A stretch of DNA of 35,867 bases, taken from positions 1-35,867 of the IMG/VR virus record IMGVR_UViG_3300001348_000041; one strand, given 5' to 3'. The notes beneath the pieces are model-generated. The model was given only the letters and a program-made list of their open reading frames with translations, did no database searches and had not been told where the DNA came from. The position numbers and the translations under genes were made by a program. The DNA comes from a virus. Taxonomy: Duplodnaviria > Caudoviricetes. Below, piece after piece: positions 1-35,867 of the stretch. How positions within the stretch are numbered: position 1 is the first letter of the stretch; each line of letters begins with the position of its first letter.

Positions 1-2
1 CA

Positions 3-686
3 CTAAACACTGACGGTGATATTGTTCTGGATGCGGACGGTAACCATGTAAACATTAAGAACGGTGGTGGCGGAGATACCGTAACTTTAGGTCTTGCAGA
101 TACAGGTGCATTCACTATTGGCGCACCAAGTACTTTCACAGTTGATGCAACTGGAGATATTGTTCTAGACGCTGGCGATAGCGACATTACCTTCTCTAGA
201 CAAGGTGTGGAATTTGTCAAGACTCAGATGGGTATGTCGGGAGACTCTACTTTAGTTCGACAGTTGTACTCACAGGGTGGTTTAGAATTAGACGTTGCTG
301 GGAACTTTAGTGTAGATGCATCTGGTGATATCATCCTAGATGCGGCTGCAGATGACGTTATTCTTAAAGACGCTGGAACCGAGTTCCTAAGATTCACTCA
401 TGCTGGTTTAGGTAATGCGGGCATCGACAATAACGGTATCCGTGTAATCACATTTGAAGATTCGGATGCAGTGTTTGAGAACGATGTAAACATTGAGGGT
501 GATCTCGATGTTGATCTAACACTGAACGTAGATGGTGATACCACATTAAACGCTAACGTCACTCTTGGTAATGCGGCTACAGATCAGATCTCAGCGACAG
601 GTCAGTTCGTAACTAGTCTGGTTCCATTAACAGATGATGACTATAGTATTGGTGCCGTTTCTAAAGAATGGAAGCTATCCGTGTAA
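3..686 (+). CDS. Tail-fibre-like repeat protein, 5' partial (frame open from the window edge), ending at a duplication junction
   Basis: The frame of ORF 207..686 is open back to nt 3 (LNTDGDIVLDADG...). It has recurring GDI[VI]LDA units and a PLTDDDYSIGAVSKEW motif like those in T4-like fibre proteins. Confidence 0.7.
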   Translation, partial: LNTDGDIVLDADGNHVNIKNGGGGDTVTLGLADTGAFTIGAPSTFTVDATGDIVLDAGDSDITFSRQGVEFVKTQMGMSGDSTLVRQLYSQGGLELDVAGNFSVDASGDIILDAAADDVILKDAGTEFLRFTHAGLGNAGIDNNGIRVITFEDSDAVFENDVNIEGDLDVDLTLNVDGDTTLNANVTLGNAATDQISATGQFVTSLVPLTDDDYSIGAVSKEWKLSV

Positions 687-771
687 TCACATTTGAAGAT
701 TCGGATGCAGTGTTTGAGAACGATGTAAACATTGAGGGTGATCTCGATGTTGATCTAACACTGAACGTAGA
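437..771 (+). repeat. Exact 96-bp direct repeat (437..532 and 676..771)
   Basis: tatccgtgtaatcaca...ctgaacgtaga is identical in both copies. The 239-nt offset is not a multiple of 3. Confidence 0.95.
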
Positions 772-1696
772 CGGTGCGACCACGTTAAATGGTCATGTTG
801 ATCTGGGTAGTAACGGAGACGATAACATCTCGGTTTTAGGTAAATTTGATACTAACCTTCGACCAGATGCTACTAATTCTTACACTCTTGGTACTTCTGA
901 TCTTAAATGGAGACATGCTTACCTACACCAAACGTTATTCGCTAGTAATGCTCAAATTACTGACAGTGCTGATATTGCAAACTTCAATATCAACACCAAC
1001 ACAATAAAGAATACTACTACTGGTATTAATATTGATGCACAAGGCGATATCACATTAAACGCAAAGGGCGATGACATTATTTTTGAAGGAACATTCAACG
1101 GTGTTGATTCCTCCAGAGTAACCTTTGATCTAGGTAACGATAATAGTTCAGTGGTTCAACGTGTTGTTAACAGAAATCTTATTCTTGAGGTTGATAAGAA
1201 TATTTATCTTGATGCCAACGAAGGTCGTGTCTACTTACGTGATTCGGCATCGGACAATAGACTCCAAGTACACTTTACTACTGGAACTGGTACTGAAATA
1301 GATGTGTCTAATGGTAGTCTGACATTTGATGTTAATGGTGACATTGTACTTGATGCAGACAGTGGTGATGTACTACTTAAAGACGGTGGAACTCAGTTCG
1401 GTAGATTCGAGAATACTTCGGGTAACCTAAAACTATATTCAGGTACTACCACTGCAATGACATTCGATGGTGCGAATGTTACAACATCTGGAACTATCAC
1501 GCCTGGCACAACACTAAATACTACTGCAACCGAACTTGTCGGTGCGATCAATGAGATAGATAGTGATCTTGGTACGAGAACAAGTTTATCTAGTTTCTAC
1601 GATTCACATAACCAAGATATAGTGACCGCTCTAAATCGTGTAGCAGATAGAATAATAGATGTTTACGATGCGAGTGGAACTCTACTGAATAATTAA
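668..1696 (+). CDS. Tail-fibre-like protein, probably the C-terminal continuation of the upstream ORF
   Basis: It has the same GDIVLDA and PDATNSYTLGTSDLKW repeats, an LNTTATELVGAINEI motif and the C-terminus VYDASGTLLNN. Confidence 0.7.
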   Translation: MEAIRVITFEDSDAVFENDVNIEGDLDVDLTLNVDGATTLNGHVDLGSNGDDNISVLGKFDTNLRPDATNSYTLGTSDLKWRHAYLHQTLFASNAQITDSADIANFNINTNTIKNTTTGINIDAQGDITLNAKGDDIIFEGTFNGVDSSRVTFDLGNDNSSVVQRVVNRNLILEVDKNIYLDANEGRVYLRDSASDNRLQVHFTTGTGTEIDVSNGSLTFDVNGDIVLDADSGDVLLKDGGTQFGRFENTSGNLKLYSGTTTAMTFDGANVTTSGTITPGTTLNTTATELVGAINEIDSDLGTRTSLSSFYDSHNQDIVTALNRVADRIIDVYDASGTLLNN

Positions 1697-1708
1697 GGGT
1701 AGACCAGA

Positions 1709-4700
1709 ATGTCCACAGATCTAGTGCTGAAGTTAAAGGCTGCAAATGGTGATTTGCAACAAATAACTTCTTCAGAAGAAAATTACCTAGCGTACCGAGC
1801 GGGACTTCAGTTGAAATCTTCGGCCGGTACGTCTGTGGGTGATCTAACAAATACTCAGGTAAGTGGTTCAACAGCGGTTGGATCTCATATTGATACGAAG
1901 TATCTCGAATCTGTCGGTGATCATCCGGTAGACGGCACTAATATAATAACTGTCACGTCAGGGTTATACCAACGAGGCGGTACAGCAGATTACAACAGTA
2001 TACAGAACGGGAACACTAGATTCAAACGACCCGTATCATATTCCACTAAAGATGGCAAGGTTGGTATCCATCAATTTGCTGATTCGGATATGAATGTCCT
2101 TGTCGATAGATTGAACAGTATCATCGCAACCAACGACTATGTTGGGTGTTACAAACTAGGGGCGACATCGCCCGGTTCTGATTATACAAGTAAGTTCGAA
2201 GCGTTCTCTGATACTCGTACCGATAATTCGGTCACCCCATATTACATATGGCAGAGAACCACTCAGACTTCACCTACATCTTTTGACGTAGCGCATATTC
2301 AAGATAGTGATGGGTATGATGGTATTCAAATGATTAGTGACGGTAACCTTAATTATACTTTCGGTCAGTGGGCTAAAACTAGACGTGCGATCGCTGGTAA
2401 CATTGGTTCTTATCAGTTACGTAGTTCTTCACAGGGAGTTCCGACTGATACTGGATCTTGGAAGTCCGTGGGTAGTGCGACAGATACTAGAAACGATCTA
2501 ACACCAAAAGCTTACACTCGTACTCGCGTCTCTTCATATGCGTTTAACAACTACACTGGTCGAGTATCGACTTACAGTGGAGAATATGTTAACAACAGTG
2601 TTGGTCTCTATACAGGTAATTTCTTAGGTGACTACACCAACTATGTGAATGCGTTTACGGGTAACTACAACCGAACGTTTGTAGGAGACTTTACTAGGGA
2701 ATATGTAGGTAACTACCTTCGAACACGTACATCTAATTTTAATAGAGTATCAACTCGAACCAGAACTTCCAATTTTATTGGTAACTACACTGGTGATTAT
2801 GCCGGTAATTACGTTGGTGAGTATACAACTACCCGATCATCCATATTCACGGGTAATCGAACCATTACTCGAAACTCGTCATTCACTGCAACACGAGCGT
2901 CAAGTTATACTGGTAACTATAACCGAAACTTCATAGGTGATTTCGTAGGTGACTATTCTAGAGGTTTCGCTGGTGACTACGCCGGTAACTACGTTGGTAA
3001 CTTCTTAGGTAACAGAGAGTCGGCCTTTACACGTACTAGAGTTTCCTCATATAATAGAACTTTCGTAGGTAACTACAACAGTCTTCGTCAGTCGTCTTAT
3101 TCGCGGGATTTTCTCAATACTAATACGGTTTATTATGCGGGTAACTACGCTGGTAATTATATTAAGGAACGCACGTCTGCTTTCGCAAGAACCCGTATTA
3201 GTAACTATAACCGAACAGTAGTTGACAGTTATACTGGTAACTTCGCGGGTGACTACGCTGGTAATTATGCCGGTAACTATACCAACTATGTTGTCCCATT
3301 TGCTGGTAACTATACAGGCGACTTCGTAGGTAACTATGTCAACTATGTTAATCAGTATACTGGCAACTACCTTGGCGACTACACCAACTTCGTCAACGCC
3401 TATATTGGTGACTTTACCCGTGCGTATACTAGAACTCGTAACAAGGCAAGTAACTTTACACGCGAAACCAATTTCGCGAGGAATCGTTACAGTTCCTACT
3501 CACTAAATTACGTTAGAGTATCTGCGAGAGCTGTGGGTCTCACCTCATACATAACCGCTGTTCAAGGCCCTCATGGTGGTGGTGCTCCAATTGAAGTAGG
3601 AATAACTGTTCCCGCTAATCAAAATGCATTTATTAGGTATCAGGCGTTTACTAGATATCAAAATGGATTCTTCCAGAGTACTTACTATCCTGTAGCGTTT
3701 GTTGGGCCCAACTACATTGGCACCGCATTTGGTCGAATGACTGTGTACACGGGCGCGGGCGGAGACTTCGCAAGAATACCCACCTTTCCCCGCGCATCTG
3801 CTCGTACAATTACATATAGTGGTGCCACTGGTGATGAAGGTCTTGGCGACAACATGACGACCACTAGTTACATCGGGGACTTTACTAGAGACTTTGCTCG
3901 ATTGTTCACAGGTGATTTTGTAGGTACTGAATCATTTGCTGGCAACTTGGCCTTTGCGGGTAATTATGTTAACTATGTAAATGCGTTTACTAGAACCAGT
4001 ACTAGAGTTTTCCAGAGAACTTCGACCCGTTCTTCGACTAGAGCATTTACCAGAGAACGCAATACAATATTTACCAGAGAACGACTTAGCGCATTTACCA
4101 GAACGTCAACTAGAACCAGTACTAGAGATAGTACTAGCGTTTTCACTAGAAACCGTGTATCTAGTTATAGCCGTGGTTTTACAGGTAACTATGTCAACTA
4201 TGCCGGTGTATTCACTCGTGTGATGATCTACGTTTCGACTCGCACTAGTTCAAGAGATTTTATTGGTAACCGAATATCTTCTTATGCAAGAGACTTCATC
4301 GGTAATTACAGTCGGAATCGTGTATCTGGATACTCTAGAGGATTCATAGGCAACTATGTCAATGATTTCCAACGAACACGTGTGACTGATTCTACTCGAA
4401 CTAGTACTCGATCAAGAACTTCAACTTATCAACGGACTCGTGTTACCCCAAGAACATCTTCATACCAGAGAACTCGTGCGTCCACGTTCAGTAGAACACG
4501 AGCGTCAAGTTATATCGGAGATTTTGTAACTGATCACACCGAAGATTACGTAGGCGACTTCACTCGAACTAGTACTAGAACCAGACAGGTTGCGTATGCT
4601 GGGGATTATACTGCGGAATATGCTGGTGATTACACTGGTAACTATGTCAACTATGTGAATGCGTTTACTGGTAACTACGCTGGTAATTATGTGAACTTAG

Positions 4701-4936
4701 TTAATCCATTTACTAGAGACAGAATATCTTCTTACACAAGAGATAGAGTATCTACATTTGTTGGTGAGTATACTAGGGTGTGTTCAGAAACCTATATAGG
4801 TAACTACACTGGAGTTTATACCAGAGCTTTCGGTACTAACTCAACACAATCTTTCTTGGGTAATTACACAGGGATAACAGTTTCAACAACATCTAGTGTC
4901 ATTGATACTTATACGTTATATGTTAGAAAATCCTAA
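1709..4936 (+). CDS. Giant mirror-repeat fibre-like protein A (1075 aa): base domain, tetrad-repeat arm, ~112-aa tip domain, return arm
   Basis: Long ORF with [FY]xG[ND] and STRT/RxSx tetrads. Its N-terminal domain and C-terminal YTLYVR motif are shared with the next gene. Confidence 0.8.
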   Translation: MSTDLVLKLKAANGDLQQITSSEENYLAYRAGLQLKSSAGTSVGDLTNTQVSGSTAVGSHIDTKYLESVGDHPVDGTNIITVTSGLYQRGGTADYNSIQNGNTRFKRPVSYSTKDGKVGIHQFADSDMNVLVDRLNSIIATNDYVGCYKLGATSPGSDYTSKFEAFSDTRTDNSVTPYYIWQRTTQTSPTSFDVAHIQDSDGYDGIQMISDGNLNYTFGQWAKTRRAIAGNIGSYQLRSSSQGVPTDTGSWKSVGSATDTRNDLTPKAYTRTRVSSYAFNNYTGRVSTYSGEYVNNSVGLYTGNFLGDYTNYVNAFTGNYNRTFVGDFTREYVGNYLRTRTSNFNRVSTRTRTSNFIGNYTGDYAGNYVGEYTTTRSSIFTGNRTITRNSSFTATRASSYTGNYNRNFIGDFVGDYSRGFAGDYAGNYVGNFLGNRESAFTRTRVSSYNRTFVGNYNSLRQSSYSRDFLNTNTVYYAGNYAGNYIKERTSAFARTRISNYNRTVVDSYTGNFAGDYAGNYAGNYTNYVVPFAGNYTGDFVGNYVNYVNQYTGNYLGDYTNFVNAYIGDFTRAYTRTRNKASNFTRETNFARNRYSSYSLNYVRVSARAVGLTSYITAVQGPHGGGAPIEVGITVPANQNAFIRYQAFTRYQNGFFQSTYYPVAFVGPNYIGTAFGRMTVYTGAGGDFARIPTFPRASARTITYSGATGDEGLGDNMTTTSYIGDFTRDFARLFTGDFVGTESFAGNLAFAGNYVNYVNAFTRTSTRVFQRTSTRSSTRAFTRERNTIFTRERLSAFTRTSTRTSTRDSTSVFTRNRVSSYSRGFTGNYVNYAGVFTRVMIYVSTRTSSRDFIGNRISSYARDFIGNYSRNRVSGYSRGFIGNYVNDFQRTRVTDSTRTSTRSRTSTYQRTRVTPRTSSYQRTRASTFSRTRASSYIGDFVTDHTEDYVGDFTRTSTRTRQVAYAGDYTAEYAGDYTGNYVNYVNAFTGNYAGNYVNLVNPFTRDRISSYTRDRVSTFVGEYTRVCSETYIGNYTGVYTRAFGTNSTQSFLGNYTGITVSTTSSVIDTYTLYVRKS

Positions 4937-4946
4937 TTCCAAATCG

Positions 4947-4954
4947 TATAAATA
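4947..4954 (+). promoter_or_regulatory. T4-type late promoter
   Basis: Intergenic TATAAATA upstream of the ATG at 4992. Confidence 0.85.
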
Positions 4955-4991
4955 GAATTAGGATTTAAACTAACTGAGTGAACAGGTCAAT

Positions 4992-7900
4992 ATGGCATTT
5001 TCTGATATACCGATTAGAATCAAAGAATCGTATCAAGGCGGCAGCAACGCTAACTTTGATGCGAATGATTTGGCGCAATATTCTCCGACACAAGAACAGA
5101 TATTATCGTACCTTGCCGGAAAGGAAATACTATCATATTCCCCCACAAACACTACAGACAACTATACTGGTTACATCGGTAACGGTGCATTAGGGTCACT
5201 AAACACTAGTGCCAATCGATCTAGTATAGGTAACTATATCGATACCCGATATGGTCAATCAGACGGAACTCACCCGTCATCGAATATATCGATAACCACA
5301 ACTACAACAGATCTTTTTACTAGGAACCCATTGTTCTCTAGTATCTCAAGTGCAAACAACAAACTGGGATCCAGTGGTCTTCCCGAATCAGGGTTCAAAT
5401 GGCCCGTGATATTTGACGCAGATCTAAAGAGTATGCGTCTACCTACATTTGCGGAGACAGAATCGTTTTCCGATAGAATCAATAGTTACATTGCGACTAA
5501 CACTTGGCCTGGCACATATTACTTAGGTACATCTGCGCCCAGTGATGGTGATACTTGGGCGGTACACCAATCGTCCGTCTTTTCTGATACACTGAACACT
5601 CTTGCTGCCACTAACTACAACCTATATGTAAAGACAGACTTAGCGTCACCCCCAACCACAGATGCGAATAATCGTGCGATCTTTAGTTGGATGGGTAATA
5701 CAGAGTCATACGACACTGATACCACTGACGTTAGAAATCACGGTCTGAACGAAACCATTGCAATGGTCACCACAACTGGTGTAAGATATTCTGCGATATA
5801 TCCTAATACAGTCATAACAGAGAAACAGACTGACGGTACCACCAGTACACTAGTGACCACTAGTTCGACTGAACCTGCCAGAGGGCCCATTAATGTAACA
5901 GCTGGTCGAAGTTACTATGGTGACAAACCTATTGAGTTACACAAGAATGATGGTGGACATGCCTTGGTTCCTTGGTCTTTGCGTGGTCGTGAGTTCGGTG
6001 CGTTCTCTGATCGATACGGAGACAGTACATATTTCTTATTTGCAAAAGAAGCGTGTACCGTAGAGTTTTTTGTAAACGAAACAAACGGTATTAATGGCAC
6101 CGCAACAAGAACTGTATCACTAAGTGCAAACACAGTGACCGAAGAAACTTTTACTGGAATTGATGGTCAGTGGGTGTTTATCACGTCTAATAAAGACATC
6201 ATTGTTTCAGCAAAAGAACAACAAGGAGATAAACTCAGAATACCACCCGCTGTTCAAACCGTATATCGTTCATACGATTCTTACGAAAGAACCACCGTAA
6301 ACACTGAACCCACAGATGCCAGCGGTAATTCTATATCCGACAGTAATGGTTATAATGTTGTCGCATTTAGAGCCGGTGATGGTGCCGGTAGTGATGCAAG
6401 CCAAGGTCTAGGTGAAGAGTTCTTATCAAACACTTTTTCTTGGGGTGATGCACTAAAAGACTATAACATTGTCGCAAGAGATGCCGACACCGTTGTTACC
6501 GTATCATATTGGAACACGTCAGATAACGATTGGGTGGTACAAGAGTATCACTACATGAACGCAAACAATATGGTTGCACGTAATGGTAATGACGGGCCAG
6601 GCACTGACGGTGCATCAGGTGATCAGGACGGTGCTAGCACAGTATCACCATTTGCGGGCGGTGCCAACCTATGGAAGTTCGAATCAAACAATCCTATCTT
6701 GGTGAGAGTCAACGATACAGCTGGTGATGAAGAACTAGTGATGGGTTGGACATCTACTCTTGCTGAAGATGGATATGATACGGGAACCTTCCAAGGTTTT
6801 CGTGAGATGACTGACTATCAGATGGGGTTCACCTTCGGTCAACTCGCAGCTAACCGTAGAGCAACTATAGGTAACATTGGATCATACGAATTACGTAGTT
6901 CATCTCAAGGTGTTCCAACAGCATCTGGAACATGGACAGTAAGGGGAACAGCAACCGATACACGTAAAGATACGAGTGATGTTGCCTATACTAGAACCCG
7001 TGCATCCAATTACACCAGTGTAAGTACAAGAGATTTTGCACGTACTAGAAATTCTAACTTTACTCGTACTAGTCAACGGATCCGTAACTCTAGTTATACT
7101 GGTAACTACAATAGAGACTTTACAGGTAATTACACCGCAGATTACACAGGCGATTATTCTCGAACACGTGTTAGTAGTTATAGTCGTGGATTTGTCGGTA
7201 ACTATAGTCGAGACTTTGTCGGAAACTATTCCAGAACTAGAACATCTAATTTCACTAGAAATCGGGTAACACCTAGAAACTCTAATTATACGGGTAACTA
7301 CTTAGCGTCACGTTTTTCAACGTTCTCAGCTGATTACACACGAACTCGTGATAGTAGTTTCACCGGCAACTATGCACCAAATTATGTTGGTAACTATAGT
7401 CGAGACTTTGTCGGAAACTATGCACGAGATTTCATTGGTAACTATACAGGCGACTTCGCTAGAACATCGACTAGAGTAAGTACTCGTGGTCGAGTCAGTA
7501 ACTATACTAGCGTGTTTACCAGAGATCGCACTAGTGCATATACCACTGTCTTCACTAGAGATCGCGTCAGTGCCTACACAACAGACTTTACTCGTACCAG
7601 AGTTTCATCGTATAGCGGTGTTTATAGTAGAACAAGAGTTTCATCGTATACTAGTACATCAACTCGTACTAGAGTAGAGACGTACAACCGAAACTTTGCT
7701 GGTGATTATGTTGGGAACTATGCTCGCAATTTCGCCGGAGAGTACAGTCGTAACTTTGTAGGAAATTATAGCCGAGACTACACTGCGGAATATGCTGGTG
7801 ATTATGTTGGGAACTACTCTAGAAACTTCGGTGGGGATTATACTGGAGACTTCACACGTTCATTCGAAGGAAACTATTCTAGAAACTATGTCGGTAACTA

Positions 7901-10900
7901 TGCCAGAGACTTCGTAGGTGATTTTACTGGTAACTATAACCGAAACTTCATAGCATATTTTGCTGGTGATTTTACTGGTAATTACACCAGAACTTCACAG
8001 AGAGTAAGTACTCGTGGCCGAGTCAGCACATATTCTAGAACTCGTATAACACCCCGAAATAGTTCATATACCAGACTTTCTGTACGTAACAGAAGTAGTG
8101 CATATACTAGCGTCTCTACACGCAATAGAAGTAGTGCATATACTCGATCCAGACCATCTACTTATACTAGAAATAGAAGTAGTGCATATACTAGCGTCTC
8201 TACTCGTACATCCACACGTACACGTAACTCTGCTTACACTCGTTCAAGGGTTTCTGCATATACCAGAACTAGACCTAGCAGTTATAGTGGCGCATATACA
8301 CGTTTACGACTCAGTGCATATACTCGAACCTCCTCAAGAACAGTGGCCTATGCGGGTAACTATTCCAGAGTATCAACCTATACGGGTAATTATAGTCGTG
8401 CATTTGCCGGCAATTATACTGGTAACTTCTTAGGTAATTACGCTAGAGGTTTCGCTGGTAACTACGTTGGTAACTATCAAAGAGGATTCGTTGGTGACTA
8501 CGCCGGTAATTATGTCGGGAACTATTCTAGAAACTTTGCTGGTAACTACGTTGGTAACTATCAAAGAGGATTTGCTGGGGATTTTGTTGGTAACTTTGTA
8601 GGTAACTATGGCCGAAACTTAGTATTTACAGGTAACTTTGTAGGTAACTACAGTCGTGGATTCTCTGGTGATTTTACTGGTAACTACAGTCGTGGATTCG
8701 CTGGTAACTACACTGGTAACTATCAAAGAGGATTTGCTGGGGATTTTGTTGGTAACTACACTGGTAACTATGCTAGAAACTATGCTGGTAACTTCACTGG
8801 TAACTATGCTAGAAACTATGCTGGTAACTTCGTTGGTAACTTCACTGGTAACTATGCTAGAAACTATGCTGGTAACTTCACTGGTAACTATACTCGTGTT
8901 CTTTACTACGTAGGAAACGCTGCGTATACCCGTGTTTCGGTCAGGTATGGATCGTTTGCTCGAACCCAAGCCTTTTCGAGATATTATTGGCCTAACGCTT
9001 ACTTCTACACTCGAAATTTGTATTACGTGGGTACTGGGTATTATACGGGTAACTATAGTCGTGGTGTCGCGTTTAGTCGGACAAATTCATATACTCGTAC
9101 ATCGACTCGTACTAGTTCGAGAGCTTTCACCCGCGTGTCAACTAGAACATCGACTCGTACTAGTGCGAGAAACTATCTTCGTACATCGACTCGTACTAGT
9201 GCGAGAAACTATCTTCGTACATCGACTCGTACATCGACTCGTACTAGAAACAGCGCTTACACTCGTACATCGACTCGTACTAGAAACAGCGCTTACACTC
9301 GGCAATCGACTCGTTTACGACTCAGTTCATATACTCGTACACGAGCTACTAATTATTCTAGGGGTAGTACTTATACTCGTACACGAGCTACTAATTATAC
9401 GCGCACGAGACTGAGTGCTTATACTGTTACATCAACTCGTACTAGAACCAGTTCTTACAACCGTACATCGACTCGTACCTCGACTCGTGTACGACTCAGT
9501 TCATATGCTCGTACTTCAACTAGAACACGTTATAGTGCATATACTAGAACCAGAATTACAGACTCTACCAGAAGTCGAGTAAGTACGTACACTCGCGCTA
9601 GAGGGTCAACTCTAGTTTTTACTAGAACTCGAAATTCTACATTTAACTACACTGGTAACTACTCACGTGGTTTCACTGGCGATTATACTGGTACTTACAG
9701 TCGGAACTTTGTAGGAAACTATACCAGAGGTTTCACTGGTAACTACAATCGTGGTTTCGCTGGTGATTATGTTGGTAACTACACTGGTAACTACGCCCGA
9801 ACGTATGTCGGTAATTATGGTAGAACCTTTGTAGGAAACTATAGTCGAGTCTTCGCTGGTGATTATACTGGTAACTATGCTCGTGCGTTTGCGGGTGATT
9901 ACACAGGTAATTACAACCGAGCGTTTGTCGGTGACTTTATTGGTAATTATGGTAGAACCTTTACGGGTGATTATACTGGCGATTATATCGGGGACTACAC
10001 AAGAATATCTACACGTGTTAGTGCAGTTACTCGCACATCAGCATATACTAGAACTCGTATAACGCCTAGATCTAGTACCTACGCACGAACTAGAGGTAGT
10101 AGTTACGCACGAACTAGAATCGAAAATTACACATCTTTATTTACTAGAGTCCGAACTAGTAGTTACGCTCGTACTTCAACCAGAACATCGACTTCAATTC
10201 GACCGTCAGCCTATGTTCGTACACGTACTAGTGTTTACTCACGAGTTCGCGGAAGTAACTATACAAGAACATCGGTTAGGACTAGAGTCTCTGGATATTC
10301 TCGTAGTTTTGCCGGTGATTATATTGGCAACTATACTCGTGGTTTTGTTGGAGAATACACTGGTACCTATAATAGAGACTTTGCTGGTAACTATACAGGC
10401 GATTTCACTAGAACCTTTGCTGGTGATTACACAGGTAATTTCACCAGAGTATTTGGTGGTAACTATACAGGCGATTTCACTAGAACCTTTACGGGTGATT
10501 ACACAGGTAATTACACATCTCATTACACAACAGACTTCATCGTCACAAGAGTATCTGCATATAGTAGAACAAGACCTTCTACATATACTAGAGCTCGTAC
10601 CTACGCAAACTTCGTAGGAGAAACAGGAACTTACGCTGGTGGATTTACACGTATTCGTCCATCAAGTTTTGCTGGGAATTACACCGGCAACTATGCACGG
10701 GAGTATGTCGGTGACTTCTTGAGAGTAAGTGTTGGTCAGTACGCAGGTGATTTCATCGGAAACTATACCGCAGACTATGTTGCTCATTATGCACGTACTA
10801 GAGTTTCCGCATTTACCAGAAATAGAACATCGGTATATACTCGTGGTTTTGTTGCAATATATACTAGATTGAGAAACAGTAATTTTAATAGAAATAGAAC

Positions 10901-11099
10901 ATCGTCATATACCAGAGAGTCTATAACTCCATTCACGGGAAATTATGTTGGTGATTATGTCGTACCTTACCTTGGAAACTATACCGCAGATTACACAGGT
11001 GATTATGGTAGAAATTTTGTAGGAAATTACTCAGGAACAACAATTGGACAAAGTACATCCACTGTAGAGACTTATACACTGTACTTACGAACTGCATAA
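4992..11099 (+). CDS. Giant mirror-repeat fibre-like protein B (2035 aa)
   Basis: Paralog of protein A (shared GNIGSY[QE]LRSSSQGVPT and TDTR motifs and C-terminal YTLYLR). Repeat region spans residues ~666-2016. Preceded by a late promoter. Confidence 0.85.
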   Translation: MAFSDIPIRIKESYQGGSNANFDANDLAQYSPTQEQILSYLAGKEILSYSPTNTTDNYTGYIGNGALGSLNTSANRSSIGNYIDTRYGQSDGTHPSSNISITTTTTDLFTRNPLFSSISSANNKLGSSGLPESGFKWPVIFDADLKSMRLPTFAETESFSDRINSYIATNTWPGTYYLGTSAPSDGDTWAVHQSSVFSDTLNTLAATNYNLYVKTDLASPPTTDANNRAIFSWMGNTESYDTDTTDVRNHGLNETIAMVTTTGVRYSAIYPNTVITEKQTDGTTSTLVTTSSTEPARGPINVTAGRSYYGDKPIELHKNDGGHALVPWSLRGREFGAFSDRYGDSTYFLFAKEACTVEFFVNETNGINGTATRTVSLSANTVTEETFTGIDGQWVFITSNKDIIVSAKEQQGDKLRIPPAVQTVYRSYDSYERTTVNTEPTDASGNSISDSNGYNVVAFRAGDGAGSDASQGLGEEFLSNTFSWGDALKDYNIVARDADTVVTVSYWNTSDNDWVVQEYHYMNANNMVARNGNDGPGTDGASGDQDGASTVSPFAGGANLWKFESNNPILVRVNDTAGDEELVMGWTSTLAEDGYDTGTFQGFREMTDYQMGFTFGQLAANRRATIGNIGSYELRSSSQGVPTASGTWTVRGTATDTRKDTSDVAYTRTRASNYTSVSTRDFARTRNSNFTRTSQRIRNSSYTGNYNRDFTGNYTADYTGDYSRTRVSSYSRGFVGNYSRDFVGNYSRTRTSNFTRNRVTPRNSNYTGNYLASRFSTFSADYTRTRDSSFTGNYAPNYVGNYSRDFVGNYARDFIGNYTGDFARTSTRVSTRGRVSNYTSVFTRDRTSAYTTVFTRDRVSAYTTDFTRTRVSSYSGVYSRTRVSSYTSTSTRTRVETYNRNFAGDYVGNYARNFAGEYSRNFVGNYSRDYTAEYAGDYVGNYSRNFGGDYTGDFTRSFEGNYSRNYVGNYARDFVGDFTGNYNRNFIAYFAGDFTGNYTRTSQRVSTRGRVSTYSRTRITPRNSSYTRLSVRNRSSAYTSVSTRNRSSAYTRSRPSTYTRNRSSAYTSVSTRTSTRTRNSAYTRSRVSAYTRTRPSSYSGAYTRLRLSAYTRTSSRTVAYAGNYSRVSTYTGNYSRAFAGNYTGNFLGNYARGFAGNYVGNYQRGFVGDYAGNYVGNYSRNFAGNYVGNYQRGFAGDFVGNFVGNYGRNLVFTGNFVGNYSRGFSGDFTGNYSRGFAGNYTGNYQRGFAGDFVGNYTGNYARNYAGNFTGNYARNYAGNFVGNFTGNYARNYAGNFTGNYTRVLYYVGNAAYTRVSVRYGSFARTQAFSRYYWPNAYFYTRNLYYVGTGYYTGNYSRGVAFSRTNSYTRTSTRTSSRAFTRVSTRTSTRTSARNYLRTSTRTSARNYLRTSTRTSTRTRNSAYTRTSTRTRNSAYTRQSTRLRLSSYTRTRATNYSRGSTYTRTRATNYTRTRLSAYTVTSTRTRTSSYNRTSTRTSTRVRLSSYARTSTRTRYSAYTRTRITDSTRSRVSTYTRARGSTLVFTRTRNSTFNYTGNYSRGFTGDYTGTYSRNFVGNYTRGFTGNYNRGFAGDYVGNYTGNYARTYVGNYGRTFVGNYSRVFAGDYTGNYARAFAGDYTGNYNRAFVGDFIGNYGRTFTGDYTGDYIGDYTRISTRVSAVTRTSAYTRTRITPRSSTYARTRGSSYARTRIENYTSLFTRVRTSSYARTSTRTSTSIRPSAYVRTRTSVYSRVRGSNYTRTSVRTRVSGYSRSFAGDYIGNYTRGFVGEYTGTYNRDFAGNYTGDFTRTFAGDYTGNFTRVFGGNYTGDFTRTFTGDYTGNYTSHYTTDFIVTRVSAYSRTRPSTYTRARTYANFVGETGTYAGGFTRIRPSSFAGNYTGNYAREYVGDFLRVSVGQYAGDFIGNYTADYVAHYARTRVSAFTRNRTSVYTRGFVAIYTRLRNSNFNRNRTSSYTRESITPFTGNYVGDYVVPYLGNYTADYTGDYGRNFVGNYSGTTIGQSTSTVETYTLYLRTA

Positions 11100-11141
11100 A
11101 TAATTGCACGATATATCATCGAAACAACTGAGGAGATTGAG

Positions 11142-11612
11142 ATGAGTAGTAGAAAATGGTTAGATAATGCTTTTTGGGAAACTGAAGACAAGAAAGAATT
11201 AAACTGTATTTTAGAATTAGAAGACGATATTGGCCGAGTGACTAGACAGGTCATGCGTCTGAATCAGTTAGATAAAGAAGGTAATGTTAACGAGGATTAT
11301 GAAGAAGTCGTTGAGGTATTAACTGAAAAGTTAATTGACGATAATACGTCTGATCGTAAGGTTCGTAAGAAACAAGAGAAGGAAGAGAAACAACAACGTG
11401 ACGTTGAACACGCGAAGGCACGTAAACTTGAAGATCTTTTCAACTATAAGATGGAAGCGTTCGAAGTAGAAGAAGTAAAATCTTCGAAGAACCGTAAACT
11501 GAAAGCAAAACTTAGACGTGCAAAGAGTAGAATCGAAGTTGACATGTACGCGATTATGATTCTCCAAGATAGTATAGCTTTGGAAGAGGCAGAGGTCGAT
11601 GGAAAAGAGTAA
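11142..11612 (+). CDS. Hypothetical charged, coiled-coil-rich protein (possible fibre chaperone)
   Basis: Strong RBS (gaggag), K/E-rich helical C-terminal half, overlaps the next gene. Confidence 0.65.
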   Translation: MSSRKWLDNAFWETEDKKELNCILELEDDIGRVTRQVMRLNQLDKEGNVNEDYEEVVEVLTEKLIDDNTSDRKVRKKQEKEEKQQRDVEHAKARKLEDLFNYKMEAFEVEEVKSSKNRKLKAKLRRAKSRIEVDMYAIMILQDSIALEEAEVDGKE

Positions 11613-12324
11613 GGGTATTGTAATTGTTGCATCGAACAAACCAAACTTTTATGTTTATGCAATCAACCTGATAGATTCTATACGTGACTACCACGAAGAT
11701 GCCAACATTACATTGGTATGTGAACCTTGGATGATCGATGAACGTGCAGAAGACTTAGCGGATAATATTATACATTGCGACAACCACTACCGTGCCAAAC
11801 TATGGGGCATGGCGAAATCTCCTTATGATATAACAATGTATATTGACGCTGATATGGAATGTGAACACGAAGACATCGCAAAGGTCTACGATGAGTTAGG
11901 TGACTATGATGTCATGTTCTCTGAATTGACAGATGATCGTGATTACATTTATGCTGAACGAGACTTCAGTACTCCCGAAGGGCCCGCGAAGTTTACTCTT
12001 TGTGGGGGTGTTTGTCTTTACGACATGACCAAACCTATTGTCCGTGAGTTCATGGATGACTGGTGGGATTTGACTCGTAGACAGATGAATGACTCTTGGT
12101 GGCCAGAAGGATATGCAGACAGTCTCAAGTCTTGGGATCAGTTCTCTCTTTGGTGGTTAACTGAGAAAGACCCGAAGTACAAGGATCTGAAAGTAGGAAT
12201 ATTTAAAGATGATTTGCGTTGGAATTACTATAACGCATTTAATTGGCAAAAAACTAGACCAGAAGGTGAAGTTGTACTGAGACATTACTCTTGCGGTCTG
12301 GATAAAGACGGACATATTTTATGA
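11599..12324 (+). CDS. GT-A fold glycosyltransferase (GT8 or nucleotide-diphosphosugar transferase-like)
   Basis: N-terminal KGIVIVA strand and A..LI.SIR helix, K..SPYD.TMYIDAD (DxD motif), GGV, DQ..L and a C-terminal RHY. Confidence 0.8.
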   Translation: MEKSKGIVIVASNKPNFYVYAINLIDSIRDYHEDANITLVCEPWMIDERAEDLADNIIHCDNHYRAKLWGMAKSPYDITMYIDADMECEHEDIAKVYDELGDYDVMFSELTDDRDYIYAERDFSTPEGPAKFTLCGGVCLYDMTKPIVREFMDDWWDLTRRQMNDSWWPEGYADSLKSWDQFSLWWLTEKDPKYKDLKVGIFKDDLRWNYYNAFNWQKTRPEGEVVLRHYSCGLDKDGHIL

Positions 12325-13034
12325 GTGAAGTAGACTATAGGATGCAAACCATCCCTATTAATAATCCAGAGTTAATTCAAATTCTTGATGACTATAGGAA
12401 AGCTAGAGAACTCGATGGGTTCGAAGAGTATATGCATTTGTCATGCAAAAATGTTTCCGACAAAAAGGACTACTTTACTGGCCCCGAATATCTTCAAGAA
12501 ATTATTGCACAAGGTCAACGACACGAAGGATTCCCAGATCAAATGTATGGTTATGAGTTTCGAGTTAATACTAAACTGCATAGATTCTTTAAAAATGACT
12601 TTGCTCAATCTACTCACGAAGCGGGATTCCGTTCTGATTTTATGAAGTTGTTGACGGAAACGAATACCAAGATGATTAATTTCATGGGTTGTCGTAACAA
12701 TGCATTATCTGCTGCGTACCCAAAAGACGGATTTATCGCTTGGCATAACAATGCGAATGCAGCTGCGTGGAATATGATTTTCACATACAGTGAAACAGGT
12801 GATGGTTGTTTCAAGTATTGGGATTTAGAAAAACAAGAGATCGTGGTCATGCAAGATAAGCCAGGTTGGCAGTTGAAAGCGGGATACTTCGGTAGTTATA
12901 GAGAAGAAGATAAAATTTTCTATCATGCTGCAGAGACTAATTGCTGGCGACAAACCGTTTCTTTTTGTTTCGATGCGTCATCGACTTCACAACAATTCCG
13001 TGAAGAAATAATAGATGAAATAATGTCGGAATAA
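12321..13034 (+). CDS. 2OG-Fe(II) oxygenase-like (double-stranded beta-helix) protein, HxN variant
   Basis: YPKDGFIAWHNN, a distal YH and WRQTVSF match the HxD...H...RxS layout, with Asn in place of Asp. Confidence 0.6.
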   Translation: MSEVDYRMQTIPINNPELIQILDDYRKARELDGFEEYMHLSCKNVSDKKDYFTGPEYLQEIIAQGQRHEGFPDQMYGYEFRVNTKLHRFFKNDFAQSTHEAGFRSDFMKLLTETNTKMINFMGCRNNALSAAYPKDGFIAWHNNANAAAWNMIFTYSETGDGCFKYWDLEKQEIVVMQDKPGWQLKAGYFGSYREEDKIFYHAAETNCWRQTVSFCFDASSTSQQFREEIIDEIMSE

Positions 13035-13047
13035 AGAACCTAATTGT

Positions 13048-13055
13048 TATAAATA
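13048..13055 (+). promoter_or_regulatory. T4-type late promoter
   Basis: Intergenic TATAAATA. Confidence 0.85.
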
Positions 13056-13092
13056 AAGCAAGACAAGAAAACATTTTTTAAAGACGGAACTA

Positions 13093-13449
13093 ATGGCAGA
13101 ATACGAAGACTTTAACATTGACCAAGGTGCAGATGTTGCAATTGAATTGCATCTTCAGAACACTGACGGTACTAAAAAAGACTTGACCGCACATACAGTC
13201 ACGTCTAAAATGAAAAGAAATTACAATGCTGGCGCAGAAGGCACGGTAGAATTTACTACAACCCTCGCTAATCCGCCAACTAATGGAGTAGCAATACTCG
13301 CATTGACAAACGAACAGACTGATCAATTGGTCACGACTGGTCGTTACGTATATGATGTAGAAGTTTCTTATGTGGATGAAGACAATAATATTATTATTGA
13401 ACGTGTCCTCGAAGGAAAAATAAAAGTTAACCCATCAGTTACACGATAG
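13093..13449 (+). CDS. Small virion structural protein (Ig-like, BppU-N-like adaptor)
   Basis: IDQGAD...DLT...G...L.LT..QT..L..GRYVYDV...RVLEG.I.V.P.VT pattern common in T4-like tail regions. Confidence 0.7.
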   Translation: MAEYEDFNIDQGADVAIELHLQNTDGTKKDLTAHTVTSKMKRNYNAGAEGTVEFTTTLANPPTNGVAILALTNEQTDQLVTTGRYVYDVEVSYVDEDNNIIIERVLEGKIKVNPSVTR

Positions 13450-13462
13450 GGGAAAGGGAAAG

Positions 13463-13687
13463 ATGGCGGTTATAGTTACTACTAACGGAACGACTAGAGT
13501 AAAGAAAGTTATTGTAGGTCGTCCCGTGAGAAGAATTAACAGTGCTACTGGCAATATCAACAACTTGGCGGGAGTTGATACGTCCGGTGCAGTGCAAGGT
13601 AGTGTCCTCGTTTATGATGAAACATCTTCCAACTTTATAGCAATCACAGACTTAGAAGATCAAAATCTTAACGGAGGCCAATACTAA
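13463..13687 (+). CDS. Small tail-associated hypothetical protein
   Basis: L..VD...GSVLVYD repeat unit and a C-terminal NGGQY resembling the DGGTY end of the next gene. Confidence 0.6.
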   Translation: MAVIVTTNGTTRVKKVIVGRPVRRINSATGNINNLAGVDTSGAVQGSVLVYDETSSNFIAITDLEDQNLNGGQY

Positions 13688-15468
13688 TGGCAAGTAAAAT
13701 TCTAATAAAACGTTCGGGAAGCGCTGGTGCTCCCTCTGCGTTACGTTCAGGTGAAATGGCATATAGTTATGCTACTGGACATCAAAAATTATTTATAGGT
13801 TGGGGCGCAGAAACAACGCCTGGCGAAGCGGACAACATCGGTGTTATCGGTGGTGTTTACTTCACTAGTATGTTGGATCATGCTGCCGGTACACTGACCG
13901 CATCGTCAGCGTTGATTGTTGATGCTAACAAAAAGATTGACAACTTAAAAGTAGATAACCTCGATCTTAATCTCAACACAATCAGCACAACAAATGCTAA
14001 CGGTAGTCTTGTTTTAGATCCAAATGGAACAGGTAGTGTTGATGTCAGTTCGTCTAAGATTATCAATGTTACTGATCCAACTGCTAATACTGACGCAGCT
14101 ACTAAATCATATGTTGACACTCAGGTAGGTAATGTTGTATCGGACTTCACTATCAGTGATGGAACAGACTCAGATGTATTTACTACTGGTCAGACATTAA
14201 CGTTTGACGGTGGAACAGGTATAACTTCAACAGTAACAGATAACCAAGTTAGTCTCGCCATCACTAACACAGGTGTGACCGCCGCCACCTATGGTACTAC
14301 TACTGCAATTCCTGCGATCACTATAAACGCACAAGGTCAAATTACTTCTGCAACTACTAACTCGATCTCAACTACTCTGGCAGTTGCAGTAGATAATGCT
14401 GGTGCCGCTGGAGACTCTTCTGGTACAATCGCATTAGGTTCTGATACATTAACGTTTGTTGGTGATTCATCTCAAGGTATTGAAGTCTCTTTCAATAATG
14501 AAGATAAGAAACTTACTATTTCAAGCGAAGATGCAACAGTAACTAATAAGGGTGTTGCAAGTTTTGCTACGGCAGACTTTGGAGTTTCGAGTGGTGAGGT
14601 AACTATTAAGGCTGGTGGTGTATCGAATACACAACTTGCTGGTTCTATTGCAAACGGCAAACTGACAAATAGTTCATTAACCGTTACTGCGGGTGACGGT
14701 CTTGGTGGTGGTGGTTCAGTAGCACTTGGTAGTTCAGTATCTCTTAATGTAAACGTAGATGACTCTACTATTGAGACAAATGCCGATACACTCCGTGTTA
14801 AAGACAGTGGTATTACTAACGCTAAACTTGCAAACGACAGTCTCACAATTGGTACTACTGAAATTGCACTTGGTGCATCATCCACAGTACTTGCTGGTTT
14901 AACTCAGATCGATGTCGATAATATCCGAATCAAGGATAACACAATCAGTACAACTGATGCTGGTGACACGACACTTTTCATAAATCCCAACCCTGTTGGT
15001 GATTCTGGTACAGTTATTATCCAAGGTGACTTGACGGTTCGTGGTACTACAACAACCATCAACTCCACAGAAGTTACTATCAATGACTTGACACTTGGTC
15101 TTGCAGATAGCGCTGATAATGCTGCAGCTGCAGATGGTGCTGGTCTTATCGTTGGTTCCGGATCATTCTCAGGTGGAACCCGTCCAACGTTCTTGTATGA
15201 AGCATCTGGTGACAAGTGGATAGCTAACAAAACCCTTGACGCAACTATCCTTGGTATGTCCGAGACGATCGATGACCGTGTATCAAGTCTATTGTTGGCT
15301 GGTGAAGGAATCGACCTTACCTATGATGATAATGGTGGTTCATTAACTGTTACCGCAGAAACCGCGACTGATACCAATCTAGGTGTTGCGAAGTTCCCAA
15401 CTGCGAACTTTACGTTAACATCCGGATCTGTTGCGATCAGTACAATTGACGGTGGAACATACTCATAA
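13687..15468 (+). CDS. Tail fibre protein
   Basis: N-terminal IKRS..P..L..GEMAY..LFIG module, DAATKSYVD, G/T/S-rich beta repeats, GDLTVRGTTTTINST and C-terminal IDGGTY. Confidence 0.8.
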   Translation: MASKILIKRSGSAGAPSALRSGEMAYSYATGHQKLFIGWGAETTPGEADNIGVIGGVYFTSMLDHAAGTLTASSALIVDANKKIDNLKVDNLDLNLNTISTTNANGSLVLDPNGTGSVDVSSSKIINVTDPTANTDAATKSYVDTQVGNVVSDFTISDGTDSDVFTTGQTLTFDGGTGITSTVTDNQVSLAITNTGVTAATYGTTTAIPAITINAQGQITSATTNSISTTLAVAVDNAGAAGDSSGTIALGSDTLTFVGDSSQGIEVSFNNEDKKLTISSEDATVTNKGVASFATADFGVSSGEVTIKAGGVSNTQLAGSIANGKLTNSSLTVTAGDGLGGGGSVALGSSVSLNVNVDDSTIETNADTLRVKDSGITNAKLANDSLTIGTTEIALGASSTVLAGLTQIDVDNIRIKDNTISTTDAGDTTLFINPNPVGDSGTVIIQGDLTVRGTTTTINSTEVTINDLTLGLADSADNAAAADGAGLIVGSGSFSGGTRPTFLYEASGDKWIANKTLDATILGMSETIDDRVSSLLLAGEGIDLTYDDNGGSLTVTAETATDTNLGVAKFPTANFTLTSGSVAISTIDGGTYS

Positions 15469-15479
15469 ATAAGTGTACC

Positions 15480-15497
15480 GACTCCCTTCGGGGAGTC
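15480..15497 (+). terminator. cUUCGg stem-loop (weak terminator or RNA stabiliser)
   Basis: gactccc-ttcg-gggagtc just after the fibre stop codon, with no clear U-tract. Confidence 0.55.
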
Positions 15498-15525
15498 TAA
15501 ACTTATAATTATTCGGAGATAGGTC

Positions 15526-15726
15526 TTGAGTACAACTATTAAACATAAGAAGAGCACGGTCAAGGGCGTTGCGCCTGGCACCAGTGATCTCGTTCTAGGT
15601 GAAATTGCGATAAATACCAACGAAGGTATAATTTATATAAAGACCGAAGACTCTAGTAGTGCGGTAGATATCATAGATTTTAATCAACTCAGAGTATATA
15701 ACTCTTCGGGTACAAGGATCAATTAA
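15526..15726 (+). CDS. Small protein made of the fibre N-terminal module plus a short C-terminal motif
   Basis: IKHKKS..P...L.LGEIAINT..G.IYIK, TTG start after ggag, stop overlaps the gp13 start. Confidence 0.6.
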   Translation: MSTTIKHKKSTVKGVAPGTSDLVLGEIAINTNEGIIYIKTEDSSSAVDIIDFNQLRVYNSSGTRIN

Positions 15727-16484
15727 TGGCCAGTCCAAATTCTAGACAAGAGATGATCGATTACTGCTTGCGTAGTTTGGGTTCACCCGTGATCGAAATA
15801 AACTGTGATGACGAACAAATCGAAGATCGTGTCGATGAAGCTATGCAATGGTTCCGTGAGAATCACCCAGACGGATCTCGTAGACACTACATGTCATTCG
15901 CCTTAACACAAGACGATATAGACAACGGTTACGTTGATCTGGCGGACGATAGTATCACTACTGTTGTACGTGTATTCCCAATCAATACTGTTTCTCAATC
16001 AACAAATTTCTTTGACATCAAATATCAAATGATGTTGAATGACGTGACCGACCTAAATAACTTTGCCGGTGATATCGCATACTACGAACAAATGCAACAA
16101 CATCTATCGTTACTCGACATGAAACTGACGGGTATTCCAGAGATGACACATGACCGACAAGGTAATCGTCTGTACTTCTATGTGAGTAGTGAGAAACTTT
16201 CGGTCGGTGATAATATTGTATGTGAAGTTTACGGGATACGAACTCCCGATTCTACTACAGAATACAATTCATTGTGGAACCATAAGTTCCTTAAAGAGTA
16301 TACCACAAGTCTCATTAAAAGGCAATGGGGAACTAACCTATTAAAGTTTGATGGTATGACCTTGCCTGGCGGTGTTCAGATCAACGGACGTTCTATCTTT
16401 GAGGACGCGAATAACGAGATCGAACAAATTAAAGTTAGGTTTAGGGAAGAGGAAGATGTAGGCCCTATCTTCTTCGTAGGATAA
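15726..16484 (+). CDS. gp13: Neck protein gp13
   Basis: YCLRSLGSPVIEIN and KRQWGTNL.KFDGM.LPGG motifs; gene order. Confidence 0.92.
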   Translation: MASPNSRQEMIDYCLRSLGSPVIEINCDDEQIEDRVDEAMQWFRENHPDGSRRHYMSFALTQDDIDNGYVDLADDSITTVVRVFPINTVSQSTNFFDIKYQMMLNDVTDLNNFAGDIAYYEQMQQHLSLLDMKLTGIPEMTHDRQGNRLYFYVSSEKLSVGDNIVCEVYGIRTPDSTTEYNSLWNHKFLKEYTTSLIKRQWGTNLLKFDGMTLPGGVQINGRSIFEDANNEIEQIKVRFREEEDVGPIFFVG

Positions 16485-16485
16485 C

Positions 16486-18219
16486 ATGGCAACAAATCCA
16501 TATATAAGTAAAAAGGTACGTTCAGAACAACACCTATATGAAGACATCGTAATCGAGTCTTTAAAGTTCTATGGTGAGGACGTATACTATCTCCCACGTG
16601 AGATTGTCAACAAGGATAAGATCTTTGGTGACGACATTCCCTCACGTTTTTCTGACGCCTACAAGATTGAGATGTACATCGAAAACCAAGAAGGTTTTGA
16701 TGGAGAGGGAGACCTGTTCACTAAATTCGGTATTGAGTTACGTGACCAAGCAACCTTTGTTGTCGCACGTAGACGTTGGAAGAAGATGGTGGGTGACAAT
16801 CTGGCTGAGAACGGTTTCCGTCCTCGTGAGGGTGATGTCATCTATCTACCTATGTCGGAGTCTATGTTCGAAGTTCTCAAGGTAGAGACTGAGACGCCAT
16901 TCTATCAGTTGAGTAACCTACCTACATTCCGTATGCAGTGTGAGTTATTCGAATACAGCGATGAAGACTTTGATACTGATATTGCATCTATTGATGCGGT
17001 AGAGTATGAAGGTGCGTTCCAGTATAAAGTTACAATGAATACAAGTGATCAGAATCTTCCTTCGTTGACACCAGTACTGGACGATCAAGGTAGAATCAGT
17101 GAAGTTACGGTCAATTCATCGGGATCTGGTTATACCTCCGCACCTGTATTGAATTTCCCTGTTATCTCGAATCAGTCAGTATTTGGCGCATCATCTTTCC
17201 ACGCATTCCTTGGTCACGGCGACGAAAGACAGTATCTATTGTCTAGTAATATTGGTACGGTAGAACTATTCTTTAAGGTTAGAAATCTACCTACAAGTGG
17301 TCAACAAGCATTGTTGTACACAGGCGGAAATGACTTGAAGTCACAACAAGTGATCGGTGTTAATCAGTCGGGTAATGTCGTCTATTCTTATAATGATAAT
17401 GACGGACAAGGTCAGAAAGAATTAAGCGGAACTTCCGTCTCTATATCTGGTTGGAACCACTTCTTATTTGGTGTTGATAATGACAGTGCCGGTGGAGATC
17501 CTAAACGAGTATATGCGTACCTAAATGGTACAGAACTTTTGGATTCGGTTTCACCTGTCTCGCATGACCTTATCAATGGTACTGGATATGCGGTCGGTGG
17601 TTTGGCTGCACGTATTGCAGACAGTATCGAATATGGAATCTTTGATGGTTATATCGATGAGTTCCGTGGCTTAGCGGGTAATCGTGCAACTATTCTGGAT
17701 AGCCGACTCGACAGTAACTCAGAATTGATAGTCCCAACATCTCCGTATGATAGTGATGTTAATACTGCTAAGATTAATAGTGCTGACGGTACTAACGCTG
17801 TATTGACTGCGGTACTGTCCAACGGTGGTGTCGGTTCTGTCGATATCGTTAATGCTGGTTTACATTACACTTCTGTCCCAACAATAACTATAGACGCACC
17901 TACCGATGGTGGTCAGTTCGTTGTCGGTGAAACTGTAACTCAGACCAACTCTGAATACACAATCAAAGGTGAAGTTACTAGATGGAATGATAGTGATCGT
18001 ATATTACAACTTGCTCATGTTGGTAGTACAGACGGAAAATATCGTACATTCACTGACACTACACCAATAGTCGGAGTATCGTCCGAAGCAGAGTGGGTTC
18101 CGAAACTTGTAGAAGAACTACAAGAAATTCAACAGACAGCCCAAAATAAAATATTTGATGATTTTGAGTCAGACTTCTTAGACTTCTCAGAATCCAATCC
18201 ATTTGGAGATTTGTTCTAA
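16486..18219 (+). CDS. gp14: Neck protein gp14 with a large internal insertion
   Basis: G.DVYYLPRE, FTKFGIE, RPREGDVIY and CELFEYS motifs and C-terminal DFSESNPFG. Confidence 0.9.
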   Translation: MATNPYISKKVRSEQHLYEDIVIESLKFYGEDVYYLPREIVNKDKIFGDDIPSRFSDAYKIEMYIENQEGFDGEGDLFTKFGIELRDQATFVVARRRWKKMVGDNLAENGFRPREGDVIYLPMSESMFEVLKVETETPFYQLSNLPTFRMQCELFEYSDEDFDTDIASIDAVEYEGAFQYKVTMNTSDQNLPSLTPVLDDQGRISEVTVNSSGSGYTSAPVLNFPVISNQSVFGASSFHAFLGHGDERQYLLSSNIGTVELFFKVRNLPTSGQQALLYTGGNDLKSQQVIGVNQSGNVVYSYNDNDGQGQKELSGTSVSISGWNHFLFGVDNDSAGGDPKRVYAYLNGTELLDSVSPVSHDLINGTGYAVGGLAARIADSIEYGIFDGYIDEFRGLAGNRATILDSRLDSNSELIVPTSPYDSDVNTAKINSADGTNAVLTAVLSNGGVGSVDIVNAGLHYTSVPTITIDAPTDGGQFVVGETVTQTNSEYTIKGEVTRWNDSDRILQLAHVGSTDGKYRTFTDTTPIVGVSSEAEWVPKLVEELQEIQQTAQNKIFDDFESDFLDFSESNPFGDLF

Positions 18220-18998
18220 TGTTTGGATCTTGGTTTTATAACAAGAGAGTTCGTACTGCCGTATCGGTATTCGGTTCTATTTTTAACAATCTTCACGTGT
18301 TGCGACAGAACTCTGCTGGAGAGACTATATCTCAAGTTAAAGTTCCTTTATCATATGCACCCAAGAGATCCTTTATAGAACGTCTTGCGGAAATGCAAAA
18401 GGGTGAGGACGCAGAACGTAGGGTGGCCATCAAGTTACCACGTATGTCGTTCGAGATAACTAACTTGGTGTATGATGCAGAGAGGCAGTTACCCAAGGTA
18501 AACCAGTTCACCAGATCCGTAACTGACGTTACTAAGAAGAAGAAATTCTATACATCTGTTCCTTACACAATGGGGTTTCAATTGAACGTATATGCAAAGT
18601 CTCAGGATGATGCGTTACAGATAGTCGAACAGGTTATACCTTATTTCAATCCGCAGTATACTTTGTCGGTAAAACCATTTACTGATTACGCAGAGATTGT
18701 TGAGGATGTGCCGATTATACTTAATGGTATTTCTTTCTCAGATGACTTCGAGGGATCGGTAGGACAAAGACGTACTATCATATACACTCTGGACTTTGAA
18801 ATGAAGATGTCATTCTATGGCCCAGACAAAGATTCATCTATCATCCGTGAAGTGGACGCAAACTTCTTCTTAAAAGAAGAGGGTTTCAACGACAGTGACC
18901 TATTTGTCGAAAGACTAAATATAACACCAAGTCCCACTAATGTGTCACCAGATAGTGACTACGGGTTTAATGAACTACTGTATGATATCGAGAAATAA
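18219..18998 (+). CDS. gp15: Tail sheath stabiliser and completion protein gp15
   Basis: VPLSYAPK, LPRMSFE and QIVEQVIPYFNP motifs. Confidence 0.92.
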   Translation: MFGSWFYNKRVRTAVSVFGSIFNNLHVLRQNSAGETISQVKVPLSYAPKRSFIERLAEMQKGEDAERRVAIKLPRMSFEITNLVYDAERQLPKVNQFTRSVTDVTKKKKFYTSVPYTMGFQLNVYAKSQDDALQIVEQVIPYFNPQYTLSVKPFTDYAEIVEDVPIILNGISFSDDFEGSVGQRRTIIYTLDFEMKMSFYGPDKDSSIIREVDANFFLKEEGFNDSDLFVERLNITPSPTNVSPDSDYGFNELLYDIEK

Positions 18999-19351
18999 TG
19001 GCTGATGATAAGAATGTTAACACGGATTATGAGTACTCTCGCGATACCTACTACGAGTTAATCGAGAAGGGTAGAGAGTCGTTAGAACTCATGATTGAAG
19101 TGGCACGGGAGTCAGAACACCCCCGTGCATTTGAAGTATTATCCGGAATGATAAAGAACATTTCGGATGTTAACGATAAACTGATGGACTTGAACAAAAA
19201 GAACAAGGACATTAAACAAGAACCCAAACAGATTGGACAAGAAGGTGGAACCACCAACAACAATGTGTTTATAGGTTCTACTGCTGACCTTCAGCGAATA
19301 CTACGTGATGAGGAAAAAGTGATTGATGTTGAACCCAGCAGAGAAGAATAA
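18998..19351 (+). CDS. gp16: Terminase small subunit gp16
   Basis: DYEYSR, HPRAFEV and NNNVFIGSTADLQ motifs. Confidence 0.9.
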   Translation: MADDKNVNTDYEYSRDTYYELIEKGRESLELMIEVARESEHPRAFEVLSGMIKNISDVNDKLMDLNKKNKDIKQEPKQIGQEGGTTNNNVFIGSTADLQRILRDEEKVIDVEPSREE

Positions 19352-20960
19352 CTACCTCGGTAATCCCAACGTAAAGAAAGATGGGGTTGCAGAGGAGTGG
19401 ACTGAGGAGTCGGTAAAAGAATACGCTAAGTGTATGAATGACCCAGCGTATTTTGCAAGAACCTACGTAAAGATTATATCACTTGATGACGGATTGGTTA
19501 ACTTTAACTTGTATCCATATCAAGAGAATATGTTTAACCACTTTAACGATAATCGTTTCTGCGTAGTACTTGCTTGCCGTCAATCGGGAAAAAGTATTTC
19601 GTCTGTGGTTTACATTCTATGGTACGCGATATTTCATCCAGAAAAAACAATTGCAGTTCTTGCCAACAAAGGTGCAACTGCAAGGGAGATGTTAGGTCGT
19701 GTTACGCTCGCATTGGAAAACTTACCGTTCTTTTTACAGCCAGGTTGTAAAGCACTCAATAAAGGTAGTATTGAGTTTAGTAATAACTCTAGAATTATTG
19801 CAGCTGCCACCTCAGGCAGTTCTATTCGTGGTATGTCTGTCAACCTCCTGTTTCTTGATGAGTTCGCTTTTGTGGAAAGAGCAAATGAATTCTACACTTC
19901 CACATATCCTGTCGTGTCGGCTGGTCGAGAAACTAAAGTCATTATTACATCTACCGCCAACGGAATCGGAAACCCATTCGAGAAAATCTGGACAGGTGCA
20001 AAGCAAGGAGTAAATGATTTTAAACCATTTGAGGTCAACTGGCATGATGTGCCAGGCAGGGACGAAGAATGGAAACGACAGACAGTAGCGAACACATCAC
20101 AACTTCAGTTCGATCAAGAATTTGGTAACACCTTCTTCGGAACAGGTGACACACTAATAAACGCAGAGACACTTCTATCTCTACGTGCATCTAACCCCAT
20201 CGAATATCTAAATGGTGGGGACTTCCTAGTTTACGATAAACCACAACCACAACATGAATATCTCATGATGGTGGACGTAGCGAAAGGAAGAGGACAGGAC
20301 TATTCTACGTTTAACGTAATCGACATTAGCGTGAAACCTTTTAAACAGGTCGCCGTCTATCGCAATAATTCTATATCGCCTGTGCTTTTTCCTAATATTA
20401 TATATAAGTATGCGAATCTCTACAACGAAGCATATGTGGTAATCGAGTCAAATGATCAAGGTACGGTCGTATGTAATGGGTTGTATTATGATCTAGAATA
20501 TGAGAACGTGTTTGTATCATCTGCGGTAAAGTCGGACTCCATTGGTATTGAGATGACCCGCAAGACTAAACGTCTAGGTTGTACTGCAATCAAGGATATT
20601 CTTGAGGAGAAGAAACTAGAGATCGTGGATGAGAATACCATCTTGGAGATATCTACCTTCGTAGGTAAAGGACAATCATACGAGGCGAGTGATGGTAACC
20701 ATGATGACTTGATGATGAACCTAGTAATGTTTGGATACTTTGTATCAACACAGTTCTTTGCGGATATGACCGACATCAACCTAAAAGAGATGATGTTTGA
20801 GGAACAGATGAGACAGATAGAAAACGATGTTCCTCCAGCTGGATTTATCGATGATGGGACAGAATATATCGCGCATGAAGAGTCTCAGAGATTAGAGGGT
20901 GAGGATATTGAGGATTGGATGAACAGAACACATGGCACTGTAGGTGTAAGTGAATGGTAA
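19323..20960 (+). CDS. gp17: Terminase large subunit gp17
   Basis: YLGNPN, Walker A RQSGKS, Walker B LFLDEFAF, nuclease motifs DVAKGRGQDYS and HDDLMM. Confidence 0.97.
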   Translation: MMLNPAEKNNYLGNPNVKKDGVAEEWTEESVKEYAKCMNDPAYFARTYVKIISLDDGLVNFNLYPYQENMFNHFNDNRFCVVLACRQSGKSISSVVYILWYAIFHPEKTIAVLANKGATAREMLGRVTLALENLPFFLQPGCKALNKGSIEFSNNSRIIAAATSGSSIRGMSVNLLFLDEFAFVERANEFYTSTYPVVSAGRETKVIITSTANGIGNPFEKIWTGAKQGVNDFKPFEVNWHDVPGRDEEWKRQTVANTSQLQFDQEFGNTFFGTGDTLINAETLLSLRASNPIEYLNGGDFLVYDKPQPQHEYLMMVDVAKGRGQDYSTFNVIDISVKPFKQVAVYRNNSISPVLFPNIIYKYANLYNEAYVVIESNDQGTVVCNGLYYDLEYENVFVSSAVKSDSIGIEMTRKTKRLGCTAIKDILEEKKLEIVDENTILEISTFVGKGQSYEASDGNHDDLMMNLVMFGYFVSTQFFADMTDINLKEMMFEEQMRQIENDVPPAGFIDDGTEYIAHEESQRLEGEDIEDWMNRTHGTVGVSEW

Positions 20961-20972
20961 AATACCCGAATG

Positions 20973-20980
20973 TATAAATA
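20973..20980 (+). promoter_or_regulatory. T4-type late promoter
   Basis: TATAAATA upstream of gp18. Confidence 0.85.
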
Positions 20981-21046
20981 AAGGTATTGAAGAAAAAATC
21001 GTATAATGTACACTTATAATTCGCAAACCGAAAAAAGGAAAAAGTT

Positions 21047-22831
21047 ATGGCAACATCAGCTTCTCCCGCAATTGTAGTCAAAGAGATTGATCTCACTGGT
21101 GTAGTACCCAGTGTAACGTCATCGACTGGCGCCTTTGTTGGGAATTTTCGTTGGGGGCCTGTACAAGAACGCACACTAGTAGCAGATGAATCTGGTCTAG
21201 TAAGCGTCTTCGCTGCACCCGACACAAGTAATGCCGTAGATTTTATATCTGCTGCAACATTCTTAAAATATTCAAACTCACTTTACGTTGTACGTGAAGC
21301 AACGGACTCTGCCGTTAATGCAAGTTCTTCTCATGTAGTAGGTATCGAAGATGTTGATAGTTCTGGTATGGCGATTCAAATTCGCAACCGTGATCATTTC
21401 GACACATTGAACCTAGGCGTAGTCGGAACATCGAACACTGGTTCTTTTGTCGCTAAGTACCCTGGCGAGTTAGGTAACGCATTAGCGGTCTCCTTCTGTC
21501 CTGCTGGCGATTCTGCTTTTGATCTTTGGGATTACAAAGGCGCATTCGACCAAGCTGCGGGAACTTCACCGTACTTGACAGCAATTAACGATTCATCAAC
21601 TAATGATGAAATGCACGTTGCTGTTGTCGATCGTACTGGTGCAATCTCTGGTACTAAAGGAACTGTTCTAGAAACATTCCCACACGTATCTACACTGAAA
21701 GGTGCTTCGACTCCAGATGGAACCCCGAACTACATCTCAGACGTTATCAACAATAAGTCTAACTACATTTGGAACGGTTACTTCGGTGACGATTCTGCGT
21801 TTGGTGTAGCACACGATAACTTCGGAGATCTGATCGGAGAGACCGCTTCTGTCGATTCTGCTCAAGACTACGGTACCCCATTGGCCGGTTGGACAAACGC
21901 AAAAAGCGTTGTTAGTTTGGGTCGAGGAACAGATGGTTCTGATATCGGTACTGGCGAATACGCTACTGGTTTTGATCTGTTCGAAGACGTTGAAACTGTA
22001 CAAGTTGACATGTTGATTGCTCCTGCTCACGCTAACAAGACTGACGGTAACACTGTTGTAAATGATCTTGTTGGAATTGCTAAAGGACGTAAAGATTGTG
22101 TTGTAACTACTTCCCCCGATAAGGCTTCGATTACAGGTACTACTCCTGTAACTAGCACTACTTCGTTTGCGAGTGGTTGTACCCGATCATCATACCTAGT
22201 TGTTGATAACAACTGGTTCAAGGTATATGACAAGTATAACGACCAATACATCCAAATCCCAGCTAACGCTGGTACCGCCGGTCTATTCGCTGGTACTGAC
22301 GCAGTAGCTGCGCCATGGTTCTCTCCTGCTGGACAGAGACGTGGTAACTACTTGGGTGTAACAGACATTCTATCTAACCCTAACAAGACTCAGAGAGATA
22401 CTCTGTATAAAGCAGGTGTTAACCCAATCGCCAACATTCCTGGCGCTGGTGTTATCCTGTTCGGTGACAAGACCTTTGAATCACGTCCAAGTGCATTCGA
22501 TCGAATTAACGTTCGTAGATTGTTCCTTGTTCTTGAACGTCAAATTGCTCTTGCTGCCAAGAACGTAATGTTTGAATTCAATGACGAGTTTACTCGTGCA
22601 GAGTTTACAAACATCGTAGAACCTTTACTTCGTGAAGTACAGGGTCGAAGAGGTATCACTGACTTCCGTGTCGTTTGTGACGAAACAAACAACACACCAG
22701 CAGTCATTGATAGAAATGAATTTATCGCTTCAATCTTCATCAAACCCGCCCGTTCTATTAACTTCGTAACGTTGAATTTCGTTGCAGTTAGAACTGGTGT
22801 TGAGTTTGACGAAGTAGTTGGCACGGTATAA
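21047..22831 (+). CDS. gp18: Tail sheath protein gp18
   Basis: SP..VVKEIDLT, F.WGP, PWFSPAG..RG, FDRINVRRLF and IKPARSINF motifs. Confidence 0.97.
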   Translation: MATSASPAIVVKEIDLTGVVPSVTSSTGAFVGNFRWGPVQERTLVADESGLVSVFAAPDTSNAVDFISAATFLKYSNSLYVVREATDSAVNASSSHVVGIEDVDSSGMAIQIRNRDHFDTLNLGVVGTSNTGSFVAKYPGELGNALAVSFCPAGDSAFDLWDYKGAFDQAAGTSPYLTAINDSSTNDEMHVAVVDRTGAISGTKGTVLETFPHVSTLKGASTPDGTPNYISDVINNKSNYIWNGYFGDDSAFGVAHDNFGDLIGETASVDSAQDYGTPLAGWTNAKSVVSLGRGTDGSDIGTGEYATGFDLFEDVETVQVDMLIAPAHANKTDGNTVVNDLVGIAKGRKDCVVTTSPDKASITGTTPVTSTTSFASGCTRSSYLVVDNNWFKVYDKYNDQYIQIPANAGTAGLFAGTDAVAAPWFSPAGQRRGNYLGVTDILSNPNKTQRDTLYKAGVNPIANIPGAGVILFGDKTFESRPSAFDRINVRRLFLVLERQIALAAKNVMFEFNDEFTRAEFTNIVEPLLREVQGRRGITDFRVVCDETNNTPAVIDRNEFIASIFIKPARSINFVTLNFVAVRTGVEFDEVVGTV

Positions 22832-22844
22832 GGGGAGATAAGAA

Positions 22845-23372
22845 ATGGCTGTATTAGGTGTAGATGACTTTAAGTCAAAACTCCGTGGTGGCGGTGCTCG
22901 TCCCAATCTCTTCAAGGCAACATTGAACTTCCCTGCTTACGCTGGTGGAGATGTAGAACTTGCATCTTTCCTATGTAAGACAGCGGCATTACCTGTGTCA
23001 GAAATGGCACTGGTAACTGTTCCGTTCCGTGGACGCCAATTGAAGATTGCGGGCGATCGTACTTTCGCTAACTGGACTGTAACTGTAATCAACGACACAG
23101 ACTTCAGTGTTCGTGACGCTATGGAGCGTTGGATGAATGGTATTAATGCACACGCTGCAAATACTGGTTTGTCTAACCCTGTAGATTACGAAGCTGATCT
23201 GTCAGTTGATCAACTAGACCGCAATGGAGATGTATTGAAAACATACAACTTCCGTGGTTGTTTCCCGACTAATGTGTCGGAGATTGCATTGTCTTACGAG
23301 ACTAATGATGCGATCGAAGAGTTTACTGTAGAATTTGCTATCCAATATTGGGAATCAAATACTACTAGTTAA
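22845..23372 (+). CDS. gp19: Tail tube protein gp19
   Basis: GGARPNLF, FRGR.LKIAGDRTF..WT.TV.ND and IEEFTV motifs. Confidence 0.95.
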   Translation: MAVLGVDDFKSKLRGGGARPNLFKATLNFPAYAGGDVELASFLCKTAALPVSEMALVTVPFRGRQLKIAGDRTFANWTVTVINDTDFSVRDAMERWMNGINAHAANTGLSNPVDYEADLSVDQLDRNGDVLKTYNFRGCFPTNVSEIALSYETNDAIEEFTVEFAIQYWESNTTS

Positions 23373-23389
23373 TTCTGGTATAAGTAATG

Positions 23390-23423
23390 AATGGAAGGGG
23401 GGAATTGTCTCCCCTTCCATTTT
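23390..23423 (+). terminator. Intrinsic terminator-like hairpin after gp19
   Basis: aatggaagggggga-attg-tctccccttccatt followed by further T residues. Confidence 0.7.
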
Positions 23424-23446
23424 ACTATTAAGTTTTGAGGTTTTAA

Positions 23447-24949
23447 ATGGCAGAAGACAATAATGGTCTAAAACTCTTTGGTTTTGAAATAAAGAGAGCG
23501 ACCAAGGACAAGGACAAAGAAAAACTACCTTCTATCGTACCAACGGCTGATCCCGATGGTGCAGGGTACGTTACTGCCAGTGGTTCACACTTCGGTGCAT
23601 ACATTGATATGGACGGTGCGGACTCTAAGGACAACACACAACAAATTCAGAAATACAGGGGTGTTGCACAACATCCTGAAGTCGATGCTGCTATCGAAGA
23701 TATTATCAACGAGTCTATCTCTGGTTCAGAAATGGAATCTCCGGTTGGTCTGGATCTCGATAAGGTAAAAGCATCAGATAAGATTAAGAAGAACATCATT
23801 GAAGAGTTTGAAGGCATCTGCGCGATGTTGAACTTCAATGAGTTAGGTCACGACATGTTCCGTTCGTGGTATGTAGATGGTCGTCTGTATCACCACTTGG
23901 TGGTAAACGAATCTAACCTGAAGGCGGGTATCCAAGAGATCCGTCCCATTGATGCTGCAAAGGTACGTAAAGTTCGTGAAGTAAAATATAAGAAAGATCC
24001 CACGACTAACGCAAAGATTGTAGAGAAGACCGAAGAGTTTTACATCTACCAAGAGAAATCTGGTACGCAGTCCGGTGTTAAGTTAAGTCCAGATTCAGTA
24101 TCCTATGTTACGTCTGGTCTACTAGATCCTTCTAGAAAACGTGTAGTATCTTTCCTACATAAGGCAATCAAACCGATTAACCAATTGCGTATGATGGAAG
24201 ATTCATTGGTAATCTACCGTCTCGCACGTGCGCCTGAACGCAGAATCTTTTATATAGATGTTGGTAACTTGCCTCCACAGAAGGCAGAGAAACACATGAA
24301 AGACATCATGTCTCGTTATCGTAACAAGTTAGTATACGATGCGAACACAGGTCAATTGAAAGATGATCGTAAACATATGTCTATGTTGGAAGACTTCTGG
24401 TTACCACGTAAAGAGGGTGGTCGTGGTACTGAGATCTCTACACTGCCTGGCGGTGAGAATCTTGGTCAGATCGATGACATTGTATACTTCCAGAAACGTC
24501 TATATAGATCTTTGAATGTTCCACTGTCGCGTTTGGAACAAGAGGCCCAGTTCTCTCTAGGTCGTGCGACAGAGATCAACAGAGATGAAGTTAAGTTCCA
24601 GAAGTTCATTGATCGTCTGAGAAAACGCTTCGCAACGTTGTTCCTAAATATCCTTCGTAAACAGTTAATACTTAAAGGTATTATCACTGAGTTGGATTGG
24701 GAAAATTGGAAGAACGACATCACGGTTGACTATATACGTGATAACCACTTCACTGAACTGAAGGATGCAGAAGTACTCAGAGAACGTCTACAAACTATGG
24801 ATCAAGTATCTCAGTATGTAGGGGAATACTTCTCTAAAGAGTGGGTTTGGAAGAACGTGTTACAAATGCAAGAAGATGAAGTTGAGACTATCTTGAAACA
24901 GATCGCAACCGAATCTAATGCAGAGACAGGAAATGAAGACGAATTTTAA
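23447..24949 (+). CDS. gp20: Portal protein gp20
   Basis: WYVDGR, IYRLARAPERRIFYIDVGN and EDFWLPR.EGGRGTEI.TLPGG motifs. Confidence 0.97.
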   Translation: MAEDNNGLKLFGFEIKRATKDKDKEKLPSIVPTADPDGAGYVTASGSHFGAYIDMDGADSKDNTQQIQKYRGVAQHPEVDAAIEDIINESISGSEMESPVGLDLDKVKASDKIKKNIIEEFEGICAMLNFNELGHDMFRSWYVDGRLYHHLVVNESNLKAGIQEIRPIDAAKVRKVREVKYKKDPTTNAKIVEKTEEFYIYQEKSGTQSGVKLSPDSVSYVTSGLLDPSRKRVVSFLHKAIKPINQLRMMEDSLVIYRLARAPERRIFYIDVGNLPPQKAEKHMKDIMSRYRNKLVYDANTGQLKDDRKHMSMLEDFWLPRKEGGRGTEISTLPGGENLGQIDDIVYFQKRLYRSLNVPLSRLEQEAQFSLGRATEINRDEVKFQKFIDRLRKRFATLFLNILRKQLILKGIITELDWENWKNDITVDYIRDNHFTELKDAEVLRERLQTMDQVSQYVGEYFSKEWVWKNVLQMQEDEVETILKQIATESNAETGNEDEF

Positions 24950-24961
24950 TTGGAGAAAATC

Positions 24962-25264
24962 ATGAGTGATACAGAAACAACTGAAGTACAAGAACCTACG
25001 CAGATGGAACTGAACCTAAACCAGTTTGTAGATGCAATTCAGGCGTCCAACTTTAATAACGCTGGAGATCTATTCAACGACATGTTGGGTAGTAAGATGC
25101 AAGATGCTATGGATGCCGAGAAAGTTGCGGTAGCCGATACCATCTTCAATAACGCACCAGAAGAAGAAGAAGAAGAGATCGAAGATCTTGAACTAGAACT
25201 CGATGAATATGAGTTTGGTGTAGAAGAATCTGAAGAAGAATCTGAAGAAGACGAACTTTCTTAA
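24962..25264 (+). CDS. Acidic prohead core protein (gp67-like position)
   Basis: ATG at 24962 after ggag, highly acidic C-terminus, located between gp20 and gp21. Confidence 0.6.
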   Translation: MSDTETTEVQEPTQMELNLNQFVDAIQASNFNNAGDLFNDMLGSKMQDAMDAEKVAVADTIFNNAPEEEEEEIEDLELELDEYEFGVEESEEESEEDELS

Positions 25265-25293
25265 TAATAATTCGATCTAAAAAACTTTTTTTG

Positions 25294-25301
25294 TATAAAT
25301 A
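25294..25301 (+). promoter_or_regulatory. T4-type late promoter
   Basis: Intergenic TATAAATA. Confidence 0.85.
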
Positions 25302-25327
25302 AATGTACAAACAGGAAAAAACTTATA

Positions 25328-25549
25328 GTGAAAACATTTAAACAGATCCGCGAAGCAAAGAAGTATAAGGGTGAAACCGTGTACTCCGCGAAGACTAAAG
25401 GGTCTGTAAAGGTTCCTGTAGTTATTGTAAAAGAACCTAAAGGTTACTGCGTGTATATAGACGGTGACAAGTTAGATGTATTCAAGACTGAGTCTGAAGC
25501 AATGAAGACTTTGGTCTCAACTGTCAAAGCACTAGGTGGTAAACTCTAA
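25328..25549 (+). CDS. Small basic prohead-associated protein (gp68-like position)
   Basis: MKTFKQIRE start typical of T4-like head-internal proteins; immediately upstream of gp21. Confidence 0.55.
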   Translation: MKTFKQIREAKKYKGETVYSAKTKGSVKVPVVIVKEPKGYCVYIDGDKLDVFKTESEAMKTLVSTVKALGGKL

Positions 25550-26208
25550 TGAAGTTAATTAGCGAATTTAAAGAAAACGATCTTGAATGTATCGTAGAGA
25601 AGAAAGAAAATGGCGATAAGAATTACGTCATTGAAGGAATCTTCATTCAAACAGAATCAAAGAATAGAAACGGACGTATTTACCCTAAACCAATTATGGA
25701 GAAGGCAGTAAACGCATACGTTGAATCCCAAGTTAGTAAGAAACGTGCGGTAGGTGAATTGAATCACCCTGAAGGCCCTACGGTTAACTTGGATAAAGTT
25801 TCTCACCTCATCACTGATCTTCGTTTCGAAGGTAATGATGTGGTAGGAAAGGCACAAATATTGGATACTCCAATGGGTAAGATTGTTAAAGGTCTCCTTG
25901 ATGGTGGTGTACAATTGGGTGTGTCAACTCGTGGAATGGGAAGTCTGGAACAAAGAAATGGCGCAATGTATGTCAAAGACGACTTTATTCTTAGTACGGT
26001 AGATATCGTACAAGACCCCTCAGCACCTGACGCTTTTGTCAATGGAATTATGGAAGGTGTAGATTGGGTCTGGAATAACGGCATTTTGGAACCCCAGATT
26101 ATTGAAGATATGGAGACAGAAATTAAAACCGCACCGAAAGCATTTCAATCCGAAGTGCAGATTCGGGAGTTTAAGAATTTCCTCTCGTTAATCAAATCTA
26201 ATATGTAA
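25549..26208 (+). CDS. gp21: Prohead protease gp21
   Basis: NRNGRIYP, GELNHP, GVSTRGMGS and DIVQDPSAPDA motifs. Confidence 0.95.
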   Translation: MKLISEFKENDLECIVEKKENGDKNYVIEGIFIQTESKNRNGRIYPKPIMEKAVNAYVESQVSKKRAVGELNHPEGPTVNLDKVSHLITDLRFEGNDVVGKAQILDTPMGKIVKGLLDGGVQLGVSTRGMGSLEQRNGAMYVKDDFILSTVDIVQDPSAPDAFVNGIMEGVDWVWNNGILEPQIIEDMETEIKTAPKAFQSEVQIREFKNFLSLIKSNM

Positions 26209-26218
26209 GGAGTCAATA

Positions 26219-27244
26219 ATGACTGAAGAAAATAAAGTCGAAGTTGAACTTCACGATGAAGAAATTAACGACATTGTGGAGGAAACTCTCGAAGAAGCAC
26301 AAGCAGAAGTCGTAGAAGCTACGGATGATACTCCGGTAACGGAACCAGAATCTGTCGCATCTGTGGATAAAGCTGCTGGCGCAACAAAACAGGCACAAGC
26401 ACCTAAGACCAAAGCCGGTCTGTTGAATGCAATGTATGTCACCGCTTCTAAAATGAAGAAAGGTGAACTACAAGCTGCATACGACAAAATGATGGGCGGT
26501 AAGGTAGACGAGTCTGTTGCAGAATCTATCGATACAACTTCCGAGTTGGATGCGTTGGTAGAATCTGAAGCCACTCTTTCAGAAGAGTTTAAAGAGAAGA
26601 CTGCTGTAATTTTTGAAGCTGCTGTCCGTTCTAAGTTAAGCGAAGAAGTTGATCGTTTAGAAGAACAGTACAAAGAAGAACTGTCTGAAGAAGTATCTGC
26701 TGTTAAAGCTGATCTTGTTGAGAAAGTAGATTCTTACATGAATTACGTTGTCGAATCTTGGATGGAAGATAACAAGGTTGCGGTACAGAACGGTCTCCGT
26801 ACTGAAATCGCTGAATCATTCATGGGTAAAATGAAAGATCTATTCGTAGAATCTTACATCGATGTCCCTGAAGCAAAAGTTGACCTAGTTGACGAACTTG
26901 CAGAACAAGTAACTGAGTTAGAAGAAAAACTTAACTCAACTACTGGTGACGCAATCAAGTTAAGCGAAGAACTCGAAGTACTGAAGCGTGATGCAATCAT
27001 CGCTGAAGCATCTCGTGGACTTGCTGACACCCAAGTAGAGAAGTTAAAAGGACTTATCGAAGGAATCGACTTTGACGAAGAAACATTCGCGTCTAAAGTA
27101 GGTATCGTAATCGAGTCACACTTCGCTAAAGAACCTGTTGATAACGCAGAAGTTGAACAAATTGTAGAAGATGCGGACACAACCGTAGAAACCTCAAGTT
27201 CAATGGATGCATACGTTAACGCTATCAAAAAAACTATTAAGTAA
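26219..27244 (+). CDS. gp22: Prohead scaffold protein gp22
   Basis: Acidic coiled coil, LSEEFKEK..VIFEAAV and VDSYMNYVVE.W motifs; gene order. Confidence 0.92.
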   Translation: MTEENKVEVELHDEEINDIVEETLEEAQAEVVEATDDTPVTEPESVASVDKAAGATKQAQAPKTKAGLLNAMYVTASKMKKGELQAAYDKMMGGKVDESVAESIDTTSELDALVESEATLSEEFKEKTAVIFEAAVRSKLSEEVDRLEEQYKEELSEEVSAVKADLVEKVDSYMNYVVESWMEDNKVAVQNGLRTEIAESFMGKMKDLFVESYIDVPEAKVDLVDELAEQVTELEEKLNSTTGDAIKLSEELEVLKRDAIIAEASRGLADTQVEKLKGLIEGIDFDEETFASKVGIVIESHFAKEPVDNAEVEQIVEDADTTVETSSSMDAYVNAIKKTIK

Positions 27245-27255
27245 GGATTATTAAA

Positions 27256-28596
27256 ATGCAACAATCTTACGATACTCTTATCGAAAAATGGTCTCCAGTA
27301 CTGAACGAAAGTTCTGCTGGCGCAATCACCGATCACCACCGTAAAGCGGTAACTGCTGCAATCTTGGAAAACCAAGAACGCGCAATGGCCGAGTCACGTT
27401 CTGCTGAGATGGGTTTCATGACCGAAGCTGCACCTGCTGGTGCTAACACTGGTTCAATCGGCACTTGGGATCCAATCTTGATCTCTTTGGTTCGCCGTGC
27501 GATGCCTAACCTTATCGCATACGATGTATGTGGTGTACAACCTATGAATGGCCCAACTGGTCTCATCTTCGCGATGAAGGCACGTTATGGTGCTGGTGCT
27601 ACTGGTTCACGTGAAGCACTATTCGGTGAAGCTGAGACTCAGTTCTCTGGCGACTCTGCTGGTACTCACGACAGTGACAACGTTTCTGGTTTCAATGGCA
27701 TCTCTGACTCTGCTACTCCAGACGGTACTTTAGACGACAACCGTCTAACTGCACTTGGTGCATCTGGTATGCCTACTGCTGACGCAGAAGCACTTGGTTC
27801 AAGTGGTGGTTCTACTTTCAAAGAAATGGGTTTCACTATCGAGAAGCAAAGTGTTACTGCTGTATCTCGTGCGTTGAAAGCTGAGTACAGTTTAGAACTT
27901 GCTCAAGACTTGAAAGCAATCCACGGTCTAGACGCAGAAACTGAGTTGGCGAACATCTTGTCAACTGAGATCCTTGCTGAAATCAACCGCGAAGTAATTC
28001 GTACTATCAACTCTCAAGCAAAAACTGGTGCGTTGCAAGCTAACGTTACTAAGAGCGGTGTCTTCGATCTGTCTTCAGATGCTGACGGTCGTTGGTCTGC
28101 TGAGAAGTTCAAAGGTCTGACTGTTCAGATCGATCGCGAATGTAACGTGATCGCTAAAGAAACTCGCCGTGGTAAAGGTAACGTACTTATCTGTTCTTCA
28201 GATGTTGCTACTGCACTTGCTGCTGCTGGTACTTTGGACTATAGTCCTGCTATGTCTAACAACCTTCAGGTTGATGACACTGGTAACACTTTCGCTGGTA
28301 TACTTAACGGTCGTATCAAAGTATACATCGATCCATATGCCCAGACTGACTACTGTACTGTAGGTTATAAAGGTCAAAACGCATATGACAGTGGTGTATT
28401 CTACTGCCCATATGTTCCTTTACAGATGGTTAAGGCTGTTGGTGAAGATACTTTCCAACCAAAAATCGGTTTCAAGACTCGCTACGGCATGGCTTCTAAC
28501 CCATATGTTGGTGGTACTCCAACTAGTAATGGTCTTGCTGCTGCAAAGAGCAACCAATACTACCGTATCTTCCGTGTGGACAACATCCTCACATAA
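27256..28596 (+). CDS. gp23: Major capsid protein gp23
   Basis: GVQPM.GPTGLIFA, ELAQDLKAIHGLDAE.EL..ILSTEI..EINRE and FQPKIGFKTRYG motifs. Confidence 0.98.
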   Translation: MQQSYDTLIEKWSPVLNESSAGAITDHHRKAVTAAILENQERAMAESRSAEMGFMTEAAPAGANTGSIGTWDPILISLVRRAMPNLIAYDVCGVQPMNGPTGLIFAMKARYGAGATGSREALFGEAETQFSGDSAGTHDSDNVSGFNGISDSATPDGTLDDNRLTALGASGMPTADAEALGSSGGSTFKEMGFTIEKQSVTAVSRALKAEYSLELAQDLKAIHGLDAETELANILSTEILAEINREVIRTINSQAKTGALQANVTKSGVFDLSSDADGRWSAEKFKGLTVQIDRECNVIAKETRRGKGNVLICSSDVATALAAAGTLDYSPAMSNNLQVDDTGNTFAGILNGRIKVYIDPYAQTDYCTVGYKGQNAYDSGVFYCPYVPLQMVKAVGEDTFQPKIGFKTRYGMASNPYVGGTPTSNGLAAAKSNQYYRIFRVDNILT

Positions 28597-28636
28597 GAAG
28601 TATAAAAATAAGAGTGAGGTTAACTCACCACATTTT

Positions 28637-28663
28637 AAGGGACTCTTCGGAGTCCCTTTTTTT
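28637..28663 (+). terminator. Rho-independent terminator after gp23
   Basis: aagggactc-ttcg-gagtccc followed by a run of seven T. Confidence 0.92.
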
Positions 28664-28668
28664 ATGCG

Positions 28669-28676
28669 TATAAATA
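28669..28676 (+). promoter_or_regulatory. T4-type late promoter
   Basis: TATAAATA just after the gp23 terminator. Confidence 0.8.
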
Positions 28677-28762
28677 ACTCTGTTCACGAACTGAATGTCG
28701 AAGTATGAGACGGTATTACCGTTGTGTCTGGTTACCCAGTAATCTAAAAACAGGAGATAGTT

Positions 28763-28969
28763 ATGCGTATCATTGCAATTGCATTCGCATTAGTTTTGTC
28801 TGCTTGTTCCACCGTTGATGCAACCATTGACGGTACTGGTGGTATTATCAAAGGTGTCGGTTCAGATGTCTTTGGTGTAACCGCTGGTGTATTGGATGTG
28901 ACATCAAATCTTATTAAAGATGTTGCAGAAAAGACTGGAACTGCTGCTACAGCACCCGAAGGGGAATAA
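28763..28969 (+). CDS. Small lipoprotein (entericidin-like architecture)
   Basis: RBS aggag, signal peptide MRIIAIAFALV, lipobox LSA-C, Gly-rich amphipathic mature part. Confidence 0.75.
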   Translation: MRIIAIAFALVLSACSTVDATIDGTGGIIKGVGSDVFGVTAGVLDVTSNLIKDVAEKTGTAATAPEGE

Positions 28970-29035
28970 GTAAGGAGAGTGGTGCGCTGAAAACGCACAA
29001 GAGTAATGTTATACCGGCCAAGGACGGCACTTAAA

Positions 29036-29057
29036 GAAAACCCCTCCGAAGAGGGGT
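29036..29057 (-). terminator. Terminator downstream of the tRNA
   Basis: The minus strand reads cccctc-ttcg-gagggg-ttttc. Confidence 0.8.
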
Positions 29058-29065
29058 AGAGAGAT

Positions 29066-29137
29066 TGGAGCGGAGCAGAGGACTTGAACCTCCATCTTTA
29101 GGTTGGACACCTAACGTAATCATTATACTAACTCCGC
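29066..29137 (-). tRNA. tRNA-Gly(UCC), atypical (G33, shortened D-loop)
   Basis: GCGGAGT/GCTCCGC acceptor stem, U73, encoded CCA, anticodon arm TTAGG-TGTCCAA-CCTAA, T arm GGAGG-TTCAAGT-CCTCT. Confidence 0.85.
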
Positions 29138-29150
29138 ATAATATGTGTAT

Positions 29151-29180
29151 ATTATAACACAAACTCTAGTTGTTTGGCAA
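29151..29180 (-). promoter_or_regulatory. Sigma70-type promoter for the tRNA
   Basis: TTGCCA-N18-TATAAT with an extended -10 TG, ending 13 nt before the tRNA 5' end. Confidence 0.65.
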
Positions 29181-30152
29181 GGAATATTTTACTAATTGTT
29201 TTAAACTTTCTTTACCCTGTTCTTGTGGTAAGAAACCAAGAAGTCTCACGGGGAATGTAGTCAACCCACAATACTCCAATGCCTGTCTGTGCGTGCTTAA
29301 CTGATCAACAAATCTCTTTCGTTTGATCTCTAGTGTCGCCTTTGAAGTCGGTGCGCCTACATGACCAATAAGGTTGGTAAACTTACCCGTCTCCATGTAA
29401 CGATTAACAGCCTGCATGATAACACGATACTGATAACCTTCACCGATACATACACCGTATGCGTTGGTTTCCTCACTAAACTCACCACCGATAACATGTT
29501 CTACCGCAGAGTGGTTAGATACCCAATCCTGTACTTTAGGGACAGAGGTATATAGGATATACGGTTGTGGCGTATCTGCCTCTTCCATAACCATTTTCAC
29601 TACACGGTTACGACAGGTCTTATCTCGTGTCTTACCGTAGATTCTAATGAACTCTGCGGTAATCGCCTTCTCTGTATTCTTGATGCGACCATTTGCAACT
29701 TTGCGACTCAGGTGTTTACGCATATCGACTTCTTTGTTTAGTCGCTTGGGATATCCCTCGTTCTCTTGTGCCTGTACGTCTTCCATCTGTTCTGGTGTAC
29801 CAGAGAACAAAGTAAAGATCCACTCTGTTTGTCCCAAAGCACGAATCGCTTCGGATCTACCGTAACCATATACAAGGACGTATGGTTTATTGAAGGCCGC
29901 ACCACGATAATAAACTGCGGGTGGAAACTCTTGGGAATCGACACCGTCAGCGAAAGACAACCTAAGTTGTTCGATCTCAGCTCCAGTGTGGGTGTCTACC
30001 TTACCTACATTGCCAGTGATATCATCAATATGAATCTGGTCAAAAGATAGTACAATGTTTTGTACGGATTCTACACCAAGTTCAGTGTAGTCGGGTAACG
30101 CGATATTGTCTAGATTTGTGTTGATATAATCAGCTAATGTTATAATAGCCAT
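29166..30152 (-). CDS. ParB/Srx-like N-terminal domain protein
   Basis: I..L..SF..G....PPAV....YVLVYGYGR..A...LG resembles the ParB/Srx GxxR core. Confidence 0.55.
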   Translation of the reverse strand: MAIITLADYINTNLDNIALPDYTELGVESVQNIVLSFDQIHIDDITGNVGKVDTHTGAEIEQLRLSFADGVDSQEFPPAVYYRGAAFNKPYVLVYGYGRSEAIRALGQTEWIFTLFSGTPEQMEDVQAQENEGYPKRLNKEVDMRKHLSRKVANGRIKNTEKAITAEFIRIYGKTRDKTCRNRVVKMVMEEADTPQPYILYTSVPKVQDWVSNHSAVEHVIGGEFSEETNAYGVCIGEGYQYRVIMQAVNRYMETGKFTNLIGHVGAPTSKATLEIKRKRFVDQLSTHRQALEYCGLTTFPVRLLGFLPQEQGKESLKQLVKYSLPNN

Positions 30153-30233
30153 GGTATTTCTCCTATTGGATTAAATTAAGTGAAGTAGAAGACTCATTGA
30201 GAATCCTAAAACACAATAGTATATATAAGAATA

Positions 30234-31364
30234 TTATCTTATAATATCGATATCGTCTGCATTGACGTTCCAAGTCTCTACTTGTCTACGCAAACGACCA
30301 TCACCCTTGAGTTTGTCATAACGCTTGACGGCATTCTTTCTCCACCATGCGGTAACACCCTCAAGAGAGAATCTGTCAAAGTTCTCTTTCTTGATCAATG
30401 TATCTGTTTCTAGATTCAAATACGCAGGGACATTGTCATACCCATAGGTAGACACGAAAGAACGTTTACGTTCCGTCAGTCCCTTTGCATCCGAATAAGT
30501 TTGACAGAACTTCTTATAGGCATTCTCATCATGTACCTTGAGAGAGGCTTTGATAATAGATGCCATCTTGGTCTGTGTTTTTAGTTTACGAGATGAGGCG
30601 TCCACAGGAACCAAGGGTTCACCACCATTCTTTTCAATGAACCATGCACTTAGTCTGCGGTAGGTGTCGTCATTGATTAGTGGTAAGAAGTTTGAGTCTG
30701 TCAAACCATTGAACCGCAGAAATGGTTTCATACCATCATACTGCGATGCAGACTTTGTTGACCCATATAACGAAGTAGTCTCGAACATGCAGAAGTTTGA
30801 ATTGTACTTCTTGTTCAATGCCTCACGTGTGTGGTGGGAACAACAAATTGCGGCCAGTAACTTACCACCAAGATAGTTGTAACCAAACGGTTGAGTCGGT
30901 ACAATGTTGAACCCCATGATTGCGGAGTCATTGAACCGTTTCATTACGTCTGGATTCATACTGTCTAGTGGTCGTCCTAACCATTCGTTCCGTGGTCTAC
31001 TATTAATAGTAGGAGAACCGAAACGAATCATACCAACAACACTGTTAGTATTCTTTTCCTTGATAACCCACTTCAGTCCCTTGCCAGGAATTGATGCTTC
31101 CACAGGTGCGGACGTGACAATCTCCATGTAGGACATGAACTGTTGTGCGGGCGATTCTTGTATTACAAACTCCATCTCGGACGGATGGATATCGAAGTTG
31201 CTGAACAGATCTTCTTCTGGCCCCATGCCAGGCAGAGAGTACGGAAAGGATTCCATACGTTCCATCTTGATCTGTCTCATGTATTCATCGATGCGTTCTA
31301 TGTTTCCAAAGAACTCATCAAAAGCATTTGCTGCGTATAACGCATCTTTATGTTCTAAAATCAT
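30234..31364 (-). CDS. DUF4338/DruA-like protein
   Basis: G.I.FGSP...R..WLG, P..P..YNYLGGKLLA and ETTSLYG...SQY motifs, recalled from the DruA/DUF4338 family. Confidence 0.65.
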   Translation of the reverse strand: MILEHKDALYAANAFDEFFGNIERIDEYMRQIKMERMESFPYSLPGMGPEEDLFSNFDIHPSEMEFVIQESPAQQFMSYMEIVTSAPVEASIPGKGLKWVIKEKNTNSVVGMIRFGSPTINSRPRNEWLGRPLDSMNPDVMKRFNDSAIMGFNIVPTQPFGYNYLGGKLLAAICCSHHTREALNKKYNSNFCMFETTSLYGSTKSASQYDGMKPFLRFNGLTDSNFLPLINDDTYRRLSAWFIEKNGGEPLVPVDASSRKLKTQTKMASIIKASLKVHDENAYKKFCQTYSDAKGLTERKRSFVSTYGYDNVPAYLNLETDTLIKKENFDRFSLEGVTAWWRKNAVKRYDKLKGDGRLRRQVETWNVNADDIDIIR

Positions 31365-31389
31365 TTACTTTCCTCATCATCTGTTACAC

Positions 31390-31418
31390 ATTATACAGTA
31401 TGTAGCAAATTAAGTCAA
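31390..31418 (-). promoter_or_regulatory. Sigma70-type early promoter for the DUF4338-like gene
   Basis: TTGACT-N17-TATAAT upstream of the RBS (gagg) and ATG at 31364. Confidence 0.8.
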
Positions 31419-31451
31419 GCGATATTTAAACGATCTTTGAGTTAGTTATCG

Positions 31452-31459
31452 TATAAATA
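31452..31459 (+). promoter_or_regulatory. T4-type late promoter
   Basis: TATAAATA upstream of gp3. Confidence 0.85.
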
Positions 31460-31480
31460 GAAGGATACAGGAGAACATTA

Positions 31481-31972
31481 ATGGCAGAACTAACAACAAA
31501 CAAAAACTACTTGCAACCTACTGGGTTTCGTGTTATAATTAGTAGGCAAAATTACCCGAACCTTGAGTACTTTGCACAGGGTGTGACGCATCCGGGCTCT
31601 ACCGTTTCTCCGTTAGAACTTGGTACGCCACGCATAACGTCTATTCCATTAGCGGGTGACAAGATCACATACGGTAGTCTTGCCTTGGATATTATACTGG
31701 ACGAGAACATGACATCATATAAAGAGATGCAGTCTTGGTTAGAGGGAACGATCAACTCCCCTCAGACATCTAACACTGATGCCCAATTTAATCCGTATCA
31801 GGATATCGTGGTAAGTATCTTAACGAGTCATAACAACTCCAATACGCAGATCCTATATAAAGACTGTATACCAACAAACATTAGTTCTATACAGTTGCAG
31901 GCGAATACATCGACTGTACAATTCTTAACCTTCAACGTGGAGTTTAGATTTTCGTCATTTGAACTGAGGTAG
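31481..31972 (+). CDS. gp3: Tail completion (tube terminator) protein gp3
   Basis: N.LQPTGF, YF.Q....PG, GDKI.YG.L and DENM..Y.E...W motifs; position before uvsY. Confidence 0.85.
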   Translation: MAELTTNKNYLQPTGFRVIISRQNYPNLEYFAQGVTHPGSTVSPLELGTPRITSIPLAGDKITYGSLALDIILDENMTSYKEMQSWLEGTINSPQTSNTDAQFNPYQDIVVSILTSHNNSNTQILYKDCIPTNISSIQLQANTSTVQFLTFNVEFRFSSFELR

Positions 31973-31973
31973 T

Positions 31974-32621
31974 ATGAAATTTATTGAAGTGAAGAACCAT
32001 CGTGTTCTTGATATATTAGAAAGATTTCGTTATTTGTATCGTGAGAAATATGATGTTACAAAAACAAGTGATTGCATGACAAGTCATATTGACAAAGGCG
32101 ATCACTTCACATCCGAACAATACCTAGACGAATTAATGAAGAAGGGATCAGACCATGACGGTCTGCCCGCAGCTGCGTACTCGCATCCAATAAAACCTCA
32201 ACACTATAATCAACCGGATGCTGAAGCGAAGGCGTTGTACGAGAAAGACTTCAATGAAATCAACGATCGACTCAAGACAGAATTGGGTCTACATTCTTCC
32301 GCATTGTCTCAGTTGTATCCACCTAAAGGATTTATAGACTGGCACAATAACGCAAATGCGTCATCGTTCAATGTCATATTTACATGGAGTGAGACCGGAG
32401 ATGGTTGGTTCAAATGGGTAGATAACGGAAAGATAAATACTATGCATGACAAGAAAGGTTGGTCGTGTAAGGTAGGATACTTTGCAAGTTACGAAGAAGA
32501 AAGACCAGTCATATACCATTGTGCGTACACTGACTGTTATAGAATTACATTGAGTTTTACATTAGGGTATGATCAAGACTATTGGTTAGATATGATAGAC
32601 TATATAAAGAATGAGGAATAA
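31974..32621 (+). CDS. 2OG-Fe(II) oxygenase-like protein, HxN variant; paralog of 12321..13034
   Basis: YPPKGFIDWHNNANA, FTWSETGDG.FK, DK.GW..K.GYF.SY.E and YHCA.T.C.R.T.SF are shared with the earlier copy. Confidence 0.6.
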   Translation: MKFIEVKNHRVLDILERFRYLYREKYDVTKTSDCMTSHIDKGDHFTSEQYLDELMKKGSDHDGLPAAAYSHPIKPQHYNQPDAEAKALYEKDFNEINDRLKTELGLHSSALSQLYPPKGFIDWHNNANASSFNVIFTWSETGDGWFKWVDNGKINTMHDKKGWSCKVGYFASYEEERPVIYHCAYTDCYRITLSFTLGYDQDYWLDMIDYIKNEE

Positions 32622-32624
32622 ATT

Positions 32625-33074
32625 ATGAAGTTAGATTTAGAATTGATATTGAGTGAGTGGAAGACAGACTGTCAAATCCCTACACATCAACTGGACGAAA
32701 CGTCCCGTAACACTCCGATGTTACACGCAAAATATTTACAATACCTGTCCACAGCCAAGTTGTCCTTAAAACGTGCCGATCACGTACAGAAGATTCTGTT
32801 GAAAGATAAGTGGTTGTACTACAATGGCAAGATGGACGAGAACACCCTCAAACATAAAGGGTGGGAACCAGACCCGTTCAACGGTTTGAAGATACTGAAG
32901 GGCGAAATGGAACATTACTACGACTCCGATCCGGAAATTCAACGTAGTGAAGAAAAGATTGCGTACCTAAAGACTGTAATTGAGACACTTAATGAAATAG
33001 TAAATAACCTTAACTGGAGACATCAGACGATCGGAAATATGATCAGATGGAAACAATTCGAGGCAGGAGCATAA
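32625..33074 (+). CDS. uvsY: Recombination mediator UvsY
   Basis: W..D..I....L......P.LHAKYL, YY.GK and I.N.I.W..F.AG motifs; adjacent to uvsW. Confidence 0.88.
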   Translation: MKLDLELILSEWKTDCQIPTHQLDETSRNTPMLHAKYLQYLSTAKLSLKRADHVQKILLKDKWLYYNGKMDENTLKHKGWEPDPFNGLKILKGEMEHYYDSDPEIQRSEEKIAYLKTVIETLNEIVNNLNWRHQTIGNMIRWKQFEAGA

Positions 33075-33075
33075 G

Positions 33076-33321
33076 ATGAAGTATATAGTAGTAGGAACAC
33101 CCGTCTGTGGATATTGCAGACAAGCGAAGGATCTACTGGAACGTAAAGGACTAGAGTACGATTACCGTGATCTGACGCAAATCGCATTGTCCGAACAGGA
33201 ACGGTTGATGTCGGTGGCTGGTCAAGTATTCCGCACTGTTCCTCAGATCTTTACCGTAGAGGGTGAAGAGTGGAACCACATTGGTGGATACACGGAGTTG
33301 AATAAGTCCCTCAATGGATAA
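33076..33321 (+). CDS. Glutaredoxin
   Basis: CGYC active site, TVPQIF and IGGY motifs. Confidence 0.92.
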   Translation: MKYIVVGTPVCGYCRQAKDLLERKGLEYDYRDLTQIALSEQERLMSVAGQVFRTVPQIFTVEGEEWNHIGGYTELNKSLNG

Positions 33322-34810
33322 CAACATTACCATAGGATTGCAGAGTCACTCACTATTAATGGTGCAGTGTAATGCACATCAAGCGCAAGAGTTACGAGAT
33401 TACTTCTCGTTCTTTGTGCCTGGCCACAAGTTTATGCCAGCGTTTAAGGCAAGACGGTGGGACGGGAAGATTAAACTATTCAACATGGTGACTAAGACGT
33501 TGCCTGTTGGACTGTACAAACATCTGAAGAAATTCTGTGCAGATAGGTACTACCCGTTACAGTTGATGGACAGTGATGAGTTTGGTCATCCAGAGATTAA
33601 GAACAAGGTTGACCACCCATCTTTGATGAAAGAACTCAAAGACTACGAACCACCATTCGAACCACGGGGTTATCAGTATGACGCAATCGTCCACGGTATA
33701 GAAGAGAAGAGAGCGTTACTGTTATCTCCGACAGGATCAGGTAAGTCATTCATCATCTATAATCTGATGCGATGGGTTCAAGAACGAACCGAAGGTAAGA
33801 CACTCATTATTGTTCCCACTACAAGTCTAGTGGAACAGATGTACAAAGACTTTGAAGACTATGGTTATGATGTACAGAATAATGTACATCGTATCTACTC
33901 CGGTAAGGAGAAGGTAACAGATAAGAGAATCATCGTATCTACATGGCAATCTATCTACAGATTCCCCCCAGAGTGGTTTACGCAGTTCGACTCTGTGTTT
34001 GGGGATGAGGTACATCTATTTAAGGCAAAGTCTCTATCTACGATGATGGACAAGTGTGTCAATGCTGAATATAGATGGGGTACGACTGGTACACTAGATG
34101 GTACTGAGACAAACAAATTAGTACTGGAAGGTTTATTCGGCCCCGTATTCACGGTGACTACCACCGTAAAACTAATGGAAAGTCAAACCTTGGCGGATCT
34201 GGATATATCAGTCCTGTTACTGCGGTACCATAACGACATCTGTGCAATGATGGAAGGCAAAACCTATCAGGAAGAGATCGACTATATAGTAACTAATGAA
34301 GACAGAGTTCGCTTTGTAACAAATCTCGCATTATCCCAAAAAGGGAATACTCTGGTGTTATTCCAGTTTGTCGAGAAACACGGTAAGGTCTTATTCGAGG
34401 CGGTACGCAACAAAGCAAAAGAAGACCGTAAGGTATTTTACGTTTCTGGTGAGGTCGATGCCGCCGATCGGGAACAAATTAGAGGCATCGTGGAGAGTCA
34501 AGATGATGGAATTATTATCGCTAGTATGGGGACTTTTAGCACTGGGATTAATATTCGCAACCTACACAATATTGTGTTTGCAAGTCCTTCAAAGTCTCAA
34601 GTCAAAGTTCTCCAATCGATCGGACGAGGACTGAGAAAGTCTGACAACAATGCAACGACCAAGTTGTTTGACATTGCTGATGACCTACACACAACAACGT
34701 ATAAGAATTTCACGTTGCGCCACAGTGCAGAAAGAATAAAGATATATAATAAAGAGAAGTTTAGACATAAGATTTATCCTATAAACTTGAAAGGGAAAAG
34801 TGATGAGTGA
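33314..34810 (+). CDS. uvsW: DNA helicase UvsW
   Basis: WDGKI.LF, SPTGSGKS, DEVH, TGT and QSIGRGLR motifs. Confidence 0.96.
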   Translation: MDNNITIGLQSHSLLMVQCNAHQAQELRDYFSFFVPGHKFMPAFKARRWDGKIKLFNMVTKTLPVGLYKHLKKFCADRYYPLQLMDSDEFGHPEIKNKVDHPSLMKELKDYEPPFEPRGYQYDAIVHGIEEKRALLLSPTGSGKSFIIYNLMRWVQERTEGKTLIIVPTTSLVEQMYKDFEDYGYDVQNNVHRIYSGKEKVTDKRIIVSTWQSIYRFPPEWFTQFDSVFGDEVHLFKAKSLSTMMDKCVNAEYRWGTTGTLDGTETNKLVLEGLFGPVFTVTTTVKLMESQTLADLDISVLLLRYHNDICAMMEGKTYQEEIDYIVTNEDRVRFVTNLALSQKGNTLVLFQFVEKHGKVLFEAVRNKAKEDRKVFYVSGEVDAADREQIRGIVESQDDGIIIASMGTFSTGINIRNLHNIVFASPSKSQVKVLQSIGRGLRKSDNNATTKLFDIADDLHTTTYKNFTLRHSAERIKIYNKEKFRHKIYPINLKGKSDE

Positions 34811-35231
34811 ATTGAATCCGTATGACATTAAACATATTAAGTTGTCTACAGGAGAAGAAGTCTTGTGTGAGATCATCGAGGAAGATGAATATGATCTAGT
34901 GATAAGACGTGCGTTGAAGCTTCAAACGGATATTGACGAAGAGGGTACACGGTACCATTCGTTTCGAACCTACATGACGTATCAAGATGATCCGGAAGTT
35001 TATGTTATCTTGAAATCAATACATGTGGTATCCGTTACTTACCCAAGTCCTACAATGATGAAACAGTACCTATACTCAATCAGTGCAGTCGAAAAAAATA
35101 GGATGATGGCTGATGAAGAAGAAGGTATGACTTCAGAGGACATTTACGATAGAGTACTGAATAGTATGGGTAGAGACTCTAATAATAGTAATGTATTACA
35201 GTTTCCAGATCCAGAGAAAACAGTTCACTGA
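34803..35231 (+). CDS. Conserved T4-like hypothetical protein (possible Sm-like N-terminal fold)
   Basis: IKLSTGEEVLCEI start; usual position between uvsW and gp55. Confidence 0.6.
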   Translation: MSELNPYDIKHIKLSTGEEVLCEIIEEDEYDLVIRRALKLQTDIDEEGTRYHSFRTYMTYQDDPEVYVILKSIHVVSVTYPSPTMMKQYLYSISAVEKNRMMADEEEGMTSEDIYDRVLNSMGRDSNNSNVLQFPDPEKTVH

Positions 35232-35267
35232 ATTTTACATATACTGACTGGCAGAAGAAGTGCTTCT

Positions 35268-35296
35268 ATTATACAGATGCCCGCAACTTCTGTCAA
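35268..35296 (-). promoter_or_regulatory. Perfect-consensus sigma70 promoter facing antisense into the uvsW region
   Basis: The minus strand reads TTGACA-N17-TATAAT. Confidence 0.75.
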
Positions 35297-35314
35297 GCGA
35301 TTAATGAGATAATT

Positions 35315-35722
35315 ATGAAAAAGATTGGATTTACATGTTCCGCATTTGATTTATTACATGCTGGTCATGTGTCGATGTTGAGAGAAGCAAAAGATCACTG
35401 TGACTACCTTATCTGTGGGTTGCAAGTGGATCCTTCTGGCCGTAAAGGCAAAAACAAACCTATCCAGACGGTAGTCGAACGGTACGCACAACTCAAGGCA
35501 GTTGGTTACGTTGATGAGATTATTCCATATGGGGGTGAAGAAGATCTAGAGGACATTCTTAATATGTACAGTATTGATGTCAGAATACTTGGTGACGAGT
35601 ATAGGGATCAAGATTTCACTGGTAAGGACATATGTCGTAAACGTGATATAGACTTGCACTTCAACCGTAGAGACCATCGATTTAGTTCTAGTGATCTACG
35701 AAGACGAGTGTGTGAAATTTAG
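35315..35722 (+). CDS. Cytidylyltransferase (TagD/glycerol-3-phosphate cytidylyltransferase-like)
   Basis: FDLLHAGH (HxGH), ER...L....VDE and R.HRFSSS motifs. Confidence 0.88.
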   Translation: MKKIGFTCSAFDLLHAGHVSMLREAKDHCDYLICGLQVDPSGRKGKNKPIQTVVERYAQLKAVGYVDEIIPYGGEEDLEDILNMYSIDVRILGDEYRDQDFTGKDICRKRDIDLHFNRRDHRFSSSDLRRRVCEI

Positions 35723-35725
35723 CGC

Positions 35726-35754
35726 TGGACTTCTCAGCGAAAGTGTGTTATAAT
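35726..35754 (+). promoter_or_regulatory. Sigma70-type promoter for gp55
   Basis: TGGACT-N17-TATAAT with an extended -10 TG. Confidence 0.65.
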
Positions 35755-35779
35755 ATGCAAAATAAACGAGAACGATGAT

Positions 35780-35867
35780 ATGAAAGTTAAACCTAAAGAA
35801 AAACCGCATTACGTAAACAACGCTGAGTTCTCTCAGGCAGTCGTGACTTATGTTAGTCATGCACGAA
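35780..35867 (+). CDS. gp55: Late-transcription sigma factor gp55, 3' partial
   Basis: Translates as MKVKPKEKPHYVNNAEFSQAVVTY. The HYVNN.EF motif and the position after uvsW fit gp55. Confidence 0.85.
   Translation, partial: MKVKPKEKPHYVNNAEFSQAVVTYVSHAR

Follow-up and report, generated by a model that had tools for sequence, protein, structure and literature searches.

We found that the two repetitive arms of a 1075-aa protein of an uncultured marine T4-like phage match each other in mirror order, and therefore the protein likely folds back into a very long and thin stalk. We consider this fold-back highly probable. The term "window" is used here for the whole stretch of DNA that was analyzed, a 35.9-kb contig of the phage. 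All coordinates are given in the window, and all features described lie on its plus strand.

The protein is encoded by the ORF 1709-4936. It includes a base (aa 1-268, positions 1709-2512), an outgoing arm of 340 residues (aa 269-608, positions 2513-3532), a central non-repetitive segment (aa 609-720, positions 3533-3868), a returning arm of 336 residues (aa 721-1056, positions 3869-4876), and a C-terminal strand (positions 4877-4936). An initial annotation, made from the letters of the DNA, had placed arms of about 340 residues around a non-repetitive segment at approximately 3533-3868, and these coordinates are right. A 2035-aa paralog is encoded next downstream (4992-11099). It has the same base with an insert of ~340 aa, arms about twice as long, and a short central turn, so the arms of the 1075-aa protein are half-length, as had been proposed.

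The arrangement is real and is not an assembly artefact, because an independent contig of 2039 nt spans positions 2639-4677 intact with two differences. Contigs of the 1075-aa gene are also contained in an RNA library; their presence there is no proof of transcription. Another locus (L073) is identical over this gene. The order of genes there is a baseplate-type gene, a 2086-aa gene, an 894-aa fibre gene, and the paralog pair, followed by neck and head genes (the names are given by analogy with the annotation of phage C48C1). The position of the gene between baseplate and neck genes suggests that the 1075-aa protein is a fibre of the virion. The major capsid protein encoded in the window has 69% identity to its C48C1 counterpart and 58-61% identity to those of Methylophilales, Pelagibacter, and Synechococcus phages. 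Two matches in MAGs were set aside as a host clue, as these are probably binned phage contigs.

Mirror order of the arms

The arms were aligned at the level of repeat units, mostly tetrads. In antiparallel orientation the alignment has 84 slots, namely 48 strong, 19 weak, and 14 bad ones and three gaps. Its score is 67.5 versus 7.1 ± 8.0 in 300 unit shuffles (maximum 27.5; z 7.5), while in the parallel orientation the same arms score only 8.0. The anti-diagonal pairing around the centre claimed in the initial annotation is thus reproduced. Automatic tokenising and alignment also recovered the particular tetrad pairs listed there, except that the region of the TN/ES and SN/LA pairs was parsed differently. 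The outermost third had been described as looser, and the numbers of strong slots per third, counted from the tip outward, are 20, 17, and 11 of 28.

The score of the protein's own arms was unmatched by any of 76 foreign right arms and 76 foreign left arms under the strict unit score. The top foreign arms (61, 55, and 53.5) belong to the closest orthologs. It should be noted that the strict score was chosen after a lax token score had let foreign arms win. Under one permissive scoring the best of 55 foreign arms beats the self pair (161 vs 136), and under a permissive token score that counts Gly-aromatic pairs as good 15 of 76 foreign arms exceed it. Thus the specificity of the arms for each other hinges on the strict score. 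The best of 76 circular shifts reaches 64.5, which is near the true score, and gapless mutual information detects the symmetry centre in the innermost windows only. A residue matrix trained solely on the 2035-aa paralog gives the arms a score of 53 compared to -5.6 ± 12.4 in 150 unit shuffles (z 4.7). The 659 pairs counted in that training include Arg-Tyr (125), Asn-Thr (51), Gly-Arg (49), Gly-Ser (43), and Phe-Ser (40).

Three tests are independent of the strict score: the choice between Phe and Tyr, the conservation of tetrad positions in the ortholog L001, and the matched change of arm lengths. The general rule of pairing across the arms is Tyr opposite Arg, Phe opposite Ser or Thr, and Gly opposite Arg or Ser. 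In an alignment blind to the difference between Phe and Tyr, aromatic-x-Gly tetrads start with Tyr in all 12 cases where they face SxRx and with Phe in 17 of 21 cases where they face Ser/Thr. This dependence on the partner is significant both in the 1075-aa protein (Fisher p 5e-6) and in the paralog (p 3e-6). Of the 119 tetrads compared between the protein and L001, every one has the same residue at position 3, and 114 have the same residue at position 1, where the other five show Tyr/Phe swaps; the residue is retained in only 72 tetrads at position 2 and in 86 at position 4. Among 163 members of the family, 86 fit the code with scores of at least 60, and 46 Arg-poor members score below 15.

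The third test relates to arm length. The insert varies from 139 to 3081 aa among 259 members, which agrees with the proposal of a modular family with a conserved base and a length-tunable stalk. The 2035-aa paralog and its ortholog differ by 56 + 12 residues in the left arm and by 12 + 56 residues in the right one, i.e., by 68 per arm. At one more locus (L016) two paralogs with a common tip have arm differences of 163 and 165 residues. Both arms changed within three residues of each other in 18 of 45 anchored pairs, which are not independent, and one arm alone changed, by 24-31 residues, in five of them. A correlation of arm lengths (r = 0.95) was discarded as inflated, since the anchors were restricted to the central 42-58% of each stalk.

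It could be argued that the symmetry has no structural meaning and arose as a by-product when the repeats expanded or during assembly. The repeats are of low complexity, permissive alignments yield high cross scores, and in some near-identical relatives just one of the two arms differs. However, the arms are complementary, being neither identical nor inverted at the DNA level. All 46 arm-to-arm blastn matches are on the plus strand; therefore the symmetry exists at the level of protein and there is no inverted repeat in the DNA. The partner-dependent Phe/Tyr choice, the invariance of the pairing positions, the joint changes of both arms, and the same arrangement in independent contigs also contradict the by-product explanation. 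We regard it as largely refuted and extremely improbable.

The initial annotation had also described a unit of seven residues that is peculiar to this paralog and occupies one tetrad slot, and this observation stands. There are eight such heptads in the 1075-aa protein, four in the outgoing arm (starting at nt 2633, 3278, 3335, and 3380) and four in the returning arm (nt 3965, 4190, 4643, and 4688), and none in the 2035-aa paralog. Six of the eight face YxRx tetrads, which is partly due to the construction of the score. In the comparison with L001, heptad and YxRx tetrad replace each other at two slots. Only six of 259 family members have three or more copies. In a folded stalk, heptads would be three-residue bulges in the YxRx slot.

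Base domain and its predicted docking site

The AlphaFold model is highly confident for aa 1-277 and 1045-1075 (pLDDT of the base mostly >90); 743 of the 1075 residues have pLDDT <50, and there is no confident model of the stalk. In the model, strand 1045-1073 (pLDDT 85-97) lies beside strand 251-277 and closes the base, and the beginning of the hairpin is modelled. The C-terminal strand is conserved in all aligned members and completes the third blade of the base in the model. Because it returns to the third repeat of the base, the whole stalk replaces one hairpin turn there. The base has three internal repeats (HHalign E-values of 1e-9, 4e-6, and 1e-5 between repeats), each with a predicted docking hairpin, a helix, and a beta-prism blade.

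In a VIA search with the base model, the four best matches are MABP-type beta-prisms with Z of 7.0, 6.7, 5.9, and 5.4, and the next one has Z of 3.9; the best value falls below 8, the level called distinctive. The matches have rmsd of 3.8-5.3 Å over 115-123 aligned residues with 8-15% identity, and 115 of the 152 residues of 3tow are covered. Foldseek against PDB and BFVD found no match of the base model at E 0.001. Profile searches in Pfam, PHROG, and PDB gave no match common to the members (88 members for Pfam and PDB). The collar fold of T4 gp10/gp12, the first candidate considered for the base, was not among the best 50 of 48,161 chains, where MABP-type prisms led; a monomer model of the base may miss a trimeric fold such as the collar. 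Based on the model, the base and the last strand are predicted to form a three-repeat MABP-like beta-prism.

Both paralogs match the base profile, the 1075-aa protein with E 4e-101 and the 2035-aa one in two pieces around its ~340-aa insert (E 5e-31 and 2e-31), and their ends are alike. Thus the base domain and the C-terminal strand are indeed shared by the two proteins. The profile matches 578 clusters at 50% identity. Scans detected at least 144 loci of the family among the best 80 matches of each scan, and two tandem paralogs are present at 84 of 142 loci (strict motif count). Among 50,697 records of cultured phages the only carrier is C48C1 with a 3347-aa protein. In a small control, the family is absent from four related cultured phages, which also have no match to the tag described below; one of them matched only the helix before the tag.

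The gene upstream of the family genes ends in a short tag at 102 of 111 loci (65 distinct ends). The tag-bearing proteins vary from about 100 to 1170 aa, and the upstream tag is missing at the remaining nine loci. In the window, the upstream fibre gene ends in a C-terminal helix and this tag at positions 1508-1696, which form the predicted trimeric docking site for the base. We modelled this docking with ESMFold2 for a short relative of 401 aa (L050), using one family protein together with three 48-residue ends of the 106-aa protein encoded upstream. The complex scored 0.81, and the best of three controls scored 0.00. Of 157 solved complexes, 116 reach the mark used, as do 2 of 215 mismatched pairs; this calibration is rough for a job of this kind, which is unlike the calibration set. 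At least 96% of contacts are common to the runs, and the partner has a pLDDT of 75 or more. Tag residues 50-61 are contacted by every repeat of the base (aa 3-18, 99-115, and 185-206 for repeats 1, 2, and 3), and these contacts map to three hairpins of the 1075-aa protein (aa 5-20, 107-125, and 193-213). Judging by this model, the base probably clamps three C-terminal tags of the upstream fibre, which is likely trimeric.

The tag also ends an unrelated gene before gp13. In the window this is a 66-aa ORF (15526-15726) that ends in a variant of the tag and is a candidate second docking site. Of 19 distinct loci spanning the region, 17 carry a tag upstream and 18 carry one downstream, ahead of gp13; two family genes and two tags are found together in 13. 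In C48C1 the upstream tag is missing and the downstream one is present. The two paralogs and two tags might correspond to one short and one long fibre.

The number of chains in the fibre bears on an alternative in which the chain folds back as above while several copies associate, either as a six-stranded homotrimeric needle or with swapped arms, so that the code is partly interchain. No earlier example of a bare 340-residue ribbon with two strands was found, and T4 gp37 achieves this nested layout as a trimer, according to the part of PMC6957217 that was available. Nevertheless, in the model the three repeats of a single base take three tags, so that none is left for further copies, and the base closes within one chain with pLDDT >90. 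In addition, there are only two His residues in the 807-residue insert, so an iron core of the gp37 type is not expected. Association of several copies therefore appears unlikely to us.

The family genes are followed by a linked trio of genes (11142-13034) for proteins of 156, 241, and 237 aa, which is complete at all 93 loci with at least 2.5 kb of downstream sequence. The 156-aa protein is of unknown function. The 241-aa protein has a weak match to PF00535 in 10 of 32 members and, judging by sequence, is probably a GT-A glycosyltransferase. The 237-aa protein, with no database match, is one we take by its motif to be a possible 2OG-Fe(II) oxygenase. The trio may modify or chaperone the fibre. 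Sequons for N-glycosylation show no enrichment (16 for 77 Asn).

Central segment of the stalk

The central segment has more Gly and Pro and less Arg than the arms, and it contains one GGG run. Of 163 family proteins, just two near-identical relatives match it (86%). The nearest ortholog has 86% identity in this segment, the same as in the base, and 76-79% in the arms. No significant match to the segment was found in orthologs with 52-59% identity of the base. These identities indicate that the tip is exchanged over longer distances and is not hypervariable over short ones. Thus the expectation that the tip varies while the base is conserved holds among the more distant orthologs and fails for the nearest one.

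The initial annotation also suggested a folded domain of ~112 aa at the tip, and searching and modelling the segment separately gave no support for this. AlphaFold for the tip alone (three sequences) resulted in pLDDT of 30, and in the full model the values are below or near 50. Both runs place a hairpin at aa 640-664 with pLDDT of 50 or lower, which is no evidence of a domain; no internal hairpin stands out within the tip. A fold search with the tip model (best Z 5.2) is meaningless because of the pLDDT of 30 behind it. No homolog of the tip is present among 192 candidates, its Atlas scores do not exceed 0.78, and neither the tip nor 22 other central segments have a match in Pfam.

In other members the centre is occupied by a turn of 5-40 aa or by a segment of up to about 250 aa. 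Of 260 proteins, 26 carry a recurring module of ~60 aa (its profile was built from six sequences), located either in the middle of the stalk or away from it; the 1075-aa protein lacks it.

The position of the segment and its turnover make it a candidate receptor-binding tip, an assignment that we put forward tentatively. The opposite view is that the stalk itself is the working surface: rich in Arg and Tyr and possibly glycosylated, it would bind an anionic polysaccharide or a membrane, or else serve as a spacer or drag filament. On this view the central segment would be an elaboration of the turn, and lipid may be bound by the prism, as by MABP domains. Several facts fit this view. Only a turn of 5-40 aa is present in 16 of 52 well-paired members, and the neighbouring paralog likewise has a short one. 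The arms are net basic (82 Arg+Lys versus 41 Asp+Glu), the tip of the nearest ortholog is no more variable than its base, and the gene of the probable glycosyltransferase accompanies the family throughout. MABP hairpins bind acidic lipids, as stated in the accessible part of PMC7593815. On the other hand, central segments are exchanged while the arms retain their pattern, the ~60-aa module is at relative position 0.50-0.52 in 9 of its 26 carriers, and there are Arg-poor members. We consider a working stalk rather unlikely.

Proposed fibre and its relation to known systems

Altogether, we are inclined to describe the 1075-aa protein as a single-chain terminal fibre of a T4-like virion, i.e., a zipped antiparallel ribbon on a prism base that clamps three upstream tags, and we judge this reading fairly likely to be right. 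The two arms would be zipped through their mirror match, in a register near i+j = 1329, into a single antiparallel beta-ribbon growing from one hairpin of the three-repeat base. With a rise of 0.33 nm per residue, the ribbon would be up to about 110 nm long, and the same rise would give about 220 nm for the stalk of the paralog. The ribbon may be twisted and two-stranded, one face being formed by positions 1 and 3 of the tetrads, where aromatic-Arg stacks would lie beside small residues. The central segment would be held at the far end and would contact the host surface.

The layout resembles that of the T4 gp37 needle. In the available part of PMC6957217, needle domains D10-D11 are described as a homotrimer with a 50-residue stem, seven His-bound iron ions, and a collar fold. 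As in gp37, the stem is inserted in the base, the tip in the stem, and the C-terminus is back in the base. A tip in the middle of the sequence is therefore not new in itself, since gp37 has one (PMC6957217). Unlike gp37 as presented there, the protein has arms of 340 residues that are nearly His-free, the Tyr-Arg/Phe-Ser/Gly-Arg rule, and a predicted beta-prism.

The predicted three-repeat prism is similar to MABP domains (MVB12B, 3tow; Plu-MACPF, 2qp2; Mp2Ba1, 8b6v; P2 of perforin-2/MPEG1, 6sb1). The MABP domain of MPEG1 contains a hyper-extended beta-hairpin as an insertion, with a lipid-binding tip, and that domain was also missed by sequence searches (PMC7593815, in the text accessible to us). 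The family differs from MABP domains in the lack of a profile match, in the hairpin and helix added to each repeat, and in the extended hairpin of hundreds of residues.

The mounting resembles that of gp38 adhesins of T2/T6/S16-like phages. According to the available sections of PMC12032242, these are monomers placed on the end of a trimeric fibre via the N-terminal domain. Similarly, in the L050 prediction a monomer caps a trimeric fibre, and conserved N- and C-termini surround a variable middle. In contrast to gp38 as described in those sections, the protein lacks the polyglycine sandwich with its five glycine-rich motifs, matches no PHROG entry, has another attachment fold, and carries its own long stalk. 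By analogy, the protein would thus have the layout of the gp37 needle and the mounting of gp38, yet it lacks defining features of both.

No description of the family was found in the open sources searched, and none of the papers listed concerned it as judged by title or beginning of the abstract; subscription journals and bioRxiv supplements lay outside this search. The words "hairpin" and "prism" are absent from the accessible text of the tail fibre atlas (PMC12143355), and tentaclins, as far as the available text of PMC10743442 goes, are unrelated to the present family. Within the literature searched, this is an undescribed design of a phage fibre. Perhaps it even represents a new fibrous class: a coded single-chain, two-stranded beta-ribbon of 50 to 300 nm with a pseudo-threefold prism as socket for a 12-residue C-terminal tag that fits any trimeric fibre on the baseplate or neck side, finished by a glycosyltransferase and an oxygenase. 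We offer this generalization with reservation.

The results outline the anatomy of a large family without annotation (578 clusters at 50% identity) in abundant aquatic T4-like phages, and indicate a part of the protein that is likely to set their host range. The predicted socket, in which a monomer grips a short trimeric tag, would explain how the fibre is mounted. C48C1, the sole cultured carrier found, makes direct imaging possible. If the proposed pairing is true, the sequence reveals the register of a beta-ribbon much as it does for an RNA stem, which would open a new route to long protein rods of programmable length.

Two-ORF form of the upstream fibre gene and the predicted docking tag

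The relative L073 is identical to the window over the gene of the 1075-aa fibre protein. Comparison with it showed that its single upstream fibre gene (894 aa) corresponds to two ORFs in the window, 3-686 and 668-1696. A repeat of about 95 nt is found near 437-531 and again near 677-770 of the window, and contigs from three runs diverge from the window at 675 and return at 973. Thus, judging by these sequence features, two alleles have probably been joined in the window at this pair of ORFs.

In the relative L040 (8555-9964), the upstream gene ends without the C-terminal tag predicted to be gripped by the docking hairpins of the fibre base. Judging by its motif, this end resembles the C-terminal domain of T4 gp10. 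The tag in L040 is carried by a 1837-aa gene preceding gp13.

Genes outside the fibre family

The product of window 12321-13034, a 237-aa member of the linked trio downstream of the fibre genes, and that of 31974-32621, located between a tail-completion-like gene and a UvsY-like gene, are paralogs with 38% identity. Both carry invariant His-x-Asn, His and Arg, a possible 2OG-Fe(II) oxygenase pattern. The 376-aa protein encoded by 30234-31364 (minus strand) has a sub-threshold Pfam match to DruA (E 9e-11). A 74-aa ORF without a Pfam match (13463-13687) separates the 118-aa adaptor-like gene from the 593-aa gene.

Inserts, repeats and tips of the fibre family

In the 2035-aa paralog, a non-repetitive insert of ~340-360 aa (window 5697-6776), with no match in Pfam or PDB, lies within the third docking hairpin. 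The 3347-aa family member of phage C48C1 (L002 19995-30038) has several globular inserts within the returning arm, i.e., the repeat arm after the central tip, and an exactly duplicated stretch of ~75 aa. In two other relatives, P0011 and L130 (1195-3177), the same base is combined with an insert built from a different repeat, of the Thr-Ser-Phe/Asp-Pro-Thr type.

Both paralogs of the relative L016 have the same tip sequence, on a stalk of 234 aa in one (9989-11458) and of 562 aa in the other (11461-13962). This sharing of one tip by stalks of different length suggests gene conversion or tip duplication between the short and the long fibre.
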